DNA of 64,000 nt from Paenibacillus sp. (GTDB lineage: Bacteria; Bacillota; Bacilli; Paenibacillales; Paenibacillaceae), in assembly GCA_039595515.1 (NCBI GenBank), contig JBCNLJ010000010.1, forward strand, positions 18,197 through 82,196, written 5' to 3'. How positions within the stretch are numbered: position 1 is the stretch's first letter; every line of letters starts with the position of its first letter. Both the position numbers and the translations under genes were made by a program. Of this stretch, positions 1-64,000 are shown one piece after another. The notes below the pieces were generated by a model. That model made no database searches and was not told where the DNA came from. It worked only from the letters and a program-made list of their open reading frames with translations.

Positions 1-750
1 ATTGGAACGTTTGGCACGCCGACTGTATTTCTCGGCGGCAGCAATTTGCTGATCGAAAATCTAACGATCTGTAATACGGCAGGGCAGGGGGAGGAGATCG
101 GGCAAGCGGTGGCGCTAACCGCTTATTGTGATCGTGCTGTGATCCAAAATTGCACATTACGTGCGTATCAAGACACGCTATTCACGGGCCCACTACCACC
201 GAAGCCGAAGGAGCGTGCCAAGTTTGGCGGGGCGGAAATTAGACATAAGCATGATCAGTATCGCCAGTTGTACATCAATTGTTATATCGAGGGAACGGTT
301 GACTTTATTTTTGGTGGAGCGACAGCTTATTTTGAGCATTGTCATATTCATAGCCTGCGCCATTACGATAATCAACCTACCTATGTTACGGCAGCCTCAA
401 CACCGCAGGGACAACGGTTTGGCTATGTGTTTCATAGCTGCTGGCTGACAGGGGATGAAGGCATTACACCGGTATTTTTAGGGCGACCGTGGCGTGAATA
501 TGCACGTACGGTGTGGGTGAAATGCCGTCTTGGCGAGCATATTGATCCAGCGGGCTGGCATAACTGGGACAATCCGGACAATGAACATACGGTCGTGTAT
601 CAGGAATATGACCCGGAGCATGCGGCTGAGCTGCGTAAGACGCGTGTCGGCTGGGCAGATTGTCTGGCAGGTGGTGTAGAGCAATGGGATCGTCGGACGG
701 TGTTTGGTGGTGAGGTGTTCTGGGAGGATCATACGTATGTCTATAAATAA
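1..750 (+). CDS. Pectinesterase (pectin methylesterase, CE8), 5'-truncated by window
   Basis: Frame open from base 1 (IGTFGTPTVFLGG...). PME motifs QAVAL, YQDTL, IEGTVDFIFG, LGRPW, GWHNW. Confidence 0.9.
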   Translation: MGTFGTPTVFLGGSNLLIENLTICNTAGQGEEIGQAVALTAYCDRAVIQNCTLRAYQDTLFTGPLPPKPKERAKFGGAEIRHKHDQYRQLYINCYIEGTVDFIFGGATAYFEHCHIHSLRHYDNQPTYVTAASTPQGQRFGYVFHSCWLTGDEGITPVFLGRPWREYARTVWVKCRLGEHIDPAGWHNWDNPDNEHTVVYQEYDPEHAAELRKTRVGWADCLAGGVEQWDRRTVFGGEVFWEDHTYVYK

Positions 751-2563
751 TAGAGAGAGGGATACTATATCCGATAGCGCTTCCAGATCGCTACTAGCAT
801 CATCACAGCCGGCGTTAATCCGTAATCCTGTGCTACCAGGCTTCAACCCTGATCCGTGTATGATTCGAGTCCAGCATACGTACTATATCGCGGTATCGTC
901 GTTTGAATGGTTACCCGGTGTGCGTGTGTACGAGTCTACCGATCTGATAAACTGGTCGTATTGCACCGATATTTTGACCGATCAGGTGCAGCTACAGGGC
1001 AATCCGAAAAATGGCAGCATCTGGGCGCCACAGCTTAGCTATGATGATGGACTGTTTTACCTTGCCTATACGGATGTGAAAAGTACACGTCGTCCATTCA
1101 AGGATGCGCATAACTACCTTATGGTGGCGAAGGACATTCGTGGGCCGTGGTCAGAGCCTGTGTATGTGAACAGCAGCGGCTTCGATCCATCTTTGTTTCA
1201 CGACGAGGATGGGCACAAGTGGATACTGAATGCATTATGGGATTATCGGATTACCGAGGGCAATAAATCGAGCGGTATCGTGATACAGGAATACGATGCG
1301 AAGCAGCAGTGTCTGATTGGAGAGCCGATCAAGCTATTTGACTGTACCGATCTGAAAAAGACCGAGGCCCCTCATCTGTACAAGCGCAATGGTTATTATT
1401 ATCTGATCACCGCCGAAGGGGGCACAGGAACAGGTCATGCGGTAACTGTCGCACGTTCGCAGGCATTGTTAGGGCCATATGAAGTCGATCCCCATTATCC
1501 GATGATGACCTCCAGCCATCATCCCGACTGGCCGCTGCAATGCGCCGGTCATGCCAGTCTGGTAGAGACACCACACGGACAGTGGTATATGGCGCATCTG
1601 TGCACACGTCCACTGGAAGGGAAGTATGCCATTCTTGGTCGAGAAACGGCGATTCAGCAAGTGCACTGGGATGAGGACGGCTGGCTGCGTCTCAGCAGTG
1701 GCGGGGTGCTGGCGCAAATGGAAGTGCCTGCACCGGAAGATAGGAATGATGGTGGAAGTGGAAATTCCGATAGCATTAGCCATAATAATGCCAATAGCAA
1801 GGATAGCGTGAACGATATAGACGATAATCGAAACTATAATAGACATCACCATCCTGCTCTTGCTCATCAAGAAACCATTCTCCCACCCGCACACGTAACG
1901 CATACACCTGCACCTCCAGCTAATGAGGCGGCTTCGATCTCTGTATTTCGCGATTCGTTTACTTCGAATGAGCTCCATCCCGAATGGAACACGCTACGTA
2001 TACTAGCGCATGAAGATTGGTGCTCCTTGTTGCAGCGTCCAGGTTATTTACGGCTGTATGGCGGTGAATCGATTCAGAGTCTATTCAACCACCATATCGT
2101 TGCTATGCGTCAGCGACATCATCGTTTTCGAGCAGAAACAGCGCTGCAATACGATCCACAGCAATATTTGCAAATGGCAGGACTGGTGCTGTATTTGAAT
2201 GATGAGAATTATCTGTATGCCTGTGTAACTCGTGAGCATAATGGCAAGGTGCTGAGACTGATGCGCTGTGCTGCGGATCAATTTTACGTTTATCCTGCTG
2301 CACTAGCGGTGGATGAGCATTGTTTGATTCATCTGGCAGTCGATGTGCATGATACAGCAGCTCGTTTTTACTATCAGACGACGGATGGTGAAGGACAGGG
2401 AGCCAAGCAGGACGCGTGGAAACCGTTATACGGGGAGGAAAATATCTCGTTCTTATCTGGCGGCTTTACCGGCAACTTTGTTGGCATAGCGGCACATGAT
2501 ATGTATCAGTTTAAAGGCAGTTATGCTGACTTTAGCTATTTTGAATATAAGGAACAGGTGTAA
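737..2563 (+). CDS. GH43 beta-xylosidase/arabinofuranosidase with C-terminal beta-sandwich domain
   Basis: NPVLPGFNPDPC, SSFEWLPG, WAP, GFDPSLF and TEAPHLY motifs, and C-terminal GGFTGNFVG. ATG 737 follows GGAGG (723-727) and overlaps the pectinesterase end. Confidence 0.9.
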   Translation: MSINNRERDTISDSASRSLLASSQPALIRNPVLPGFNPDPCMIRVQHTYYIAVSSFEWLPGVRVYESTDLINWSYCTDILTDQVQLQGNPKNGSIWAPQLSYDDGLFYLAYTDVKSTRRPFKDAHNYLMVAKDIRGPWSEPVYVNSSGFDPSLFHDEDGHKWILNALWDYRITEGNKSSGIVIQEYDAKQQCLIGEPIKLFDCTDLKKTEAPHLYKRNGYYYLITAEGGTGTGHAVTVARSQALLGPYEVDPHYPMMTSSHHPDWPLQCAGHASLVETPHGQWYMAHLCTRPLEGKYAILGRETAIQQVHWDEDGWLRLSSGGVLAQMEVPAPEDRNDGGSGNSDSISHNNANSKDSVNDIDDNRNYNRHHHPALAHQETILPPAHVTHTPAPPANEAASISVFRDSFTSNELHPEWNTLRILAHEDWCSLLQRPGYLRLYGGESIQSLFNHHIVAMRQRHHRFRAETALQYDPQQYLQMAGLVLYLNDENYLYACVTREHNGKVLRLMRCAADQFYVYPAALAVDEHCLIHLAVDVHDTAARFYYQTTDGEGQGAKQDAWKPLYGEENISFLSGGFTGNFVGIAAHDMYQFKGSYADFSYFEYKEQV

Positions 2564-2618
2564 AGGGCGGAGTTTCGAACACTAATAATGTGGCTCGAAT
2601 CGATCTATCTGTTTGTGT

Positions 2619-2666
2619 AAACCCTCAATAGCAGGCAGTTCGTTTGCCTGCTGTTGAGGGTTTTTT
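2619..2666 (+). terminator. Rho-independent terminator after GH43 gene
   Basis: AAACCCTCAATAGCAGGCA / TGCCTGCTGTTGAGGGTTT stem followed by a T tract. Confidence 0.85.
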
Positions 2667-2800
2667 GACGTATTTTTGACGTATACAAGCAAGAACATAT
2701 TCAAGTTTTATAAGGCAGAAACACTAGGAAAATGCTAGGGGAAAACTAAAGGAGAAAGCTTGCTATCATAAATAATGCCATATAAGGTAAATTTAAAGCG

Positions 2801-2829
2801 TTGAAATTCCTAGTAAACCGATATACTAT
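2801..2829 (+). promoter_or_regulatory. Putative sigmaA promoter of ABC operon overlapping a CymR-like box
   Basis: TTGAAA-17bp-TACTAT. The overlapping AATTCCTAGTAAACCGATA fits the left part of the B. subtilis CymR consensus as I recall it; the right end does not match. Confidence 0.4.
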
Positions 2830-2879
2830 ACAGTATATAAAGACAAGATAGCAACTATTACAGATGGGGGATAAGGAAA

Positions 2880-4487
2880 ATGAGTACGAAGTTTAAAGGC
2901 TTAATCGTTGCAATGCTGTTTACGGTATTACTGGCAGCTTGCTCAGGCAATAGTGGTGGCTCTACAGCAGCAACGTCAACCGGCTCGTCCACAGCAGATA
3001 GTGGAACACCGAAGGACGGGGGCAGTCTTATTATCAGTGTAGCTGCAGACCCGGTTATTTTGAATCCGCTCTATGCAGGCGATCGTGTCAGTCTAACGAT
3101 TGATCAGGCGCTCTATGCACCACTTTTTCAAGTGAACAATGGCAAAAAGACATTTTATCTGGCTGATAGTCTGGAGCCTTCCGCTGACCAACTTACATAC
3201 ACGCTTAAACTGAAAAAGAACCTGACCTGGCATGACGGACAGAAGCTGACGGCTGACGATGTGGTGTTCACGATCAACAGCATTCTGGACGAGAAGCAAA
3301 ACAGCTTCCTGCGCGCTGGCTTTATTATTAACAATAAGCCCGTTCAGGTATCCAAAGTGGACGATTTGACCGTAGCGTTCAAGCTACCTCAGGTTAGCCC
3401 GGCATTCGAAGCTTCACTCGTACAGGTATCGCCAATTCCAAAGCATATTTTCGAAGGTGAAACCGATCTGGAAAAGAGCAGCAAAAACAACAATCCAATC
3501 GGTTCTGGCCCATTCAAATTTAAAGAGTACAAAACAGGCGAATATGTCACACTGGATCGATTTGATCAATATTTTGGTGGCAAGCCACATCTGGATAGCG
3601 TTACTTACCGTATTGCGAAGGATGCGAACGCCGCTAATCTGGCATTGCAAAATGGAGAGATTAATGTGCAGTATCTCGATCCGCGCGATGTAGCCACAAT
3701 TCAGGCAACCGGCAATTTTGATATACAATCCTATAGCGAGGGCCGCCTTGCGTATCTGCTGTTTAACGAGAAAAGCGATACCGGTGTGCTTGCTAAAAAA
3801 GAAGTTCGTCAGGCAATCGGCTATGCGCTGAATCGTCAGGAGCTGATTCAGACGGCATATACGTCGGATCAATATGCCGACCCGGCGCATTCATTTGAAA
3901 CACCGGATGGCTTGTATCAGACAAATGATGTACCGACCTACGACAATGATGCAGCCAAAGCGAAGCAGATTCTCGCTCAGCAGGGCATTAGCAATCTGAA
4001 GCTACGTATGATCGTACAATCTGGCAACAAAGTTCAGGAAGCCGTCTCGCTGTATGTACAGCAAAAGCTGAAAGAGATCGGCATCGATGTGGAGCTGCAA
4101 AATATGGATTCGACTGCATTCGGTCAGAAATTTGTAGATGACAAGGCTACAGATTATGAGCTGGCACTGAGCGGCTACATTATGGGCTATGACCCGGATG
4201 CGTATCGTATTTTGTTCACAACCGGTTCTTCCTCCAACTATACGCATTATTCAAATCCGCAGGTGGATAAGCTGTTTGAACAGGGTGCAGGTGAAGGCGA
4301 TTCGACCAAGCGTGCCGAGATTTACAAGCAACTGCAAACGATCATTGCAGAGGATGCGCCAATCTACCCGATTGCGTATACCAAAACGATCGTAGCCATT
4401 TCTAAAAATTACGGTGGTCTGGATCAAGCTGTACTGAAGCCAGTCGTTATTTTCGAAGACCTGTCCAAAATTTATCAAAAACAATAA
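2880..4487 (+). CDS. ABC transporter substrate-binding lipoprotein, family 5 (OppA/DppA/NikA-like)
   Basis: Lipobox LLAAC, WHDGQKLTADDVVFT, PIGSGPFKF. Confidence 0.92.
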   Translation: MSTKFKGLIVAMLFTVLLAACSGNSGGSTAATSTGSSTADSGTPKDGGSLIISVAADPVILNPLYAGDRVSLTIDQALYAPLFQVNNGKKTFYLADSLEPSADQLTYTLKLKKNLTWHDGQKLTADDVVFTINSILDEKQNSFLRAGFIINNKPVQVSKVDDLTVAFKLPQVSPAFEASLVQVSPIPKHIFEGETDLEKSSKNNNPIGSGPFKFKEYKTGEYVTLDRFDQYFGGKPHLDSVTYRIAKDANAANLALQNGEINVQYLDPRDVATIQATGNFDIQSYSEGRLAYLLFNEKSDTGVLAKKEVRQAIGYALNRQELIQTAYTSDQYADPAHSFETPDGLYQTNDVPTYDNDAAKAKQILAQQGISNLKLRMIVQSGNKVQEAVSLYVQQKLKEIGIDVELQNMDSTAFGQKFVDDKATDYELALSGYIMGYDPDAYRILFTTGSSSNYTHYSNPQVDKLFEQGAGEGDSTKRAEIYKQLQTIIAEDAPIYPIAYTKTIVAISKNYGGLDQAVLKPVVIFEDLSKIYQKQ

Positions 4488-4563
4488 AGTCCATGTTCAT
4501 AATGAAAGCAGCAGATAAGCCGGTTTCCCGGCTTATTTGTTGTGGTGAAGGGAGCTGCGGAAC

Positions 4564-5514
4564 ATGAGGCAAATGATTATCCGCCGATTGCTGCAAACGA
4601 TACCGTTGTTGTTTTTTGTTTCTATTGTCTGCTTTGCGATGATCAAGCTGGCACCGGGTGATCCGGTGCTGTCGTTTGTAACGCCAAATATGCATGCTGA
4701 TGATATTGAGCGTATTCGTCATAATCTCGGTCTGGATCGCCCTGCATATGTACAATATGGACTCTGGCTAAAGCAGCTATTACAAGGCGACCTGGGCTAT
4801 TCGCTGGTGAATCACCAGCCGGTTCTCGGTCAGATCGTGGAGCGCTTGCCTGCAACAGCAGGGCTGATGGGAAGCGCGATTGCGATTGCTGTGCTACTGG
4901 CGATTCCACTCGGCTTGATTGCAGGGGCGAATCGTAATCGCTGGATAGATAAAATGATTAATTTGATCGCTTATATTGGTATCTCTGTGCCGCTTTTCTG
5001 GCTGGCGATTCTACTCATCTATATTTTTGCTATCAAGCTCTCGCTGCTACCGAGCATGGGGATGCGTACGATTGGCGAGGAATCAGTCGGTGATGTGATT
5101 CGTCATGGCATTTTGCCCTGCTCGGTGCTGGCATTTGGCTTTTTGGCAGGATATGTGCGATATATCCGTTCCAGTACGATCGGTCAGCTCAAGGAGGATT
5201 ATGTGCAGATTCAATATGCATTTGGCTCCAATAAATGGACGATTCTGTTTCGCCATGTGATCAAGCATGTACTGTTACCGATCATTACGCTACTTGGCAT
5301 GTCGATGGGTGATCTGGTCGCAGGGGCAATTGTAACGGAAACGGTATTTTCGTGGCCGGGTATCGGCTCGCTGGGAATGACTGCGGTTCGAGGAATGGAT
5401 TACCCGATCATCATGGGGATTACGCTGTTCTCGTCCTTGCTGCTCATTCTGGGCAATCTGGCAGCAGATATTTTATACGCGATCGTCGATCCGCGTATGA
5501 AGGCAAAGGGGTGA
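4564..5514 (+). CDS. Peptide/nickel ABC transporter permease (OppB/DppB-like)
   Basis: APGDPV N-terminus, EAA-like loop, ETVFSWPGIG, DILYAIVDPR. Confidence 0.92.
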   Translation: MRQMIIRRLLQTIPLLFFVSIVCFAMIKLAPGDPVLSFVTPNMHADDIERIRHNLGLDRPAYVQYGLWLKQLLQGDLGYSLVNHQPVLGQIVERLPATAGLMGSAIAIAVLLAIPLGLIAGANRNRWIDKMINLIAYIGISVPLFWLAILLIYIFAIKLSLLPSMGMRTIGEESVGDVIRHGILPCSVLAFGFLAGYVRYIRSSTIGQLKEDYVQIQYAFGSNKWTILFRHVIKHVLLPIITLLGMSMGDLVAGAIVTETVFSWPGIGSLGMTAVRGMDYPIIMGITLFSSLLLILGNLAADILYAIVDPRMKAKG

Positions 5515-5518
5515 CGGA

Positions 5519-6364
5519 ATGAATCGTAGTAAATGGAACCACTTGAAACGGGAGCTTCTAAGCAGCAAGCCAGGTCTGGCTGCCCTGTTTGTGCTAATCG
5601 TGCTAACATTGGGCGCAATTTTTGCCTTTTTGTCCCCTTATGATCCGAATTTGATGAATGCGGGCAAGCCGTTTAGCACGCCGGATGGTGCGCACTGGTT
5701 TGGTACGGACGATTATGGACGTGATTATTTTGCGCGTGCACTGTATGGCGGCCGGGTATCGCTGCTTGTCGGTTTTGCTTCGATGATTATGGCTACCGCG
5801 ATTGGCGTAGCGATCGGTGTGATTAGCGGTTATTTTGGCGGCTGGCTGGATAGCTTGCTTATGCGTGCGCTGGACGTTATTTCTTCGATTCCATCGTTTC
5901 TCGTATTGCTGCTGCTCAGTGTGTTTTTGAAGCCGAGTGTCGGCAATATTATTGTTATTATTGCGCTGCTCATGTGGATGAATGTCGCACGGATCGTACG
6001 TGCAGAGACGATGAGCATCAAAGAACGTGAATATGTGCTGTATGCACGCGCCTCCGGTCAAGGTGGCGGTGGGATGATTGTACATCATATTTTGCCGGGC
6101 CTGATTCCGATCATTATTGTCAGTGCGACGAACAATATCGCTTCAGCGATTATGATGGAATCGTCATTGAGCTTTCTCGGATTTGGCGTACAGCCGCCTA
6201 ATGCAACATGGGGCAGTATGCTGAACAGTGCGCAGGGTTATATCGCTCAAGCGCCTTATATGGCGCTATTTCCGGGCTTGCTTATTTTACTGACTGTACT
6301 GAGCTTTAATGTGCTGGGCGATATTTTGCGAGTCGGTTTGGAACCGAAGCTGGATCGAAGATAG
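5519..6364 (+). CDS. Peptide/nickel ABC transporter permease (OppC/DppC-like)
   Basis: HWFGTDDYGRD, LSFLGFGVQPP, WGSML, FNVLGD. Confidence 0.92.
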   Translation: MNRSKWNHLKRELLSSKPGLAALFVLIVLTLGAIFAFLSPYDPNLMNAGKPFSTPDGAHWFGTDDYGRDYFARALYGGRVSLLVGFASMIMATAIGVAIGVISGYFGGWLDSLLMRALDVISSIPSFLVLLLLSVFLKPSVGNIIVIIALLMWMNVARIVRAETMSIKEREYVLYARASGQGGGGMIVHHILPGLIPIIIVSATNNIASAIMMESSLSFLGFGVQPPNATWGSMLNSAQGYIAQAPYMALFPGLLILLTVLSFNVLGDILRVGLEPKLDRR

Positions 6365-6377
6365 GAGGGGATGGATC

Positions 6378-7397
6378 ATGACAGAACGTCTGCTCAGTGT
6401 AGAGAATTTAAAAGTCTCCTTTGCTACGCGCGATGGAGACAATCAGGCAGTGCGCGGCATTAGCTTTCATATCGATAAAGGCGAGACACTTGGCATCGTC
6501 GGTGAGTCCGGCAGTGGTAAAAGCGTCACGGCTCGCTCCATCATGTCCTTAATCGCGCCGCCCGGACAGATTACCGCTGGCAATATTCGGTTTCGCGGAC
6601 AGGATTGTCTGGCATGGACAGAAAAGGAATGGCGCAAGCTGCGCGGCAACCGCATATCGATGATCTTTCAAGACCCGATGACCTCGCTCAACCCGCTCAA
6701 ACGCATCGGTCAACAATTAACCGAGGTGCTGCGTCGCCATCGCGGTTTGGATCGTCAGCAGGCGAATCGGGAAGCTGAGCGATTGCTACAGGAGGTAGGC
6801 ATCTCGGATGCTCCAACACGGCTGCGGCAATATCCGCATGAATTCAGCGGGGGGATGCGCCAGCGCGTGATGATCGCAATGGCCTTATCGTGTCAGCCTG
6901 ACCTGCTCATTGCCGATGAGCCAACGACTGCGCTGGATGCTACGATTCAGGCACAGATTCTGGATCTGTTTAAAAGTCTAAAGCAGCATTCCGATACGTC
7001 TATTGCGCTCATCACACATGATCTTGGTGTCGTAGCACAGGTATGTACCCGCGTGATTGTCATGTATGGCGGCTTAATTATGGAGGAAGGGCGTGTGGAG
7101 GATATTTTCTATCGTCCCCAGCATCCGTATACAAAGGGATTGTTACGGTCACTTCCAAAACGCGGCAGTGGCTCGCGTGAACGACTGGTGCCCATTGAAG
7201 GCACACCACCCAATCTGCTGCATCCACCTGCCGGGTGCCCATTTGCCGAGCGTTGTCCAAATGCCTTTGCACGCTGCGCACAGATGCCGCCGATTACCGA
7301 GACAGAGCCGGGGCATTATTCGATGTGCTGGTTATCTCATGAAGCCGTCGCAGGCGATCATGAGCTTGCAGCGGAAGGAGTGGAGCATCATGAGTGA
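6378..7397 (+). CDS. Peptide ABC transporter ATP-binding protein (OppD-like)
   Basis: GESGSGKS, FSGGMRQR, IADEPTTALD, HPYT, C-terminal GCPF..RC. ATG 6378 follows GGAGGGG. Confidence 0.92.
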   Translation: MTERLLSVENLKVSFATRDGDNQAVRGISFHIDKGETLGIVGESGSGKSVTARSIMSLIAPPGQITAGNIRFRGQDCLAWTEKEWRKLRGNRISMIFQDPMTSLNPLKRIGQQLTEVLRRHRGLDRQQANREAERLLQEVGISDAPTRLRQYPHEFSGGMRQRVMIAMALSCQPDLLIADEPTTALDATIQAQILDLFKSLKQHSDTSIALITHDLGVVAQVCTRVIVMYGGLIMEEGRVEDIFYRPQHPYTKGLLRSLPKRGSGSRERLVPIEGTPPNLLHPPAGCPFAERCPNAFARCAQMPPITETEPGHYSMCWLSHEAVAGDHELAAEGVEHHE

Positions 7398-8298
7398 TAT
7401 TCTGGTGGATGTACACAATTTAAAAAAGCATTTTGTAAATGCGCGCAATTGGCGCGGACAGCCGACCGGTGTACAGCGTGCTGTCGACGGAATTCATTTT
7501 CATATTCGTCGCGGCGAAACGTTCGGTCTGGTCGGCGAGTCCGGCAGTGGCAAGTCCACAGTCGGACGCTGTCTGCTACGGTTGTATGATTATACCGACG
7601 GTGAAGTGACCTTTGCCGGTCAGCCGCTCAGCGGGCTCAGTGAGAAGGCACTCAAGCCGTTTCGTAGACGCATTCAATCGATTTTTCAGGACCCATATTC
7701 TTCACTGAATCCGAATCTGAATGTGCTGGAGCTGATCAGTGAGCCGATGAAGATTCACGGGATGGGCGCTGCTTCCGAGCGCAAAGATCAAATCGCCGAT
7801 CTGCTTGAAAAGGTAGGGCTGAATCGGGATCATCTGTATCGGTATCCGCATGAATTCAGCGGCGGACAGCGTCAGCGTATTTCCATCGCTCGTGCGCTGT
7901 CCGTACGACCGGAATTTATCGTCTGTGATGAGCCGATCTCAGCGTTAGACGTGTCGGTGCAGGCACAGGTTGTAAATATGCTGGAGGACCTGCAGGCGGA
8001 ATTCGGCTTGACGTATTTGTTTATCGCTCATGATCTGTCAATGGTACGCCATATTTCCGATCGGATCGGTGTAATGTATGCCGGACGCCTCGTAGAGGTA
8101 GCAGATAGTGATGAGCTGTATGAGAATCCACAGCATCCGTATACACGAGCACTGCTTTCCTCTATTTTGGAAACCGATCCAGCCAAAGTGGCAGAACGCA
8201 TTCGTCCCGATGGATTCACAACCATTCGTAATGATGAACAGGCAGCTCCACTGGAAGAGGTGAGTCCGGGGCATTTTGTTGCATTGGATTATAAATGA
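7390..8298 (+). CDS. Peptide ABC transporter ATP-binding protein (OppF-like)
   Basis: GESGSGKST, FSGGQRQR, VCDEPISALD, HPYT. ATG 7390 overlaps the upstream gene's end. Confidence 0.92.
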   Translation: MSDILVDVHNLKKHFVNARNWRGQPTGVQRAVDGIHFHIRRGETFGLVGESGSGKSTVGRCLLRLYDYTDGEVTFAGQPLSGLSEKALKPFRRRIQSIFQDPYSSLNPNLNVLELISEPMKIHGMGAASERKDQIADLLEKVGLNRDHLYRYPHEFSGGQRQRISIARALSVRPEFIVCDEPISALDVSVQAQVVNMLEDLQAEFGLTYLFIAHDLSMVRHISDRIGVMYAGRLVEVADSDELYENPQHPYTRALLSSILETDPAKVAERIRPDGFTTIRNDEQAAPLEEVSPGHFVALDYK

Positions 8299-8337
8299 AG
8301 CCGGTATAGAAAAATAAAGGAAAGGTGTGTGTACGCT

Positions 8338-8793
8338 ATGCATACTATTGCCCAATCAGAACCTGCACATCCAGTGAAGCTATCCCAGTGGGATGCGCTT
8401 TTACTGGAATCGTTACGTAGCCGGGGCTGGTCAGAGCAGCAACTGGTAGAGCTAGGCTCGTTGGAGCAGATTCCGCTCGATACAAGTGAATACGAATGGG
8501 ATTATACCGATCTGGCAGCGCTGGCGAAGGCACAGCCCGAGCTGTATCTTCAGGCTGTGCAGCATGGTTACCAGATCAAATACAATACGATTCGCGGACT
8601 TCGGAGCTGGCTACATATTGCCTTTAACGTCGAGCCAGAGATGCTGCTGGAAGAAGGGCAGGAAGCGATCCGTGTCACCCTTACCGAGACACAGCTTCAG
8701 CGCCTGCAACAGGTGCTGTCACCTGGCTGGACAATCGGAGCCAGGTCCGCACCGTTGTACTGTATAGAACCACGTTATCGCTCAGTAGAGTAA
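8338..8793 (+). CDS. Hypothetical protein, last gene of ABC operon
   Basis: Clean ORF with AAAGGTG RBS and host-like composition; no motif recognised. Confidence 0.7.
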   Translation: MHTIAQSEPAHPVKLSQWDALLLESLRSRGWSEQQLVELGSLEQIPLDTSEYEWDYTDLAALAKAQPELYLQAVQHGYQIKYNTIRGLRSWLHIAFNVEPEMLLEEGQEAIRVTLTETQLQRLQQVLSPGWTIGARSAPLYCIEPRYRSVE

Positions 8794-8997
8794 AGCAGTA
8801 TAGAAGCAGACCAAGCGCAACAAGCAGATCAAGCACAATTGAAATGGATCAGTCGGCAGTGGGGAGTTAGCTTATCTCCCAAGCTGTACCTTGCCCCATC
8901 TCATTTATCTCATTTTTCATATTACAAATGAGGTGTATATGGGTTTGGAATAGACACTTAGCAAAAAGATAATTCCATAAGCTCCACCTACATTGCA

Positions 8998-9048
8998 AGC
9001 CGATCCAGGCGACTCATCACCGTCGCCTCTGGATCGGCTTCTTTTTTT
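8998..9048 (+). terminator. Rho-independent terminator
   Basis: AAGCCGATCCAGGCGAC / GTCGCCTCTGGATCGGCTT followed by a T tract. Confidence 0.85.
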
Positions 9049-9251
9049 CTGTAAAATACTGTAATCGTTTCGCTATAAAAACCGATAATTAAAAGGAGAG
9101 AAGTATCCTCATTCCCCGATTCATTTTACCAGTAACATCCAAGATGTGAACGAAATTCGTCGATCCTTGAAACTTTTTGGATTATTTTGAAGGAGAGTGA
9201 TTGTTTTTTGTTACGTTTGTGGTAGTATATAGAGCAGTTGGGGGAATGAAT

Positions 9252-9998
9252 ATGCTTACAGAGGAACGTTACAACCTGATTATAGAGCGCTTACAGGAAC
9301 GCGGTATTGTGAAATTACAAGAACTGGTCGATGTGTCCGGTGCTTCAGAATCAACGATACGGCGCGATTTGATTGACCTGGAAGCAAGGCAACTGCTAAG
9401 GCGTATCCACGGTGGAGCGACACTGCTGCATCCGAAAAATCAGGAACCTGGCATGGAAGAAAAAACCTTCACAAACGTTCAAGAAAAAAGTATAATTGCT
9501 CGTCTAGCCTCCAATGAGATTGAGGATGGCGAATGTATCTATCTGGATGCAGGTACGACAACGCTGGCAATGATTCCATATATCGAAGCAAAAGATATTA
9601 CGGTCGTTACGAATGGACTATCTCATGTGGACGCGCTTGTGAACAAGCGAATTCGCAGCTATTTGCTCGGCGGTATGATGAAAATGCATACAAAAGCTGT
9701 CGTAGGGAGCATGGCACTACAGAGCATGGATAATTTCCGATTTGACCGCTGTTTTCTAGGAGCGAATGGTGTAGATGCCGAAATGGGCTACACTACACCT
9801 GACCCGGAGGAAGCGATGATCAAACGGCGTGCTCATGAGCTGGCTGCCCATACGTATGTGCTGGCAGATTCGAGCAAAATTGGCGAGGTCACCTTCGCAA
9901 GACTACTGGATTTGCAGGAGGCTGTACTGATCACCGAATCGGTACCGGAACATTCCCGTCCGTCCATTTTGAATAAAACTAAGATAATCGAGGGATAA
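9252..9998 (+). CDS. fruR: DeoR-family fructose operon repressor
   Basis: DeoR HTH (SESTIRRDL), YLDAGTT, VVTNG, FLGANG; lies upstream of fruK/fruA. Confidence 0.9.
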   Translation: MLTEERYNLIIERLQERGIVKLQELVDVSGASESTIRRDLIDLEARQLLRRIHGGATLLHPKNQEPGMEEKTFTNVQEKSIIARLASNEIEDGECIYLDAGTTTLAMIPYIEAKDITVVTNGLSHVDALVNKRIRSYLLGGMMKMHTKAVVGSMALQSMDNFRFDRCFLGANGVDAEMGYTTPDPEEAMIKRRAHELAAHTYVLADSSKIGEVTFARLLDLQEAVLITESVPEHSRPSILNKTKIIEG

Positions 9999-10000
9999 AC

Positions 10001-10912
10001 ATGATCTACACTGTAACACTCAACCCTTCTATCGATTACATCGTGGAAGTTGACGAACTGAAGCTTGGTGAATTGAACCGAATGAAGCGTGATTTGAAGC
10101 TTCCTGGCGGCAAGGGGATCAATGTATCCCGTATTTTGAACCAGCTTGGCGCGCAAAATACCGCCATCGGCTTTCTTGGCGGTTTTACCGGTCATTATAT
10201 TGATGACAAGCTGAAGCAGGATCAGATCGCAACAGACTTTGTGTTTATTAGCGATGATACACGCATCAATGTGAAGCTGAAGCATGGCGACGAGACGGAG
10301 ATTAACGGTCTGGGACCGGCGATCAGCACAGAGGAAGCGGATCAACTGGTAGACAAGCTGTCTGTACTCAAGCAGGGCGATGTGCTTGTACTGTCCGGTA
10401 GTGTTCCACCTTCACTCGGTGGCGACTTCTATGACCGTCTGATTGCTGTATGTAAAGAAAAGGGTGCTGAATTCGTTATCGATACGACAGGCAAAGCATT
10501 GCTCCAAGCATTACCACATGGTCCTTTGCTGGTGAAGCCTAATCATCATGAGCTGTCCGAGCTGTTTGAAACGGAGATTCATAGCCGTGAAGAGCTGATC
10601 GCACATGGACGCAAGCTGCTTGAGCTTGGTGCGAAGCATGTACTCATTTCGATGGCTGGTGACGGTGCATTGCTGGTGACGAAGGATGAAGTCTACCATG
10701 CGAACGTGCCTAAAGGTCAGGTGAAAAACTCGGTCGGCGCAGGCGATTCGATGATTGGTGGTTTTGTTGGCACATTGGTGCTCAGCAATGATCCGCTGGA
10801 AGCGTTCCGCACAGGTGTAGCATCCGGTAGTGCAACTGCATTTTCCGATGATCTGGCCGATCGTGCGAAGATTGATGAGCTGTTGCCACAGGTGACGATC
10901 ACACGTTTATAA
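10001..10912 (+). CDS. fruK: 1-phosphofructokinase (PfkB family)
   Basis: TVTLNPSID, GGKGINVS, LVKPNHHEL, NSVGAGDS. Confidence 0.95.
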   Translation: MIYTVTLNPSIDYIVEVDELKLGELNRMKRDLKLPGGKGINVSRILNQLGAQNTAIGFLGGFTGHYIDDKLKQDQIATDFVFISDDTRINVKLKHGDETEINGLGPAISTEEADQLVDKLSVLKQGDVLVLSGSVPPSLGGDFYDRLIAVCKEKGAEFVIDTTGKALLQALPHGPLLVKPNHHELSELFETEIHSREELIAHGRKLLELGAKHVLISMAGDGALLVTKDEVYHANVPKGQVKNSVGAGDSMIGGFVGTLVLSNDPLEAFRTGVASGSATAFSDDLADRAKIDELLPQVTITRL

Positions 10913-10993
10913 CTATATCGTAATCAATTCACACCGGGGCTGCTTGCTGAAGCGCAGTGGCCCGCGGTGATTGAGATTAAGGGAGTGTACACA

Positions 10994-12970
10994 ATGAGAA
11001 TTACTGATCTGATGATCAAGGAAGTTATGATCATGGACCTGCAAGCGGTTAGCAAAGAAGCAGCAATCGACGAGCTGATCGCCAGTCTGACCTCAAGCGG
11101 TCGTATCAATGATCCGATTCTGTTTAAAGAAATGATCCTGAAGCGCGAGGGCGAATCCAGCACAGGTATCGGTGGCGGTATCGCAATGCCTCACGCCAAA
11201 ACAAAAGCAGTGAATGAACCAACCGTTGTGTTTGCAAAAAGCACACAGGGTGTTGATTATGAATCTCTCGATGGTGAGCCTGCTCATCTGTTCTTTATGA
11301 TTGCTGCTCCGGAAGGCGCTGCCAATACCCATCTGCGCACGCTGGCTGCTCTGTCCAAGCTGCTCATTGATAGCGATTTCATCGCTCAATTGATGAATAC
11401 AACAACACCGGACGAGGTTGCTGCTCTGTTCGACGAGAAGCAAGCGGAAGCCGATGCCAAGGAGCAAGCGAAACAAGCGGCAAAAGCTGCAAAGGAATCC
11501 GAGCAACAACAAGAAAATGCACGCGAGCAGGAAGCGACAGCTTCACTGACGGGTGACGCTCCATTCGTCGTTGCGGTAACGGCGTGTCCAACTGGTATTG
11601 CGCATACGTTCATGGCAGAGGATGCACTGATCAAAAAAGCGCAGGAGATGGGCGTAGCCATCCGCGTAGAAACGAACGGTTCTGAAGGTGCAGGTACGCC
11701 GCTGACAGCAGATGAGATTCGCCGTGCAAGTGGTGTTATCGTCGCTGCTGACAAAAAAGTCGAAATGGATCGTTTCGATGGTAAGCCTGTATTGCAAAGA
11801 CCGGTTAGTGACGGTATCCGTAAACCGGAAGAGCTGATCCGCAAAGCGATGAATGGCGAAGCGCCTGTATATCGTAGCTCCGGTCAAGCTGTGAGTGGCG
11901 AAGAAAGCTCCGGCGAAAAAACAAGCGTAGGTAGCAAAATTTACAAAGACCTGATGAATGGTATTTCACATATGCTGCCATTCGTTGTTGGCGGTGGTAT
12001 CCTGCTGGCCATCTCGTTCCTGATCGAGCAAACAGCCGGCGAAAATAGCCAACTGTTCCAACTGCTGCAAACGATCGGTGGTGGTAAAGGCGCATTCTTT
12101 TTCCTGATTCCGATCCTTGCTGGTTTTATCGCAATGAGTATCGGTGACCGTCCGGCACTGATGCCTGGTATGGTCGGCGGTTTAATGGCAGTTAACTCGA
12201 ACGCTGGTTTCCTTGGCGGTCTGGCTGCTGGTTTCCTGGCTGGTTATGTTGTAGTCTTCCTGCGTAAACTGCTGAGAGGCTTGCCAAAAGCAATTGACGG
12301 TCTAAAACCGATTTTATTATATCCGGTACTTGGTTTGCTGATTACCGGTACGATCATGTACTATCTGTTTGATCCGATCTTTGGTGGTATCAACACATGG
12401 CTCGTTAACGTATTGAACAACCTGGGTACAGGTAACGCGGTTATTCTCGGTCTGATCCTCGGCGGTATGATGTCGATCGATATGGGTGGTCCGTTTAACA
12501 AAGCGGCATACACATTTGCCATCGGTGTATTCACATCGAGCGGTAACACGAACGGTATGATGATGGCAGCGGTTATGGCAGGCGGTATGGTGCCACCACT
12601 GGCAATCGCACTGGCAACAACATTCTTCAAAAATAAATTCACCGAGCAAGAGCGTAAGTCCGGTCTGACTAACTATGTACTCGGCCTATCCTTCATCACC
12701 GAAGGTGCGATTCCATTCGCAGCGGCTGATCCACTGCGCGTCCTGACTTCTTGCATCATCGGTTCTGCAGTAGCTGGCGGTCTGACTCAACTGTGGCACA
12801 TCAACCTGCCTGCACCACACGGCGGTATCTTCGTAGCTGCACTGGCAAACCACGCGCTGCTGTTCATGCTGGCAGTTATTATCGGCGCAGTCATTTCCGG
12901 CCTGATCCTCGGCGTATGGAAAAAACCAGTTGCCAAAAAGCTAGCAGAACAACAACAAAAAGCAGCATAA
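10994..12970 (+). CDS. fruA: PTS fructose-specific EIIABC
   Basis: IIA IAMPHAK, IIB VTACPTGIAHTFMA, IIC DMGGPFNK and ITEGAIPF. Confidence 0.95.
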   Translation: MRITDLMIKEVMIMDLQAVSKEAAIDELIASLTSSGRINDPILFKEMILKREGESSTGIGGGIAMPHAKTKAVNEPTVVFAKSTQGVDYESLDGEPAHLFFMIAAPEGAANTHLRTLAALSKLLIDSDFIAQLMNTTTPDEVAALFDEKQAEADAKEQAKQAAKAAKESEQQQENAREQEATASLTGDAPFVVAVTACPTGIAHTFMAEDALIKKAQEMGVAIRVETNGSEGAGTPLTADEIRRASGVIVAADKKVEMDRFDGKPVLQRPVSDGIRKPEELIRKAMNGEAPVYRSSGQAVSGEESSGEKTSVGSKIYKDLMNGISHMLPFVVGGGILLAISFLIEQTAGENSQLFQLLQTIGGGKGAFFFLIPILAGFIAMSIGDRPALMPGMVGGLMAVNSNAGFLGGLAAGFLAGYVVVFLRKLLRGLPKAIDGLKPILLYPVLGLLITGTIMYYLFDPIFGGINTWLVNVLNNLGTGNAVILGLILGGMMSIDMGGPFNKAAYTFAIGVFTSSGNTNGMMMAAVMAGGMVPPLAIALATTFFKNKFTEQERKSGLTNYVLGLSFITEGAIPFAAADPLRVLTSCIIGSAVAGGLTQLWHINLPAPHGGIFVAALANHALLFMLAVIIGAVISGLILGVWKKPVAKKLAEQQQKAA

Positions 12971-13043
12971 TGGATTCGAACTTTAAGCCTGAGCGGGTAT
13001 CTGCTTGTGCTGAATGATTCCTGACTTCTGCCATACAATGATC

Positions 13044-13096
13044 AAAGCCCGTTACGACGATATCCTTATGAGGATGCTAATCGTAGCGGGCTTTTT
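13044..13096 (+). terminator. Terminator after fruA
   Basis: AAAGCCCGTTACGA / TCGTAGCGGGCTTTTT. Confidence 0.8.
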
Positions 13097-13269
13097 GTTT
13101 TATAAGACAAGTTCATTTGTAGCCCAAAAAACAATTCATTTCGGGCAAAAGAAGCTATGAATATACATGAGTAATGAGTACAGATTCTAATATAGTGCAT
13201 TCCTTACCGAGTTCATATCTCCAAAACCTCACAAGCTGCAATTGCAAGAACAGAAAAGGCTCCAAGCTG

Positions 13270-14163
13270 TCACCGCTTCACCTGTCCTCGAATCATATTC
13301 ATAAAATGCCCCGCCGCCGCCCGAGGCGTCTCTCCCTTACGCAAACAAACCGCAATCGTATTATAGAGCTGCACCTCATCCACATACACCCGGCAGAGCG
13401 CTCCACGCTCTACCTCATCGCGCACGATCAGAGCAGACACAAAGTTCGCTCCATAGCCTGCAATGACCGCCTGAATCGCTTCATACAGACCGTTAAATTG
13501 GAGTGCAATCCGCGGAGCAGGCAAATTATGTGTGCGACATAAGGACAGCAGACGCTCCCTTGTCGAACTTCCCTGCTCACGCATAATAAAAGGCTCTGCC
13601 ATCATCTCAGTCAGCGAAACGTGACAATTGGCCAGATGATGCTGGGGAGCGACAACAAACCATAGCTCATCGCGAAATAGCTCCTCTGTCTGAATCCATT
13701 CCGTTTCTCGTTCTGTGACCCCGCCGTAAATAGCCAGATCCACCTGTCCATCAGTCAGCATACGCAGCGCATCCAACGAATTGGTCGTATGGATAGTTAA
13801 TTCAACTTGCTCAAACTGCTGTTTAAAACGCGCCAGCCAGCCCGGCAGCAGAAAATGCGCAGGCAAATATGTAGCGGCCAGCGAGATCGAACCAATCGTT
13901 CCCTGACCGATCTCCGTACAAAATTGCTCAATTTGCCGTTCTACTGCAAACAGACGTGTAGCCATTTCATGAATCGTAGAGCCTGCCGGGGTCAGACGAA
14001 TACCTCGCCCGGAAGGCTCCAATAGCTGAACACCTAACTCCTGCTCCAATCGCTTCACCTGCGCGGTGATCGCAGGCTGGCTAATTGCCAGCAACTCTGC
14101 TGCTCCAGTCACACTGCCTGTTGTCGCAATTGTCTCAAATAAACGCAAACCATGTAGATTCAT
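13270..14163 (-). CDS. LysR-family transcriptional regulator
   Basis: N-terminal HTH SVTGAAELLAISQPAITAQVKRLE, plus REQGSSTR. Divergent from an O-methyltransferase; AATCATA/TATGATT dyad upstream. Confidence 0.92.
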   Translation of the reverse strand: MNLHGLRLFETIATTGSVTGAAELLAISQPAITAQVKRLEQELGVQLLEPSGRGIRLTPAGSTIHEMATRLFAVERQIEQFCTEIGQGTIGSISLAATYLPAHFLLPGWLARFKQQFEQVELTIHTTNSLDALRMLTDGQVDLAIYGGVTERETEWIQTEELFRDELWFVVAPQHHLANCHVSLTEMMAEPFIMREQGSSTRERLLSLCRTHNLPAPRIALQFNGLYEAIQAVIAGYGANFVSALIVRDEVERGALCRVYVDEVQLYNTIAVCLRKGETPRAAAGHFMNMIRGQVKR

Positions 14164-14439
14164 AATAAGCTCCTTTCGTCAGGCCTGACTATATAAATCA
14201 TACATTAAAGTTATGATTGAAGCATAAAGATATATTATATTTATCGAATGAAAAGGGTTATGCTTTGTTCAGAGGCAGACGATAGGCAAATGAAAAAGCT
14301 AGCTCATCCGTGGAATCCGCCCGGGTATCCATTCATTCGATTTCATGATCGTACAGTATGCAATAGCTACTACCGATCATCCTATATGTATTCTTCAATA
14401 ACGATCGTCGCCTACTATAGAACAGGAGCGTGAACGATA

Positions 14440-15150
14440 ATGGCACATGGACAACGAAATAGAACTGACGCACAGCAGGAATGGTATGAAGTAGATCAAT
14501 ATGTAAACGAACGTCTTCATCTGAATCATGGTTTATTTGAACAAATTCTTCAGCGTAATCGAAAAGCGAATCTGCCACCGATTGATGTATCTCCGGCACA
14601 GGGAGCATTATTGCAACAGTTGATTACAATGTCAGGTACTCGGCGCGTCCTGGAAATTGGTACACTGGGCGGTTATAGTACGATCTGGATGGCACAAGCT
14701 TTACCAGCGGACGGACAAATCGTTACCCTGGAGCTGGAGGAGAATCATGCGGCTGTAGCACGAATTAACTTTGAGCAGGCAGGTGTGTATGAGCGAATCC
14801 AGCAACGTACAGGCGAGGCACTGGATCAATTGCAGCAGTTAGCTGATGAACAGACGGAGCCGTTTGACTTTATTTTCATCGATGCCGACAAGCCGAACAA
14901 TCCTGCTTATTTAAAATGGGCACTGCATTTCTCTCATCCAGGCACCATTATTTTTGCTGATAATGTAGTACGTGAAGGTGAAATTATTGATCCGCACAGC
15001 ACAGATCCGAGAATACGCGGGGTAAGACAATTTTATGATTTGATACATGCAGAGCCAAGACTGCGTAGTGTGACTACGATTCAGACAGTAGGCGAGAAGG
15101 GATATGATGGATTTTTGATGGGAATTGTAGGAGAGAGTGCGAAGTTATAA
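14440..15150 (+). CDS. O-methyltransferase (Methyltransf_3, caffeoyl-CoA OMT-like)
   Basis: VLEIGTLGGYSTIW, FDFIFIDADK, ADNVVREG. Confidence 0.92.
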   Translation: MAHGQRNRTDAQQEWYEVDQYVNERLHLNHGLFEQILQRNRKANLPPIDVSPAQGALLQQLITMSGTRRVLEIGTLGGYSTIWMAQALPADGQIVTLELEENHAAVARINFEQAGVYERIQQRTGEALDQLQQLADEQTEPFDFIFIDADKPNNPAYLKWALHFSHPGTIIFADNVVREGEIIDPHSTDPRIRGVRQFYDLIHAEPRLRSVTTIQTVGEKGYDGFLMGIVGESAKL

Positions 15151-15407
15151 GGAACTGAATTGTAGGAAGCAATCGGTAGGTATTAAGTCATTACGGTGAA
15201 TATGCTCTATACCATTGCTGATAGTGTTGCCAGATCGATTAGGTTATAGGGTCTGTAGATAACGCGATTATCTGTAGATTATGCTATTAAAGGATAAGAG
15301 CATGTAAAGACGACATAGCAGACGGATAATAAATAACTATAAAAGAGATCTAACAGCGGGATAGCATTATCCCAGCAAATATACTTGAATACAAAATATA
15401 TAATTCA

Positions 15408-15445
15408 ACACAAAAAGGGTGTCCCGCCGGGGTCACCTTTTTGTG
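15408..15445. terminator. Bidirectional terminator between convergent genes
   Basis: ACACAAAAAGGGTG / CACCTTTTTGTGT. Confidence 0.7.
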
Positions 15446-15472
15446 TATTTGCGCACCTTTTGTTTATGCGTT

Positions 15473-15558
15473 CTTATGAAGCTTTAGAAGCTCTTATAAA
15501 GCTTTAGAAGCTCTTATAAAGCTTTAGAAGCTCTTATAAAGCTTTAAGAGCTTTAAGA
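15473..15558. repeat. 20-bp tandem repeat
   Basis: GCTTTAGAAGCTCTTATAAA, three exact copies at 15481-15540 with degenerate flanking copies. Confidence 0.95.
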
Positions 15559-15646
15559 CCTGTTAAGATTTCTCAGACTTTTTAGTGATTTTTTTAGAGG
15601 TCTTTAATGATCTTCAATGATCTCTAATCCACGAAAGATTAACTTT

Positions 15647-16531
15647 TTAAACTTTAAGATTCAATCCAGCTTCCTCCCGCACAATATCCATCAATAAACG
15701 ACGCGATAATGGCAAATAATTCTGCTCGCGTGGCATTAACAAGCCGATGTTTAGCAATGGCTCCGCTAATGGAAATTCGAGCTGTACCATCTGTTCATCC
15801 AGAGGGGTAGAACCAAGCACAACACCAATGCTACCTGTCGCTATAGCCAGTGCAGGCACAGCAGATAGCTGACTGATCGTATGTGTGAAAGGCTGTAGCT
15901 GTAATCGTGAAAGCTCCTTTTCCAGTCGCAGATGATACAGACAGCTTCGTCCGCCGACAGTGAGCGGGTACTGCTGTAGATCGTCTGCTGTAAGCCTGCC
16001 TTTCCCTGCCAACGCATGCTGCTCATGCACGATAAACGTGATTCGTTCTTCGTATAAAGGTTCAAAATATAGCGAATCCATAACAGGCGGCTCACCGCAT
16101 AGTGCCAGCTCTATTCGTCGATCACGTAATAATTGTGCCAATGCATCCGTGTTACCTATCGTCAGCTCACATTGAATCCCGGGCTTATGCCGGGCAAAAC
16201 GCTGCATTGCCGCAGGCAATAATGTTGTACATGCACTCTCAATCATCCCGATTCGCAGCACTCCGCGTTCTTCCTGTTGTAGCTGCTGAGCCTGATCGCG
16301 TACATGCTGCCAGTGAGCAATCAGACGGTCGACCTCGGCTGCATAGATTTTGCCAGCTTCAGTTAGCTCGGCATCCCAGCCGCGCTTGAATAACTGAATG
16401 CCGAGCTCCTTTTCCAGGCGCTGAATCTGGTTAGTAACGGTCGACTGTGCATAATGAAGCTTATCCGCCGCTCGTGAGAACGTCCCCTCCTGAATGACCG
16501 TACGGAAGGTCGTTAATTCTTTTAAATCCAT
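15647..16531 (-). CDS. LysR-family transcriptional regulator
   Basis: MDLKELTTF, FSRAADKLHYAQSTVTNQIQRLEKELG. Divergent from the tautomerase-CMD gene. Confidence 0.92.
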   Translation of the reverse strand: MDLKELTTFRTVIQEGTFSRAADKLHYAQSTVTNQIQRLEKELGIQLFKRGWDAELTEAGKIYAAEVDRLIAHWQHVRDQAQQLQQEERGVLRIGMIESACTTLLPAAMQRFARHKPGIQCELTIGNTDALAQLLRDRRIELALCGEPPVMDSLYFEPLYEERITFIVHEQHALAGKGRLTADDLQQYPLTVGGRSCLYHLRLEKELSRLQLQPFTHTISQLSAVPALAIATGSIGVVLGSTPLDEQMVQLEFPLAEPLLNIGLLMPREQNYLPLSRRLLMDIVREEAGLNLKV

Positions 16532-16615
16532 GCTAATATCTCCATTCGATAAATTGAATTATATGTTTATTTATTTCAATTATACGAATGAAGTGAAGCG
16601 TTGTACACTTGTTCC

Positions 16616-16795
16616 TAGAGATAGAGATAGAGATAGAGATAGAGATAGAGATAGAGATAGAGATAGAGCAATAGAAACAGAAACAGTAACAGAAACAGTA
16701 ACAGAAACAGAAACAGTAACAGAAACAGTAACAGTAACAGTAACAGCCCAAGTTCAAGCCAAATCCAAATCCAAATTCAAATTTAAAGCTAAAGC
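16616..16795. repeat. Compound hexanucleotide microsatellite
   Basis: (TAGAGA)8 then TAGAGC, a mixed ACAGAA/ACAGTA run to about 16746, then CCAAAT/TAAAGC-type hexamers. Confidence 0.95.
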
Positions 16796-16964
16796 CTATA
16801 TGTATAGAGCAAAAGCTTTAAGTCATCGAATTTTTACTGAAGTGTTCAGATTCAACAATGGGAAGGCTTGGCAAAAGAATGAACTCTATAACAGATGATC
16901 AGGAACAGACACAAAGCTTGAGCAGAAGAAGTACATTTTATAACACAGACAGGAGCTAACCAAT

Positions 16965-17765
16965 ATGCCATTTCTAAGAACAGATTATCAGCAGCATGCC
17001 TATACCAGCGAGCAACTCAAGCAGATCAGCGAGGGATTGATGCAGGCGTTGCAGGAGCATTTTCAAGTGCCGGATAACGATTATTTTCAGGTGTTTCATG
17101 CGCATGAATCCGAGCAGTTTATGTATGACAATAGCTATCTGAATGTGGAGCGCAGTGAACGGCTGCTATACATTCAGATTACGCTTGGTTCGGGGCGAAG
17201 TGTGGAGCAGAAGCGAGCATTTTATAAGCGTGCTGCCGAACTATTAGAGCAGCAGGCGGGTGTGCGTAAGCAGGATGTCTTTATCGTCCTGCTGGAAACG
17301 GAGCTGCATGATTGGAGCTTTGGCAATGGAGAGGCGCAGATGATCGATCATTCTCCATCCACATTTAGTAGTCAGCAAGAGGCATCAACTTCTGACTATA
17401 TCGAGCAAAAGAAAACACCAACAGAAACACAACAACTAACACAAACGCCAACACAAGCAGCACCCGATTCTGATGTGCAGCAGGTATACGGCGAGCTGGC
17501 GCCTGATTTTGCCCGCTACAGTGAAGAGGTGTTGTTTGGTGATCTATGGCGAAGCCCGGAGTTAAGTCCGCGTGAACGCAGCCTACTCACTATCGCTGCA
17601 CTTGTTGCAGGTCGTCATTCCGGTCAATTGCCATATCATCTTAACCTCGCCCGACAAAATGGATGGAATGACAAGGAGCTTGCTGCTGCGATGACCCATC
17701 TGGCCTTTTATGCAGGTTGGCCAGCGGCAGCAGCCGGATTGCTGGTGCTGAAAGAGCAGGCATAA
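16965..17765 (+). CDS. Tautomerase (Pro-1, MSAD/YusQ-like) fused to carboxymuconolactone decarboxylase-like domain
   Basis: MPF start (Pro-1), GRSVEQKRAFY, DWSFGNG; Q/T-rich linker; CMD motifs LFGDLWRSPELSPRERSL and HLAFYAGWP. Confidence 0.85.
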   Translation: MPFLRTDYQQHAYTSEQLKQISEGLMQALQEHFQVPDNDYFQVFHAHESEQFMYDNSYLNVERSERLLYIQITLGSGRSVEQKRAFYKRAAELLEQQAGVRKQDVFIVLLETELHDWSFGNGEAQMIDHSPSTFSSQQEASTSDYIEQKKTPTETQQLTQTPTQAAPDSDVQQVYGELAPDFARYSEEVLFGDLWRSPELSPRERSLLTIAALVAGRHSGQLPYHLNLARQNGWNDKELAAAMTHLAFYAGWPAAAAGLLVLKEQA

Positions 17766-17864
17766 TCGAATCTGTAGCGTCGTTGTCGTTATACGGGGGA
17801 AACGAAACGTGAATTTTAATTAGTAATGCTGAATCTGTGACCGTACAAACTGCATACGTATAAC

Positions 17865-17893
17865 AAAAGCCGCCCTGATCAAGGACGGCTTTT
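17865..17893. terminator. Bidirectional terminator
   Basis: AAAAGCCGCCCT / AGGACGGCTTTT. Confidence 0.7.
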
Positions 17894-18032
17894 AGGTAGA
17901 TGGTATATGTCCAATCGTGTAGGGTCATGTTCAACTACCAATTCTAAGCGGTGCATTACCTGAATACATGGCTCCTGAATGCATCACGCTTATGCTGTTG
18001 CTGAATCAGACGTCTCAACAACGAATCCTACT

Positions 18033-19223
18033 TTATCCACTCGTCGGGTTGGCCTTCAAGCCAAGCGTCATCACAAAAGCAATCAACAAAATAACACAGC
18101 CTGCCACAAAGGGAGCGAACATATGCAGATCAAATAAACCGCCTGCCAAAAGTGGCCCTATAATATTGCCCATACTCATGTACGCATTGTTCATACCCGC
18201 CACATAGCCCTGCTCCGTTCCAGCCATTTTGGATAACTGTGTATTTAAAGCCGGACGCAGCATCGAGGTGGCAAAGAAAATAGTGGAAGTGAGCAGCAAT
18301 ATGCTCCAAAAACCGGTTGCCAGCAGCAATACGATATACGCGAGTGACGTTGCCAGCAGACAAGCTTTGATCACCCTCGGCTCACCAAACCGTTTCATCG
18401 TTCGTGCCACAAGGAAAGCCTGCATAACGACGCCAATGATAGCGCCGGTAGTCAAAATAACGGCAATATGCTGTGGTGAGAACTGGAAACGTTTCGTTAC
18501 ATATAATCCAAGCACCGATTCAAAATTAGCCAATCCAAACGTCATCACCAGCACAAGTATAAAGAGTGGCGTATACTTCGATTGCAGCGATTTTGCGTAT
18601 TGTTTGAGCAGGGACGGTTGTGGAGTACGATTAGCGCGTGCGGCCTGTCTATGCTGCTTCGATACACTTTCCGGCAAACAGAAGATGGAAAAGATAACGC
18701 CGATTATCGCTGCCCCTGCTGCTACCCAGAGTGGAACGCGTGTGCCATAGCTGGCAAGCATACCGCCAAGCCCTGGTCCAATGACAAATCCGGCAGACAT
18801 AGCAGCACTTAACAGGCTGTTTCCTCTGGCGCGCTGCTCGGTCGTTGTAATATCAGCCACATAGGCCATCATCGGAGGCACGATCAAAGCTGCTGCTACA
18901 CCTTCCAGCAATCTGGACACGTACAGCATCCATAATGCATCGCCAACTGCAAAGATTAATTTGGCGATCGCAAATACGATAACACCGATAACGATAAAAA
19001 TTTTCCGTCCGAAGCGATCTGACTGTCGTCCTGTTATCGGAGAAAGGAGAAACTGCGTAATTCCATAAGCAGCTACCAGCAGTCCAATCGCCTGTCCGCT
19101 GGCTCCAAATTCGATGATAAGCTGTGGCAAGATTGGTGTGATCAGTCCTACACCTACCATGACGATGAATATGTTAATCATAAGAACGGCGAGTATCCGA
19201 TTGGGATTAGTAAATGTAAACAT
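18033..19223 (-). CDS. MFS multidrug efflux pump, Bmr/Blt/NorA (DHA1) family
   Basis: GLITPILP, motif A GRQSDRFGRK, GFVIGPGLGG, about 12 TM segments. ATG 19223 follows AGGAGG. Confidence 0.9.
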   Translation of the reverse strand: MFTFTNPNRILAVLMINIFIVMVGVGLITPILPQLIIEFGASGQAIGLLVAAYGITQFLLSPITGRQSDRFGRKIFIVIGVIVFAIAKLIFAVGDALWMLYVSRLLEGVAAALIVPPMMAYVADITTTEQRARGNSLLSAAMSAGFVIGPGLGGMLASYGTRVPLWVAAGAAIIGVIFSIFCLPESVSKQHRQAARANRTPQPSLLKQYAKSLQSKYTPLFILVLVMTFGLANFESVLGLYVTKRFQFSPQHIAVILTTGAIIGVVMQAFLVARTMKRFGEPRVIKACLLATSLAYIVLLLATGFWSILLLTSTIFFATSMLRPALNTQLSKMAGTEQGYVAGMNNAYMSMGNIIGPLLAGGLFDLHMFAPFVAGCVILLIAFVMTLGLKANPTSG

Positions 19224-19530
19224 AGGGAGACCTCCTGCTTTGTGCAATAGTTTGTGGATCGTATGTGTCTGAATCTGTACGACGGACCATGCAAAAAACC
19301 TCCATATCCAAACATCGCTGGATAGGAGGTAGGCAGACGAACAGTAAGACAGACTGCTCTTTTACGAGCAGCCGCAGTCCACTATTGCTATAAAAAGCCA
19401 TACTAATCCTATCCGCACATTCGTAATGCTACAAACGAAATGTTTTGTTACGGAAGTAGGATTAGTAGATCATTGGCTTGAAGTCACCCTTTCGGTATGT
19501 GTTGATATGATCATACCATCGTTGTGATGA
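19224..19530 (-). promoter_or_regulatory. Structured attenuator-type 5' leader of the efflux gene (two terminator-like hairpins)
   Basis: Extended -10 TGGTATGAT near 19510-19518. Hairpin 1 at 19397-19477 followed by U5; hairpin 2 at 19298-19330 followed by U6. Confidence 0.7.
19462..19473 (-). CDS. Putative 3-codon leader peptide MIY
   Basis: AAAGGGTGA RBS (19484-19492), then ATG ATC TAC TAA, lying inside the 5' arm of hairpin 1. Confidence 0.45.
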   Translation of the reverse strand: MIY

Positions 19531-19580
19531 GGTTGTATATGAGGCATTTGGATGTATTGTCCTACCGATTAACGGATGGG

Positions 19581-20588
19581 CTACGATAGATCACTGACAC
19601 GTTGCTTTAGAAATTGCTCAACTGCTTCTGTCCCTTTTCCGCCGTTTTGATCCACGAGCTTGAGCAGATCAGACAGATCGGTTAACAAGCGGCTATTTTT
19701 GATCTGCTCAGCGCTGTAACTGTTGAGCGCCTTGCGGTAGCCTGCTTCAAACAGCGGATCAATCTCCTGCGTCTGTGGATCGAATAATGGCGTGTTGTCA
19801 GAACCATAAAAAATGTAAAATTTCATCAGTCGGTAATTGTCTTCAACTGCTGTGCGACGATTGGATACGGGATAACGATTCAAAAATGTCTCCGTTGCCA
19901 GTCCACGCTTAAGCAGCTCTGTCGGTGAGATGACAATTCCGGCATCATAGGCTGTTGGTGCTTTGACTTCAGCCGCCATAATATTGATATAGTCTATAAT
20001 GTCGCCATGAATATAATTGAAAAATGTACTAAATGCCGGATAATCAATGATCGGATAAAATACACCTTCACTCGTTTCCAGTCCATAGCCCATTGCACCG
20101 AGTTGCTGTAATGCCTCGCGGTCGGCTTTATTAGTGAACGTCGCTGCCGCTTGATTGATCGTCATATTGGCTTTGTAATTACGTAGCAGCCCGTCTTGAA
20201 TCGATTCCTTATAAATTAGATTTGACGCATAGTCCATATGCTTCATATAGGCATTTTCCAATTGCAATACCGCCATACTGGCACGATATGAATCGAACTG
20301 TTTGATGCGATTAACGAGTGTTGCGCGTGCCAACCCGAGCGTGCTCGGCTTTTGTAAACGTTGCAAAAATAAATGATAGGAGCGTTGTGCGGTATCTGCG
20401 CTAACCGCTTGTTTGGCGCTTGTAGTCGCACTCGCTGCATAGGCACCAGGTAATAGTGAAGATGGCACAGCAACCCCTGTACCGAGCATCACGGCTGCCA
20501 GTACGGCTGTCGTCAGCGGACGAGTATACCTTTTTTGTGTGCCCCGGGAATGGATGGCGTGTTGAGTATGTTTTCCCTGTGTGTTCAT
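19581..20588 (-). CDS. Secreted hypothetical protein
   Basis: Basic N-terminus with hydrophobic signal peptide (AVLAAVMLGTGVAV...AYA), GGGGG RBS, helical mature region with no recognised motif. Confidence 0.75.
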   Translation of the reverse strand: MNTQGKHTQHAIHSRGTQKRYTRPLTTAVLAAVMLGTGVAVPSSLLPGAYAASATTSAKQAVSADTAQRSYHLFLQRLQKPSTLGLARATLVNRIKQFDSYRASMAVLQLENAYMKHMDYASNLIYKESIQDGLLRNYKANMTINQAAATFTNKADREALQQLGAMGYGLETSEGVFYPIIDYPAFSTFFNYIHGDIIDYINIMAAEVKAPTAYDAGIVISPTELLKRGLATETFLNRYPVSNRRTAVEDNYRLMKFYIFYGSDNTPLFDPQTQEIDPLFEAGYRKALNSYSAEQIKNSRLLTDLSDLLKLVDQNGGKGTEAVEQFLKQRVSDLS

Positions 20589-20732
20589 TATCTAACCCCC
20601 TTGAATATTTAGTTACAGCGCAGCATGAGCAGATTTGCTGTACTATACACCGATGTGCATGGATATGCTGCTTCGCTATTATCGCTGTGTATGACTGGAA
20701 GCGGCTATTCCATACAAGTGTCAACTACACAA

Positions 20733-20753
20733 AAGTTGTAACGCTTACAACTT
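20733..20753. promoter_or_regulatory. Palindromic operator, LacI/CcpA(cre)-like
   Basis: AAGTTGTAA-CGC-TTACAACTT, a perfect 9-bp inverted repeat; reads TGTAAGCGTTACA on the minus strand. Confidence 0.5.
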
Positions 20754-21282
20754 ATGACATCGATGTATACTTACTTATACACATCAATCAACACATCAAG
20801 CAAGAGTTATTCAGTCTTTTTCTACTATTTATAAAAATGAACCGAACGATCTTAATGAGTCCATAGGGTCGCTGTAAGGGAATGATAGCCCGGCGGTTCC
20901 AGCCCTTCCAGCCGTTCAAAAAGTAGACGACTTGCATATATGCGCATTTATGACTGTTTTGTCGTGATCATATGTGCATACATGATAAATAAACCATTCT
21001 ATTTTTACTCTATAGCATTGGAGCGATCAGGATAAAAATATCATTTCTGCCAATCGTATTAAAAAATAACAGCCTATACAGTTCATCCATTCCGAAGCCA
21101 TTTGCGTAACATGCCCATAATGTAGTCCCAACAAGGGATAAGCGAGAAAAAAATAATTATGAAGAATACCGAAAAAATATAATTTTTTATCAAATAACTG
21201 TAAAAATAAGGCGATCTTTAGACGATATACTATACATAAGTTGCTGAATTAACCCTCTGCTTCAATGTCAAAAATAAAGTTA

Positions 21283-21353
21283 TTGACAAGTCATGAAAGC
21301 GTTATTATAATCATAATCAATCAAGGATGATCATAAACGATCACAAATAATCA
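21283..21353 (+). promoter_or_regulatory. sigmaA promoter with cre site and phased DeoR/FruR-type operator repeats
   Basis: TTGACA(21283)-17-TATAAT(21306); cre TGAAAGCGTTATTA 21294-21307; TCA-ending repeats at 21311, 21321, 21331, 21341 and 21351. Confidence 0.85.
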
Positions 21354-21433
21354 TGAAGCGATAATACATGATCAGCCTCGATCACAGGTTGGATGATGAT
21401 ATAGCAAATTGACAGACAGGTGGTGATGTCCCG

Positions 21434-22198
21434 ATGCTTTTTGAGCAAGAACGAAAGCATAAGATGGTTGAGTATTTGCAGCAAAACCAGCGGGCATCGG
21501 TTCAGGAACTAGGTGAAATGTTTCAGGTTTCGGAATCAACAGTCAGGCGCGATCTGAAGGAACTTGAAGATGGCAGATTGCTGAAGAGAACACATGGCGG
21601 GGCGATATCGTTACAGAGTGTCGACTTTGAACCGAATATGGTGGATAAGGAAGACTCGTATCGAGAGGAAAAGGAAAGCATCGCACGCAGGGCAGCAGAG
21701 ATGGTCAATCAAGGAGATACGATCCTGCTCGATTCAGGCACAACGACACTTCCACTGGCAAGAGAGCTTCGAAGTCGATCTGGCATCCGGGTCATTACCA
21801 ATTCAGTTATCGTTCTGGGGGAACTTAAGGATTGCCGCAATATCGAGCTATCGATTATCGGTGGATTGCTCAGGCCGGACACACAGGCATTTGTCGGGCC
21901 GCTAGCAGAACGTGCACTGGATATGATTCGAGTGGACAAAGCATTTATGGCAACAAACGGCTTGCATATAAAGGAAGGCATCACAACGCCGAATCTTACT
22001 GAAGCCGCAATCAAACGTAAAATGATCGATATTTCCAAGCAGGTGATTCTGCTGACCGATCATAGCAAAATTGGTGGTATCGCATATGCCAAATTTGCCG
22101 ATCTGTCCGATATCGATACCTGCATTACCGACGGGGGAGCATCGGTAGCTATGATTGGGCAGTTCCGCAAGCAAGGATTGGACATGATTATCGCGTGA
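21434..22198 (+). CDS. DeoR/GlpR-family regulator (FruR paralog)
   Basis: VSESTVRRDL, RTHGGA, LLDSGTTT, VITNS. Confidence 0.92.
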   Translation: MLFEQERKHKMVEYLQQNQRASVQELGEMFQVSESTVRRDLKELEDGRLLKRTHGGAISLQSVDFEPNMVDKEDSYREEKESIARRAAEMVNQGDTILLDSGTTTLPLARELRSRSGIRVITNSVIVLGELKDCRNIELSIIGGLLRPDTQAFVGPLAERALDMIRVDKAFMATNGLHIKEGITTPNLTEAAIKRKMIDISKQVILLTDHSKIGGIAYAKFADLSDIDTCITDGGASVAMIGQFRKQGLDMIIA

Positions 22199-22333
22199 AT
22201 GGTTCGGCAAACAACCTTTTTACAAGATTGTAAGCGTTTCACCAAATTTCGGATGGCACCGAATAGAACGCAGTCGTACAGGGCATGTTCATGAATGGCC
22301 GATTGAAGAGATGAAGATGAAGGGGAAATTACA

Positions 22334-23713
22334 ATGAAAAAACTATTAGCTGTTACCGCTTGTCCTACTGGTATCGCTCACACGTACATGGCTGCTGAAT
22401 CACTCGCCAAAGCTGCCAAAGAAAAAGATGTAGAGATTAAAGTAGAAACCCGTGGCGCGGTTGGCGTTGAAAATGGACTGACACCACAGGAAATCGCTGA
22501 AGCGCATGCAATCATTATTGCAGCAGATACCGATGTGGATGAAGCACGCTTTGCTGGTAAGCCTGTTGTACGCGTACCGGTTGCACAGGGGATTAAAGTA
22601 CCTGGCGAGCTGATCACACGCGCACTGAATATGCAGCCATCCAGCTCGACTGCGGCTGCACCAGTAACACCAGCAGATACGGGTGTGAAGCAACAAAATA
22701 TGTTTTACAAGCATCTGATGAATGGTGTATCCAACATGCTGCCACTCGTTATTGCCGGTGGTCTGATTATCGCCTTCTCCTTCTTGTTTGCGTTTACAAA
22801 AGGTGGCGTTGATCAAGTTGAAGGTTCACTTGGAGCTGCACTGTCCACAATTGGCGGCGCTTCCATGGGCTTGATGGTTATCGTTCTGTCGGGCTTTATC
22901 TCCTTCTCTATCGCAGGTAAGCCGGGTCTTGCTCCTGGTCTCGTGGGTGGTGTACTTGCAAAAGATATGGGCGCAGGCTTCATCGGCGGTATCATCGCCG
23001 GCTTTATCGCAGGTTATGTGGCGCACTGGCTGATCAAACACATCAAAATGCCGCGTAACTTTGAAGGTCTGAAACCGATTCTGATCGTTCCTGTATTATC
23101 TGTTCTGATTATTGGTCTGTTGATGGTGTATGTAATCGGCGAACCGATTCAATGGCTGCTCGCTCAATTGACTGCATGGCTGACCAACATGGGTGCAGGT
23201 AACGCGATTCTGCTTGGTGCGATTCTCGGCGCAATGATGGCGTTCGATATGGGTGGTCCGTTTAACAAAACTGCCTATACATTTGCAGTAGGTCTGCTTG
23301 GCGCATCGATCTTCACACCAATGGCTGCTGTTATGGCAGCAGGTATGACCCCTCCACTGGGTATCTGGCTGGCAACATTGATCGCGAAAAAACGCTTTAC
23401 GAAAGAAGAACGCGAAGCTGGTAAAGTGGCATCGATCCTCGGTCTGTCCTTTATTACAGAAGGCGCGATTCCATTCGGTGCGGCTGATCCGATTCGGATT
23501 ATTCCTTCCTTCATGGTAGGCTCTGCTGTTGCTGGTGCACTGTCGATGATGTTCGGCTGTGGACTGCATGCACCTCACGGCGGCGTGTTCGTACTGTTCA
23601 TTCCAAATGCAATCGATCACCTCGGATACTATGTATTGTCGATTGCAATCGGTACAGTTGTAACTGCATTGATGGTACTGCTGCTGAAACGCAAAACGCC
23701 AGTAGCTTCTTAA
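22334..23713 (+). CDS. PTS fructose/mannose-family EIIBC
   Basis: VTACPTGIAHTYMAA, DMGGPFNK, ITEGAIPF. Confidence 0.93.
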   Translation: MKKLLAVTACPTGIAHTYMAAESLAKAAKEKDVEIKVETRGAVGVENGLTPQEIAEAHAIIIAADTDVDEARFAGKPVVRVPVAQGIKVPGELITRALNMQPSSSTAAAPVTPADTGVKQQNMFYKHLMNGVSNMLPLVIAGGLIIAFSFLFAFTKGGVDQVEGSLGAALSTIGGASMGLMVIVLSGFISFSIAGKPGLAPGLVGGVLAKDMGAGFIGGIIAGFIAGYVAHWLIKHIKMPRNFEGLKPILIVPVLSVLIIGLLMVYVIGEPIQWLLAQLTAWLTNMGAGNAILLGAILGAMMAFDMGGPFNKTAYTFAVGLLGASIFTPMAAVMAAGMTPPLGIWLATLIAKKRFTKEEREAGKVASILGLSFITEGAIPFGAADPIRIIPSFMVGSAVAGALSMMFGCGLHAPHGGVFVLFIPNAIDHLGYYVLSIAIGTVVTALMVLLLKRKTPVAS

Positions 23714-23935
23714 TCTACAGGCTGTACTCGATCGTTCAATCATATCGCATGGAATGAACAACGTAACATCTCATGACTGCATAAGATGACCGTAAACCTG
23801 TTTATCGGAATGATAAATCTTGACCCTAACCCTAACTCCCAACCCTAATCTATACCCCATGCAGCGACCGGATCCCCAATCCGGTCGTTGCCGTGTAGAG
23901 CTGCATACATTATAGAGCACAAAGGAGCTTATCCT

Positions 23936-24394
23936 ATGAATATTCGTGAATTGCTACAACCTGAAAGTATTTTCCTGCCATCGACCGTATCGACTCGAGA
24001 AGAAGCGATCCAGCAGCTTGCCCAGGGCATGACCGCAGCAGGTGCAGTAACGGATACGGATGATTATGTACGTGCGGTCATGGCGCGTGAGCAGCAAAGC
24101 TCGACTGGTATTGGCTTTGGTGTAGCGATACCGCACGGTAAGGCTGCTGGTGTAACGCGTGCCGTGCTCGGATTTGCTCGTTTTCAGCAACCGATCGATT
24201 GGGATTCACTCGATGGAGAACCGGCACAGATGGCATTCATGATCGGTGTACCGGAAGCGAATGCAGGTAATGAGCATTTGCAGATTCTGGTCGCTTTATC
24301 CCGCAAGCTCATTCACGATGAATTCCGTGCGGAGCTACTGCAAGCAAGCAGTAAGGAAGAAATTTTGGATATTTTAAGTCGTAATATCGGATAG
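23936..24394 (+). CDS. PTS fructose-family EIIA
   Basis: RE..SSTGIGFGVAIPHGK, WDSLDGEP. ATG 23936 follows AAGGAG. Confidence 0.92.
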   Translation: MNIRELLQPESIFLPSTVSTREEAIQQLAQGMTAAGAVTDTDDYVRAVMAREQQSSTGIGFGVAIPHGKAAGVTRAVLGFARFQQPIDWDSLDGEPAQMAFMIGVPEANAGNEHLQILVALSRKLIHDEFRAELLQASSKEEILDILSRNIG

Positions 24395-24446
24395 AATAGC
24401 GCATATCGATTATGACTTACCCGCAGGCACATGTCTGTAGGGAATC

Positions 24447-24491
24447 AAAGGACTGGAGTTCGCCGTGAGCTGGCGCACTTCAGTCTTTTTT
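24447..24491 (+). terminator. Terminator of PTS cluster
   Basis: AAAGGACTGGAGT / ACTTCAGTCTTTTTT. Confidence 0.75.
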
Positions 24492-24646
24492 AGTTCATCT
24501 ATTGCGGATATGCCAGCAGGCTGTTTCTTCTATCAGGCTGTACGTATGCTTGCCTGCGTTTCCCATTTGTATTCAGCGTTTAATGATGGTGTATATGAAC
24601 ATCTGTCCAATACAGATGAATATGCTGAACGGAAAGCGGGGATAGG

Positions 24647-25573
24647 ATGAATAAATGGCAGGAATTTCGTCAGGCTTCACGGATGCACTTTGTGCCTTTG
24701 ATGGCGATATGCGTCATACAGGGAACGCTGGCGGCGTGGATATGGAATGAGCGCTTTAGCTTATGGATCGCGCTTGTAACGATGATTGGCTCATGCGCGG
24801 CACATATCTTTTCGATGATGATTAACGACTTGTGGGATTACCGCAGTGGCGCAGACAAGGCGGCGTTTGAATCGGATGAAGCGATCTCAACCGATTCAGG
24901 TTATTTGACATCTGGCAAATGGGACGAGCGTACGTTTGAGATCGTCACCTGGGCGATGCTCGGTATCGCGAGTGCCTGTGCGGTTGTGCTGTATTTTGTG
25001 AGTGGCTGGGGAGTGCTGCTGCTCGGTGGTCTGGGCTGTTTTCTGGCGTTATTTTACGTTGTGCCGCCAATTTGTTATGGCTATGCAGGTAAAGGCACAA
25101 GCGAGCTTGCACATGTGCTGTCATTTGGTATTTTCCCGGTTATGGGTTCATACTATGTGCAAACCGGGCATTTTGATGCCAGACTGTGGCTGTTATCGCT
25201 ACCGATGGGATTGCTGACGACATTGACCTTTTTCAACCATCACTTTTTACATTGGAAAACCGACCGTCAGGTGGGTAAGCGTACACTGGTGGTCATGTGG
25301 GGGGAACGTAAATCGTTTCGCTTCTCGGTATTCCTGCTCGTACTGGCGCTATTAAGCATCGCACTCTGTGCCATTGCGCGCGTTATTCCAGTCTATGCTG
25401 TCATTGTATTACTGGCTGCACTGCCGCTATGCCGGATGTACACAAGCATGAAGCAATCACGCCGCAACCTGCAAACCCACCAGCAATTGCTCTGGCTTTC
25501 GCTGCGCACCTCACTTCAATTTGGCGCATTGATCATTGCTGCACAGCTCGTTAGTCATTGGATGGGTACATAA
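24647..25573 (+). CDS. UbiA-family prenyltransferase, MenA-like
   Basis: NDLWDYRSGAD (NDxxDxxxGxD), DRQVGKRTLVV, multiple TM segments. Confidence 0.8.
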   Translation: MNKWQEFRQASRMHFVPLMAICVIQGTLAAWIWNERFSLWIALVTMIGSCAAHIFSMMINDLWDYRSGADKAAFESDEAISTDSGYLTSGKWDERTFEIVTWAMLGIASACAVVLYFVSGWGVLLLGGLGCFLALFYVVPPICYGYAGKGTSELAHVLSFGIFPVMGSYYVQTGHFDARLWLLSLPMGLLTTLTFFNHHFLHWKTDRQVGKRTLVVMWGERKSFRFSVFLLVLALLSIALCAIARVIPVYAVIVLLAALPLCRMYTSMKQSRRNLQTHQQLLWLSLRTSLQFGALIIAAQLVSHWMGT

Positions 25574-25859
25574 ACAAACGAAATGGCGACGGCAACAGGT
25601 TAGAGAGGCAGCAGTGAACGAAAACGATACATTATGGGGATGAAGGCAATGTATTTTTTTCTAAATGTATCTTCTTGTGAACGATTGGTCGCAGATGCAC
25701 GGTCTGCGACTTTTTGTTTGCGAATGGTAACGGTAATGATGATGGGAAATTCGTTTTTAAAATACGTAAAACCCTTGCCATTAGAGGGAATAACGTGTTT
25801 ATCATCCTGGGATTGTGGTATGATTATAGGTATAAGTTGAAGAAAGGAGCGGTGCTATT

Positions 25860-26045
25860 ATGAAGCGATTTACATTAGCACAGGCTGAACGTGCGCTTGA
25901 AGGTTCGAAGGCTACTCTAGCTGTTGAAGGGATGTATCTAACAGAGCAAGAGGAACAACTGATCAAAAAGCAATTGATGGGTAAATTATCTGAGTCAGAA
26001 TTTAAAAAATTGGCACTGGAGATGGCCGTAGGTGTCAAAGTATAA
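25860..26045 (+). CDS. VbhA/FicA-like antitoxin
   Basis: 61 aa with inhibitory (S/T)xxxE(G/N) motif TLAVEG; AGGAG RBS; overlaps the start of the fic gene. Confidence 0.8.
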   Translation: MKRFTLAQAERALEGSKATLAVEGMYLTEQEEQLIKKQLMGKLSESEFKKLALEMAVGVKV

Positions 26046-26679
26046 TTATCAGCAATCATCATATTGCTATGCTGGAACCGATGTACTAAAAAATAAGCAT
26101 GATATTCGCGATTCTGAAGCCTTAGAAAAGTTTGAACGCATTTTAAGTACATGGCGTCTCTCTCAGTTAAGAGAAATGCCTATTGCTGGAGATTTTGATT
26201 TAAAACATCTTCAGCATATTCATGAGTATATGTTTCAAGATATTTATTCATTTGCAGGTGAGATACGAACGGAAAGTATTGCGAAAGATCAGTTTATCTT
26301 TGCGTTGCCTCAATACATACAATCACAAGCAGATGAATTGTTTTTGCAGTTAAAGGCAGAAACATATTTAGCAAAGCTTCCATCTGAAAAGTTTGCAGAA
26401 CGTGCTGCACATTATATGGCAGAAATCAATGTTATACATCCATTTCGAGAAGGAAACGGAAGAACACAGCGTGAGTTTATTCGCTCCTTAGCCTATTCTA
26501 ATGGATATAGGTTGGAATGGGAACGAACGAATCCACAGCAATTACTAAGAGCCTCCATCCGTTCTATTTCCAGTACAGATTCGCTCACTCAGCATATACA
26601 TACCTGTTTAGCCAATAAGACGGCTTCGTCCACTATAGCAAGACAATATAAAACGCATACTCAGCAATTTGGGAAATAA
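26032..26679 (+). CDS. fic: Fic-domain AMPylating toxin (class I, FicT/VbhT-like)
   Basis: Canonical HPFREGNGRTQR; N-terminal YCYAGTDVLKN; LQHIHEYMFQDIY. Confidence 0.9.
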   Translation: MSKYNYQQSSYCYAGTDVLKNKHDIRDSEALEKFERILSTWRLSQLREMPIAGDFDLKHLQHIHEYMFQDIYSFAGEIRTESIAKDQFIFALPQYIQSQADELFLQLKAETYLAKLPSEKFAERAAHYMAEINVIHPFREGNGRTQREFIRSLAYSNGYRLEWERTNPQQLLRASIRSISSTDSLTQHIHTCLANKTASSTIARQYKTHTQQFGK

Positions 26680-26730
26680 CTCTCTTTTAACTAAAGAGGG
26701 TTATTTTTATTTTACTAACAACAATCAACG

Positions 26731-26778
26731 AATTGTATAGACAATATGTAAGCGTTTTATTAAAATGTATGTACAACA
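26731..26778 (+). promoter_or_regulatory. araR promoter with cre and AraR-like operators
   Basis: TAGACA(26738)-17-TAAAAT(26761); cre TGTAAGCGTTTTAT 26747-26760; AraR-like AATTGTATAGACAATA and AAATGTATGTACAACA. Confidence 0.65.
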
Positions 26779-26894
26779 AGCTTCATAACTATAGCATTCT
26801 ACTACGCCAGTATCATGCCATATGATACAATAAAGTGTATGTATAATGACCGAAAACAGGATTGCCGTTGTAATCCAACAAGCCAGGAGGGGCC

Positions 26895-27986
26895 ATGACC
26901 GCTAAATATAGACAAGTACGGGACGAGATTCTTTCCTGGATTCATTCCTCCCGTTTACAGCCGGGCAGTCGTCTGCCGTCAGAGCACGAGATTGCTGAGC
27001 AATTTGAAGTCAGTCGCCAGACGGTGCGTCAGGCATTAGGTGAGCTGATGCGAGATGGCTGGCTTAATCGCATTCAGGGCAAAGGGACATTTGTGACCGA
27101 GCCTGTCGTCCGAACGACAAGCCATGATAAAACAGTCGGTGTGATCACGACCTACATTTCTGATTATATCTTTCCGCAAATTGTACAGGGGATCGAAGCG
27201 CGATTGCGTGAAGCTGGATATCGTTTGTTGCTTGCGAGTACGGATAATGATCCGGCGAAAGAACGCGAGTGTCTGGAAATGATGCTCAGTCAATCGCCAG
27301 CAGCCTTAATCGTTGAACCTACCCGAAGTGGTGAACGCAGTCGCAATCTGAATTATTTTTTAACGATCGAAAATCGCCAGATTCCGTATTTGATGATCAA
27401 TGCCAGCTATGAGGAAATGGATTCGCCCTGTCTACGTATGGATGACGAGCGCGGAGGCTTTCTCGCAACCGAGCATCTGATCGAGCTCGGACATCGCCGA
27501 ATCGCCGGATTTTTCAAAACGGACGATATGCAGGGCGTGCGTCGGATGAGGGGCTTTGTGGCTGCTCATCGCAAGCACAGTATCCCGCTACAACCATCAT
27601 TAATTTTCACCTATACAACGGAGGACAAACATTCTGCCCCACTGGAGCAGGCACGACGTCTGATTGCTGCTGCTCGTTCTGAACGTGCTACAGGCTGGGT
27701 GCTTTATAATGATGAGCTTGCTGTGACGTTGCTTCAAGCGGTACGCGAGGCGAGTCTGCGTGTGCCGGAGGATCTGTCTATGGTCGGGTTTGACGATTCA
27801 TTTCTCGCTACGGCAACGGAAGTGAAGCTGACCACATTAAGTCATCCCAAGCATGCACTGGGTACCGCAGCAGCAGAGCTTATATTGCAGATGCTGGAAG
27901 GGCGTGGCAATGTAGAAGAGAAGATTCATGCTCCTGAGCTGATCTGTCGCGATTCCACTGCACCACCCGCTGCTGTAGAAGAATGA
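26895..27986 (+). CDS. araR: GntR-HTH/LacI-sensor arabinose repressor
   Basis: GntR HTH (LPSEHEIAEQFEVSRQTVRQA, QGKGTFV) plus LacI-type domain (TTYISDYIFP, GFDDS). Confidence 0.85.
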   Translation: MTAKYRQVRDEILSWIHSSRLQPGSRLPSEHEIAEQFEVSRQTVRQALGELMRDGWLNRIQGKGTFVTEPVVRTTSHDKTVGVITTYISDYIFPQIVQGIEARLREAGYRLLLASTDNDPAKERECLEMMLSQSPAALIVEPTRSGERSRNLNYFLTIENRQIPYLMINASYEEMDSPCLRMDDERGGFLATEHLIELGHRRIAGFFKTDDMQGVRRMRGFVAAHRKHSIPLQPSLIFTYTTEDKHSAPLEQARRLIAAARSERATGWVLYNDELAVTLLQAVREASLRVPEDLSMVGFDDSFLATATEVKLTTLSHPKHALGTAAAELILQMLEGRGNVEEKIHAPELICRDSTAPPAAVEE

Positions 27987-28032
27987 TCCTAGCTATACAA
28001 GAGTCATCCTAAATGTACGTCAAATGAAGGGC

Positions 28033-28095
28033 AACGCTAATAGCCGCGAACGATGAGTAGAGGTACTCACTGTCCGCGGCTATTAGCGTTTGTTT
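28033..28095 (+). terminator. Terminator after araR
   Basis: AACGCTAATAGCCGCG / CGCGGCTATTAGCGTT followed by TGTTTG. Confidence 0.75.
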
Positions 28096-28365
28096 GCGTT
28101 TGCTAGAACGATGCGAGCTGGTAGCACCATATAATACGATCCACAGTAAAACACATCTCTATAATGGTTAACAAAATTCTACACATTGTTAACTAACCTA
28201 TTATATGTCCAGACAAGTAAGAGCTCCGCTACGTACCGGAATTCGGGAACGGCGGAGCTCCAAAAGGATATATATGATCATGCGGTAGGCTTACTAGCTT
28301 ACCGTTCAATCAACCAAAATGTGCAAAATATATCACAGTTTATAACGTCATAAAAAGCGAGTTGC

Positions 28366-28992
28366 TTATTTCTTCAGCTCTGCATATTCTTCAAGCTCTG
28401 CTTCATGCTGTTCACCGAGCACACAGTCGGCGAAAAGAACCGATTTGGGAATGCGGAAAAATTGTTCTGTTTTTTCCTGAAAAGCGGGTGAAGGCAGTGT
28501 TGCTTGATGAAGCCATTTGCGGAATGTACCCGGATGCACGCCAATCCAGTGACTGACATCGGTTACAGATAAATCATGGACCATACACAGGCCAGTTAAG
28601 ATGTGGTTACGTACCGGAGAACGTGTAATGGTACGTTTCATAAAGCGGGATGGTGCTTGTTGGCAGATGACAGGACTGTTGTTAATCACCTGTGGGTTAA
28701 ATAGGATATGATGCGGATAGCCAAGCTCCCGACACACTTTTTCCAGGTTCGCTTTGCCAGGCAATCTTCCTTCATACACCCAGGCGCTTACGCTGCGTGA
28801 GGAAACTGATAACCTTTCCGCGAGCTCGGACAGCTTGATATCCTTGACCATCAGTACAGCCAGCAAAACGCGATTGCGAATTTGACAGCGTGTTGGTCGA
28901 CGGAAACGTTTGACGCGGACACCTTTACCAAGGTATTTACGGTTAATCAGAGACCACGCCTCTATAAAATGTCGTTCTGGTTGATTAGGCAT
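28366..28992 (-). CDS. Protein with two XRE-type helix-turn-helix repeats
   Basis: Two homologous units: IRNRVL..LSELAERLSVSSRSVSAWVYEGRLP..YPHHILF and VRNHIL..VTDVSHWIGVHPGTFRKWLHQATLP..IPKSVLF. Confidence 0.75.
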   Translation of the reverse strand: MPNQPERHFIEAWSLINRKYLGKGVRVKRFRRPTRCQIRNRVLLAVLMVKDIKLSELAERLSVSSRSVSAWVYEGRLPGKANLEKVCRELGYPHHILFNPQVINNSPVICQQAPSRFMKRTITRSPVRNHILTGLCMVHDLSVTDVSHWIGVHPGTFRKWLHQATLPSPAFQEKTEQFFRIPKSVLFADCVLGEQHEAELEEYAELKK

Positions 28993-29756
28993 ATTTCCTC
29001 CGATAAAAGTAATTATTCATTTTATAGCAGTGGGTTTAATGACCCTTTCAACATCCTACAACACAAGTACGCTCGTTTCAAGCGAACTTTTGCCAAAATA
29101 ACACATGAAAATGAGGTAATTTTAAAAAAAATCAACTCCACCATACAAATTGACAAAAACTATAGCAAAAATGTATTCAACTACAGTGCGGTTACCAAAA
29201 TATGAAAATGTTGTAATGTAATATTGATATTAATTTGATTGTGAAAAATGATTATGATAGTCAGCAAGTCGATGTCAAAAGAAATGTAACACAGTTATTT
29301 GGAGATTAGAATAATTGTTTTGTCGAATTGTTGTTTATATATAATATTTTTGCAATGATCGATAAGTTACATTACTGTATATAATGCTTCCATACAAAAA
29401 GACATAACGATAGCGGATGACAACCGGGCTTATACTTACTATAAGATTGTGAAACAAAACGATAGACGAGAAACAGCAACATTCGTTGGAGGGATACATC
29501 ATAGAAGGAAGAATGGATGTTACCCTTTTCGCGTGACGCTTACGTGATAATGAAGTGTATAAAATGCAGGCTTTGGAGCGGCGTGAGAATGGAAACTGTA
29601 ATAAGTAAATTGAAGAAAATTCCGTATTTCTGATACATTTACGTCCTGACCGGGTATATAAGAACAATGGCCAGTCGTAATGGTTGCTGGCTCAATTGCA
29701 TACTATGCACTCTGCATACAGCAAAATTGCTCATCATTCTAGGGAGGTCAATTCGT

Positions 29757-30401
29757 ATGACTACTATGAAAATGAAAGCTGAAAAACGTGAAGCAACTAA
29801 ATATTCCGCGGTCCGCGAGCTGCGCAACAGCGGCCGTACGCCGGGCGTTGTATATGGACCCGATCTCGGAAGTATTCCGGTACATGTGGATAGCAAGCAA
29901 TTACAGGTACAAGCTCGCCGCGGTGGTGCAGATATCTTCTCACTGACGCTGGATAACGGCAAGGATGTACAGGTGCTGCTGAAAGATGTGCAGCGTCGCG
30001 AAGGACGCATCCTGCATGTGGACTTCTTGCAAGTATCCTCCAAAAAACCAATTACCGTTAGCGTACCACTGGACTTCCATGGCGAAGCACCGGGAACGAA
30101 AGTCGGCGGTATTTTACAAACACAAACGAACGAGCTGGACGTGTCCGGTCTTGCCAAAGACTTGCCGTCTACACTCGTAGTGGATGTATCCAAGCTGGAG
30201 ATCGGTGATACGATCACAGCCGCAGACGTTGAATTGCCAGATGGCGTAGAGCTGATCTCGCATGGCGAGGATATTCTCGTTTCCGTCGCTGTACCTCGTG
30301 TAGCTGACGAAGATCTGGAAACACCTGCTGCATCTGATGAAGAAGCAACAGGTGAGGAAGCGACAGAAGAAGCTTCTGACGAAGAGAAAACAGAAGAGTA
30401 A
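29757..30401 (+). CDS. rplY: 50S ribosomal protein L25/general stress protein Ctc
   Basis: LRNSGRTPGVVYG, ILHVDF, acidic C-terminal tail; GGGAGG RBS. Confidence 0.92.
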   Translation: MTTMKMKAEKREATKYSAVRELRNSGRTPGVVYGPDLGSIPVHVDSKQLQVQARRGGADIFSLTLDNGKDVQVLLKDVQRREGRILHVDFLQVSSKKPITVSVPLDFHGEAPGTKVGGILQTQTNELDVSGLAKDLPSTLVVDVSKLEIGDTITAADVELPDGVELISHGEDILVSVAVPRVADEDLETPAASDEEATGEEATEEASDEEKTEE

Positions 30402-30726
30402 TCTTCGACTTGTTATGCATGAAGTTCAGGCTATCGTGAGCTGAAAATAATATAGGATCACTGCTTCGCATCGAATGCGATACAGTGTGCACGGAACCGG
30501 GGCGGTTGTTACGCTCCGGTTTTTGTGTTGAACATCTCCTTTAACCTGTACGCTTTAGGGTGCTCGGTTTCGTATAACAGAGCATCATTATTCTGACTTC
30601 GATAGAGCAGAGGTTCCCATCCGTAGCAGGCGCAAAATAATGCTGAATATGATACGATATAGTGGTGAATGCGCGACTGAGTACAATCGCTCATTCACTA
30701 TTCATTACATACAAAAAGGAGTTGCT

Positions 30727-31020
30727 ATGACCATGATCAAGCATATTGTCCTGTTTAAATTTAAAAATCCTTCTGAGGAAATTATTAACAATGTGATCAC
30801 AGGTTTGCGTGCGCTGGAGGGCAAAGTGGAGACATTGCGCTCCATTCAGGTAGGTGTGGACGTGATTCGCAGCGAGCGTTCGTATGATGTAGCGCTGGTT
30901 AGTGATTTTGACTCGCTGGATGATCTTCAAGCCTATCAGGTGCATCCGGATCATGTACAAATTGCGGAATATATTGCAACGGTGAAGGAATCTACAATTG
31001 CCGTTGATTACGAATACTGA
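30727..31020 (+). CDS. Dabb family (stress-responsive A/B barrel) protein
   Basis: MIKHIVLFKFK, YQVHPDH, AVDYE. Confidence 0.9.
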   Translation: MTMIKHIVLFKFKNPSEEIINNVITGLRALEGKVETLRSIQVGVDVIRSERSYDVALVSDFDSLDDLQAYQVHPDHVQIAEYIATVKESTIAVDYEY

Positions 31021-31147
31021 GTTGCATCGATGATATGCAGGATTTGCGGACGTTCTGGCAGTTACCTGGTCAACTGATCGAAATGCTGCCAGATTCCTTG
31101 TTACAGCACAGATGATTTTTCAAAAACATAAAGTGAGGGGTTAGCAA

Positions 31148-31624
31148 ATGGGCATGATCGGAGGTTATCTGGCGGTCGACCGTACGTTAATAGAACAATT
31201 GGCGCAGGGAAAGCGTAAATTGGACGATATTGATATGGAAGATTTCTCTGATTTGGATATCGATAAATCGTGGCAAGCGATTCACTTTGTGTTGTGTGGT
31301 GAACTGGATAATGGTATGCCGCCAAAAGGGTATGTGGTGCCGATGGTAAGCGATCAATTTTTGGAATTTGGAGAATATGGTGCTTTTTATTTGCTGCCTG
31401 AGCAGGTCAAGGAAGCGTCTCTTTTTCTTGAATCGCTGCCAGAGGAAGAACTGAAAAATCTGTATGATTTCGATGTGCTTGTTAAAGAAGAGATTTATCC
31501 GATCTATGATGGTGATAATAGCGATGAGTTTTTTGAATATATCGCGGACTACGTAAAGCAAATACGGGTTTTTTACGCCACTATGGTGCGTAAGGAGCAA
31601 GGCGTCATTTTTTATATTGCCTGA
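31148..31624 (+). CDS. YfbM/DUF1877 family protein
   Basis: MGMIG start, LDIDKSWQAIHFVL. Confidence 0.85.
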   Translation: MGMIGGYLAVDRTLIEQLAQGKRKLDDIDMEDFSDLDIDKSWQAIHFVLCGELDNGMPPKGYVVPMVSDQFLEFGEYGAFYLLPEQVKEASLFLESLPEEELKNLYDFDVLVKEEIYPIYDGDNSDEFFEYIADYVKQIRVFYATMVRKEQGVIFYIA

Positions 31625-31698
31625 TGGATTGAACAGGCAGCAATCTACTCGATATTTTCGATAAAATATGATTATGATCGCAAAGGCGGTGTCAAACG

Positions 31699-32121
31699 GT
31701 GTACTACGTAAATCGTGAGCAAATTGAACGCCGGATTGCGGCACTTGATGATGTATATGGAGCACTGGAGCAGGTGGCCTCTGACTGGGATGGTAGCCTG
31801 TTCAGCGGTATGGTGCAGGAGCGTGCGCTTCATCTCGCTATTGAATGTGTAACGGATATTGGGAGTTATTTGATCGATGGCTTTATTATGCGTGACGCGA
31901 GTAGCTATGATGATATTATTGAAATTATTCGCGGCGAGCAGGTGATGGACGAGGACACAGCGGTTCGTTTGCTGGAGCTGGTGAAGCTGCGTCGTCCACT
32001 TGTACAGGATTATTATGATTGGCCGCGTCATGAATTGCATCCGCTTACTTCCATTATGCCGGAGGTGCTGCGCGGATTTGCGCGGCAGGTGAGCGAGTAT
32101 CTGGATCGTGAGCTGCGGTAG
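31699..32121 (+). CDS. yutE: DUF86/HepT-like HEPN protein (YutE-like)
   Basis: MYYVNRE, LIDGFIMRDASSYDDII, RRPLVQDY. GTG start. Confidence 0.8.
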   Translation: MYYVNREQIERRIAALDDVYGALEQVASDWDGSLFSGMVQERALHLAIECVTDIGSYLIDGFIMRDASSYDDIIEIIRGEQVMDEDTAVRLLELVKLRRPLVQDYYDWPRHELHPLTSIMPEVLRGFARQVSEYLDRELR

Positions 32122-32278
32122 TGTATACGAACAGACTGTTAACAAATGAATCGTTTTGAATTTACATCCCCTGCCAGATAAGCTACAATAACGGTATTAT
32201 TAAAGGGATGCTGTGACCCTTTTCGCTGATAATGGCGGACAGGGTCATTTTATTTTTATAGCAAAGGGGGGTCCAGGG

Positions 32279-32896
32279 ATGAAAGCCAACCCACAACCGT
32301 CCACACGACGAACGATCATGATGTTACTGAAGACGAGCGGTCCGGCAAGCGTATCGGATCTGGCCCAGAAACTGGAGATTACCGAAATGGCGGTTCGGCG
32401 CCATATTCAGTCATTAGAGCAGGAAGGACTGCTGCTGGCAGAGACGGTGCGTATACCGACTGGACGACCGTATTTACGCTTTCGATTGAGCGAGCAGGCG
32501 GCAGAGCATTTTCCACACAATTACCATCAGTTAACGCTCGATCTGTTGGATGAGCTGGATGATGCTTCAATCGCGCGCATTTTTGAAGGGCGTAAGCAAA
32601 AGCTGCTTGACCGATATCGTCCGCTCATGGAGCAGCAAAGTCTGGGCGAGCGTGTGGCAGCCTTGACGGAGATTCAGCATCAAAGCGGTTATATGGCGAG
32701 CTATGAAAGCAATGATAACGGCGAATATACGATGTATGAATATAACTGTCCGATCAATCGTGTTGCGGATCAGCACGGTATTGCCTGTCAGTGTGAGCAG
32801 GAATTGTTTCAGCAGTTGCTAGGTGCGAAGGTGACTCGTACAGAATGCATTGCTAAAGGCGGTCAGTGCTGCATTTATCAGATTCAGAAGCGGTAA
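32279..32896 (+). CDS. Winged-HTH regulator, SufR/ArsR-like with Cys-containing C-terminal domain
   Basis: LEITEMAVRRHI, TGRP, NCPI..C..E..LF, C...G...C. Confidence 0.8.
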   Translation: MKANPQPSTRRTIMMLLKTSGPASVSDLAQKLEITEMAVRRHIQSLEQEGLLLAETVRIPTGRPYLRFRLSEQAAEHFPHNYHQLTLDLLDELDDASIARIFEGRKQKLLDRYRPLMEQQSLGERVAALTEIQHQSGYMASYESNDNGEYTMYEYNCPINRVADQHGIACQCEQELFQQLLGAKVTRTECIAKGGQCCIYQIQKR

Positions 32897-33206
32897 AAGA
32901 GGGCGTAGTTACAAGCGTGTCAACGAGGGTAAGGGGAGAAGGATTAATTACACTTTTTATTTGATTTCATCCTACTTCATTTCATTTTACTTCATTCCAT
33001 GCACCTGTATGGTTTAGCCGATTCCTGTACCGCCATCATCTGAATAAGCACAAAGGACTCGTTTCCACCCCTGCAAAGGTGAGAAAAGCGAGTCCTTTGT
33101 CGTGTCTTAGCCTATTTTGCAAGCAAAGATTCGTAAAAACTATAGCAAAGCTGTTATTGTGGGTAATAGTAAACAAATACTTACATTAGAGAATGGAGAG
33201 ATTATA

Positions 33207-33662
33207 ATGGACCAACAAAAAACACAATTCGTATATGGCTTGATCGCAGGCGCACTGATCGGTGCTGGAGCGGCGGCTTTATTCACACCGAAAAGCGGAC
33301 GCGATATGCGTTCTGATCTGCTGTATGGAGCAGAAATGATTCGCGAGAAAGGTCCAGAATGGAATGAGAAAGGCCATGAAGTGACCGAAAAGGGTCGCGA
33401 GGTGGTAGCGGTTGTTAAAGAATCAATTGGTGTAGCGCGCGAATGGAAAGAGCAAGTCGAAGCCGCAGCCGAAGATGTAAAGCACGAGCTGGCTGAATTC
33501 AAAGAGCAGCAGGATGCGGAAAAGCAAAATGATACAGATAAATCCAGCGATGCAACAGGTAGTGCTGCAAAAGAAACATCATCAACTCCTGCTGCAAATT
33601 CAACCAAAACGCCGACAACTCCGCCAGCAGGCAAAGATAAAACGAGTAATTACAGCGTATAA
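33207..33662 (+). CDS. YtxH-domain (gas-vesicle-like) protein
   Basis: GLIAGALIGAGAAALFTPKSGRDMR. Confidence 0.88.
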   Translation: MDQQKTQFVYGLIAGALIGAGAAALFTPKSGRDMRSDLLYGAEMIREKGPEWNEKGHEVTEKGREVVAVVKESIGVAREWKEQVEAAAEDVKHELAEFKEQQDAEKQNDTDKSSDATGSAAKETSSTPAANSTKTPTTPPAGKDKTSNYSV

Positions 33663-33686
33663 CGATTAGAAATATAGATCTATCCG

Positions 33687-33734
33687 AAGCCCGATTGTAC
33701 GGAGAATCCTCCATACGATCGGGCTTTTATTTTT
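33687..33734 (+). terminator. Terminator after ytxH
   Basis: AAGCCCGATTGTA / TACGATCGGGCTTTTATTTTT. Confidence 0.8.
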
Positions 33735-33982
33735 GTACATGCCTATTCATTTTTTAACGTGCTGCTTAAGCAATATCTCATAGACAATAGTTCGCAAAAT
33801 GAATAACTTTATGAGTGACAAAAATATAAATTTAAGTAATATAATTACTTATTTTAGGTTATTATATTCTTAACTAATTTTCCATAATATTATTAAAGAG
33901 TATGTAATTGCACAAATCGAAATGCCCCTTTCTTCTGACTTCTCGTGAATGCATCTGTACGTGAAAGGAGGTGAATATTCCA

Positions 33983-35512
33983 ATGAACTATCGATTACCT
34001 GTGTCATTTGTTTTGTTATTTCTCGGTGTGTGGTTTTATCATCCTGTTATGCATGCAGCCGAAATTGAAATCGCTTCAGAAAAGGGCATTTCATTCCAAA
34101 GCGCATCAAGCAGTAGCGAGGCTTCCAGCAGTAATGAAGCTTCTGCTAGCAGCAATACAACAGAGGCAAGCCATACTTCGCAGTCTGATGCTGGACTGGT
34201 ACAGCGCACAGCGGCTTCGTTAACTGGAACGCTGTCAAATACGGCGAAGTCTGTAACGGATACTGCGCAAAAAGCAACCTCTAATGTGGTCTCTCAGACG
34301 ACAGGCACTGTAGACAATACGACGAAGGTCGTAACGGAAGCAGTCGGTAACACAGCGGGGATTGTGAATAATGCGAGCGATCTGACTCAAAACGTGATCA
34401 CTGAAACAGAGAAGGTCGTGTCTGGCAAGCCAGCAGATATTACCGGAGCTGTATCCTCAGGAGTCACGAATACGGTCAACGATACCGCGAACACAGCGAC
34501 ATCCGCTGTATCCGGTACAGTATCTACAACGACAGAAGCAGTAGGCGAAACGGTAAAGACGGTCGATCAGACGGTGAAGGCGGTAACGGAAACGACCGGT
34601 GAAGCTGTAACTGAAGTGCTAGACACAACAGAAACAGTGGTTGACACCCTACCTGTAATTGTAAAGGAGACGGTAAATCAAGTACCGATTGTGTCGACTC
34701 CTGTTACAGTTCCACCTGTGGTAACTATACCACCTGTTGTGACAGTACCACCGATCTCGACTACTCCTGATCCTGTAACCGGGCAGACCCCTGTCTCCGA
34801 GTCGACTCCTGGTCGTGAGCAGCAGCCAGCCGGACGTGATCAGGATACAGGGACAGCAGTACAGTCACCTGTAGCCGAGCGACCATCTGGCGTAAGTGCT
34901 TCATCGCCGATTAAGAATACGGTGTCTGCGGATCAACCAATTCAGTCTCCGATAGCGAGCATTCCGCAGCCAACGGAGCCGCTGGTTCGACCTGATGAAG
35001 TACCATTTTCAGGCAGTGCGGATGCTTCGGTTCAAGCGGTCTCCAATGTGGAGCAGCCAGCTACGGAGGTCGGTGATGTGAAGCCTGAAGCTACAGATAC
35101 GAATGCGGAGGCACCGAACGGTGCTAATGCAGCAGGCTTGGCGGTTTCTAATTCTACGCTTCCAGCCGGATCAGCGCAGCAGACGCTTCAAGCGGTATCA
35201 GGACAGACTTCAGATCAGGGTATTGGCGGACAAGCTCCGTTTGCTCCATCTGGCTTGCCATTAACGCAAGGCTGGAATGGTGATCTGATCGGTGTAATCA
35301 CGGCAGGTTCTGCCTCGTCTGGAGGTCAGCTCAACTGGTCAGGCGGTAATGCTGGCGGTACAGCACCAACGGCTATGCTATTGGATACGGTAGAAGCTTC
35401 ATTACTGGAACAGCCTGTTTGGATGTACAGTGCAAGGTCTCAGCGTGGAAGTAGTCAATGGATGAATGCACCACCTGGTCAACCGCCGCAATCGGCTCCC
35501 TATTTTAATTGA
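33983..35512 (+). CDS. Secreted S/T/V/P-rich protein with C-terminal WMNAPPGQPP motif; candidate ribosome-arrest monitoring peptide
   Basis: AAGGAGGTG RBS 9 nt before ATG 33983; signal peptide ending MHA|AE; low-complexity body; C-terminus SQWMNAPPGQPPQSAPYFN. Confidence 0.8.
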   Translation: MNYRLPVSFVLLFLGVWFYHPVMHAAEIEIASEKGISFQSASSSSEASSSNEASASSNTTEASHTSQSDAGLVQRTAASLTGTLSNTAKSVTDTAQKATSNVVSQTTGTVDNTTKVVTEAVGNTAGIVNNASDLTQNVITETEKVVSGKPADITGAVSSGVTNTVNDTANTATSAVSGTVSTTTEAVGETVKTVDQTVKAVTETTGEAVTEVLDTTETVVDTLPVIVKETVNQVPIVSTPVTVPPVVTIPPVVTVPPISTTPDPVTGQTPVSESTPGREQQPAGRDQDTGTAVQSPVAERPSGVSASSPIKNTVSADQPIQSPIASIPQPTEPLVRPDEVPFSGSADASVQAVSNVEQPATEVGDVKPEATDTNAEAPNGANAAGLAVSNSTLPAGSAQQTLQAVSGQTSDQGIGGQAPFAPSGLPLTQGWNGDLIGVITAGSASSGGQLNWSGGNAGGTAPTAMLLDTVEASLLEQPVWMYSARSQRGSSQWMNAPPGQPPQSAPYFN

Positions 35513-35543
35513 CATTTGTCTTATTAAAATAAAAGGGAGCGAT
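35491..35543 (+). promoter_or_regulatory. Hairpin sequestering the Shine-Dalgarno of the downstream LPXTG gene
   Basis: GCTCCCT (35495-35501) pairs with AGGGAGC (35534-35540), and ATTTTAAT (35502-35509) pairs with ATTAAAAT (35523-35530). No U tract follows. Confidence 0.75.
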
Positions 35544-35548
35544 TAACA

Positions 35549-37681
35549 ATGAAATGGTCAGTGAAAATGATGGTAGCAACAGGTTGTCTGGCAGCAACGA
35601 TGGCATGGTCGCATGGAACGGCGCAAGCAGCAGCGGATAGCAACGCTTTGCTTACACTCGATCTCGGCAAGCAGGAGAGCGAAGGGAGCGTGCATGTAGG
35701 TGTGCTTGAGAGCAATCATACTACAGGTACGGAAACGGAGCAGACAGCAGATTCTTTGCTGAATGTGCAAGCGACAGATACGCTCCTGGGAGATGGAGTA
35801 CAAGCTGAAGTATTGACTTCATCAGATAACAATACGTCGACCAGTGAAGCAAGCCATAATGCAGTTGTCGACATTAGCGGCACCGATACAATCGTTGGCG
35901 ATGATGTGAACATCGGTGTGCTGGATAGCCACGAGCAATCGAATCAAAACACTGACGGTTCTCATTCAGCAGTAGTTGAAGTGGGAGCTACGGATACCGT
36001 TTTGGGTGATGATGTGCATGTAAGTGTACTGGACAATCATGAGCAGTCTAGTAGCACAGCAAGCACAGACAGTCAAGCTGTGGTGGAAGTAGGAGCTACA
36101 GATACCATTGTAGGCGATGATGTGCATGTAGGTGTACTGGACAATCATGAGCAGTCTGGTGGCGTAGCAAGCACAGACAGTCAAGCTGTGGTGGAAGTAG
36201 GAGCTACAGATACCATTGTAGGCGATGATGTGCATGTAGGTGTACTGGACAATCATGAGCAGTCTGGTGGCGTAGCAAGCACAGACAGTCAAGCTGTGGT
36301 GGAAGTAGGAGCTACAGATACCATTGTAGGCGATGATGTGCATGTGGGTGTACTGGACAATCATGAGCAGTCTGGTAGTGCAGCAAGCACAGATAGTCAA
36401 GCTGTGGTAGAAGTAGGCGCTACGGATACTATTCTGGGCGATGATGTGCATGTAGGTGTACTGGACAATCATGAGCAGTCTGGTGGCGCAGCAAGCACAG
36501 ATAGCCAGGCTGTGGTAGAAGTAGGAGCTACAGATACCATTGTAGGCGACGATGTGCACGTAGGTGTACTGGACAATCATGAGCAATCCACTGGAACGAC
36601 AAATACTGATCATGAAGCAGTCATCGAAGTAAGCACAGGTAACACTCCTGTAGTTGACGATGTGCATATTGGTGTGTTGGACAACAACCAGCAAACGACG
36701 CCAACGGGTACCAGTCAGCAACAGGCTGGCGTAACATTAGGTGTGGATGATGTGCTTGGGAGTAACCTTGATCTGGCTGTGCTTGAGAATAATAGTGGGC
36801 AAAACAATCAAGGAACCGGTAATCAGTCTTCCCTGATTTCAGTTGGGCTAACGGACAGCATTTTACCAGCTATTGATTTGATTGTACTTGGCAATCAAAC
36901 CTTCGTACCCGCACCTGGTGGCGGTGATAACGGTTCTGGCGGTGGAACGACCCCGACTGAACCAACACAGCCAGGTAATGGCGGCGGAAATAATGGTGGT
37001 AACAATGGTGGTAACACAGGCGGCACGGATCCTGATGATAACGGGAATACTGGCGGTAATGGCAACACAGGTAATAACGGCAATACAGGAAATAATGGCA
37101 ACAACGGTGGTAACACTGGTGGAGGCGGAACTACCGGCGGCAACACAGGTGGCGACAATTCTCCTGGTAATACGACCACTGGCGGTAACAATACGGGTGG
37201 TTCTGGCGGTACAGGTTCGGTTTCTACCAGTACAGAGGGCACGAATACGAATGCTACAGTCGGTTCCGAGATGAGTGCTTCCACTGGCGGAGCAGCAGGA
37301 ACGGATAGTGTAATCTCTGCAGCTTCCACAGGTGACCCGGTCAGTGCAACAGAAACAGCAACAAACGGAAATGCAACACAGCCGTCCAATCCGGTAAATG
37401 CAGCCGGCTTTAACGGCATAACTGCATCTGCAGAGCTGCTGCCAGTTTCAGGCGAACCAGCATCTATCGTTACCGCTGCAAGTACAGGTATGGTAGCTGC
37501 AAGTGAAGCGAACGAGCAGTCCGCAGATCACCAGGCGATGAATGGTAACGGTGTGATGGGTATGAACCAACTGCCGCAAACGGGAGAAACGACTCCATTT
37601 GCTGTATATGCACTGGGTAGCCTGCTCATTTTGCTTGGATTGGCTTTGCGTAATCGTAGTCAATGGAAAGCCTTGAACTAA
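35549..37681 (+). CDS. Sortase-anchored (LPQTG) surface protein with 36-aa tandem repeats and G/N-rich stalk
   Basis: Signal peptide (TAQA|AA); repeats ASTDSQAVVEVGATDTIVGDDVHVGVLDNHEQSGGV; LPQTG at 37571-37585 followed by a TM segment and basic tail. Confidence 0.9.
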   Translation: MKWSVKMMVATGCLAATMAWSHGTAQAAADSNALLTLDLGKQESEGSVHVGVLESNHTTGTETEQTADSLLNVQATDTLLGDGVQAEVLTSSDNNTSTSEASHNAVVDISGTDTIVGDDVNIGVLDSHEQSNQNTDGSHSAVVEVGATDTVLGDDVHVSVLDNHEQSSSTASTDSQAVVEVGATDTIVGDDVHVGVLDNHEQSGGVASTDSQAVVEVGATDTIVGDDVHVGVLDNHEQSGGVASTDSQAVVEVGATDTIVGDDVHVGVLDNHEQSGSAASTDSQAVVEVGATDTILGDDVHVGVLDNHEQSGGAASTDSQAVVEVGATDTIVGDDVHVGVLDNHEQSTGTTNTDHEAVIEVSTGNTPVVDDVHIGVLDNNQQTTPTGTSQQQAGVTLGVDDVLGSNLDLAVLENNSGQNNQGTGNQSSLISVGLTDSILPAIDLIVLGNQTFVPAPGGGDNGSGGGTTPTEPTQPGNGGGNNGGNNGGNTGGTDPDDNGNTGGNGNTGNNGNTGNNGNNGGNTGGGGTTGGNTGGDNSPGNTTTGGNNTGGSGGTGSVSTSTEGTNTNATVGSEMSASTGGAAGTDSVISAASTGDPVSATETATNGNATQPSNPVNAAGFNGITASAELLPVSGEPASIVTAASTGMVAASEANEQSADHQAMNGNGVMGMNQLPQTGETTPFAVYALGSLLILLGLALRNRSQWKALN
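35630..36890 (+). repeat. 108-bp coding tandem repeat (about 12 units, 5 near-identical)
   Basis: AAGCACAGA anchors at 36061, 36169, 36277, 36385 and 36493 (period 108); diverged units on both sides. Confidence 0.95.
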
Positions 37682-38051
37682 AGTTAGAAACTAGTATTCT
37701 GGCATAGCAATGAACAAGCGTAACACCAGCAACATTGTACTGTTCCGAGTTGTATGGCACCATCATGCAACTACCGATGATAGCAGCATGCATCGACAGA
37801 GAAGTACAAACGTTTTGCATAGAAGTATGAAGCTAGTATGAAGCTCCTGACGAGGAGCATTATACTGCATAGAGCCGCCTTTGCTTGTCAGAGGCGACTC
37901 TATTTTTTTGCGCATTATGCCTTATTTCCTGAAACTTTTTGTGACTCAAACGTATTATATACAGTACGCACCATGTGCGTGCATATGCCTATCGATTCAA
38001 CTGCGCCCTGATCGCAGCTACGGCGCCATAATGATGAAGGAGAGATGCAAC

Positions 38052-38312
38052 ATGTCCAAATGGGCTCGTTTATTTTCAGCAAAGCAGTGGCTGCATGTGT
38101 TTAAGAGATTGCCAGGTTTGCTGACCTCCAGACAACTGCCATTAAAAGAAAAAATGCTCTTTATTATTCCGGTACTCGCTTACTGGGTTATGCCTGATGT
38201 GATGCCGTTCATGCCGATTGATGATATCGGGGTTACCCTGCTGATGATGAACTGGTTTGTATCCCGGGCTGAGAGCAAGCTGTCTGTTATCGAATACGAT
38301 CCGCGCCGCTGA
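38052..38312 (+). CDS. Small membrane protein, YkvA/DUF1232-like
   Basis: LAYWVMPDVMPFMPIDDIGV; AAGGAG RBS. Confidence 0.75.
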   Translation: MSKWARLFSAKQWLHVFKRLPGLLTSRQLPLKEKMLFIIPVLAYWVMPDVMPFMPIDDIGVTLLMMNWFVSRAESKLSVIEYDPRR

Positions 38313-38414
38313 GTATCGGTTTAGCCTTGCGTATTGGCGGGACGAGTTATACAATAGAACTATTGCGTCCTGCCCTATAGCAGGCGATTCGAACTGAACG
38401 AAGGAGCTGATCTC

Positions 38415-38723
38415 ATGAAAGTGAAAATTACGCGCAACGCAGCAAAAGAGATAAAAAAAGAAATGGACAAACCGGAAAATGCCGGCTTGAAACTGCGTGT
38501 ATTTGTGACTCATGCCCATGGTGACCACGTGCACTACGGTATGGACCTGGCTGAGCCGCAAAGTCATGAAGAAGTCGTCTCCACAGACAAGGAAATTGAT
38601 GTAGCGGTTGATCCGAACGAATCATGGTTGGATGGCGTCAAAATCGATTACCTGTATGTAGGTGAAGAAGGCTTTGTGATTACGAACCCATCCAAAGGCG
38701 ATTTCGGTCACCATCATCACTAA
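38415..38723 (+). CDS. HesB/IscA-like fold protein, His-rich and Cys-free
   Basis: MKVKITRNAAKEI..LKLRVFV..YGMDL..VAVD..LDGVKIDY..GFVITNP pattern of A-type carriers. Confidence 0.7.
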   Translation: MKVKITRNAAKEIKKEMDKPENAGLKLRVFVTHAHGDHVHYGMDLAEPQSHEEVVSTDKEIDVAVDPNESWLDGVKIDYLYVGEEGFVITNPSKGDFGHHHH

Positions 38724-38749
38724 GATGACCGGAGGGAACAGTAATACTC

Positions 38750-38983
38750 ATGGCTAACGATATTCGCGTATGTGACGAGTGCAATCACATTCGCCTCAAA
38801 ACGATCATTCCTAAGCTGGAAAAAATGGCGCCCGATGCCGAGATCAAGATTGGCTGCAAGTCCTATTGCGGTCCATGCGGCAAGCGTGCATTTGTATTTA
38901 TTAACGGCCGTTATGTCAGCGCTCCAACTGAGGAAGAAGTGCTGGAGAAGGTCGCTAAATTCGTTAAAAAACCAAAAGCGTAA
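38750..38983 (+). CDS. DUF1450 (YuzB-like) small Cys-rich protein
   Basis: RVCDEC, GCKSYCGPC, FVFINGRYV. Confidence 0.8.
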   Translation: MANDIRVCDECNHIRLKTIIPKLEKMAPDAEIKIGCKSYCGPCGKRAFVFINGRYVSAPTEEEVLEKVAKFVKKPKA

Positions 38984-39022
38984 CTTGTATAGCATGACAT
39001 GCATATAATGATATACGTATAC

Positions 39023-39075
39023 AATAAAGCCTCCTATCCATCGGTTGATATGACCGCGGGTAGGAGGCTTTTATT
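39023..39075. terminator. Bidirectional terminator
   Basis: AATAAAGCCTCCTA / TAGGAGGCTTTTATT. Confidence 0.85.
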
Positions 39076-39101
39076 CGTTATATATTTTCGGTAATTCTTG
39101 G

Positions 39102-41123
39102 TTACTTCGTTTGTGCCTGCTCACTGCGGAATTGACGAATCAAATCGCCGGTGATCAGCTCATCCGATATATTCAATCGCTTTTGCGCTTCTTCAAAGCC
39201 AGCGCGTGCACGTTCGATATCGGTCGTTTGTCTTGTTTTTAGATCATAGGCTGTACCGTGCTCAAACACTCCATCCGCGGACGGGATGTAGAAGATATTC
39301 CCATCATTAAAGGCGCCTGTACGCAATACAACCAGCTTTTTCTCTTTGTTGTTGAACATATCATTACCCATCAGATAGTACGGACTGGCATTCACACCAA
39401 GCAGATGCAGCAAGGATGGTGTCATATCGAGTTGACCTGCCGGAATATCATACGTACCTGCATGAGCACCATCTGGCAGGTGAATGAGCATAGGGACTTG
39501 ATTCATAAGCTGCTCCATATCCAGATCGCTCAGTGACTTGCCGAGGAATTCTTCCATCGGCTCCTTTTCCTTGAGCGAGTCGTCATGGTCGCCATAGAAG
39601 ACAAGGATGGTTTTATCCCATAGCCCTTTATCCTTGAGCTCTGCTTCCATTTCGCCCAGTGCAGCATCTACATAATGCAGCGCCTGAATATAATCGCCAA
39701 ACGTCGTACCGGACAGATCGCCCATATCCAGTTCCTGCACAGAAGCTGGCAGAGTGAACGGGTGATGGCTCGATAGGGTGATCATGAAGGAGTAAAATGG
39801 CTGCTTGAGCTCGCTCATTTTCTCAACCGATTGACGGAAAAATGATTTATCCCCGAGTGACCAGCCGAGCGGCTCATCAATCGTATAGTCATTTTTGCTG
39901 AAAAACTTTTTGTAGCCCATATTTTGATACATGACCGAGCGGTTCCAGAAGCTTGGCTCATATGCATGGAATACATAGGAATCATAGCCCTGCTTGCTCA
40001 AAATGTTAGGCAGTGTATCATACTGATGATCAGCATAACGCGTAAAGACGGAGCCCGTTGGCAATGGATGCAGGGAGGCGTTAGAGCCAATATCTGCATC
40101 CGAGGTGCGTCCCTGACCGGTCTGATGGTAATACTGGCTAAAGTACATGCTTTCCTTCATCAGACGATTAATATTGGGCGTGATCTCCTGTCCGTTGTAG
40201 CTTTTACCAATAACAAAGTTCATAAATGCCTCGCCTTGAATGGCGATCACATTGCTATTTTTGTAAGCACCGAATAGCTTATCATCGCCTGCTTTGGCGC
40301 GACCGCTTTGCTTCGCGTTAAACCATTGCTTGATCTCATCGGTTTGTGCAGCAGATAGCTGATTGCCATTACCAAAATGATCATCGGCATACCGATAGAT
40401 ATCATAACCGTGAAAACCGAGCAAGCCAGTCACGTTGTACAGGGACATATTCCACCAGTTCCCTACAAACAAACCGGTTGCCCAGGTAGAGGTTGCATAC
40501 TTGATCGGTCCAAAGGTCATTACACAACCAAGCAGGAGGAAGATAGCGCCTCGGGCAAAGCCCGTAGTCAGGCGGTTACGTCTGCTGCTGGCTACTGTAC
40601 CGGAGCTATAAGCAGATAAACGGCGAGCATCGGAACGTGAACGACCGCGGCGGAGGCGAAGGGTTAATAAGACGATGCCTGCTACAGCGAGCAGTATCAG
40701 ATCGGCAAAGAGCCACAGGTCCTTTGCCGACAGCAGTTCGCGAATACTACCACCGAGCGATTCTACCTGGCCGGCCTGCATAAGCACCGGGATGGTAATG
40801 AAGTCCTGAAAATAACGGAAATATACCAGATCAGCGAAAATGAGCAGACTTAGCAGCACATCAAGCACGATTAAGGCGATGATGCGTCCGCGTTTGGGCA
40901 GCCACATGACCCAGAATGAAGCCAGTATAATCGAACCGACCGCCGTGACTTTGTCCAGATCATTCATATCGATATTGGGCAATTGAATATTGCTCTGCAA
41001 ATACATAAGCTTTGCCAGAATCACAATCAGGAAAAGCCAGTACATCATTTGAACAGGAGCAAACGGCCACCGCAATCGCTGCATCCAGCGTGATCGCTGT
41101 GAACCGGAATTAAAAGATTCCAA
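39102..41123 (-). CDS. LTA synthase family protein (LtaS/YfnI-like)
   Basis: 5 N-terminal TMs; IQGEAF, GQGRTSDAD (catalytic Thr), ITLSSHHPF, FYGDH. TTG start after AAGGAGG. Confidence 0.92.
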   Translation of the reverse strand: MESFNSGSQRSRWMQRLRWPFAPVQMMYWLFLIVILAKLMYLQSNIQLPNIDMNDLDKVTAVGSIILASFWVMWLPKRGRIIALIVLDVLLSLLIFADLVYFRYFQDFITIPVLMQAGQVESLGGSIRELLSAKDLWLFADLILLAVAGIVLLTLRLRRGRSRSDARRLSAYSSGTVASSRRNRLTTGFARGAIFLLLGCVMTFGPIKYATSTWATGLFVGNWWNMSLYNVTGLLGFHGYDIYRYADDHFGNGNQLSAAQTDEIKQWFNAKQSGRAKAGDDKLFGAYKNSNVIAIQGEAFMNFVIGKSYNGQEITPNINRLMKESMYFSQYYHQTGQGRTSDADIGSNASLHPLPTGSVFTRYADHQYDTLPNILSKQGYDSYVFHAYEPSFWNRSVMYQNMGYKKFFSKNDYTIDEPLGWSLGDKSFFRQSVEKMSELKQPFYSFMITLSSHHPFTLPASVQELDMGDLSGTTFGDYIQALHYVDAALGEMEAELKDKGLWDKTILVFYGDHDDSLKEKEPMEEFLGKSLSDLDMEQLMNQVPMLIHLPDGAHAGTYDIPAGQLDMTPSLLHLLGVNASPYYLMGNDMFNNKEKKLVVLRTGAFNDGNIFYIPSADGVFEHGTAYDLKTRQTTDIERARAGFEEAQKRLNISDELITGDLIRQFRSEQAQTK

Positions 41124-41727
41124 TTGAATTGAGCCTCCTTGCTAAAGAAGCCGTTCACACAGCCGATCAGGATGTGTTACGGCATTGGATTAATAGGGAT
41201 AGACCATCTTGAATATGCGCATATCCTTCTATCCGAGAAGATTACGTTGCGATTACATAATAACATAGCCAAAATATAACGGATTAGCGTGCAGTTTAAC
41301 ACGTTCACTGTACTTATTCAAGTAACAGAGTGTTTTAAAGCGTGTATAGCCTGGATAACGTGCTGGAGAGCAAATGCGACTACAAAAAGCATTTAACACT
41401 GTAATAACATAAACGAATAATCTGCAAATGCAACATAATAACCGTGCATCATTTACATTCCGTTAACAGAAAAAAACGACACCGCACCGCCGAACTGCTT
41501 GCCATAGCTAGCTTGATGCAGTCCGATGGTAGGTGTAATAGGATCGAGCGTATACCGATAGTATAGGAGAACAACCAGTAGCAGATGTGGAAAATAAGGC
41601 TATTGATCCGTCTGCTATCCTATACTTCATATGGACATGGCACGCATAAACCGGGTGCCATGTCCAATCTATTGTGGATTAGGAACAGATCAGTCGTCAT
41701 CGATTCAGACGAGCACAATCCGGTCTA

Positions 41728-42891
41728 TTATGCCTGTGGCTCAGCGGCTTCTGCTTTTGCACGAGGAGGCAATGGTCCGAGGTATTGTAAAAATTGACAT
41801 TCAATCCGTCCATTGTACAGCTTGCGGCGTTTGTCTGCTTTGCGCCCGAAAAATTGTTCGAAATGGCGTGTTGGCGTGATTGCGAATACCGACCAATCCG
41901 GCAGATAAATGGACGCTTTGCCTAGATCACGAATCATGCCTTCTACTTCCTTTGTTTCGCTCAGACGCTCACCATATGGAGGGTTCGTAATAATACAGCC
42001 GAATTTACCTTTTGGCTGGATACGCGACACTGGCATCACCTTGAATTCGATCTCGTTACCGAGCCCGGCACTTTTCGCACAGGCTTTAGCAATCTCGATT
42101 GCTGATGGATCGATATCACTACCAACTAGCTGTAATGGGATGTCATCCTGCACCGCGTCAAACGCTTCATCGCGTGCCGTTTCCCATAGTTCATCCGAAA
42201 TGATCCCCCAACCTTCGGAAGGGAAGCTACGGCGTAATCCAGGTGCAATGTTCCAGCCGATCATTGCCGCTTCGATCAGCAATGTGCCGGAACCGCAGAA
42301 CGGATCGTACAGCGGGCGATGTGGGCCCCAGCGGCTGAGCAGGATCAGTGCCGCAGCGAGCGTTTCTTTGAGCGGTGCCTCGGTAGCATTTTTACGGTAA
42401 CCGCGCTTATGCAGCGACGGACCTGTTGTATCGAGTGTGATGAGCGCTGTATCATCAAGCAGAGATACGTCAACCGCATACAGTGCACCATCTTCTGGAA
42501 ACCATTCGGTATTGTATGTTAGCTTCAGCTTCTCTACGATTGCTTTTTTAACGATACCCTGGCTTGCAGGTACACTGCTGAGCTGGGATTTTTGAGAGCG
42601 ACCGGATACAGGGAATTCGCCGTCTGCTGGAATAAAGTCAGCCCATGGCACAGCTTTTACGCCTTCAAATAGCTCATCAAAGGTAGTTGCTTTGAATTCT
42701 GCCATCTTGATCACGATACGATCGGCAGTTCGCAGCCAGTAGTTACAACGGCAAATGTCGATCAGATCGCCGCTGAAGCGCACACGACCATTTTCCGTTC
42801 GTGCATCATCATAGCCGAGCAGCTTTAGCTCGCGCGCGACAACAGCCTCAATGCCCATCGGGCAAGTGGCGATTAATTCATAAGGTTTCAT
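41728..42891 (-). CDS. THUMP-domain class I SAM RNA methyltransferase (RlmL/YpsC-like)
   Basis: LHKRGYR, APLKETLAAA, DPFCGSGT, ITNPPYGERL. Confidence 0.92.
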   Translation of the reverse strand: MKPYELIATCPMGIEAVVARELKLLGYDDARTENGRVRFSGDLIDICRCNYWLRTADRIVIKMAEFKATTFDELFEGVKAVPWADFIPADGEFPVSGRSQKSQLSSVPASQGIVKKAIVEKLKLTYNTEWFPEDGALYAVDVSLLDDTALITLDTTGPSLHKRGYRKNATEAPLKETLAAALILLSRWGPHRPLYDPFCGSGTLLIEAAMIGWNIAPGLRRSFPSEGWGIISDELWETARDEAFDAVQDDIPLQLVGSDIDPSAIEIAKACAKSAGLGNEIEFKVMPVSRIQPKGKFGCIITNPPYGERLSETKEVEGMIRDLGKASIYLPDWSVFAITPTRHFEQFFGRKADKRRKLYNGRIECQFLQYLGPLPPRAKAEAAEPQA

Positions 42892-43179
42892 AATAGAGAT
42901 TCACTCCTGTTTATTATAAAATAGCGGGTGGTGCTGATTTCCCGTTTGCAATCCAAGCACGGCAATTGTTGCCATTGGTCCGTCCATAGCGTCTGGATCG
43001 TATGATCATGTGTTTTGCTTGCCGGTTACGTCTGAAAACCATACAATCTAGTATATGTGAATGCGTCTATTCTTACAAACGTTTCCGGTAAAAAAGTACG
43101 TATTTTGAATGGAACCGACATCTGACACAAAATGAGCAGAATTTCTGCGTAGAACAATATAGGTTAAAGGAGAATTGGA

Positions 43180-43833
43180 ATGCAGATGACAGAACAACAC
43201 GGCTCGAATGCAGAGCAATACATGAACGAACTTATTGAGGAGGACGAATTACTACTACAGATCAAAGAAACCATTCGGGAAAAAAGAATGCCGGAAGTAT
43301 CTGTAGAGCCTGGATACGGACGCCTGCTTACTTTACTGGTGCAAATGTCCGGTGCGCGCTCGATTTTGGAAATTGGTGCGCTGGGCGGATATAGTGGTGT
43401 CTGCATGGCACGCGGCATGGATGCAGGAGGACGGATCGTTTCACTGGAGCTACGACCTGATTATGCAGAAGTAGCGCAGGAACATATGCAGCTCGCCGGT
43501 TATGGAGAGCAGATCGAATATCGCATTGGCGAGGCGACCAGCAGTCTGGCTGCACTCCAGCAGGAAGGTCAGCGCTTCGACTTCTTTTTTATCGATGCGG
43601 ATAAATTAAACTATGTGAACTATCTTGAGTATGCGATCGAATTGGCGACACCAGGTGCGATTATCGTTGGCGACAACCTGCTGCTGCGCGGACGCACGCT
43701 GAATCTGGAGCGAAACGGCCCGGCGATCCAAACGGTGCGCGAGTTCAATCGCCGCATGGCTACCGATCCGCGTCTGACTGGCACACTGTTGCCTGCTTAT
43801 GATGGATTGGCGATCGCCAGAGTGAAGAGTTAA
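43180..43833 (+). CDS. O-methyltransferase (Methyltransf_3)
   Basis: ILEIGALGGYSG, FDFFFIDADK, YDGL. Confidence 0.92.
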   Translation: MQMTEQHGSNAEQYMNELIEEDELLLQIKETIREKRMPEVSVEPGYGRLLTLLVQMSGARSILEIGALGGYSGVCMARGMDAGGRIVSLELRPDYAEVAQEHMQLAGYGEQIEYRIGEATSSLAALQQEGQRFDFFFIDADKLNYVNYLEYAIELATPGAIIVGDNLLLRGRTLNLERNGPAIQTVREFNRRMATDPRLTGTLLPAYDGLAIARVKS

Positions 43834-43892
43834 TCTTGTTTTAAACCGATCGGCATACGTTCATCTTGACGAGGCAGGAGGCAAATAGGTAT

Positions 43893-44792
43893 ATGAAGAA
43901 ACGGCAAATCGATATACTCGAATTTCCAATTCATCTTGGGCTGCGTAAAAAAGATGGCGATACCGAGCCGGGTGTACGTCATTTGCCAGATTGGCTGCGG
44001 ACCCATGGATTGCATGAACAACTGAACAGTACCACTGTAGCTGTGTTACCGCCCCCGGATTATACGATGATCCATGATGGGGAGCATTCTATACTTCATG
44101 TACCAGAAATTGCTGAATATGCACAGAAACAAGCGCAAATGTTAGGAGAACAGTTGGACGATGAAAATGACCATTTTAAACTTCTGCTTGGCGGCGATTG
44201 CAGTATTCTGATCGGAACAACGCTGGCATTGAAGCAGCGCGGAACGTATGGATTATTTTTCGTGGATGGGCATACCGATTATATTCCACCATCCCTCTCC
44301 ACAACCGGTGGTGTAGCGGGAATGGATCTAGCAATTGCCGCCGGAATAGGAGATGAACGGTTAACCCATTTGCAAGGGCAGCAGCCTTATGTACAGCAGT
44401 CACATCTATTTTGCGTAGGGAATCGTGAATATGAGGAACATTATGTTCGTCCGATTATCGAGTCGGATGTGCATTATTTTGATCTGTCCTCTGTCCGGCA
44501 TGCAGGAATGGGCGCGGTAGCGTCTGCTTTTCTGGATATGGTGAAGTTAGAAGCATTGGATGGTTTCTGGATTCATCTTGATGTGGATGTGCTGCATAAC
44601 GATCTGATGCCTGCTGTAGATAGCCCAGCGGAAGATGGCTTGTACTACGAGGAATTGACTGCATTATTGCAACCGCTGCTGGAGAGTGATCAGATCGTCG
44701 GCATGGAATTGACGATTCTTGATCCATCGCTCGATTCAGGTGGTATATATACGCGTCCATTCATTCAGTGGCTGGTAGATCTTCTGCGATGA
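43893..44792 (+). CDS. Arginase/ureohydrolase family protein
   Basis: GGDCS, DGHTD, HLDVDVL metal-binding motifs. Confidence 0.88.
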   Translation: MKKRQIDILEFPIHLGLRKKDGDTEPGVRHLPDWLRTHGLHEQLNSTTVAVLPPPDYTMIHDGEHSILHVPEIAEYAQKQAQMLGEQLDDENDHFKLLLGGDCSILIGTTLALKQRGTYGLFFVDGHTDYIPPSLSTTGGVAGMDLAIAAGIGDERLTHLQGQQPYVQQSHLFCVGNREYEEHYVRPIIESDVHYFDLSSVRHAGMGAVASAFLDMVKLEALDGFWIHLDVDVLHNDLMPAVDSPAEDGLYYEELTALLQPLLESDQIVGMELTILDPSLDSGGIYTRPFIQWLVDLLR

Positions 44793-44834
44793 TATCCGGC
44801 TCTGATCGGTTACATCAGTTCATTCAGTTCATTA

Positions 44835-44891
44835 AAAAGAAAAACCCGCCATACTGCCAATCATAGCGCGCAGTATAGCGGGTTTTCTTTT
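44835..44891. terminator. Bidirectional terminator
   Basis: AAAAACCCGCCATACTGC / GCAGTATAGCGGGTTTT. Confidence 0.8.
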
Positions 44892-44986
44892 GTTTGCTAA
44901 TAACAATAAACGATAACGTTCTAAATTGATCCTCACACAATCGTATAAGCTTCGATCCTCATCTGTATATGAGATTTAGAATCGCC

Positions 44987-46228
44987 TTATGCCGATTTAT
45001 GCTGTTGTTCAGTTGACGGCTTTCCGTACAGCTTCGAGCGTACCCATGCCATATTCAGCATTAACAGAATACCGGACATAATGAACAAGCCTTCAATCCC
45101 GATAAAGCCTGCCAGTACGCCGCCCATAACCGAGCCGGTCATATTACCAAGCGCGTTCGTACTGCTGTTAAAACCAAATGCACGACTTTCCATCCCGTCC
45201 GGTGTGTACGAGCGAATAAGCGAGTTGACGCTTGGCAGCAGACCGCCCATACATAGTCCCATTAGAAAGCGGATCGCCAGTAGCTGCCCGACATTTTGGA
45301 CAAAAGCCTGTGGAATCAAGGTTAGCGCGGCTCCGATCAGCGAGAACGTCAATACCCTGTGCGCACCGTACTTATCACTGATTTTGCCGAGAAATGGAGC
45401 GGTTAGCATATTTGATAAACCGGTAACGGCGCTGACCAGACCGGCCCAGAACGCTAAATTTTCCGTTGCGCCATGCAGCTTCTGTACATACAGTGGCATC
45501 AATGTCATCGGACTGATCATTGCAAATTGCAGCAGCAGTGTAACAGTAAATAACGCAGGTAGCTGTGGAGTCAGACTCAGCTCACGTAAGCCGGATAATA
45601 CGGATACTTTTGGCATTTTGGCTGCCAGTGAGCGGTCGAACTTCTCACGTACGAGAAACAGTGCCAGCAATGTGGCGAGGAAAATACAGGAGCCCGTAAT
45701 GTAGAAAATATAGCGGAACCCGATCGTATCCGCCAGTACACCGCCGATCAATGGACCGAGAATCGTACCGGCAACTGTACCGGATTGACTGATCCCCATC
45801 GCAAAGCCCATTTTTTCTTTGGGTGTACTGCTGGAAATGAGCGAGGTCGCTGCCGGGTTGAAGCCTGAAATGGTTCCGTTCAACAATCGCAGTGCGAGCA
45901 GATGCCATGCCTGCGTAGCAAAGCCCATCGCTGTAAATACAATCGCCATCCCGAAGCCGGAGCGTAGCAGCATCACTTTGCGTCCGTACTGGTCGGATAG
46001 CTTACCCCACAGCGGCTGAAATATAAATGAGGTGACAAAGTTAGCCGCAAAAATAAATCCCGACCAGAGCGCAATCCGATGCTCACCCTGTACTCCGAGA
46101 TCCTGGGATAAATATAATGCGATAAAAGGCACGATCATCGTCATTCCGGCGTTCACAAGGAACTGCCCGACCCATAACACCATCAGGTTTATTCGCCAGG
46201 GCTCCATATTCATTTTGGTTATTTTCAT
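44987..46228 (-). CDS. MFS transporter (MdtG-like DHA1)
   Basis: WRINLMVLW, WGKLSDQYGRKVMLLRS, GTILGPLIGG. Confidence 0.9.
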   Translation of the reverse strand: MKITKMNMEPWRINLMVLWVGQFLVNAGMTMIVPFIALYLSQDLGVQGEHRIALWSGFIFAANFVTSFIFQPLWGKLSDQYGRKVMLLRSGFGMAIVFTAMGFATQAWHLLALRLLNGTISGFNPAATSLISSSTPKEKMGFAMGISQSGTVAGTILGPLIGGVLADTIGFRYIFYITGSCIFLATLLALFLVREKFDRSLAAKMPKVSVLSGLRELSLTPQLPALFTVTLLLQFAMISPMTLMPLYVQKLHGATENLAFWAGLVSAVTGLSNMLTAPFLGKISDKYGAHRVLTFSLIGAALTLIPQAFVQNVGQLLAIRFLMGLCMGGLLPSVNSLIRSYTPDGMESRAFGFNSSTNALGNMTGSVMGGVLAGFIGIEGLFIMSGILLMLNMAWVRSKLYGKPSTEQQHKSA

Positions 46229-46644
46229 TCTCTTTCACTTCCTTACATTCATTTCAATATTATAACATGTTCAGCGCAAAAATGGATCAATTTTGAACAA
46301 AAAAACTATAAAAAATAAAACATGTTTTCACTAGATGAAACTTTATACACTGATTATAGCGCAAATTGCCTCGATATATCCAGCCTGTTTGCTCATCTCA
46401 TCTACTTTTCATGAGATAGGTAAGCGTTCATAGGATTGTCATGGGATGTTCATCGTAGGGGAGTTGTTACGCATTCCGAAAAAGAGGATAATGGAAATGT
46501 GAGTCAAACCGAACGAAATTGGACATCAATGGGAGGACAGCATATTTTGTCATGTGCGCAATGATGTGAGTAGCTATGATGTCCAGCATGCACACAGCGC
46601 CAGATTGGCGCAATGAAACATTACCGATGCGGAGGATTGCCCCT

Positions 46645-47703
46645 ATGAGTTATAACGATTCCTTCATACGTGCCTGTTATAAGCAAAGTACCGACCGTTT
46701 ACCAGTCTGGTATATGCGTCAGGCAGGACGCTATGATCCGGATTATCAGAAAATCAAAGAAAACTATACATTGCTAGAAATTTGCCGTCAGCCGGAGTTA
46801 GCGGCAGAAGTCACGATGATGCCGGTACGTAAGCTTGGTGTGGATGCGGCGATTTTGTATTCCGATATTATGAATCCGGTCGCCTCGATCGGCATCGATT
46901 TTGATATCGTGAAAAATATCGGGCCGGTCATCGACAATCCGATTCGTACCGCAGCCGATATCGAGCGTCTGCGTCCGATTCAGGTGGAAGAGGATCTCGG
47001 TCATGTGCTGGAAACGATTCGTATTCTGGATCGTGAGCTGGATGTGCCGCTGATTACATTTGCAGGGGCACCATTCACAATCGCCAGCTATCTGATTGAG
47101 GGACGACCATCCAAAAGCTATATTCGTACGAAAACGATGATGTATAGCGAACCCCAGCTATGGCATTCGCTCATGCGTAAGCTTGGCGATATGGTCGTTA
47201 CCTATTTACGCAAACATATCGAAAATGGCGGTAAAGCCTTCCAGTTGTTCGATAGCTGGGTGGGCGCACTGTCTACAACCGACTTCCGCACGTATGTGCT
47301 GCCAACGATTCAATATATTTTCGATCAGCTTAAGGATCTGAACGTACCGAAAATCTATTTCCCTGGTGTAAGCTCAGGGGAGCTGCTGCCGGAGCTGAAC
47401 GGTCTGCCGGTCGATGTGATCGGGCTGGACTGGCGCGTATCGATTCCAGAAGCGCGTCGTCGTCTGGGCGGCAATTATGCGGTACAGGGGAATCTGGACC
47501 CGTATGTATTAACCGCGCCTTCGTCGGTTATTCATGAGCAGGCACGCCGCATCATCGATGAGGGCTTGCAGGAGCCTGGGTATATTTTTAACCTCGGTCA
47601 TGGTCTGTTCCCGGAAGCATCGATTGACAAGCTCAAGGAGCTGACCGATTATGTGCATGAATATTCAGCTTCTGTATTGAAAAATCGTACAATATCGGGT
47701 TAA
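46645..47703 (+). CDS. hemE: Uroporphyrinogen decarboxylase
   Basis: PVWYMRQAGRY, DAAILYSDI, QGNLDP, FNLGHG. Confidence 0.96.
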   Translation: MSYNDSFIRACYKQSTDRLPVWYMRQAGRYDPDYQKIKENYTLLEICRQPELAAEVTMMPVRKLGVDAAILYSDIMNPVASIGIDFDIVKNIGPVIDNPIRTAADIERLRPIQVEEDLGHVLETIRILDRELDVPLITFAGAPFTIASYLIEGRPSKSYIRTKTMMYSEPQLWHSLMRKLGDMVVTYLRKHIENGGKAFQLFDSWVGALSTTDFRTYVLPTIQYIFDQLKDLNVPKIYFPGVSSGELLPELNGLPVDVIGLDWRVSIPEARRRLGGNYAVQGNLDPYVLTAPSSVIHEQARRIIDEGLQEPGYIFNLGHGLFPEASIDKLKELTDYVHEYSASVLKNRTISG

Positions 47704-47971
47704 TCGAGTCGCGATCAACGTCTTCGTTTATCCAGTAAATTGGCAATTCATGTCTTGCTTATGCATAATAGAAAGCAGATAGAATGGTTCAGTCGTTTCA
47801 TCGTTATTAGACGAAGTGTACAGTTATGTATCCCTCATCTGTGACGCATCGACCAGAAGTGATCTATACGGTGCTCCAAAATTTAGATGAAATTTAAACC
47901 GTCGATGTGATAATTGTCATGGATGAAGGGAACGGTTATGCACTATTACTTTATTATTGAGGTGATCCTTA

Positions 47972-48922
47972 ATGGCTAACAAAAAAATCGGTGTTCTGGT
48001 TATGTCCTATGGTACTCCTGCCAGCTTGGACGATGTAGAAGCTTATTATACGCATATCCGTCGCGGCAATCCGCCAAGCCCGGAGCAATTGAAAGAACTG
48101 AAGGATCGCTATGAAGCGATTGTAGGCGGCGTATTCCCGCTTCGTGAAAATACAGACAATCAAGTGTCTGGGCTACAGCAAAAGCTGAACGAGCATACGG
48201 CTGGAAGCGATGTTGAATTTGTATGTTATCAAGGGTTGAAGCACGCGTATCCATTTATCGAGGATGGCATTGAGCATATGGTGAAGGACGGAATCACCGA
48301 AGCGGTTGGTATCGTACTGGCACCGCATTACTCGATTATGAGCGTAGGCAGCTATTTGAAGCGTGCACGGGAAACATCGGAGAAGCACGGCTTGAACATT
48401 TCCTACATTGAAAGCTACCATCTGCATCCGCAGCTCATTGAAACGCTGGCGAATCGGGTGAATAGCAAGCTGGAACTGTTTGAAGAAACAGGTGCGACTC
48501 GTGATCAGGTGCGCGTACTGTTTAGTGCACACAGTTTGCCAGAGCGTATTCTGAGCATGGGTGATCCGTACCGCGATCAATTGCTGGAAACATCCGAAGC
48601 GATTGCCAAGCGTGCGAATGTGCCATCATGGCAGTTCACATGGCAAAGTGCGGGACGTACGGCTGAGCCATGGCTTGGACCGGATGTGCTGGATACGATG
48701 CAGGAGCTGCGCGATGAGCAGGTCAAATATGTACTGGTCGCACCAATCGGCTTTGTATCCGATCATCTTGAGGTGCTGTACGATCTGGACATTGAAGCGC
48801 AGGAGCTTGCTCAAGAGCTGGATATGCGTCTGATGCGTATTGATTCCCTGAATACAGATCCACTCTACATGGAGGTACTGGCTGACGAGGTCATCCGCAA
48901 ATCAAAAGAGGTGCATGTATAA
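47972..48922 (+). CDS. hemH: Coproporphyrin ferrochelatase
   Basis: MSYGTP, LFSAHSLP, WQSAG, WLGPD, GFVSDHLEVLYD. Confidence 0.96.
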   Translation: MANKKIGVLVMSYGTPASLDDVEAYYTHIRRGNPPSPEQLKELKDRYEAIVGGVFPLRENTDNQVSGLQQKLNEHTAGSDVEFVCYQGLKHAYPFIEDGIEHMVKDGITEAVGIVLAPHYSIMSVGSYLKRARETSEKHGLNISYIESYHLHPQLIETLANRVNSKLELFEETGATRDQVRVLFSAHSLPERILSMGDPYRDQLLETSEAIAKRANVPSWQFTWQSAGRTAEPWLGPDVLDTMQELRDEQVKYVLVAPIGFVSDHLEVLYDLDIEAQELAQELDMRLMRIDSLNTDPLYMEVLADEVIRKSKEVHV

Positions 48923-50346
48923 TGCAATTATCCAAACGCAACATTATTATTATCGGGGGCGGGATTACCGGTCTTAGCTCCGCGTTTTATGTACGTAAAT
49001 ATTTTCGTGAACAAGGGTTAGAGCCGCATATTACCGTTTTAGAGCAATCCGGTTCACTTGGCGGCAAGGTGCATACACTGCACCGTGATGGCTTTGTTAT
49101 CGAAAAAGGTCCGGATTCGTATCTGGCTCGTAAAACGGCAATGACCGAGCTAGCGCAAGAAGTTGGGCTGGGTGATGAGATCACGACAACGAACCCGAAT
49201 GCCAAGAAAACCTACATTTTGCATGACGGCAAGCTGCATCCGATGCCATCCGGTCTGGTGCTAGGTATTCCGACAGAGCTGCGTCCATTTATGGAAAGCG
49301 ATCTGATCTCCATGGATGGTAAAATTCGCGCGCTCGAGGATTTCCTGTTACCTGCCAAAATGGATGGAGAAGATGAATCGCTCGGTGATTTTATCGAGCG
49401 TCGGCTGGGCAAAGAAGTGCTGGAAAATGTAACCGAGCCACTGCTGGCAGGCATCTATGCCGGTGACACGCGCAAGCTGAGCTTGCAGGCCACCTTTCCA
49501 CAATTCGGTGCTGTAGAGCGTGAATATGGCAGCCTGATCAAAGGGATGAATACCGGTCGCAAGCCAGTTGAGACGCACACAGGCACGAAGAAGAGTGCAT
49601 TTTTCACCTTTAAACGTGGTCTGCAAAGCTTAACTGAGAAACTGCAAGAGACATTATCACCGGATGTGGATTTCCGTCTGCATACCGGCGCAAGCTCGAT
49701 TGCTTATGACAATGGTATGTACACCGTAGCGCTCAGTGACGGTAGCAAGCTGGAAGCAGAGCATGTGATCGTTACGGTGCCTGCCTTTGCTGCGGCACCT
49801 CTGCTGAAAGGGCATGTCGATACGACTGCGCTGGATCGCATCAACTATGTATCGGTGGCGAATGTCGTAATGGCATTTGACCGCAAAGATATCGAGACAG
49901 AGTACGATGGTTCAGGCTTCCTCGTTCCACGTAAGGAAGGACGTACGATTACGGCATGCACATGGACATCGACCAAATGGCTGCACACCAGCCCGGATGA
50001 CCGGGTGCTGATGCGCTTTTACGTCGGTCGTGATGGGCAGGAGGAAGTTGTAGAGCAGACGGATGAAGAGATTACAGCACGCGTGCTAACAGATATGCGC
50101 GAGCTGATGGGAATCGATGCACAGCCGTTATTTACAGAGATTACCCGTCTTCGTCATTCGATGCCGCAATATCCGGTCGGTCATATGGACGCGATTCAAA
50201 GCATGCGTAACGAACTGGAGCAACAGCGTCCGGGTCTGCTATTGCTTGGCGCAGGCTATGACGGAGTCGGCTTGCCGGATTGTGTGCGTACGGCAAGAGA
50301 TGCCGCTGAGCTGGAAAGCAAGCGTGTAAACGTGCTGGTGAATTAA
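48922..50346 (+). CDS. hemG: Protoporphyrinogen/coproporphyrinogen oxidase (HemG/HemY)
   Basis: IIGGGITGL FAD motif, EKGPDS, GIYAGD, PQYPVGH, GVGLPDC. Confidence 0.95.
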   Translation: MQLSKRNIIIIGGGITGLSSAFYVRKYFREQGLEPHITVLEQSGSLGGKVHTLHRDGFVIEKGPDSYLARKTAMTELAQEVGLGDEITTTNPNAKKTYILHDGKLHPMPSGLVLGIPTELRPFMESDLISMDGKIRALEDFLLPAKMDGEDESLGDFIERRLGKEVLENVTEPLLAGIYAGDTRKLSLQATFPQFGAVEREYGSLIKGMNTGRKPVETHTGTKKSAFFTFKRGLQSLTEKLQETLSPDVDFRLHTGASSIAYDNGMYTVALSDGSKLEAEHVIVTVPAFAAAPLLKGHVDTTALDRINYVSVANVVMAFDRKDIETEYDGSGFLVPRKEGRTITACTWTSTKWLHTSPDDRVLMRFYVGRDGQEEVVEQTDEEITARVLTDMRELMGIDAQPLFTEITRLRHSMPQYPVGHMDAIQSMRNELEQQRPGLLLLGAGYDGVGLPDCVRTARDAAELESKRVNVLVN

Positions 50347-50390
50347 ACGGTTATGCTATATGAACCTTATGCTACTATAGCTGGATAATG

Positions 50391-50429
50391 AAAGGCGCTT
50401 CGTCCTCTGATGGGGATGAAGCGCTTTTT
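50391..50429 (+). terminator. Terminator of hem operon
   Basis: AAAGGCGCTTCGTCC / GGATGAAGCGCTTTTT. Confidence 0.85.
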
Positions 50430-50459
50430 GTGTTAGTTTCGGCGTCTTTCGTATCAGGG

Positions 50460-50543
50460 CGTGTATGTAAGACCATATACGCATGCTCATATACGCAAGG
50501 GCATGTACTCAAGACCATATAGGCAAGCTCATATATGTATAAG
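50460..50543. repeat. Degenerate 14-bp minisatellite
   Basis: CATATA or CATGTA at 50474, 50488, 50502, 50516 and 50530. Confidence 0.75.
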
Positions 50544-50870
50544 GAGCACTTCACTATGTAAAGGAAGTCAAGGATAAGAACGCCTTCCCGTGTTAGCGAT
50601 GGTCTAACGCAGGATTCAATGAAAAGGAATTTGTGCCTGACCCTATATCGTACTGCTTTTGAGCAAGGGAATCGACATTGCACTTCTACTCCGCAGATTC
50701 CCATGCGAGATAGGGGGCTGTCCCAGCAACAATCGTTTGCGTACATGCCCTGGTGTACATATCACCAGTTGCAGATTAGCATCAGCAAACGTAATTATGC
50801 AGAGCAAGCTTTTCGCCTGGAAGTGGAACCTGCTATAATAGATAAGACGTATCAGTTAAAGGAGTAAAGC

Positions 50871-52334
50871 ATGTATACAACAAGATCTGAACAATCCCGT
50901 CAAAAGAAGCAGGACGCGCTGCTACGCCGTAAACGGCGCTTTAGACGGTGGATGCTCTTGAACGGTATACTCGTTGCGGCGATTATACTGGTCGGAGTAA
51001 TGTACTGGACACAGGATTTTTCACCTTCATCCATCACATCAGCGGCGGAAAGTCACGTAGATGCTCCATCGGTAGCGGAGAAAACGCAAACGGCTGAATC
51101 TCAGTCACAGGCGCAAGATAACAGCCCTTCATCAGAAGAGCTTGCGCCTGAGTCAGAGGAACAGCCGAATAGCGCAGCCGGGCAGGAAGCCGCAATAGAC
51201 GAGGATGAAGCTAGCAATAATGAACAAACGGATGCTGAAACAGCGCCGATTCCAGCGGAGTCCACGGATTCGGAAGCAACAGCCGCAGGATCAAATGATC
51301 AGTCTGCATCCAGCGATACAGCAGTTGATAAGGACAAGCAGCCATCAGCTACACCGCTTGCACCGGGGACAGACACAGAACCACAGGGAAAAACGGTTAC
51401 TCTTAATTTCGGTGGCGACGTGATGTTTTCTGGTAAGGTCGGCGAGCTGCTGGCGAAGAAAGGGTATGATTATCCATATCAGTATGTGAAGCAGCTTTTT
51501 ACAAAAGATGATCTGACGGTTGTAAATTTAGAGACGCCGGTTACAGGCTCTAACACAACAGCAGCCGATAAGACGTATACGTTCAAGTCTTCGCCGGAGG
51601 CATTGCCCCATATGGCTGCTGCGGGCATAGATGCCGTGAATCTGGCCAATAATCATATTCTGGATCAGGGCATCGTCGGCTTAACCGATACGATTCGTCA
51701 GCTAGATGCGAGCGGTGTGAAATATGTCGGAGCGGGAGCGGATGCTGCCCGTGCGTATGAGCCGGTCATATTTGAACGCAAAGGAATACGTATCGCCTTG
51801 CTTGGCTTTAGTCGTGTCATTCCAAAGGCAAGCTGGAATGCGGGTAGCAATCAGCCGGGTGTTGCCACAGCCTATGATGCGACAGCCGCAGAAGCAGCGA
51901 TTCGCAAAGCGAAAAGCAATGCCGATCTTGTCGTTGTCGTTGCGCACTGGGGCGTAGAACGCTCAGATGCTACGGTAGATTCCCAGACCGATCTGGCGCA
52001 TCGTTTTATCGATGCAGGTGCGGATCTGGTTGTAGGTGGTCATCCGCATGTGCTTCAGGGTGTAGAACAATATAAAGGCAAGTGGATTGCCTATAGCACA
52101 GGGAACTTTATTTTCACCCGTTCATTGACGGAGAAGACCTGGGATACCGGTGTGTTTCAGGCGGTCTGCTCGGTTAAGGGTGATTGTAGCATGAAGGTTA
52201 TTCCCTATACGGCCAACCTTGGACAGCCGGTACCGATGGAGCAGCAGCCTGCTGAGGCGTTGCTGCAACGTCTGCAATCACTTTCCACCGGTATACGTTT
52301 TGATGTGAAAGGTAATGCGATTCCGCTAAAGTAA
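50871..52334 (+). CDS. CapA-family metallophosphatase-fold membrane protein
   Basis: N-terminal TM, acidic spacer, GGDVMF, NLETP, LANNHILD, HWGVE, GGHPHV, YSTGNF. Confidence 0.9.
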   Translation: MYTTRSEQSRQKKQDALLRRKRRFRRWMLLNGILVAAIILVGVMYWTQDFSPSSITSAAESHVDAPSVAEKTQTAESQSQAQDNSPSSEELAPESEEQPNSAAGQEAAIDEDEASNNEQTDAETAPIPAESTDSEATAAGSNDQSASSDTAVDKDKQPSATPLAPGTDTEPQGKTVTLNFGGDVMFSGKVGELLAKKGYDYPYQYVKQLFTKDDLTVVNLETPVTGSNTTAADKTYTFKSSPEALPHMAAAGIDAVNLANNHILDQGIVGLTDTIRQLDASGVKYVGAGADAARAYEPVIFERKGIRIALLGFSRVIPKASWNAGSNQPGVATAYDATAAEAAIRKAKSNADLVVVVAHWGVERSDATVDSQTDLAHRFIDAGADLVVGGHPHVLQGVEQYKGKWIAYSTGNFIFTRSLTEKTWDTGVFQAVCSVKGDCSMKVIPYTANLGQPVPMEQQPAEALLQRLQSLSTGIRFDVKGNAIPLK

Positions 52335-52446
52335 GCTATACCAGAATATACAGCACGTTAATCAATCATCGTACTACGTTCACCGTTCTATAGTACAGGT
52401 GAATGCTTCAAACTATTCCATTTCCCATCGATAAGGAGAATGCTCA

Positions 52447-53070
52447 ATGAGTGCTATTCAAAATGTATACTGTGTAGGTCGTAATTATCGTTTACATGCA
52501 GAGGAGCTTGGCAATGAAGTACCGAGCTCACCGATGATCTTCCTTAAGCCTTCTCATGCGGCTGTACCTTTTACGAATGATGCACTGGTGCTGCCAGCCG
52601 ATAAAGGTGAGATTCATTACGAAGCTGAACTCGTCGTTCGGATCGGTCGTGATTATGAGCCCGGTCTGTCCGCCGAGCAGTTAGTAGATGGACTGGCACT
52701 TGGTATCGATTTTACTTTGCGTGATGTACAGAGTGTACTCAAGCAAAAGGGTCATCCATGGACAGCAGCTAAAGGCTTCAAAAACTCTGCACCATTGACT
52801 TCCTTCGTACCATTTCCAGGTACAGAGGGCTGGCTGAACAATGAGTTTGCGTTATTGAAAAATGGAGAGCAGGTTCAGCTCGGACGTACAACGAATATGA
52901 TCTTTTCGCTGGAAACGATTTTGACGCATATCGGTGAACATTATGGTTTGTCCGCAGGCGATATTATTTTCACCGGTACACCGGAAGGCGTCGGCCCTGT
53001 CGTAGCAGGTGATACCTTTGAGCTGATCTATGCTGGCGCATCGGTTGGTAAGTGCCAGATTGCCCAATGA
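52447..53070 (+). CDS. Fumarylacetoacetate hydrolase family protein
   Basis: YCVGRNY..HA.EL, HYEAEL, DFTLRD, FTGTPEGVG. Confidence 0.92.
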   Translation: MSAIQNVYCVGRNYRLHAEELGNEVPSSPMIFLKPSHAAVPFTNDALVLPADKGEIHYEAELVVRIGRDYEPGLSAEQLVDGLALGIDFTLRDVQSVLKQKGHPWTAAKGFKNSAPLTSFVPFPGTEGWLNNEFALLKNGEQVQLGRTTNMIFSLETILTHIGEHYGLSAGDIIFTGTPEGVGPVVAGDTFELIYAGASVGKCQIAQ

Positions 53071-53915
53071 GCGTCTGGTTGGATTGGCTAATCGGTTTAG
53101 CCTGTGCAGGTCTGATTGCTGGACTTGGATATCGTAAGCAATGGCTGTCCGGTTCAGGAGCAATCGCAGCGGCAATGATGGGTACGATCTATTATGCCGC
53201 TGGAAGTCTGCTCTGGTTCGGATTGCTAATATTGTTTTTTATTAGCGGCAGTGTATTGTCGCGGATGAAGCGTGAGCGTAAGCGGCGCATGGAGCAGGAT
53301 TATGCGAAGGGATCGCGCCGCGATGCAGGGCAAGTATTTGCAAATGGTGGGCTGGGCATGCTGCTCTGTCTGGGTAACGCCTTTGCTCCCCATGAAGCAT
53401 GGGTGCTTGTCTTTGTTGGCGTGATGGCGACGGTGACTGCGGATACATGGGCAACCGAAATGGGAAGCCTGAGTCGTAAGCCGCCACGTTCGGTATTAAA
53501 CGGTCGTGTGCTGGAGCCTGGCGCATCCGGTGGGGTGTCGCTTCGAGGCACCATGGCTGCTGCCGCAGGCGGTGCGATCATCGGCGGCGCGGCGTGGTTG
53601 TTTTCGCTTCTGTCTTCTGCGGGTAATCCATATACTGACTTATCCAGTTTTGCCAGTGTGCTGTATGGCGCATGTGTGATGGTGTTTGCCGGTCTGATCG
53701 GCGGTCTTGCAGGCTGCTTTGCCGACTCCTACTTAGGAGCAACGGTGCAGCTTATGCACCGCTGTACCGTGTGCGGTAAGATCGTTGAAACGAACATACA
53801 CCACGGACAGCCAACGGTCTATGCCAGAGGATGGCGCTGGATGAATAATGATATGGTGAACGCGGTAAGCTCTATTTTTGGTGGAGCGGTAGCGCTACTG
53901 TTTTTAGTCATATAG
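53067..53915 (+). CDS. DUF92 family membrane protein
   Basis: RDAGQVFANG, ADTWATEMG, PGASGGVS, DSYLGATVQ, NDMVN. Confidence 0.9.
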   Translation: MSVWLDWLIGLACAGLIAGLGYRKQWLSGSGAIAAAMMGTIYYAAGSLLWFGLLILFFISGSVLSRMKRERKRRMEQDYAKGSRRDAGQVFANGGLGMLLCLGNAFAPHEAWVLVFVGVMATVTADTWATEMGSLSRKPPRSVLNGRVLEPGASGGVSLRGTMAAAAGGAIIGGAAWLFSLLSSAGNPYTDLSSFASVLYGACVMVFAGLIGGLAGCFADSYLGATVQLMHRCTVCGKIVETNIHHGQPTVYARGWRWMNNDMVNAVSSIFGGAVALLFLVI

Positions 53916-53925
53916 GAGGTGGCGT

Positions 53926-54519
53926 ATGAGCGGCACGACAGGAGACAAATTGGACCTGATACTGGACGCTGCTTATGAGCTGTTTGGCGTGGACGGATTT
54001 TATGAAACGAAAATTTCTGACATTGCCAATCGGGCGGGTATTGCCAAAGGTACGGTTTATTTATATTTTAAAAGTAAGGAAGAGCTGTGTCTGGCGGTCA
54101 CAAGGCGTGACTGTGAACAGTTTCTCGATAATTTGGAAGAGGCACTGCGGCCCTGTACGAATATGGCAGATAAGCTGTACGTGATCGCTGTTCATCATAC
54201 ACGCTATCATTTTGAACGCCGCAAATATATGAAGCTCGTTTTCCGCGCGCCTAACAATGATCCGGCGTTGATGCAATATATGCGCCAATTCATGTTCCGT
54301 TATATGGAAATGGTGCTGGATGTGTTAAAAGAGGGCAAGGTTGCCCATCCGCAGTGGTCGGCAGAATCGTATATCGGCATGCTGGATCGCGTCAAAATGG
54401 ATCTGATGTTCAATCCGGACTTTAACGAGCAGCAATTGCAGGAGCGTACACGCTTCGTGACGGATCTGTTCCTGATGGGCTGCGAAAAGCAGATTAATCG
54501 CCCTTCCGACCCATCGTAA
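53926..54519 (+). CDS. TetR/AcrR-family regulator
   Basis: ISDIANRAGIAKGTVYLYFKSKEEL. Confidence 0.92.
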   Translation: MSGTTGDKLDLILDAAYELFGVDGFYETKISDIANRAGIAKGTVYLYFKSKEELCLAVTRRDCEQFLDNLEEALRPCTNMADKLYVIAVHHTRYHFERRKYMKLVFRAPNNDPALMQYMRQFMFRYMEMVLDVLKEGKVAHPQWSAESYIGMLDRVKMDLMFNPDFNEQQLQERTRFVTDLFLMGCEKQINRPSDPS

Positions 54520-54750
54520 AGGCAATGTTGTATCGCTGCGTATTATTTAAATCACAGGTCAGGCTGCACTTCATTCTGAATCGTTGGATAGCTTTATATT
54601 AAATCGACGATCCAGACAACAATAGCGAAGCCTACTGCATGTACAATATACGAACGTGGAACATATAATCATAAAGCATCCTGTAAGACAAAAAACAAAC
54701 CCCATAATCGAGATCAATGACAGGCCTGGAGCCTGAGAAGGTGAATCGCA

Positions 54751-56718
54751 ATGAACATAATGACTGTGGAATCACTCGCCAAAAGCTTTGGCGATAAAAT
54801 ACTGTTTCAAGACGCCTCATTTGGCATGGAAGATCGCGACAAGATCGGTATTATCGGTGTCAACGGAACAGGTAAGTCCACGTTTCTGAAAATTATCGCA
54901 GGACTGGAGGAGCCAGACAGCGGACAGGTCGTGATCGGCAATAGTGTGCGTGTACGTTATCTGGCACAAAATCCACCATATGATCCGAACGCAACCGTAT
55001 TGCGTCAGGTGTTCGATGGTGGCGGTGAAGAGCTGCAAGCGGTCAGCGCTTATATGAGCGTTATGGATCAATTGGAGCAGCAGCCGGATGATCCGGCAGT
55101 ACAGCAGGAGCTTGTACGTATCAGTCAGGACATGGATCGACTGGATGCGTGGTCGCTGGAAAGTGAAGCGAAAAACGTACTGTCCAAGCTCGGCATTACC
55201 CGTTATGATGCGCTGATGGGTACATTATCCGGCGGTCAGCGTAAGCGTGTAGCACTCGCCACAGCGCTTATTCAGCCAGCAGAGCTGCTGATTCTGGATG
55301 AGCCAACCAACCATATTGACCATGATTCGGTTACGTGGTTGGAACAATATTTGCAAAAGCGGCGCGGCGCCTTGCTGATGATTACGCATGATCGCTATTT
55401 CCTTGATCGTGTAGCAACCGTCATGCTGGAGCTGGATGGCGGACGACTGTTCCGTTATGAAGCGAACTATACACGCTATCTGGAGCTAAAAGCAGACCGT
55501 GAGGAGCGCGAAGCAGCAGCAGAGGACAAGCGGCAAAATCTGCTACGTCGTGAGCTGGCATGGATTCGCCGCGGCGCTAAAGCCCGTACGACCAAGCAAA
55601 AGGCGAGAATTGATCGCTTTGAGCAGCTACAAAATGATGCGCCTGGACGTAAAGGGGATCAACTGGAAGTATCGACCGTTTCCTCTCGTCTCGGTAAACA
55701 GATTATTGAGCTGGAGGATGTGTCGCTCACACTGGGTGGACATGAACTCATTCACGAGCTGACGTACCATGCCGTACCTGGTGATCGCATCGGTATCGTT
55801 GGTCCAAACGGACGCGGCAAATCGACGCTGCTTAACCTGATTTCCGGACGAATCGAGCCAACGTCTGGACGCATCATTACCGGACAAACGGTCAAATTCG
55901 GTTACTTCACGCAGGAGCATCAGGAAATGGATGAATCGATGCGGGTGATCGAATACATTAAGGAAGCAGCCGAAGTGGTCAAAACATCCGACGGTAGCAG
56001 CATTACTGCCGCGCAGATGCTCGAACGCTTCCTGTTCCCGCCAGCCGCACAATGGACACCGATTGCCAAGCTGTCCGGTGGCGAAAAGCGCAGACTGTAT
56101 CTACTGCGCGTATTGATGAGCGCACCGAATGTGCTGTTGCTCGATGAGCCGACCAATGATCTGGATATTACGACATTGACGGTACTGGAAGACTATTTAG
56201 AGGAATTCCCAGGCGTTGTACTGGTCGTATCTCACGATCGTTATTTCCTGGATCGCACCTGTGAGAAAATATTCGCGCTTGAAGGCGGCGGTGTCGTTAG
56301 CATTCATGCGGGGAACTATAGCGAGTATGAGGAGCGTACAGGCGGACAATCAATGAAGTCCGAGCTATCCGCTGAAGGCAAAGGAGCTGCACAGCCGAAA
56401 GCAGCTACTGCTGCGAGTAACAGTAGTTCCAATGCGAATGAATCAGCAGGCGAAACGAGCAAACGTAGCTCCTCGCGTGACAAGCTCAAGTTCAGTTACA
56501 AGGAACAGCGCGAATACGAGCAGATCGATAGCATGATCGAAGCTGCCGAGCAAAAGCTCGAACGCATTACTACCGAGATGGAAGCCGCATTCAGCGATTC
56601 TGTACGCCTGCAGGAGCTGATGGCAGAGCAAGCCAATGCCGAGCAGGAGCTGGAGCATTTGATGGAGCGCTGGACATATTTGAACGAGCTGGCGGAGAAG
56701 ATCGCGGAGCAGGGGTAA
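54751..56718 (+). CDS. ABC-F ATPase (Uup/YfmR-like) with C-terminal coiled coil
   Basis: Two NBDs (GVNGTGKST/LSGGQ and GPNGRGKST/LSGGE), linker ELAWIRRGAKARTTKQKARI, no TM segments. Confidence 0.92.
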   Translation: MNIMTVESLAKSFGDKILFQDASFGMEDRDKIGIIGVNGTGKSTFLKIIAGLEEPDSGQVVIGNSVRVRYLAQNPPYDPNATVLRQVFDGGGEELQAVSAYMSVMDQLEQQPDDPAVQQELVRISQDMDRLDAWSLESEAKNVLSKLGITRYDALMGTLSGGQRKRVALATALIQPAELLILDEPTNHIDHDSVTWLEQYLQKRRGALLMITHDRYFLDRVATVMLELDGGRLFRYEANYTRYLELKADREEREAAAEDKRQNLLRRELAWIRRGAKARTTKQKARIDRFEQLQNDAPGRKGDQLEVSTVSSRLGKQIIELEDVSLTLGGHELIHELTYHAVPGDRIGIVGPNGRGKSTLLNLISGRIEPTSGRIITGQTVKFGYFTQEHQEMDESMRVIEYIKEAAEVVKTSDGSSITAAQMLERFLFPPAAQWTPIAKLSGGEKRRLYLLRVLMSAPNVLLLDEPTNDLDITTLTVLEDYLEEFPGVVLVVSHDRYFLDRTCEKIFALEGGGVVSIHAGNYSEYEERTGGQSMKSELSAEGKGAAQPKAATAASNSSSNANESAGETSKRSSSRDKLKFSYKEQREYEQIDSMIEAAEQKLERITTEMEAAFSDSVRLQELMAEQANAEQELEHLMERWTYLNELAEKIAEQG

Positions 56719-56775
56719 AGGGTTGTCATTGATGTACGCTAGCGGCAATGAGAAGTGAAGTTATAGAAGTTATAA

Positions 56776-56842
56776 TAAAACTCCCTTTTGGATGGAAACC
56801 CATGTATATAAATGTGGGTGTCCAACGTAAAGGGAGTTTTAT
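56776..56842. terminator. Bidirectional terminator
   Basis: TAAAACTCCCTTT / AAAGGGAGTTTTA. Confidence 0.8.
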
Positions 56843-56960
56843 TTATGATGAAAAGCGAAAAAGAACTCTTAAGTTAACAATAGGTGAGATAATTGTATGC
56901 ACATTTTTTGAGCGTGTAGACGTTTAAACCAAACTGCTGTACACAAATGATTTATAAAAA

Positions 56961-57620
56961 TTATATCGTTGTAATCATAACCGTACCACAATTGACATGT
57001 TGTTCATTAATAACAAGATTATGCTTAGTATGAGTTAACATTAGCGGTTGCGCTCGAAATATAGAAATAGTCGGCATATTCCATTGCTCGGCTTCCGTAA
57101 TATTGACACCCGTGAGTGGTTTACGTGCCACCATGCCTTTGATATGTTGTTGAGTGGTTTGTGCTTGGATAGCAGCCTGTAATGAAGTATCTGCTACATA
57201 GCAAGTATGCAAGCTAATATGCTGAATCTGAGCAATGCCCAAAGAAGAAGCAAAAGCAATTCCTCTTAAAATGGCGCCGCGAAACTGGTGCTGCACTTTA
57301 GACCAAATTTGTGTTGTAATTGCTGATTTCAATTCAATAATATGCAGGCTTGCTTTCGTTCGATCCAATGTATCTGATGCTAGAATGATACCATCTGCAC
57401 ATTTTGGGTTGGTTATATACTTTAAAAAGTCATGATGATTCTCACCGAGTACTTGAATAAATTGCTTGTTTGTGGCATTTGAAAATTCTACCTGTACGCT
57501 GGCTTTACCAGCAGGGTCATTTTCCTCTAAAGTCAGAAATGGAGCATCCAGTATTTTATAGTACTCTTTGTTTATTCGATCTAAATCAAATCCAATCTGA
57601 ATCATCTCGTCACTCCACAT
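56961..57620 (-). CDS. Hypothetical protein with PD-(D/E)XK nuclease-like motif
   Basis: KCADGIIL ... LHIIELKS. Coupled to the upstream ATPase; the start may be ATG 57605, which has GGAG upstream. Confidence 0.65.
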   Translation of the reverse strand: MWSDEMIQIGFDLDRINKEYYKILDAPFLTLEENDPAGKASVQVEFSNATNKQFIQVLGENHHDFLKYITNPKCADGIILASDTLDRTKASLHIIELKSAITTQIWSKVQHQFRGAILRGIAFASSLGIAQIQHISLHTCYVADTSLQAAIQAQTTQQHIKGMVARKPLTGVNITEAEQWNMPTISIFRAQPLMLTHTKHNLVINEQHVNCGTVMITTI

Positions 57621-59034
57621 GATTTTGAATAATATCCGTCTCTTTAATTAATTGCTCAAGTGTATCGTTGAATGTTTTCATTTCGAAGCCGTAAGGTCCT
57701 AATTCAAGCTTTGTGATTACAGTACGATCATCAACATTTTCAAATTGATAGGCGTGCACTAACCCAAGATCGGAGATAATATCCTGTTCACTGTAATTTA
57801 ATTTATCTAAAAGATTATCTTTATCATTTCTTTGCGCTATCGTTAATAAATTATTGATCTGTTGTGCGAGTGTGTCACTATGAGTCGTAATCCAGATTGC
57901 TTTATCTTTATTGACAAGACGGAAAAGGAACCGAGCTATCTTTAACTGCATTTCTGTGTGCAGATGGGCTTCTACTTCTTCAATAATCCATAGGTCAGGA
58001 TCATTATTTGAAGACAGAAAAATAGACAGAGGGGCTAGCTCTGAGATGAGTGATGATGTTACATGTAATGGATAATCTATATCAGAATTGTTAGGTTTAA
58101 AAACAAATTGATTATATTGATCTCTTGCTACTGATCCTTTTAATATTTGCTTATTAAGAAATTCTAGCTCATTTTTGTAAACGAGCTGTTGATTAGAACT
58201 TAAATTATATTTTTGTAAACGAGATAAAAAATTATTTACAGGTAAAGTTAGGCTAGTGCCGGGTAAAGAGTTGTGTATCTTCTCATTTCTTTCGTTAACA
58301 GCAAAATCAAATTGCATTTGATCGTCAAAAATATTTCCTACAATTGCTCTATAGGTTTGCATAAATCCAGTTCTTGAGGCAGGGAAATATATAGGTTGAT
58401 CTAAGTCTTTATAAGAAAATTCTGTGTTATAAAAACCATCATTAATCATAGTAGTCATAACAAAAGTTAAAAATCCTTCAATTACTTTTTGATCATTAGA
58501 TGAGATTAAATGAGATTCATTTTCTTCATATTCAAATATATATGTTTTTTGTTTTGAATCAATTCTGTGTGATTGCAAATTACCACTGGGTATAAATTGA
58601 AATTCTTCTTCGTACAGATCAGATTCCAATTGTCGCTTTAAAATGAAAGGAGCTTTAATAATATTAGTTATTTTAATCTTCTCAAGATGTATGGGGAAGT
58701 TGAAAACTCGCTCTAATAGATCATTTATATTTTTCTGTAAAATAGTATTCAACATATTTAGTAGTATTTTTTGTTTATTTTTATCAATAATAACTTTATC
58801 TGTATCATTGAATTCTTTGTATAATGCTTTTATCAAACTAGGGTAGTTTGGGAGATTTTTAAGATCTTTGCGTATGAAGCGCTCACTCTCAGTTATAATC
58901 CCCCACAATAACATCATCAAATAACTCTTACCTGTATTATTTTTACCAACAAACATCATAAACGGAGATACCGTAATCGTTGCTTCTTTAATACGTCCGA
59001 AATTCTTTACATACAAATCCCATTGATTTCGCAT
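57610..59034 (-). CDS. ABC-type ATPase (AAA_15/AAA_21, OLD/Rad50-like clade)
   Basis: YVKNFGRI, Walker A GKNNTGKS, PASRTG, SSLISEL signature, Walker B WIIEEVEAHLH, H-loop ITTHSD. ATG 59034 follows AAGGAG. Confidence 0.88.
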   Translation of the reverse strand: MRNQWDLYVKNFGRIKEATITVSPFMMFVGKNNTGKSYLMMLLWGIITESERFIRKDLKNLPNYPSLIKALYKEFNDTDKVIIDKNKQKILLNMLNTILQKNINDLLERVFNFPIHLEKIKITNIIKAPFILKRQLESDLYEEEFQFIPSGNLQSHRIDSKQKTYIFEYEENESHLISSNDQKVIEGFLTFVMTTMINDGFYNTEFSYKDLDQPIYFPASRTGFMQTYRAIVGNIFDDQMQFDFAVNERNEKIHNSLPGTSLTLPVNNFLSRLQKYNLSSNQQLVYKNELEFLNKQILKGSVARDQYNQFVFKPNNSDIDYPLHVTSSLISELAPLSIFLSSNNDPDLWIIEEVEAHLHTEMQLKIARFLFRLVNKDKAIWITTHSDTLAQQINNLLTIAQRNDKDNLLDKLNYSEQDIISDLGLVHAYQFENVDDRTVITKLELGPYGFEMKTFNDTLEQLIKETDIIQNHVE

Positions 59035-59297
59035 AATACACTCCTTCTCAGCCAAACTATATCTATTAATATACCTTATTTGTCTACATACATAAAATGC
59101 TATCGAATAAACGTGTAGTTCATCCGATAGCATTCCACCTAATCTTATTACATAGGCTTTCACTATTTAAATTCTTCAATTTGCTCATTAAATATTTTAT
59201 TCAAAAAAAATTCTTTGTTTCTATATAACACAACCATTTCGCTTTCCAAGCGATGGTCGTTATACAATGATTTTAAATAAAACTATCGTAAAATACT

Positions 59298-61362
<2,065 letters not shown>

Positions 61363-61531
61363 ATGTCTCGCTACACACTATACGACGATGGCGCACACTC
61401 TGTCAACTTTTTCCAGAGTGTGCGCCATTATCAGCGTAAAGAGAGACGTTCGAAGTTGTGTTAGCGGATTGCAGCTAGATGGAATACAGCGCTGTATCCA
61501 AATCAATCATGACATCGCCGTCATCCATTGA

Positions 61532-62569
61532 TTATTCCGTAATATAAGCCCCTAGCAAACGAGCCGTATTGATCACCGCATCACTATGTGTACGCTCCAT
61601 TGCATGGGACGCATGTACACCCGGTCCGATCAATGCCGCACGGATGTTATTACCAGCCGACAGTGCTGCTGATGCATCTGAACCATAATGCGGATACACA
61701 TCAAGTGCAAATGGAATGCCTTCGCGTTTTGCCAGCTCTGCCAGCTTGCCGGTCATTTCATAATCATAAGGACCGGAGCTGTCTTTCACACAGATCGACA
61801 CATCCGTTTCCTTACATGACAGATCGTCACCGATACAGCCCATATCGACCGCGATCATCTCATCAATCTCATGCGGAATATGGGCAGCGCCGTGACCGAC
61901 TTCTTCATAGTTGGAAATGAGCAGCTTCACCTGATGTGCAGGCTTCCAGCCGTCTACATGTGCAGATTTCAGTAGACCGAACAGTGCGGCAACGCTCGCT
62001 TTATCATCCAGATGGCGAGATTTGATATAGCCGCTTGGCGTTAGAACCGGACGCGCATCAAAGGCGATATAATCGCCAACTGCGATACCGAGCTTTTCTA
62101 CGTCTTCCTTGGAGGATACAACTTCATCGAGACGAATCTCCATATTTTCTTCTTCACGCTTCAATTCATAAGCATCATCATATACGTGCACCGATGGCTT
62201 TGTTGTCAAAATAGTACCTGTATACACGCGACCATCGCGTGTATGAATCGTACAGTATTCATTTTCGATACTGTTCATCGTAAAGCTACCTACGATGGAG
62301 AAGCGAAGGGTGCCTTCCGATTTGATCGCACGTACCATCGCTCCCAGTGTGTCCACATGAGCGCTTAATGCAATTGTGCGAGAAGGGTCTTTACCCTCCA
62401 GTGTGAGTACGAGTCCGCCTTTGCGGTTCCGTTCAGCCGTTACGCCAAGTGATAGCGCTTCCTGATGCAGACGCTCGATCAGATGATGCGTGTAGCCCGT
62501 AGGGCTTGGCGTTTCCAGCAGTTCTTGGAGCAGGGACAGTGTGTAATCGCGATTAATAGAAATGTTCAT
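61532..62569 (-). CDS. M42 family metallopeptidase (YhfE-like)
   Basis: TPSPTG, SAHVDTLG, SRHLDDKASV, NYEEVGHG, ASHAMERTH. Confidence 0.9.
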   Translation of the reverse strand: MNISINRDYTLSLLQELLETPSPTGYTHHLIERLHQEALSLGVTAERNRKGGLVLTLEGKDPSRTIALSAHVDTLGAMVRAIKSEGTLRFSIVGSFTMNSIENEYCTIHTRDGRVYTGTILTTKPSVHVYDDAYELKREEENMEIRLDEVVSSKEDVEKLGIAVGDYIAFDARPVLTPSGYIKSRHLDDKASVAALFGLLKSAHVDGWKPAHQVKLLISNYEEVGHGAAHIPHEIDEMIAVDMGCIGDDLSCKETDVSICVKDSSGPYDYEMTGKLAELAKREGIPFALDVYPHYGSDASAALSAGNNIRAALIGPGVHASHAMERTHSDAVINTARLLGAYITE

Positions 62570-62785
62570 GATGTTCTCCTTTTTCAAACGGTAAAATGAT
62601 GTACTGTCCATGAGAGGTTACTTATTCACTATACTCTGACAGCCCGGGTGACAACAAGCAATGTAACCAACATATCAGTTTTGCTTATCGTTATCCAGTA
62701 AAAATCCACCTGTCGTATCGCTATTCCAGCGATGCTACAGGTGGATTCATAAGGCAATCCTTGGTATCGTACGATCTGCTCTCTG

Positions 62786-63136
62786 TTACAGCTTGCGATC
62801 CGAGAATGACGAAGCCGTCTCATCATCACGATCATACATTTTATCAAACTCGACATTGCCAACCGGGCCGCTATCCGCTACAGGAGCAGAACCGAGCTGC
62901 GCGATTTGCGCTTCCAGTTGCTTGATTTTGCGCTGTAAAAAGTACTGACGATAGATTCCATAAAATCCTACGATCAGTCCACCTGCGAGTGTACAGCCCA
63001 GAATAAGCAAAATGAGTGGCAACTGAACCACATCAAACAGCAAATTCACCTGCACCGGATTCACATTGATTACCGCAAAAATGGCAATAATTACGGCAAA
63101 AATCAATCCCAAAATTAACGTCCATTGAAATTTCAT
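62786..63136 (-). CDS. LapA/DUF1049-domain small membrane protein
   Basis: IFAVINVNPVQVNLLF, two TMs followed by a coiled coil; AAGGGGA RBS. Confidence 0.8.
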   Translation of the reverse strand: MKFQWTLILGLIFAVIIAIFAVINVNPVQVNLLFDVVQLPLILLILGCTLAGGLIVGFYGIYRQYFLQRKIKQLEAQIAQLGSAPVADSGPVGNVEFDKMYDRDDETASSFSDRKL

Positions 63137-63336
63137 CGAAATCCCCCTTTCAAAATCAATCCTTCTTCCCATCTATCTCATTCAATACTATATAAAGTAA
63201 TTCCTGCTTTCGTACACAGGTATTGCTTGTTAGCTTCATTCCGTCCAGACCAAAACGCGCCTGACAGCAGGAGATTTTCCTGTGCAGACGCGTTTTTTCT
63301 GATTCATTCATCGATTAAAGTTATGCTTGATACATA

Positions 63337-63378
63337 GATTGAGATTGAGATTGAGATTGAGATTGAGATTGAGATTGA
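63337..63378. repeat. Hexanucleotide microsatellite (GATTGA)7
   Basis: Seven exact copies downstream of the pepF stop. Confidence 0.95.
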
Positions 63379-63406
63379 GCTGAACTGAATGTAATTGAAC
63401 GGACGC

Positions 63407-64000
63407 TTACTTCGTCAATTGCTCCATTTCGCTAATCAGGTTTTCAAATACGCTCATCGCTTCGCGGATCGGCTCCGGTGTGGACATGTCCACGCCAGCT
63501 TTCGCCAGAATGTTGATGGAGTAGTCGCTGCCGCCGCTTTTCAGGAAGCCCAGATAACGATCGACTGCCGGCTGTCCTTCCTCCAAAATTTGCTTGGAGA
63601 AGCTAGTTGCTGCCGAGAAGCCTGTCGCATATTTGTACACATAGAAGCTGTTATAAAAGTGCGGAATCCGTGCCCATTCCATCTCGATATCCTGATCCAC
63701 CGCCATGCCTTCACCATGATATTTCACATTCAGATCATAGTAGATCTTAGACAGATCCTGCGGTGTGAGCGATTCGCCTGCTTCGCTACGTGCATGCACG
63801 ATCATCTCAAACTCGGCAAACATCGTTTGACGGAACACCGTTGTACGGAATTGATCCGCATAATAGGTGAGCAGGTACATTTTCTCCTTCGGATCAGTCG
63901 ACTTTTTGAGCAGATAATCCATTAGCAATGCTTCATTGGTCGTTGAAGCGACCTCGGCAAGGAAGATGGTGTACTGGGCATCGCGATAGGAGAGCGCATT
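63407..64000 (-). CDS. pepF: Oligoendopeptidase F (M3B), 5' part outside window
   Basis: IFLAEVASTTNE, FRQTMFAEFE, WARIPHFY, YVYKYATG, GGSDY. Confidence 0.93.
   Translation of the reverse strand, partial: NALSYRDAQYTIFLAEVASTTNEALLMDYLLKKSTDPKEKMYLLTYYADQFRTTVFRQTMFAEFEMIVHARSEAGESLTPQDLSKIYYDLNVKYHGEGMAVDQDIEMEWARIPHFYNSFYVYKYATGFSAATSFSKQILEEGQPAVDRYLGFLKSGGSDYSINILAKAGVDMSTPEPIREAMSVFENLISEMEQLTK

What the first reader, a model, noticed from the sequence alone, without database searches (positions are those of the whole stretch)
19392..19520. Three-codon uORF (MIY) embedded in a terminator stem upstream of a Bmr/NorA-type efflux pump: candidate antibiotic-sensing attenuator
Seen (minus strand): extended -10 TGGTATGAT, RBS AAAGGGTGA, then GCCA-ATG ATC TAC TAA TCCTA..., which pairs with ...TAGGATTAGTA-TGGC followed by TTTTT. 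The start codon is bulged and the Tyr and stop codons lie in the 5' arm. Established: 3-codon uORFs control antibiotic-responsive attenuation of B. subtilis vmlR and Listeria lmo0919 (as I recall, MIN and MKF). Inference: a drug-stalled ribosome on MIY would block the terminator and induce the MFS pump, possibly an undescribed riboregulator family.
Basis: partly seen in the sequence, partly recalled or inferred. Interest (0 to 1): 0.7.

Follow-up and report, generated by a model that had tools for sequence, protein, structure and literature searches.

The report
Antibiotic-sensing leader upstream of efflux pump
A roughly 210-nt RNA leader with a three-codon mini-gene sits before a NorA-like drug pump in a Paenibacillus genome and probably turns the pump on when antibiotics stall ribosomes; it is a diverged relative of the known Bacillus vmlR leader.

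Summary
These are the extended -10, the SD GAAAGGGTGA, the uORF ATG-ATC-TAC-TAA (MIY, 19473-19462) and a long hairpin followed by U5.

The reading needs one correction. That hairpin (SL-1, 19479-19395) is an anti-antiterminator, not the decisive terminator. A second, universally conserved terminator lies at 19329-19293 (CCUCCUAUCCAG...UGGAUAUGGAGG + U6).

The 3' side of SL-1 (GGAUAGGA) can pair with the terminator's 5' arm (UCCUAUCC). Across 34 related leaders this antiterminator helix is 96% paired and shows compensatory changes.

Rfam aligns the leader end to end with RF02452/ncr1575, the B. subtilis vmlR leader, but only at 27.9 bits (threshold 60).

The leader precedes all orthologues examined, from eight Paenibacillus species, of this NorA-like MFS pump. 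A genome scan found the same leader subtype before another MFS family, Vat acetyltransferases, a Vgb lyase and a Cfr methyltransferase. ABCF genes carry sister subtypes.

Best explanation: ribosome stalling on the mini-uORF, probably caused by lincosamide, pleuromutilin or streptogramin A drugs, relieves termination.

Verdict: a real element and a new variant of a known kind. Induction itself is untested.

The parts
19510..19539 (-). Predicted sigma-A promoter. -35 TATACA is at 19539-19534 and the TG-extended -10 TGgTATGAT at 19518-19510. The predicted TSS is near 19503.
   Evidence: Consensus scan and sequence reading. Both hexamer regions are conserved in 4 close relatives while the flanks diverge. 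The TSS was not measured; the RNA contig X25 starts at 19483.
19484..19493 (-). Shine-Dalgarno of the uORF (GAAAGGGUGA). It is single-stranded and lies 5' of SL-1.
   Evidence: Nearly invariant in 34 leaders. Rfam aligns it with the AGAAGGG of the vmlR leader. Mutating that sequence abolishes the 30S toeprint and induction in B. subtilis.
19462..19473 (-). Three-codon uORF AUG AUC UAC UAA (Met-Ile-Tyr-stop). The AUG is in a bulge; the Tyr and stop codons are in the 5' arm of SL-1.
   Evidence: It is identical in orthologous leaders found through the protein, not through the RNA pattern. These carry MIY in P. kandeliae, hunanensis, polymyxa, caseinilyticus, chitinolyticus, taiwanensis and riograndensis, and MIH in P. 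elgii.
19395..19479 (-). SL-1, the anti-antiterminator hairpin. It is followed by U5 at 19396-19392 and is a possible pause site or weak first terminator.
   Evidence: -31.6 kcal/mol, z = -6.1. The middle stem is 91.7% paired across 34 leaders. One lower-stem pair switches between C-G (17 sequences) and A-U (14 sequences).
19407..19414 (-). 5' strand of the antiterminator (GGAUAGGA). It lies inside the 3' arm of SL-1.
   Evidence: Pairs with 19327-19320. The family-wide 10-bp helix CUGGAUAGGA/UCCUAUCCAG is 96.4% paired, against 30-42% in slid controls. It has G-C to A-U compensatory changes at two pairs. It forms in the minimum-energy fold once the ribosome footprint is blocked.
19347..19380 (-). 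SL-2, the central hairpin that becomes the apex of the antiterminator. It corresponds in position to the vmlR pause hairpin.
   Evidence: -17.4 kcal/mol, z = -3.9. Compensatory changes occur in this domain among 12 orthologous leaders. The NusG motif TTNTTT is not present here.
19293..19329 (-). SL-3, the intrinsic terminator. The stem is CCUCCUAUCCAG / UGGAUAUGGAGG (19329-19299) and is followed by U6 (19298-19293). Its 5' arm holds the antiterminator 3' strand UCCUAUCC (19327-19320).
   Evidence: -17.2 kcal/mol, z = -4.1. Present in every leader examined. RNA contig X25 ends at 19301. In a P. megaterium-like relative, a soil metatranscriptome contig ends exactly at the last U of the equivalent terminator.
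19207..19290 (-). Spacer between the terminator and the pump gene. It contains an AUG 8 nt after the terminator's GGAGG that opens a 27-codon out-of-frame ORF overlapping the pump start. This is probably a relic of the compact arrangement.
   Evidence: In P. polymyxa and P. chitinolyticus the pump's own AUG sits at this position, and the terminator 3' arm AAGGAGG serves as its SD. The small ORF is not conserved; it is cut to 7 codons in P. kandeliae.
18033..19223 (-). Regulated gene: a 396-aa DHA1 MFS efflux pump of the NorA/Bmr type. Its own SD AGGAGG is at 19236-19231.
   Evidence: Pfam MFS_1, 197 bits. Full-length match to S. aureus NorA, E 5.8e-76. Below every curated Tet/MDR cut-off in NCBIfam. 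Orthologues occur across Paenibacillus.

Best explanation
The 5' leader of the NorA-like MFS gene is a ribosome-dependent transcription attenuator. It is built like the B. subtilis vmlR leader and distantly related to it.

Without drug:
- The nascent RNA folds SL-1, which contains the three-codon uORF and sequesters GGAUAGGA.
- SL-2 forms next, followed by the terminator SL-3.
- RNA polymerase stops at 19298-19293, leaving a leader RNA of about 210 nt.

With drug:
- A ribosome stalls on the uORF with its start codon in the P site. This is the behaviour caused by peptidyl-transferase-centre drugs such as lincosamides, pleuromutilins and streptogramin A, and possibly chloramphenicol.
- The stalled ribosome covers the 5' arm of SL-1.
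- The freed 3' arm pairs with the 5' arm of the terminator, forming an antiterminator with SL-2 at its apex.
- The terminator cannot form, and transcription continues into the pump gene.

Shown here: the sequence elements, their conservation, covariation of the antiterminator helix, the thermodynamic switch, homology to the vmlR leader, and RNA contigs that match a leader ending at SL-3.

Inferred, not shown: that the uORF is translated, that drugs induce read-through, which drugs do so, and what the pump exports.
For: 1. Rfam aligns 19505-19293 with all 212 positions of RF02452 ncr1575, including CAAUGAU.UACUAAUC.UA, UAGGAUUAG and the final terminator. ncr1575 lies between vmlR and ydgF, so it is the vmlR leader.

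2. For vmlR, experiments established four points: SL-1 is the anti-antiterminator, SL-3 is the terminator, AGAAGGG is the SD, and uORF(MIN) translation is needed for lincomycin induction.

3. Unconstrained folding gives SL-1 + SL-2 + SL-3. Blocking positions -15..+16 around the AUG replaces the terminator with the GGAUAGGA/UCCUAUCC pairing. Across 37 related leaders the terminator is in the free fold in 30. It is largely lost in 23 when the footprint is blocked.

4. The antiterminator helix is 96.4% paired in 34 leaders. It has 7 compensatory cells at 2 pairs, against 30-42% pairing in slid controls. In the second MFS subtype the CCAG part lies in the terminator loop, so only the antiterminator explains its conservation.

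5. Orthologues were found by protein homology in 8 Paenibacillus species (68-89% identity). All carry the leader, with nhmmer E 1e-38 to 1e-45 for the four scored this way. Homologues at 50-55% identity carry none.

6. RNAalifold on 12 orthologous leaders predicts 53 pairs, 7 of them with compensatory changes.

7. The same leader subtype precedes Vat streptogramin A acetyltransferases, a Vgb-like lyase, a Cfr-family methyltransferase and a Tap/Mef-like MFS family. Sister subtypes precede 58 ABCF genes.

8. RNA evidence in the window: run X25 holds only a leader contig, 19483-19301.

9. RNA evidence in a relative: in the P. megaterium-type leader, a soil metatranscriptome contig at depth 205 spans exactly from near the start to the last U of SL-3. 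CDS contigs sit at about 50, with none over the first ~190 nt after the terminator.
Against: - No experiment or positional RNA-seq exists for this organism. The RNA evidence consists of assembled contigs, whose depths and ends are crude.
- A second contig (X26) ends at 19387, just after SL-1's U-tract. It also starts upstream of the predicted -10. Termination at SL-1 and read-through from the upstream gene therefore cannot be excluded.
- The Rfam score is well below threshold (27.9 against 60).
- SD-to-AUG spacing is long, at 13 nt from GGG.
- The NusG pause motif TTNTTT of vmlR is absent.
- In 10 of 37 relatives the thermodynamic model keeps the terminator even with the footprint blocked.
- The pattern used for the genome scan fixed the uORF length, the stop codon and both SL-1 arms. 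Their conservation within scan-derived loci is therefore circular. Only the protein-derived loci and the antiterminator partner strand are independent.
- Drug specificity rests on guilt by association. NorA-type pumps are not known lincosamide, pleuromutilin or streptogramin exporters.
Confidence: 0.75

Rival explanations
1. One reading: SL-1 plus U5 (19479-19392) is itself the regulated terminator. A ribosome stalled on MIY simply prevents that hairpin from forming, and the downstream hairpins are incidental.
For: - SL-1 ends in GGC followed by UUUUU.
- 25 of 37 related leaders have at least 4 U directly after SL-1.
- Contig X26 ends at 19387.
Against: - The U-tract is missing in the P. polymyxa-group orthologues (GGCUUUGGG) and in 12 of 37 leaders. 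The SL-3 terminator is always present.
- The 6-nt bulge near the stem base weakens SL-1 as a terminator.
- Contig X25 runs through 19392 to 19301. The equivalent RNA in a relative ends at SL-3.
- This model does not explain the covarying GGAUAGGA/UCCUAUCC helix.
- In vmlR the homologous hairpin is the anti-antiterminator.

The most likely partial truth is that SL-1 plus the U-run acts as a pause site or a leaky first stop.
Confidence: 0.12
2. Control is mainly translational. The hairpins mask the pump's ribosome-binding site, as in the erm, cat and fexA leaders, and transcription termination is secondary.
For: In compact relatives (P. polymyxa, P. chitinolyticus and many of the second MFS subtype) the terminator's 3' arm AAGGAGG is the SD of the resistance gene, 7-9 nt before its start. 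For cplR and vmlR an additional SD-masking layer has been described.
Against: In this window the pump has its own SD (19236-19231), 55 nt beyond the U-tract and outside the terminator hairpin. SL-3 has a full U6 tract. The RNA contigs stop at it.
Confidence: 0.07
3. The conserved ~210-nt RNA is a free-standing trans-acting small RNA, as Rfam labels ncr1575. Alternatively it is a ligand- or protein-binding riboswitch, and the three-codon ORF is fortuitous.
For: The leader accumulates as a discrete, abundant RNA. Rfam lists the related family as 'sRNA'.
Against: - It always sits directly upstream of, and co-oriented with, a resistance gene. The gene changes (MFS, Vat, Cfr, ABCF) while the leader stays.
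- The SD and uORF are conserved in the orthologous leaders found through the protein.
- The homologous vmlR element has been shown to act in cis through uORF translation.
- No Rfam riboswitch model matches.
Confidence: 0.04

Closest known systems
B. subtilis vmlR leader (Rfam RF02452 ncr1575; Takada et al. 2022, PMC9226507)
   Same: - Free SD (GAAAGGG here, AGAAGGG in vmlR).
- Three-codon uORF with the AUG in a bulge of SL-1.
- Shared core CAAUGAU.UACUAAUC.UA ... UAGGAUUAG.
- A central hairpin, then an intrinsic terminator.
- Anti-antiterminator / antiterminator / terminator logic.
- Full-length Rfam alignment.
   Different: - Scores 27.9 bits against the 60-bit threshold; a true vmlR leader scores 178.
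- The uORF is MIY, not MIN.
- The antiterminator uses a different register (CUGGAUAGGA/UCCUAUCCAG).
- No TTNTTT NusG motif.
- No SL-4 SD-masking hairpin was identified.
- The regulated gene is an MFS pump, not an ABCF ribosome-protection protein.
Other three-codon uORF leaders of ARE-ABCF genes: VmlR2 (MK[L/Q]), CplR (MR[I/M]) and Lmo0919/VgaL (Obana et al. 2023, PMC10201436)
   Same: A mini-uORF in a 5' hairpin, followed by a terminator that can also mask the SD. All are induced by drugs that stall initiating ribosomes. MKL- and MKQ-type leaders turned up in the same genome scan.
   Different: These are different sequence subtypes, and all the described cases regulate ABCF proteins.
B. subtilis uORF-attenuated transporters ytbDE (MFS) and bmrCD (ABC)
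   Same: Efflux-type genes placed under ribosome-stalling transcription attenuation. The principle of a pump behind a uORF attenuator is therefore already known.
   Different: I could not compare the ytbD leader sequence. bmrCD uses a longer leader peptide (bmrB). Neither is reported to be vmlR-like.
Translation-attenuation leaders of ermC, cat, cmlA, fexA and tet(L) (from general knowledge)
   Same: A drug-stalled ribosome on a leader ORF remodels the downstream RNA to switch on a resistance gene.
   Different: Those leaders use peptides of roughly 8-20 residues with drug-specific stalling motifs, and they unmask an SD. Here the ORF has three codons and the output is relief of an intrinsic terminator.
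S. aureus NorA / B. subtilis Bmr and Blt (DHA1 12-helix MFS multidrug pumps)
   Same: Full-length similarity of the regulated protein to NorA, E 5.8e-76, residues 8-387 against 2-374.
   Different: From general knowledge, norA, bmr and blt are controlled by protein regulators (MgrA, BmrR, BltR), not by a uORF leader. The substrates of the Paenibacillus pump are unknown.

Membership tests
Rfam RF02452 (ncr1575 = vmlR leader) | Covariance-model score at or above the gathering threshold of 60 bits | tested here: not met
   Window 27.9 bits, E 0.093, full-length alignment. Related MFS and Cfr leaders score 35-41 bits. The positive control, the B. mojavensis vmlR leader, scores 178 bits.
Rfam RF02452 (ncr1575 = vmlR leader) | Located directly upstream of a vmlR-type ABCF gene | tested here: not met
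   The downstream gene is a NorA-like MFS pump.
Rfam RF02452 (ncr1575 = vmlR leader) | Architecture: free SD, uORF-bearing SL-1, central hairpin, terminal intrinsic terminator | tested here: met
uORF-dependent transcription attenuators of resistance genes | Short uORF with its own SD, conserved among orthologues | tested here: met
   SD and uORF are invariant or near-invariant in orthologous leaders from 8 Paenibacillus species found through the protein.
uORF-dependent transcription attenuators of resistance genes | Mutually exclusive anti-antiterminator, antiterminator and terminator structures | tested here: met
   Constrained folding. The antiterminator helix is 96.4% paired with compensatory changes.
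uORF-dependent transcription attenuators of resistance genes | Premature transcript end at the leader terminator | tested here: inconclusive
   Contigs from RNA runs match this: window 19483-19301, and a relative's leader ending at the last U of SL-3. These are assembled contigs, not mapped 3' ends, and one contig ends after SL-1 instead.
uORF-dependent transcription attenuators of resistance genes | uORF translation and antibiotic-induced read-through | not testable with these tools
   Needs toeprinting, reporter fusions or Term-seq with and without drug.
vmlR-type regulation | NusG-dependent pause motif TTNTTT after SL-2 | tested here: not met
   No TTNTTT lies between SL-1 and SL-3 in the window. 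It is present in only some relatives.
NorA/Bmr-type DHA1 MFS efflux pumps | Full-length sequence similarity to NorA and an MFS_1 domain | tested here: met
   E 5.8e-76 to PDB 7lo7 NorA. PF07690 scores 197 bits.
NorA/Bmr-type DHA1 MFS efflux pumps | Drug efflux activity and substrate range | not testable with these tools
   No curated NCBIfam resistance model reaches its cut-off.
erm/cat/fexA-type translation attenuators | Leader peptide of about 8 residues or more, with an SD-masking hairpin and no terminator | tested here: not met
   The ORF has three codons, the terminator has a U6 tract, and the pump's SD lies outside the hairpin in this window.

The most novel reading that the evidence does not exclude
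The window holds one member of an apparently undescribed, widespread Bacillales leader subtype, a sister of the vmlR leader. This subtype puts mechanistically unrelated resistance genes under one three-codon-uORF sensor of peptidyl-transferase-centre inhibitors. The genes are a NorA-like MFS pump, a Tap/Mef-like MFS pump, Vat, Vgb and Cfr. Together with the ABCF leaders in the same genomes they would form a drug-stalled-ribosome stimulon. This would imply that the NorA-like pump exports such antibiotics.
Probability: 0.35. Interest if true: 0.75.

Novelty: new variant of a known kind. Interest (0 to 1): 0.55.

Why it matters
Three-codon uORF attenuators have been worked out for ABCF ribosome-protection genes (vmlR, vmlR2, cplR, lmo0919). 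Here the same kind of sensor, in a recognisably related form, controls a NorA-type efflux pump. In other Bacillales it controls a second MFS family, streptogramin acetyltransferases, a streptogramin lyase and a Cfr rRNA methyltransferase.

If this holds up, it gives three things:
- A sequence signature that flags inducible resistance genes current RNA-family annotation misses, because these leaders score below the Rfam threshold.
- A testable prediction of the inducers, and possibly the substrates, of an uncharacterised and widely conserved Paenibacillus pump.
- A natural series of uORF variants (MIY, MIN, MII, MNN, MIH, MKY, MYN) on a common scaffold. This series could be used to ask how a tripeptide ORF tunes drug sensing.

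Tried and rejected
- **Terminator scan.** The simple scan found neither leader hairpin, so I relied on folding instead.
- **RNA runs for the window.** Only three low-share RNA-like runs exist. They gave two leader contigs and one CDS contig from a relative, with no positional depth.
- **Raw 2026 RNA runs carrying a holder's species label.** No reads laid on the region.
- **P. polymyxa-group RNA-seq.** The region is held as single multi-kb contigs with flat depth, which is uninformative.
- **Locus from the look-up of encoding contigs.** It could not be sent to the run finder.
- **Literature.** Searches for a vmlR-type or three-codon leader before MFS, Vat or Cfr genes found nothing. The Paenibacillus LC231 resistome paper does not mention efflux or leaders. 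Dar et al. 2016 (PMC5756622) is not held, so prior description there cannot be excluded.
- **Riboswitch or other Rfam family.** Rejected; ncr1575 is the only meaningful hit.
- **27-codon ORF after the terminator (19290-19207) and the 64-aa ORF 19401-19207.** Rejected as genes because neither is conserved.
- **No covariance model built.** nhmmer with the alignment profile, RNAalifold and pair counting covered the questions asked here.
Full report
**Observation**

- A TG-extended -10, TGgTATGAT (19518-19510), with a weak -35 TATACA (19539-19534).
- A purine-rich SD, GAAAGGGTGA (19493-19484).
- A three-codon ORF, ATG ATC TAC TAA (19473-19462).
- A long imperfect hairpin whose base, AAGCCA/UGGCUU, and middle stem, CUACUAAUCCUA/UAGGAUUAGUA, enclose the ORF. 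AUGAUC is bulged, and UUUUU follows at 19396-19392.

The hairpin (SL-1, 19479-19395) folds at -31.6 kcal/mol, z = -6.1 against dinucleotide shuffles. The whole leader has z = -5.8.

- SL-2 (19380-19347; -17.4 kcal/mol, z = -3.9).
- A textbook intrinsic terminator, CCUCCUAUCCAG-loop-UGGAUAUGGAGG (19329-19299), followed by U6 (19298-19293; -17.2 kcal/mol, z = -4.1).

**The regulated gene and the organism**

The downstream ORF (19223-18033, 396 aa, own SD AGGAGG at 19236-19231) is a DHA1 major-facilitator pump.
- Pfam MFS_1 scores 197 bits.
- There is a full-length match to S. aureus NorA, E 5.8e-76.
- No curated NCBIfam resistance model reaches its cut-off.

'Bmr/NorA-type' is therefore fair, but the substrate is unknown. 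The closest proteins are from Paenibacillus: P. kandeliae 89%, P. hunanensis 87%, and the P. polymyxa group about 77%. Homologues at 50-55% identity occur in Aneurinibacillus, Brevibacillus and Bacillus.

**Relationship to a known element**

A permissive Rfam scan gave one meaningful hit. RF02452 ncr1575 aligns over all 212 model positions to 19505-19293 at 27.9 bits (threshold 60, E 0.093). The family consensus contains CAAUGAUUAACUAAUCUUAU, which reads AUG AUU AAC UAA, or Met-Ile-Asn.

ncr1575 was defined as the transcript between vmlR and ydgF in B. subtilis, so it is the vmlR leader. Takada et al. 2022 established the following for that leader.
- SL-1 carries uORF(MIN) in a bulge and acts as an anti-antiterminator.
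- SL-2 is a NusG-dependent pause hairpin.
- SL-3 is the intrinsic terminator.
- AGAAGGG, about 14 nt upstream of the AUG, is the SD. Mutating it abolishes the 30S toeprint.
- Mutations of the SD or the start codon abolish lincomycin induction.

The window's GAAAGGG aligns with that validated SD. As a control, a genuine vmlR leader (B. mojavensis) scores 178 bits, while leaders of the window's type score 35-41 bits. The window element is thus a diverged relative that Rfam-based annotation would miss.

**Conservation among orthologues (independent of any RNA pattern)**

I fetched loci through the pump protein only. The species were P. kandeliae, P. hunanensis, P. polymyxa (three assemblies), P. 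caseinilyticus, P. chitinolyticus, P. taiwanensis, P. riograndensis and P. elgii, at 68-89% protein identity.

All carry the leader directly upstream. For the last four, nhmmer E-values were 1e-38 to 1e-45. The uORF is MIY in seven species and MIH in P. elgii.

In the three closest relatives the leader is almost invariant, while DNA upstream of the -35 is unalignable. Three homologues at 50-55% identity (Aneurinibacillus, B. methanolicus, Brevibacillus) have no leader.

RNAalifold on 12 orthologous leaders recovers SL-1, the SL-2 domain and SL-3. It predicts 53 pairs, 7 of them with compensatory changes, mostly in SL-2 and the apex of SL-1.

**Which hairpin is the terminator?**

The U-run after SL-1 is not conserved.
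- P. polymyxa-group leaders read GGCUUUGGG.
- 12 of 37 related leaders lack a run of at least 4 U there.

SL-3 with its U-tract is present in all of them.

The 3' side of SL-1 contains GGAUAGGA (19414-19407), the exact complement of UCCUAUCC in the 5' arm of SL-3 (19327-19320).

Thermodynamic folding of the window leader gives SL-1 + SL-2 + SL-3. Blocking positions -15..+16 around the AUG mimics a ribosome held at initiation. The minimum-energy structure then pairs GGAUAGGAUU with the terminator arm, puts SL-2 at the apex, and loses the terminator completely. This is the geometry proposed for vmlR.

Across 37 non-ABCF leaders the terminator is in the free fold in 30. It is largely lost in 23 when the footprint is blocked.

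On an alignment of 34 such leaders the 10-bp antiterminator CUGGAUAGGA/UCCUAUCCAG behaves as follows.
- 96.4% of cells are paired, against 30-42% in slid controls.
- G-C to A-U double changes occur at two pairs, in 7 sequence cells.

In one subtype the CCAG portion lies in the loop of the terminator, so only the antiterminator accounts for its conservation and covariation.

SL-1's middle stem is 91.7% paired but almost invariant. One lower-stem pair alternates between C-G (17 sequences) and A-U (14 sequences).

**RNA evidence**

The evidence is thin but points the same way.

In the window, two RNA-like runs contain only leader contigs.
- One covers 19483-19301. It passes straight through SL-1's U-tract and stops 3 nt before SL-3's U-tract.
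- The other covers 19526-19387 and then continues with 11 unrelated nucleotides. It ends just after SL-1, but it also begins upstream of the predicted -10. It may therefore derive from read-through from the upstream gene, or from DNA.

For a related leader in Priestia megaterium, a soil metatranscriptome holds a 204-nt leader contig at depth 205. One end abuts the sequencing adapter within the SD region, about a dozen nt into the predicted transcript. The other end is exactly the last U of SL-3. CDS contigs there have depth of about 50, and nothing covers the first ~190 nt after the terminator.

Other RNA-seq runs hold the region only as long flat contigs or not at all.

**The wider family**

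A genome-collection scan used the pattern AATG-N6-TAATCYTA-N25-55-TARGATTAG. It hit its 120-locus limit. About 22 hits are chance matches in unrelated phyla without an SD. The remaining ~98 are Bacillales leaders.

Downstream genes cluster as follows.

| Downstream gene | Loci | Notes |
|---|---|---|
| ABCF ribosome-protection genes | 58 | vmlR-type context GAAGGGAUGAUGGGUGGACAAUG; also MKL/MKQ types matching the published VmlR2 consensus |
| TIGR00900 / Tap / Mef-like MFS family | 20 | |
| Window's NorA-like pump | 5 | additional Paenibacillus species |
| Vat streptogramin A acetyltransferase | 3 | 351 bits, above the 300-bit equivalog cut-off |
| vat remnant followed by a Vgb-like streptogramin B lyase | 1 | |
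| Cfr-family 23S rRNA methyltransferase | 1 | 547 bits, above the 468-bit cut-off |
| LmrB-like DHA2 pump | 1 | behind an MKQ-type leader |

All the non-ABCF genes except the last share the window's subtype. That subtype is defined by the SD context GGAAGGGUGAC, the CUGGAUAGGAUUAG strand and the terminator CCUCCUAUCCAG.

Three genomes carry both an ABCF-type and an MFS-type leader: Peribacillus loiseleuriae, a P. megaterium strain and Neobacillus fumarioli.

One caveat applies. The scan pattern fixes the uORF length, the stop codon and the SL-1 arms, so those features are not independent evidence within scan-derived loci. The antiterminator partner strand, the terminator and the gene content are independent.

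**Mechanism and inducers**

Vat, Vgb, Cfr, LmrB-like and ABCF genes all counter drugs that bind at or near the peptidyl-transferase centre. The vmlR and cplR work attributes induction to drugs that arrest ribosomes right after initiation, which suits a three-codon ORF.

I therefore infer that lincosamides, pleuromutilins and streptogramin A, and perhaps chloramphenicol, which induces vmlR, induce this pump. This is inference by association. Neither the inducers nor the pump's substrates have been shown.

In compact relatives the terminator's 3' arm AAGGAGG is also the SD of the resistance gene, adding a translational layer. In the window, a spacer of about 70 nt with a new SD has separated the two.

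SL-1 plus its U-run may serve as a pause site or a leaky first terminator.

**Novelty**

Pumps behind uORF attenuators are known in principle, for example B. subtilis ytbDE and bmrCD and the classical tet(L) and fexA leaders. Three-codon uORF leaders are well described for ABCF genes.

I did not find, in the searchable literature, any description of a vmlR-related leader in front of a NorA-type pump, nor of the shared subtype linking MFS, Vat, Vgb and Cfr genes. Dar et al. 2016 could not be read.

I rate this a new variant of a known kind. The element is real and conserved. Its mechanism is strongly supported by comparative analysis, and experimental confirmation is missing.

Noticed in passing
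L027:6894-7372 (minus strand), Paenibacillus sp. J2TS4: Two complete leaders of this type sit in tandem, 66 nt apart, in front of a Cfr-family rRNA methyltransferase gene. Their uORFs are MYN and MKY, and each has its own terminator. This looks like a double attenuator.
   Followed up: partly
L114:2159-3796 (minus strand), Paenibacillus oleatilyticus: The leader is followed by a truncated vat remnant of 96 aa and then a Vgb-like streptogramin B lyase (376 bits). The intact vat version is in P. tyrfis (L039). A streptogramin A/B resistance pair may therefore share one leader.
   Followed up: partly
window 19207-19290 (minus strand): An AUG 8 nt after the terminator's GGAGG opens a 27-codon ORF that overlaps the pump's start out of frame. 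In compact relatives the pump's own start sits at that position. The ORF is probably a relic, but it could couple translation.
   Followed up: partly
window 16616-16746: Two adjacent hexanucleotide microsatellites lie in the intergenic region between the LysR-type regulator gene and the tautomerase/CMD-fusion gene. They are (TAGAGA)x8.8 at 100% identity and (AGAAAC)x12. They create spurious repeat-peptide ORFs on both strands.
   Followed up: partly
window 19581-20588 (minus strand): The co-oriented upstream gene encodes a 335-aa protein with no Pfam or NCBIfam match. It is conserved in synteny in P. kandeliae and P. hunanensis. No terminator separates it from the leader, so read-through into the leader is possible.
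   Followed up: no
L018:960-1173, Priestia megaterium plasmid unnamed1 (NZ_CP130959.1): A copy of the MFS-type leader with its Tap/Mef-like pump gene lies on a 183-kb plasmid as well as on P. megaterium chromosomes (L024, L087). The leader-gene cassette may therefore be mobile.
   Followed up: no
L030:6932-7175 (minus strand), Bacillus taeanensis: An LmrB-like DHA2 lincomycin-type pump sits behind an MKQ-uORF leader of the kind otherwise seen before VmlR2-like ABCF genes. This is a second, independent case of an ABCF-type leader attached to a pump.
   Followed up: no
L020:5075-5273 (minus strand), Paenibacillus alkalitolerans: This leader copy has lost its SD (TATATTGTGCGACC) and is followed only by a short GNAT fragment. 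It looks like a decaying leader.
   Followed up: no

What the first reader, a model, noticed from the sequence alone, without database searches (positions are those of the whole stretch)
33983..35551. Candidate secretion-monitoring ribosome-arrest peptide (W-M-N-A-P-P) coupled to an SD-sequestering hairpin controlling a cell-wall protein
Seen: (i) a Sec signal peptide, a long low-complexity spacer and the C-terminus SQWMNAPPGQPPQSAPYFN (NAPP codons 35465-35476, QPP 35480-35488); (ii) immediately 3', the last codons (35491-35509) pair over 15 bp with 35523-35543, burying the SD AAAGGGAG of the next gene (ATG 35549); (iii) no U tract follows, so this is not a terminator. Established: SecM, MifM, VemP and the RAPP-motif peptides ApdA/ApdP/ApcA use this layout of localisation signal, C-terminal arrest motif and SD-occluding stem; translocation force releases the stall, and their targets are Sec/YidC components. 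Inference: a NAPP-variant arrest system whose target is an LPXTG surface protein, so surface-protein synthesis would be coupled to secretion capacity or envelope state. That would be a new use of monitoring substrates.
Basis: partly seen in the sequence, partly recalled or inferred. Interest (0 to 1): 0.9.

Follow-up and report, generated by a model that had tools for sequence, protein, structure and literature searches.

The report
Candidate ribosome-pausing peptide gating surface-protein translation
A secreted Paenibacillus protein ends in a strictly conserved proline-rich peptide placed just before an RNA hairpin that hides the ribosome-binding site of the next gene, a layout conserved across Bacillales that looks like an undescribed stalling switch but has not been tested experimentally.

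Summary
ORF1 (33983-35512) has a signal peptide, a low-complexity body and the tail QWMNAPPGQPPQSAPYFN. Its last codons form a hairpin of about -21 kcal/mol (35490-35544) that buries the SD of ORF2 (ATG 35549; LPQTG protein). RNA contigs read through the hairpin.

The layout is a family trait. About 30 loci from Paenibacillus, Rossellomorea and metagenomes share three features:
- the peptide Q-W-x-[N/H]-[A/P]-P-P-x-Q-P-P-[Q/K], conserved at amino-acid level with free synonymous change;
- an anti-SD (CUCC) 3-11 nt after it, whereas the stop codon lies 15-57 nt after it;
- an SD hairpin with compensatory pair changes.

Modelling shows that a ribosome at NAP|P leaves the SD buried. The SD opens only when the P site reaches the second diproline (QPP).

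The best reading is a nascent-peptide pause or arrest that unmasks the ORF2 SD. Secretion force is the likely modulator, but that is inferred only.

- LPXTG is not universal in the targets.
- ApdA, ApdP and ApcA have no predicted SD hairpins.
- Arrest peptides upstream of non-Sec genes are already published (CutF, CruR, the Streptomyces RAPP peptides).

No stalling has been shown. This is a new variant of a known kind.

The parts
33983..35512 (+). ORF1: 509-aa secreted, acidic, low-complexity protein carrying the C-terminal conserved peptide
   Evidence: No Pfam or NCBIfam family. Homologues in Paenibacillus spp., Rossellomorea and metagenomes.
33983..34057 (+). Predicted Sec signal peptide (residues 1-25; cleavage after MHA, AHA or ASA in homologues)
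   Evidence: Read from the sequence. No signal-peptide predictor was available.
35456..35491 (+). Conserved 12-residue peptide QWMNAPPGQPPQ. First diproline NAPP is at 35465-35476, second diproline QPP at 35480-35488.
   Evidence: Invariant Q, W, PP, Q, PP in proteins that are otherwise 18-40% identical. Every degenerate codon varies synonymously.
35490..35544 (+). SD-sequestering hairpin: 5' arm 35490-35509 (the last ORF1 codons), loop 35510-35522 (contains the TGA stop), 3' arm 35523-35544
   Evidence: Conserved with compensatory changes.
35495..35500 (+). Anti-SD GCUCCC, encoded as Ala-Pro here and as Ser-Leu, Ser-Pro or Ser-Ser in relatives
   Evidence: CUCC lies +3 to +11 nt after the QPPQ codon in all 23 distinct junctions. 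The peptide differs while the RNA is kept.
35532..35540 (+). Shine-Dalgarno AAAGGGAGC of ORF2, fully paired in the free mRNA
35549..37681 (+). ORF2: 710-aa secreted acidic repeat protein, predicted all-beta, with a G/N-rich linker and an LPQTG anchor
   Evidence: TIGR01167 18.3 bits against a cut-off of 15.9. AF2 model is all-beta, pLDDT 72.9, with no significant PDB match.
35549..35599 (+). First 17 codons of ORF2, nucleotide-invariant in the Paenibacillus clade (unexplained)
   Evidence: 11 of 12 degenerate codons are identical, against about 20% background.
35978..36684 (+). 108-nt (36-aa) tandem repeats of ORF2
37571..37585 (+). LPQTG sortase motif, followed by a hydrophobic segment and a basic tail
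37876..37905 (+). Terminator-like stem followed by a T run: the probable 3' end of the ORF1-ORF2 operon
   Evidence: RNA contigs end at 37760-37822.

Best explanation
ORF1 and ORF2 form a bicistronic cassette. Translation of ORF2 is blocked by a hairpin in which the last ORF1 codons (anti-SD CUCC) pair with the ORF2 SD.

The conserved ORF1 peptide Q-W-x-[N/H]-[A/P]-P-P-x-Q-P-P-[Q/K] acts in cis, inside the exit tunnel and at the peptidyl-transferase centre, to slow or arrest the ribosome at the diprolines. When the P site is on the second diproline (QPP, 35483-35488), the anti-SD lies in the ribosome's mRNA entry channel (+11 to +14). The SD is then freed for as long as the pause lasts, and 30S subunits can start ORF2.

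ORF1 is itself an exported protein. The most likely modulator of the pause is therefore the pulling force of its own Sec-dependent export or extracellular engagement, as for SecM, VemP and CutF. EF-P may be a second input.

Shown here: the anatomy, co-transcription, amino-acid-level versus RNA-level constraint, the fixed motif-to-anti-SD spacing, and compensatory pairing.
Inferred: that the peptide pauses ribosomes at all, which diproline is the stall site, and what releases the pause.
For: 1. The motif is the only strongly conserved stretch in proteins that are 18-40% identical. The set includes members found by profile searches that did not force the motif: P0006, P0008 and P0011-P0014, and a paralogue ending in NPPP.
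2. All degenerate motif codons vary synonymously, so selection acts on the peptide. Directly after the motif, the peptide varies (SAP, HSL, FSP, SSL, ASS) while CUCC is kept.
3. The anti-SD starts +3 to +11 nt after QPPQ in all 23 distinct junctions and in the paralogue. By contrast, the stop codon lies 15-57 nt and the SD 34-51 nt after it. Loops lengthen (L031) rather than the anti-SD moving.
4. The stop codon is dispensable in position. The window's TGA is a derived CGA>TGA change, and the old tail is still readable in frame after it.
5. In the ribosome-masking model of 7 diverse loci, the SD is 0% unpaired in free mRNA and with the P site at [N/H]AP, and starts to open at the first or second Pro of QPP in five loci and at the following Gln codon in L013 and L031.
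6. Compensatory pair changes flank the SD. Upper stems are entirely different in L009, L011, L012 and L031.
7. ORF1 and ORF2 lie on one transcript.
8. Natural variation at the motif (H or N at position 4; A or P at position 5) overlaps published tolerances. HAPP and QAPP stall (PMC10987492). Ala-to-Pro/Gly keeps arrest in ApdP, and N-A-P is a stalling core in the NAP-stop peptides (PMC12992588, PMC10987492).
9. AF2 gives no fold for the C-terminal 93 aa (pLDDT 42.7). This is weak evidence because the alignment is shallow.
Against: - No experiment and no ribosome-profiling data exist for any member.
- In ApdA, ApdP and ApcA the Arg of RAPP cannot be replaced, not even by Asn (PMC12992588, section 7).
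- Most proteins that contain RAPP-like motifs do not stall (PMC10987492).
- Ordinary diprolines are relieved by EF-P, and ORF1 tolerates three other PP sites (residues 244, 250, 256).
- ORF1 is far longer (290-520 aa) than known arrest peptides and probably has a function of its own.
- Any ribosome finishing ORF1 melts the hairpin, so coupling does not strictly need a pause.
- Seventeen of the family loci were found with a DNA pattern that forced the motif, so their motif invariance is by construction.
- The masking model assumes a fixed ribosome footprint.
Confidence: 0.55

Rival explanations
1. Plain translational coupling. The hairpin makes ORF2 translation depend on ORF1 translation, because any elongating or terminating ribosome melts it. 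The conserved peptide is instead a short functional motif of the mature secreted protein, for example a docking site for ORF2, a sortase or the cell wall.
For: With the P site anywhere from Q503 to the stop codon, the SD is already 30-85% open in the model. SD sequestration is not rare in this window. ORF1 is long and has other conserved patches such as PFAPSGLPL. ORF1 and ORF2 always co-occur.
Against: This does not explain why the anti-SD is tied to the motif (+3 to +11 nt) rather than to the stop codon (15-57 nt). It also does not explain why the conserved residues are exactly two diprolines in a RAPP-like context, or why the C-terminal tail shows no predicted fold.
Confidence: 0.25
2. RAPP-type arrest at [N/H]AP|P acting as a gate. 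While the ribosome is arrested at the first diproline the hairpin stays closed and ORF2 is off. Only when export of ORF1 pulls the chain and releases the arrest does the ribosome run on, open the hairpin and license ORF2. Surface-protein synthesis would then require working secretion.
For: [N/H]APP matches the X-A-P-P layout of the RQH family (PMC10987492). At this position the SD is predicted fully paired in 7 of 7 loci. The logic (do not make a secreted partner when export is blocked) is physiologically sensible.
Against: It gives no role to the equally invariant QPPQ or to its fixed spacing from the anti-SD. Asn in place of Arg abolished arrest in ApdA, ApdP and ApcA (PMC12992588).
Confidence: 0.1
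3. The conserved hairpin and its neighbouring nucleotides are mainly an RNA stability or processing element, or a binding site for an RNA-binding protein or sRNA, that sets the ORF1:ORF2 ratio. The peptide is unrelated to it.
For: Nucleotide invariance extends 50 nt into ORF2 in the Paenibacillus clade. Contig depth differs between the ORF1 and ORF2 parts, although this is a poor measure of expression.
Against: RNA contigs cross the hairpin without a break. There is no Rfam match. In other lineages the ORF2 5' sequence is not conserved while the motif plus anti-SD/SD layout is.
Confidence: 0.05

Closest known systems
SecM-secA, MifM-yidC2 and VemP-secDF2 monitoring substrates
   Same: An N-terminal export or insertion signal, a conserved C-terminal peptide, and an SD-sequestering stem whose 5' arm lies just 3' of the stall codon so that the stalled ribosome unmasks the downstream SD (PMC7897499, introduction). 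With the P site at QPP, the anti-SD sits at about +11 to +14, comparable to my own reading of secM, where the 5' arm lies about +7 to +15 from the Gly165 codon.
   Different: The downstream gene is not a Sec or YidC component. ORF1 is 290-520 aa rather than 95-170 aa and probably has its own function. The motif is unrelated in sequence apart from a Trp about 9 residues upstream and a proline-containing core. Stalling has not been shown.
CutF-CutO of Rhodobacter capsulatus, and CutF-like/CruR proteins (PMC9973294)
   Same: An exported protein with a Sec signal peptide, a C-terminal proline-rich stalling-like motif, and a stem-loop that shields the RBS of a downstream gene for an exported, non-Sec protein. 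This is the closest working analogue.
   Different: CutF is a small DUF2946 protein with a Cys/His metal-binding motif, found in Pseudomonadota and Bacteroidota. ORF1 has no DUF2946 match and no Cys, belongs to Bacillales, and has no known ligand.
RAPP-like arrest peptides: ApdA, ApdP, ApcA and the RQH family (R/Q/H-A-P-P) (PMC7897499, PMC10987492, PMC10951233, PMC12992588)
   Same: An X-A-P-P core near the C-terminus of a protein with a localisation signal. H at X occurs in several lineages here and is a published stalling variant. The A-to-P variant (NPPP paralogue) matches the tolerated A132P change in ApdP.
   Different: X is Asn in the window, which is not a described variant, and Arg was irreplaceable in three tested peptides. 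A second invariant diproline follows 4 codons later. The gene is not upstream of sec or yidC. ApcA, ApdA and ApdP have no predicted SD hairpin. RAPP/RGPP uORFs were reported as absent from Bacillota (PMC12992588, section 13).
uDF_NAP-stop and uA_NSP-stop peptides of Bacteroidota (PMC10987492)
   Same: An N-A-P tripeptide at the P-site end, with Asn (-3) and Pro (-1) needed for stalling.
   Different: Those peptides stall at the stop codon. Here N-A-P is followed by Pro and 14-28 more codons. The phylum and the downstream genes also differ.

Membership tests
RAPP-like / RQH arrest peptides | Conserved C-terminal X-A/G-P-P with X = R, Q or H | tested here: inconclusive
   The window has N-A-P-P. 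Relatives have H-A-P-P (L011, L012, L020, L031, P0014), N-A-P-P or N-P-P-P. H is a family-defining residue; N is not described.
RAPP-like / RQH arrest peptides | N-terminal signal peptide or transmembrane segment | tested here: met
   A hydrophobic N-terminus with an AXA-type site in all members, read from the sequences.
RAPP-like / RQH arrest peptides | Short uORF (<300 aa) directly upstream of secA, secDF or yidC | tested here: not met
   ORF1 is 509 aa. The downstream gene is an acidic repeat or LPXTG protein.
RAPP-like / RQH arrest peptides | Demonstrated ribosome stalling with Pro-tRNA in the A site | not testable with these tools
   Needs in vitro translation, toeprinting or Ribo-seq. 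Only assembled RNA contigs were available.
Monitoring substrates (SecM/MifM/VemP class) | SD of the downstream gene sequestered in a stem that a ribosome at the stall site disrupts | tested here: met
   Met for a stall at QPP (model; hairpins). Not met for a stall at NAP|P.
Monitoring substrates (SecM/MifM/VemP class) | Downstream gene encodes the localisation machinery that acts on the monitoring substrate (feedback loop) | tested here: not met
   ORF2 is a secreted repeat protein. A sortase follows it in L012 only.
Monitoring substrates (SecM/MifM/VemP class) | Arrest released by translocation or insertion force | not testable with these tools
   Requires signal-peptide deletion, SecA inhibition or force-profile experiments.
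CutF-like (DUF2946) exported sensors | DUF2946 domain with a Cys/His metal-binding motif | tested here: not met
   No Pfam hit. Zero Cys and 3 His in ORF1.
CutF-like (DUF2946) exported sensors | Sec signal, C-terminal proline-rich motif and a stem-loop over the downstream RBS | tested here: met
LPXTG sortase substrates (ORF2) | C-terminal LPXTG, a hydrophobic segment and a basic tail | tested here: met
   LPQTGE at residues 675-680, and TIGR01167 above its cut-off. Not met in the DQWLNAPPS branch of ORF2 homologues.

The most novel reading that the evidence does not exclude
This could be a Bacillales-wide, undescribed class of nascent-chain regulator: a dual-diproline arrest module (QWx[N/H]APPxQPPQ) built into the C-terminus of a large, functional secreted protein. 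Its stall would be tuned by that protein's own export or extracellular engagement. While it lasts, it would unmask the SD of the partner beta-rich surface protein, possibly also holding the mRNA at the translocon. The two envelope proteins would then be made in a fixed ratio, at the same place, and only in step with secretion.
Probability: 0.35. Interest if true: 0.85.

Novelty: new variant of a known kind. Interest (0 to 1): 0.7.

Why it matters
Published arrest peptides in Bacillota are few (MifM, YwcI, CliM and a Lachnospirales HAPP peptide). RAPP/RGPP uORFs were reported as absent from Bacillota (PMC12992588).

If it stalls, this family would add several things:
- a new stalling sequence (Asn or His in place of Arg, plus a second diproline) for structural work on the peptidyl-transferase centre;
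- a case where the sensor is a full-size secreted protein rather than a throw-away leader;
- a link between translation arrest and cell-surface protein production in Gram-positive bacteria.

The conserved anatomy makes the hypothesis directly testable with standard reporter, toeprint and Ribo-seq experiments.

Tried and rejected
- A protein search with the C-terminal 93 aa alone found nothing, probably because the query offers too few index words.
- Pfam, NCBIfam and Rfam gave no family for ORF1, ORF2 or the RNA.
- AF2 of the C-terminal 93 aa gave no confident fold.
- Foldseek of the ORF2 model gave no significant PDB match. The best hit was a curli CsgA at E = 0.2 and TM 0.14, which I do not use.
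- I looked for an alternative RNA structure to explain the nucleotide-invariant start of ORF2. Neither RNAalifold nor constrained folds gave a convincing one, and there is no covariation because the region is invariant.
- I considered an internal promoter in the hairpin. TTGACA at 35509-35514 has no -10 box at a proper spacing and is not conserved (TCGACA or TGGACA in relatives). Rejected.
- I considered ORF2 as a lipoprotein because of ATGC. The hydrophobic region before the Cys is too short, a type-I site AQA|A follows, and Cys is Gly in other lineages. Rejected.
- A terminator reading of the hairpin is rejected.
- RNA runs exist only as assembled contigs, so pause sites or 3' ends could not be read.
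- Literature searches for the motif strings and for arrest peptides together with LPXTG or sortase found nothing relevant.


Full report
**1. What is in the window.**
- ORF1 (33983-35512, 509 aa) starts with a typical Sec signal peptide, MNYRLPVSFVLLFLGVWFYHPVMHA|A.
- It continues as an acidic (pI 4.2), Cys-free, T/S/V/A/P-rich sequence and ends ...RGSSQWMNAPPGQPPQSAPYFN*.
- ORF2 begins 36 nt after the stop (ATG 35549, 710 aa). It has a signal peptide, 36-aa tandem repeats (108-nt period, 35978-36684), a G/N-rich linker and an LPQTGE anchor (TIGR01167 above its cut-off).
- Neither protein matches a Pfam or NCBIfam family, and the RNA matches no Rfam family.

**2. The hairpin.**
- The last ORF1 codons (35490-35509) pair with 35523-44. 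The anti-SD GCUCCC (35495-35500) pairs with GGGAGC of the SD.
- The junction folds at -21.1 kcal/mol (z = -5.1), and the SD is predicted 0% unpaired.
- No U tract follows the stem.
- Transcript contigs from three RNA runs of a roughly 98% identical strain cover 33970-36037 in one piece. ORF1 and ORF2 are therefore co-transcribed and the stem is not a terminator.
- A terminator-like site follows ORF2 at 37876-37905.
- As a control, 4 of 37 SD-bearing genes in this window also have a fully paired SD in the same crude model. The hairpin in one sequence alone would not be remarkable.

**3. Close relatives.**
- Homologues were found by protein search, by their genomic loci and by a genome scan. They are Paenibacillus wenxiniae, P. 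hunanensis, P. campi, P. kandeliae, Paenibacillus spp. WLX1005 and WLX2291, and a MAG. All are syntenic.
- At 38-76% overall identity, the stretch RGSSQWMNAPPxQPPQ..YFN is invariant.
- The DNA shows two different kinds of constraint. Across the motif, synonymous sites change freely, which points to selection on the peptide. From TATTTTAAT through the SD and the first 17 codons of ORF2, the nucleotides are almost invariant: 11 of 12 degenerate codons are identical, against about 20% background.
- In the WLX1005/kandeliae branch the tail peptide changes from SAPYFN to H/R-SLYFN while CUCCC is retained in another codon phase.
- The stop codon is not fixed. It falls after YFN in the window, P. campi and L014, where a derived CGA>TGA change leaves the old tail 'HLSY*' readable behind it. 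Elsewhere it lies five codons later, inside the 3' arm.

**4. The wider family.**
- A profile of the C-terminal 93 aa searched against 1.8 billion representative proteins returned distant members that keep the motif: P0006, P0008 (QWTHAPPGQPPQ) and P0011 (QWLNAPPSQPPQ).
- A profile of ten full-length members added Rossellomorea aquimaris, P0013 (QWVNAPPSQPPQ) and P0014 (QWSHAPPGQPPK).
- A degenerate DNA pattern scanned over metagenome contigs gave 20 stretches. Seventeen have the same gene layout and three are chance P/Q-rich proteins. For these 17, motif invariance is by construction.
- WLX1005 and WLX2291 carry a second, paralogous cassette whose ORF1 ends QWINPPPGQPPQ..., with its own hairpin (-23.3 kcal/mol, z = -4.2).
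- The consensus is Q-W-x-[N/H]-[A/P]-P-P-x-Q-P-P-[Q/K].
- Every degenerate codon in the motif is used in two to four synonymous forms.

**5. Linked RNA anatomy.**
- In all 23 distinct junctions, the MFE structure pairs GGAG of the ORF2 SD with nucleotides +3 to +11 after the QPPQ codon (mostly +5 to +8). Folding z-scores range from -3.3 to -7.4.
- By contrast, the stop codon lies 15-57 nt and the SD 34-51 nt after the motif.
- Where the tail is long (L031, L018), the loop lengthens or the stop moves past the SD, but the anti-SD stays beside the motif.
- The arms differ completely between lineages:

| Lineage | 5' arm | 3' arm |
|---|---|---|
| Window clade | GCUCCC..UAUUUUAAU | AUUAAAAUA..GGGAGC |
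| L011 (upper stem only) | UUUUAUUU, GAAA loop | AAAUAAAA |
| L012 | UUUUCUCCUUUUUU | AAAAAAGGAGAGGAAA |
| L009 | CUCUUUUUUUA-C-UAUAAGU | ACUUAUA-C-UAAAAGGAGAG |
| L031 | CCUCCUUCUC | GAGAAGGAG |

- In an ungapped register anchored on GGAG, the flanking pairs covary. Position -1 is C:G in 12 junctions, U:A in 11 and U:G in 1 (24 of 24 paired). Position +4 is G:C in 11 and U:A in 7.
- This is selection on pairing, not on sequence.

**6. Which codon would matter.**
- I modelled a ribosome as forcing nucleotides -12 to +11 (or +14) around the first P-site nucleotide to be single-stranded, and recomputed SD accessibility at every codon in seven diverse loci.
- The SD stays fully paired in free mRNA and with the P site on [N/H]-A-P, the RAPP-type stall position.
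- It begins to open when the P site reaches the first or second Pro of QPP, or the following Gln in L013 and L031.
- The arithmetic agrees. From the Pro497 codon (35471) the stem base (35490) is at +20. From the Pro502 codon (35486) the anti-SD is at +10 to +15.
- A 30S subunit on the ORF2 start would not clash with a ribosome parked there.
- If a pause actuates the switch, it is therefore at the second diproline. The upstream QWx[N/H]APP would then lie 4-10 residues up the tunnel.
- This step is inference from a simple model.

**7. Literature.**
- Arg of RAPP is irreplaceable in ApcA, ApdA and ApdP. Ala can be Gly, or Pro in ApdP. RAPP arrest resists EF-P. RAPP/RGPP peptides occur upstream of diverse non-Sec genes but were reported as absent from Bacillota (PMC12992588, sections 7, 9 and 13).
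- Natural HAPP and QAPP peptides (the RQH family) and N-A-P-stop peptides stall. Most proteins that merely contain such motifs do not (PMC10987492).
- CutF-CutO is an exported sensor with a C-terminal proline-rich motif and a stem-loop over the RBS of a non-Sec exported protein (PMC9973294). It is the closest working analogue.
- No paper in the library contains the motif strings or links arrest peptides with LPXTG proteins.

**8. The target.**
- ORF2 homologues form one family of acidic, repeat-rich secreted proteins.
- LPXTG (LPQTGE, LPKTGG, LPKTGE) is present in the Paenibacillus-like branches. In L012 a sortase gene follows directly.
- LPXTG is absent in the DQWLNAPPS branch and in the WLX1005 paralogue.
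- A single-sequence AF2 model of ORF2 residues 28-450 is all-beta with long hairpins (pLDDT 72.9, pTM 0.76). It has no significant PDB neighbour.
- The function of ORF1 and ORF2 outside the cell remains unknown.

**9. Verdict.**
A cis-acting C-terminal peptide coupled to an SD-sequestering hairpin is strongly supported by comparative evidence.
- Four points are not established or are wrong in detail: that the peptide is a 'NAPP variant of RAPP', that it monitors secretion, that the target is defined by LPXTG, and that this use is unprecedented.
- My preferred mechanism is a peptide-dependent pause at the second diproline that unmasks the ORF2 SD, modulated by ORF1 export. I give it 0.55. Plain coupling plus a protein-level motif gets 0.25.
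- I class the finding as a new variant of a known kind, and it is worth an experiment.

Noticed in passing
window 35549-35599: The first 17 codons of ORF2 (MKWSVKMMVATGCLAA...) are nucleotide-invariant across Paenibacillus species whose ORF1 and ORF2 are only 40-55% identical (11 of 12 degenerate codons identical). No convincing RNA structure or partner was found. The invariance is absent in other lineages of the family.
   Followed up: partly
L001 4646-7566 (also L008 around 3891): A second, paralogous ORF1-ORF2 cassette lies directly upstream of the orthologous one in Paenibacillus sp. WLX1005 and WLX2291. Its ORF1 ends QWINPPPGQPPQIAPDFNTSFVG* (Ala replaced by Pro), it has its own SD hairpin, and its ORF2 has no LPXTG.
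   Followed up: yes
window 35510-35527: The TGA stop of ORF1 is a derived CGA>TGA change. The ancestral five-codon tail and its TAA are still readable in frame behind it. The same holds in P. campi (L007) and L014. TGA followed by C is a leaky context, so some read-through is conceivable.
   Followed up: partly
L012 3241-3840 (minus strand): A sortase gene (PF04203, E = 9e-28) lies immediately downstream of the ORF2 homologue (LPKTGG) in one metagenomic lineage. No sortase is adjacent in the window.
   Followed up: no
window 26895 (+), 47972 (+), 16531 (-): Three other genes in the window have an SD predicted to be fully base-paired in a crude -100/+60 nt fold. They were not examined further.
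   Followed up: no
window 34712-34752 (ORF1 residues 244-257): ORF1 carries three further diprolines in a short repeat (VPPVVTIPPVVTVPP), partly conserved in the clade. Diproline as such is therefore tolerated inside the ORF.
   Followed up: no
window 35630-36900 (ORF2 residues 28-450): The single-sequence AF2 model is an all-beta array of long hairpins built from the 36-aa repeats (pLDDT 72.9). The only hints in the PDB are non-significant beta-solenoid or curli-like matches.
   Followed up: partly
window 33600-37900: One plant-metagenome run holds 98% of the sampled words of window 34900-36100. Three RNA runs of a roughly 98% identical strain show the operon is expressed, with transcript contigs starting between 33890 and 33970.
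   Followed up: partly

What the first reader, a model, noticed from the sequence alone, without database searches (positions are those of the whole stretch)
56961..59290. AT-rich two-gene island: ABC-type ATPase plus PD-(D/E)XK-like nuclease, a candidate anti-phage system
Seen: translationally coupled genes, by eye about 30% GC against about 50% in the flanking ABC-F and thiC genes, inserted between their terminators. The ATPase has a complete set of ABC motifs and no TM partner; the second ORF has D(G)...E-L-K (CADGIIL..IIELKS). Established: soluble ABC-ATPase plus nuclease pairs underlie PARIS (TOPRIM), Septu (HNH), OLD/Gabija and Lamassu-type defence. Inference: a sensor-effector defence module with a restriction-endonuclease-fold effector, which I cannot match to a named system.
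Basis: partly seen in the sequence, partly recalled or inferred. Interest (0 to 1): 0.75.

Follow-up and report, generated by a model that had tools for sequence, protein, structure and literature searches.

The report
PD-T4-4-like ATPase–nuclease defence islet
A 2.5-kb AT-rich insert between two housekeeping genes of a Paenibacillus carries a soluble ABC-type ATPase and a small restriction-enzyme-like protein; together they are a divergent relative of the known PD-T4-4 anti-phage system, some closely related strains lack the insert, and its presumed sensor segment exists in two very different versions.

Summary
Two tightly coupled minus-strand genes form a 2,455-bp island (56841-59295) with 32% GC, against about 52% in thiC and ABC-F: A at 57610-59034 (474 aa) and B at 56961-57605 (214 aa).

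A matches the PADLOC model PD-T4-4_A over its full length (E 5e-37) and folds as a Rad50/PtuA/AriA-like ABC ATPase. B matches no Pfam, PADLOC or NCBIfam model. It belongs to a family of at least 150 sequence clusters with a conserved D…E-x-K…Q motif. In all 10 cellular loci checked it lies directly downstream of such an ATPase, and it is faintly related to PDC-M47B and PD-T4-4_B.

The best reading is a divergent PD-T4-4/WonAB-type system: an ATPase sensor with a PD-(D/E)xK-like effector.

Two findings are new here:
- Public assemblies of strains with about 98%-identical flanks lack the island. The same 56840→59296 joint appears, with 75-76 other letters in its place.
- Residues 47-325 of A, the inserts between Walker A and the signature motif, occur as two deeply divergent cassettes. 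Both ends of A and all of B stay conserved.

No function was tested. Novelty: new variant of a known kind. Interest: moderate.

The parts
56841..59295 (.). Accessory island (2,455 bp, 32.2% GC) that is present in some strains and absent in others
   Evidence: Contigs of runs X24, X28 and X25, and the major haplotype of X3, join 56840 directly to 59296 with 75-76 unrelated letters in between. Their flanks are about 98% identical to the window.
57610..59034 (-). Gene A: soluble OLD-type ABC ATPase, 474 aa, related to PD-T4-4_A
   Evidence: Pfam AAA_15, E 1.4e-24. PADLOC PD-T4-4_A (PDLC04033), E 4.7e-37, covering profile positions 4-452 of 460. AlphaFold2 model pLDDT 87.6. Foldseek probability 1.0 to the retron I-A ATPase, Rad50, SMC heads, PtuA and AriA. 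Motifs.
58060..58896 (-). Variable cassette inside A (aa 47-325; the two inserts between the Walker A helix and the signature motif), presumed to be the sensing region
   Evidence: Against P. wenxiniae this stretch is 17-57% aa identical (dN 0.33-0.65), while aa 1-46 are 100% and aa 326-474 about 98% identical. X5 and X7 contigs match the window outside about 58074/58398-58881 but match P. wenxiniae at 92% across all of A. X2 carries the window type.
56961..57605 (-). Gene B: 214-aa PD-(D/E)xK-like putative nuclease effector, from a family with no existing model
   Evidence: No Pfam, PADLOC or NCBIfam hit. An exhaustive HMMER search found 152 cluster representatives. E91, K93 and Q107 are invariant; E28, G33, D71, W101 and W175 are kept in at least 90%. 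AlphaFold2 model pLDDT 93.9. hhalign against the PDC-M47B-type protein of an E. faecium plasmid gives probability 84.6%.
57603..57616 (-). Coupling junction: GGAG (57613-57616), A stop TGA (57610-57612), B start ATG (57603-57605)
   Evidence: Read directly from the sequence. Related loci show the same tight spacing.
59041..59047 (-). Ribosome-binding site GAAGGAG, 6 nt upstream of the A start codon
   Evidence: Read directly from the sequence. Identical in P. wenxiniae.
59092..59138 (-). Strong hairpin with a 21-bp stem followed by AUUUUAU, between thiC and gene A. It looks like a terminator or insulator upstream of the island's own promoter.
   Evidence: RNA fold -33.6 kcal/mol, z-score -6.8. 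The P. wenxiniae counterpart folds the same way, with a C-G to G-C exchange in the stem. Function is inferred.
56777..56840 (.). Bidirectional terminator-like hairpin (AAAACTCCCTTT…AAAGGGAGTTTT) downstream of ABC-F. It forms the island's outer border and is retained in island-free strains.
   Evidence: Read from the sequence and conserved in P. wenxiniae. The empty-site joint lies exactly at 56840.

Best explanation
The island encodes a two-component anti-phage system of the PD-T4-4 / PDC-M47 / WonAB type.

Proposed mechanism:
1. A is a soluble OLD/Rad50-like ABC ATPase. It is expected to dimerise head to head around two ATP molecules.
2. Its two inserts (aa 47-213 and 229-320) form the surface that recognises a phage-derived cue.
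3. B is a small PD-(D/E)xK-like nuclease, with predicted catalytic residues E28, D71, E91 and K93, plus Q107. It is made in fixed ratio with A by translational coupling.
4. B is held inactive on the conserved C-terminal part of the A dimer.
5. When the cue is sensed, ATP binding or hydrolysis by A activates or releases B.
6. B then cuts nucleic acid and stops phage replication, probably at the cost of the infected cell.

Basis of each claim:
- Shown here: the gene anatomy, the homology of A, the conserved motif and co-occurrence of B, the accessory (present/absent) status of the island, and the two sensor-cassette types.
- Taken from the literature on relatives: both genes and their catalytic residues are needed for defence; WonAB acts by abortive infection; WonB docks on the WonA C-terminal extensions; EcPD-T4-4 forms a complex.
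- Inferred only: the sensing role of the inserts, the docking of B on A here, the substrate, and any anti-phage activity of this locus.
For: - A matches PD-T4-4_A over its full length (E 4.7e-37), followed by AriA and PDC-M47A.
- The model of A matches defence and Rad50/SMC ABC ATPases with probability 1.0. Walker A, Walker B and the H-loop are intact, with an OLD-type R in the Q-loop position.
- A B-family gene lies directly downstream of the A homologue in all 10 cellular loci inspected (hmmsearch E 1e-26 to 1e-54). The same holds on 6 of 8 viral contigs.
- B conserves D71, E91, K93 and Q107. The order of secondary-structure elements fits a PD-(D/E)xK core: beta 72-78, beta 84-95, helix 98-122, beta 126-138.
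- The catalytic core of B aligns in register with genuine PD-T4-4_B (KSCD…D-x-K…Q). Over 115 columns it aligns with a PDC-M47B-type protein at probability 84.6%.
- The island is AT-rich, like every related pair, and strains with about 98%-identical flanks lack it.
- The conserved parts are under strong purifying selection (dN 0-0.016 at dS 0.5-0.7), while the inserts are dimorphic.
- Distant relatives lie in a defence island (SLFN/AlbA_2, methylase/EcoRII-N, RelB-ParE, SNF2+HATPase+HNH+Dcm/Vsr) and next to BrxA, integrases and a relaxase.
- Literature: PD-T4-4 protects E. coli (PMC9519451). WonAB needs both genes, the ATPase motifs and the nuclease lysine, and acts by abortive infection. EcPD-T4-4 forms higher-order complexes.
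Against: - No experiment bears on this locus.
- B fails every existing model, including PD-T4-4_B, PDC-M47B and WonB (hhalign probability 6%).
- The profile-profile match of B to genuine PD-T4-4_B covers only 42 columns, at probability 14-28%.
- Foldseek found no significant structural neighbour for B in the PDB or BFVD (best E 0.06 and 3e-3). PD-(D/E)xK proteins appear only among the weak hits.
- The six Bacillales relatives are solitary and not in defence islands.
- Purified EcPD-T4-4 cut none of the DNAs tested, so the substrate and mode of activation are open even for the named relative.
Confidence: 0.72

Rival explanations
1. Same two proteins, different logic: an ATP-dependent restriction-like enzyme that gives direct immunity. 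The A-B complex would recognise and cut incoming foreign DNA, for example modified or structurally unusual DNA, without killing the cell.
For: In Vassallo et al., 7 of 11 systems with PD-(D/E)xK-like components gave direct immunity rather than abortive infection. No methylase is adjacent, as with type IV enzymes. Several PD-(D/E)xK nuclease-NTPase complexes cut DNA directly in vitro.
Against: Purified EcPD-T4-4 was inactive on all host, plasmid and phage DNAs tested. The best-studied relative, WonAB, acts by lysis-independent abortive infection. Nothing at this locus discriminates between the two modes.
Confidence: 0.2
2. The effector targets RNA or tRNA rather than DNA, as in PARIS, PrrC/RloC and the OLD 'tRNase' report. 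B would be a PD-(D/E)xK-fold ribonuclease.
For: EcPD-T4-4 was inactive on every DNA substrate, and the authors suggest RNA or tRNA targets or a missing trigger. AriA is the second-best PADLOC family for A. The PD-(D/E)xK fold can cut RNA, as stated in the preprint passage.
Against: There is no positive evidence. B has no similarity to any known RNase family.
Confidence: 0.2
3. A selfish toxin-antitoxin or addiction-type module. B would be a toxic nuclease and A its neutraliser, so the pair persists by post-segregational killing rather than by defending against phage.
For: Pfam AAA_21 is described as 'putative AbiEii toxin, Type IV TA system' and matches A. The pair is a tightly coupled cassette found on small and conjugative plasmids, next to other TA genes. 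Loss of WonA ATPase activity destabilises WonB.
Against: The island is lost cleanly in natural strains, which argues against strong addiction. The named relatives confer phage resistance (PMC9519451). The dimorphic insert region is better explained by selection from outside than by a closed toxin-antidote pair. The two roles do not exclude each other.
Confidence: 0.08
4. A housekeeping DNA-repair or chromosome-maintenance pair: a RecN/Rad50/SMC-like ATPase with a repair nuclease.
For: The structural neighbours of A include Rad50, SMC and RecN heads.
Against: The island is absent from closely related strains. It is 15-20 GC points below the genome. Relatives lie at unrelated sites in other genera. 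A lacks a long coiled coil. The best sequence matches are all defence ATPases.
Confidence: 0.02

Closest known systems
PD-T4-4 (E. coli; Vassallo et al. 2022; PADLOC and DefenseFinder models PD-T4-4_A/B)
   Same: Two-gene operon in the order ATPase then a small protein of about 200 aa, tightly coupled and AT-rich. A matches the PD-T4-4_A model over its full length. B has the same size as PD-T4-4_B, and the same core pattern K-x-C-(A)-D … hhh-(D/E)-x-K-S … Q aligns in register. A genuine PD-T4-4 was recovered for comparison on plasmid NZ_CP051743.1 (A E 3e-123, B E 1e-43).
   Different: A scores only 126 bits, against 364-410 bits for a genuine member. By BLASTP it is alignable with E. coli PD-T4-4_A only over the C-terminal 123 residues, at 33% identity. 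B is not recognised by any PD-T4-4_B model, and profile-profile similarity is limited to 42 core columns. The catalytic triplet is E-L-K here and D-(L/Q)-K there.
PDC-M47 (unvalidated 'phage defence candidate' in PADLOC-DB v2.0.0)
   Same: A matches PDC-M47A at E 2e-23. The B family aligns over 115 columns with the PDC-M47B-type partner on an E. faecium conjugative plasmid (hhalign probability 84.6%, E 7e-6). About 6 of 145 B-family representatives weakly hit PDC-M47B models.
   Different: Window B itself does not hit PDC-M47B. No paper in the searched library mentions PDC-M47, so there is no functional information.
WonAB of the Vibrio cholerae WASA-1 prophage, and the 'OLD-ABC ATPase + novel REase' operons (PMC12137116)
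   Same: An OLD-type ABC ATPase (PASR in the Q-loop position, EEPEAH-type Walker B, THS H-loop) paired with a small variant PD-(D/E)xK protein carrying C-D … h-E-L-K … Q. The published description of variation in the Insert 1/2 regions fits the variable cassette found here.
   Different: Similarity of A to WonA-family ATPases is limited to the motifs. B against a WonB/novel-REase alignment gives hhalign probability 6%. WonB-type proteins are shorter (about 140-170 aa). No Paenibacillaceae appear in the stored part of their homologue tables.
PARIS (AriA-AriB), Septu / retron I-A (PtuA-PtuB), Gabija and OLD
   Same: The same clade of defence ABC ATPases. AriA is the second-best PADLOC family for A. 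PtuA, the retron I-A ATPase and AriA are top structural neighbours. All follow a sensor-ATPase plus nuclease logic.
   Different: Their effectors are TOPRIM (AriB, OLD, GajA) or HNH (PtuB) domains, either fused or encoded separately. Here the effector is a separate PD-(D/E)xK-like protein, and neither protein has a TOPRIM or HNH domain.

Membership tests
PD-T4-4 | The ATPase component matches the PD-T4-4_A profile over its full length | tested here: met
   PDLC04033: E 4.7e-37, protein residues 51-510 of the long ORF against profile positions 4-452 of 460. This is the best PADLOC family for all A homologues checked.
PD-T4-4 | The second component matches the PD-T4-4_B profile | tested here: not met
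   Window B has no PADLOC hit at E<=1. Only 4 of 145 family representatives reach E 1e-2 to 9e-5. hhalign of the B family against four genuine PD-T4-4_B sequences plus one PDC-M47B-type sequence (alignment A6) gives probability 14%, with only the 42-column catalytic core aligned in register.
PD-T4-4 | Two-gene operon, ATPase first, with a small partner of about 200 aa directly downstream | tested here: met
   Gap of 4 nt in the window. The genuine systems on plasmids have the same layout.
PD-T4-4 | Confers resistance to phage | not testable with these tools
   Needs cloning and phage assays.
PDC-M47 (PADLOC candidate) | Both components match the PDC-M47A and PDC-M47B profiles | tested here: inconclusive
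   A matches PDC-M47A at E 2.1e-23. B has no hit. The B-family profile against an E. faecium PDC-M47B-type protein gives probability 84.6%.
WonAB / OLD-ABC ATPase + novel REase | The ATPase and the nuclease are recognisably homologous to WonA and WonB (MacSyFinder models of PMC12137116) | tested here: not met
   BLASTP of A against two WonA-family ATPases finds only motif-level segments. B family against a 7-sequence WonB/novel-REase alignment gives hhalign probability 6%. The authors' own models were not available.
WonAB / OLD-ABC ATPase + novel REase | OLD-type deviations in the ABC motifs (arginine in the Q-loop position and others) | tested here: met
   PASR at 218-221, where P218, S220 and R221 are invariant and A219 is kept in at least 90% of sequences. 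IIEEVEAHLH and TTHS are also present. Compare R182 of WonA.
ABC ATPase superfamily (Rad50/SMC/OLD-like clade) | Walker A, signature, Walker B and H-loop in order, plus the ABC head fold | tested here: met
   Motifs. Foldseek probability 1.0 to Rad50, SMC, PtuA, AriA and the retron I-A ATPase. PDB sequence hits to ABCE1 over the signature-to-Walker B region.
PD-(D/E)xK nuclease superfamily (for B) | Conserved D … (D/E)-x-K catalytic motif on consecutive beta strands | tested here: met
   D71 lies at the start of strand 72-78, and E91 and K93 lie in strand 84-95. E91 and K93 are invariant and D71 is kept in at least 90% of 69 sequences.
PD-(D/E)xK nuclease superfamily (for B) | Significant structural similarity to a known restriction-endonuclease-like fold | tested here: inconclusive
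   The model is confident (pLDDT 93.9), but Foldseek gives no hit at E<=1e-3 in the PDB or BFVD. HamA, NucC, SgrAI, BsmI, Can2, cap-snatching endonucleases and UL24 appear only among the weak hits.
PD-(D/E)xK nuclease superfamily (for B) | Metal-dependent nuclease activity | not testable with these tools
   Needs biochemistry.
PARIS / Gabija / OLD / Septu | TOPRIM (AriB, GajA, OLD) or HNH (PtuB) effector | tested here: not met
   Neither A nor B has a TOPRIM or HNH match in Pfam or PADLOC.

The most novel reading that the evidence does not exclude
The central ~280 residues of the ATPase (Inserts 1 and 2) may be an exchangeable specificity cassette.
- Strains with about 98%-identical flanks carry either of two cassettes that share only 17-57% amino-acid identity.
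- Both cassettes are framed by the same Walker-A and signature/Walker-B/C-terminal modules and the same nuclease.
- Other strains have no island at all.

The site would then be a polymorphic immune locus, comparable to hsdS or to allelic series of NLR receptors. Recombination anchored in the conserved ends would re-target a fixed ATPase-nuclease chassis to different phage cues. In addition, the B family would be a previously unmodelled effector family that current defence finders miss.
Probability: 0.4. Interest if true: 0.6.

Novelty: new variant of a known kind. Interest (0 to 1): 0.42.

Why it matters
- It exposes a blind spot in defence annotation. A whole clade of PD-T4-4_A-like ATPases is paired with an effector family that no Pfam, PADLOC or NCBIfam model recognises. 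The clade includes hundreds of hits for A and at least 150 50%-identity clusters for B, spanning Bacillales, gut Clostridia, Bacteroidales and prophages. Such systems therefore go uncalled.
- The locus offers a natural experiment. Closely related strains provide an empty site and two very different 'sensor' cassettes on an otherwise conserved chassis. That is the material needed to test what the inserts of OLD-type ABC ATPases sense, which is still unknown for PD-T4-4 and WonAB.
- If the pair proves inactive, it is simply another hypothetical accessory operon.

Tried and rejected
- The word-index homologue search for B found only the P. wenxiniae orthologue. Repeating it with the family profile gave just 27 hits and no named organism of use. 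The exhaustive HMMER search was needed to find the family.
- The search for related loci with the B alignments failed because no stretch was conserved enough. The single genome-contig scan, run with B alone, returned only P. wenxiniae. A broad survey of species genomes for empty sites was therefore not possible, and I used public read-set contigs instead.
- tblastn of A against the plasmid and phage collections gave few, distant hits. It did lead to a genuine PD-T4-4 and to a PDC-M47-type pair.
- Searches of the PDB by sequence and by fold did not place B.
- I first read the read-set data as three or four cassette types. Laying the same contigs on P. wenxiniae showed that X5 and X7 carry the wenxiniae type at 92% identity, so only two types are documented.
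- The low-coverage runs X4, X6, X8 and X9 added nothing decisive.
- An 11-bp inverted repeat at the island ends is too short and AT-rich to call terminal repeats. No integrase, transposase or target-site duplication was found.
- No sigma-70-like promoter for A could be assigned with confidence.
- The 59-aa plus-strand ORF at 56748-56927 overlaps the terminator hairpin, and I take it to be spurious.
Full report
**Anatomy**

The region holds two minus-strand ORFs. Gene A most likely starts at ATG 59034. That start lies 6 nt after a GAAGGAG ribosome-binding site, homologues begin there, and so does the PADLOC profile alignment. It ends at TGA 57610-57612, giving 474 aa. The longer GTG ORF listed mechanically is not supported.

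Gene B most likely starts at ATG 57605, after a GGAG that lies inside the end of A, and runs to 56961, giving 214 aa. All homologues begin M-I-x-I-G. The 4-nt gap between the genes recurs, as a gap of 1-5 nt or an overlap, in ten related loci.

| Segment | GC content |
|---|---|
| Gene A | 30.5% |
| Gene B | 38.0% |
| Island | 32.2% (sliding minimum 24%) |
| thiC | 53.4% |
| ABC-F | 52.0% |
| Whole window | 47.0% |

**Gene A**

Pfam places A in AAA_15/AAA_21. In PADLOC the best family is PD-T4-4_A (E 4.7e-37, nearly the whole profile), followed by AriA and PDC-M47A.

The ABC motifs are present in order, but they are of the OLD type:
- Walker A is GKNNTGKS (K36).
- PASR at 218-221 stands in the Q-loop position.
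- The signature is degenerate (TSS, 326-328).
- Walker B is IIEEVE (350-355).
- The H-loop is TTHS (383-386).

An AlphaFold2 model (pLDDT 87.6) matches the retron I-A ATPase, Rad50, SMC heads, Septu PtuA and PARIS AriA with probability 1.0. By sequence, the PDB yields only ABCE1-type signature/Walker B matches. There is no TOPRIM or HNH domain, no transmembrane domain, and no membrane partner gene nearby.

**Gene B**

B has no hit in Pfam, PADLOC or NCBIfam. The word-index search found only one orthologue. An exhaustive HMMER scan found 152 cluster representatives, nearly all 185-215 aa long.

In an alignment of 69 members, E91, K93 and Q107 are invariant. E28, G33, A70, D71, W101, G110 and W175 are kept in at least 90%. 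The consensus is KCADG…LHIxELK…W…QFxGA.

The AlphaFold2 model is confident (pLDDT 93.9). It puts D71 at the start of one strand, E91 and K93 in the next, then a long helix carrying Q107, then another strand. That order fits a PD-(D/E)xK core.

Foldseek gave no significant neighbour in the PDB or BFVD. PD-(D/E)xK proteins (HamA, NucC, SgrAI, BsmI, Can2, cap-snatching endonucleases, UL24) appear only among the weak hits. The nuclease assignment therefore rests on the motif, the topology and the family relations described next.

**Relation to named systems**

The literature describes PD-T4-4 as an ABC/P-loop ATPase plus a PD-(D/E)xK nuclease. It places PD-T4-4 beside WonAB and the 'OLD-ABC ATPase + novel REase' operons.

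For comparison I recovered a genuine PD-T4-4 on E. coli plasmid NZ_CP051743.1 (A E 3e-123, B E 1e-43). I also recovered a PD-T4-4_A/PDC-M47B-type pair on an E. faecium plasmid, and three further PD-T4-4_B homologues.

| B-family profile compared with | hhalign probability | Aligned region |
|---|---|---|
| E. faecium PDC-M47B-type protein | 84.6% | 115 columns |
| Genuine PD-T4-4_B | 14-28% | 42-column catalytic core only (KSCD…D-x-K…Q), in register |
| WonB / novel-REase proteins | 6% | not significant |

About 10 of 145 B-family representatives weakly hit PD-T4-4_B or PDC-M47B models. A resembles WonA-family ATPases only at the motifs.

The pair therefore has the architecture of PD-T4-4 and an ATPase of that family. 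Its effector belongs to a distinct sister family that has no model. PADLOC-type tools, which need both components, would not call the system. The same is true of every relative checked.

**Co-occurrence and context**

In all 10 cellular loci inspected, the gene directly downstream of the A homologue belongs to the B family (hmmsearch E 1e-26 to 1e-54). Those loci come from P. wenxiniae, P. chartarius, two other Paenibacillus, Saccharibacillus, Fredinandcohnia and Brevibacillus, plus three metagenomic or genomic contigs. On IMG/VR viral contigs, 6 of 8 full-length A relatives are also followed by a B-family gene. All pairs have lower GC than their flanks, by 5-23 points.

The Bacillales copies are solitary two-gene insertions among unrelated housekeeping genes. 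More distant copies lie in two other settings:
- One sits in a defence island with SLFN/AlbA_2, a methylase with EcoRII-N, RelB-ParE, and SNF2+HATPase+HNH+Dcm/Vsr.
- One sits beside BrxA, integrases, transposases and a relaxase.

**Presence and absence of the island**

Public read-set contigs show the island is not fixed:
- A 24.5-kb contig (X24), a 14.2-kb contig (X28) and a contig of X25 match the window on both sides. They join 56840 to 59296 with 75-76 unrelated letters in place of the 2,455 bp.
- X23 has depth 0 across the island.
- X3 holds the empty form at depth 33.7 beside the island at depth 16.3.
- The flanks differ from the window by about 2%.
- One coded organism includes both island-bearing (X5) and island-free (X28, X23) samples.

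The borders are 2 nt after the thiC stop codon on one side, and the conserved terminator hairpin downstream of ABC-F on the other.

P. wenxiniae carries the island at the same site. The conserved parts show synonymous divergence similar to that of the flanks: dS 0.48-0.72 against 0.60-0.73. The island is therefore old at this locus. The direction of change (loss, or re-acquisition through recombination in the flanks) is unresolved.

**A dimorphic cassette in A**

Comparing the window with P. wenxiniae:

| Segment | aa identity | Divergence |
|---|---|---|
| ThiC | 95% | dN about 0.025 |
| ABC-F | 95% | dN about 0.025 |
| B | 88% | dN 0.058 |
| A, aa 1-46 | 100% | dN 0-0.016 for the two conserved ends together |
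| A, aa 326-474 | about 98% | see row above |
| A, aa 47-325 | 17-57% | dN 0.33-0.65; dS saturated |

The divergent stretch spans the inserts between the Walker A helix and the signature motif. Within it, only the PASR block stays conserved.

Contigs X5 and X7 have window-like flanks at about 98% identity. They do not align with the window between about 58074/58398 and 58881, yet they align with P. wenxiniae across all of A and B at 92% without gaps. X2 carries the window type at 98.5%. X3 contains both types.

Two deeply divergent cassettes therefore segregate on the same chassis. The breakpoints fall at the edges of the conserved ATPase modules. This points to recombinational replacement, or to an old balanced polymorphism, of the part expected to contact a trigger. 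That expectation is an inference. It is consistent with the published remark that relatives differ in the Insert 1/2 regions.

**Mechanism**

By analogy with relatives, A is the ATP-driven sensor and switch, and B is the nuclease effector. Published work supports this analogy:
- WonAB needs both genes, the ATPase motifs and the nuclease lysine.
- WonAB acts by abortive infection.
- WonB is predicted to dock on the WonA C-terminal extensions, and it is lost when the ATPase is inactivated.
- EcPD-T4-4 forms higher-order complexes, but it cut none of the DNAs tested.

The joint conservation of the C-terminal third of A and of B at this locus fits a conserved A-B interface, but that too is an inference. 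The substrate (DNA, or RNA/tRNA), the trigger, and whether immunity is abortive or direct all remain open.

A strong hairpin with a U-tract (59092-59138) lies between thiC and A. It is conserved in P. wenxiniae with a compensatory pair. It probably insulates the island from thiC read-through, which implies the island has its own promoter. I could not place that promoter.

A run guessed to be RNA holds short contigs from inside A at 99% identity or better. This is a weak hint that the gene is transcribed.

**Verdict**

The defence interpretation is reasonable and now rests on homology, but the claim that no named system matches is wrong. The locus is a divergent variant of the PD-T4-4 / PDC-M47 / WonAB kind, with an effector family that has no model. 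What it adds is the natural polymorphism: an empty site plus two sensor cassettes. Interest is moderate. Nothing here is experimental evidence of function.

Noticed in passing
window 61264-61367 (-): A TPP riboswitch (Rfam RF00059, 83.7 bits) lies directly upstream of thiC. The real ThiC protein is about 588 aa (start near 61064), not the 657-aa ORF listed mechanically.
   Followed up: partly
window 59092-59138 (-): A very stable hairpin with a 21-bp stem (-33.6 kcal/mol, z -6.8) followed by AUUUUAU lies 55-100 nt upstream of gene A. It is conserved in P. wenxiniae with a C-G to G-C exchange. It could be a terminator/insulator or a regulatory element of the island.
   Followed up: partly
window 56835-56845 and 59274-59284: An 11-bp inverted repeat (AGTTTTATTTA / TAAATAAAACT) lies near the two island borders, with a second 9-bp one at 56852-56860 / 59237-59245. 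Both are AT-rich and may be chance. No recombinase gene or target duplication was seen.
   Followed up: partly
window 56748-56927 (+): A 59-aa ORF overlaps the ABC-F terminator hairpin and the island border. It is probably not a gene.
   Followed up: no
L001/L002 about 2600-5900 (P. wenxiniae), against window about 61300-61530: P. wenxiniae has an extra block between the M42 peptidase gene and thiC. It holds an RCC1/WD40-like gene, a duplicated fragment of the ABC-F C-terminus (87% identical to window 56176-56717) and a fragment of the M42 peptidase. This is a local rearrangement next to the island locus.
   Followed up: no
run X3 laid on window 56300-59800: One sample labelled as a single organism holds three haplotypes of this locus: the empty site (depth about 34), the island with the window-type cassette (about 6.5), and the island with the other cassette (about 10). 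It is a mixed culture or population.
   Followed up: partly
L004 7427-7927 (Paenibacillus sp. KS-LC4): The B-family partner is truncated to 166 aa and lacks the C-terminal ~45 residues. It may be a decaying copy.
   Followed up: no
L015 8616-8843; L016 9744-9944; L017 3938-4138: In the distant Clostridia/gut relatives, a small HTH_26 gene sits directly upstream of the ATPase. This recalls the regulator upstream of wonAB. No such gene exists in the window or in the Bacillales loci.
   Followed up: no
run X10 laid on window 58069-59098: A run guessed to be RNA, from a different labelled organism, contains short contigs from inside gene A at 99% identity or better. They could be transcripts, or DNA carry-over from an associated bacterium.
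   Followed up: no
L012, L006 (4.3-4.8 kb ColE1-type plasmids of Klebsiella and E. coli): Genuine PD-T4-4 pairs make up most of the cargo of very small non-mobilizable plasmids. They also occur on IncX1 and conjugative plasmids next to recombinase genes.
   Followed up: no
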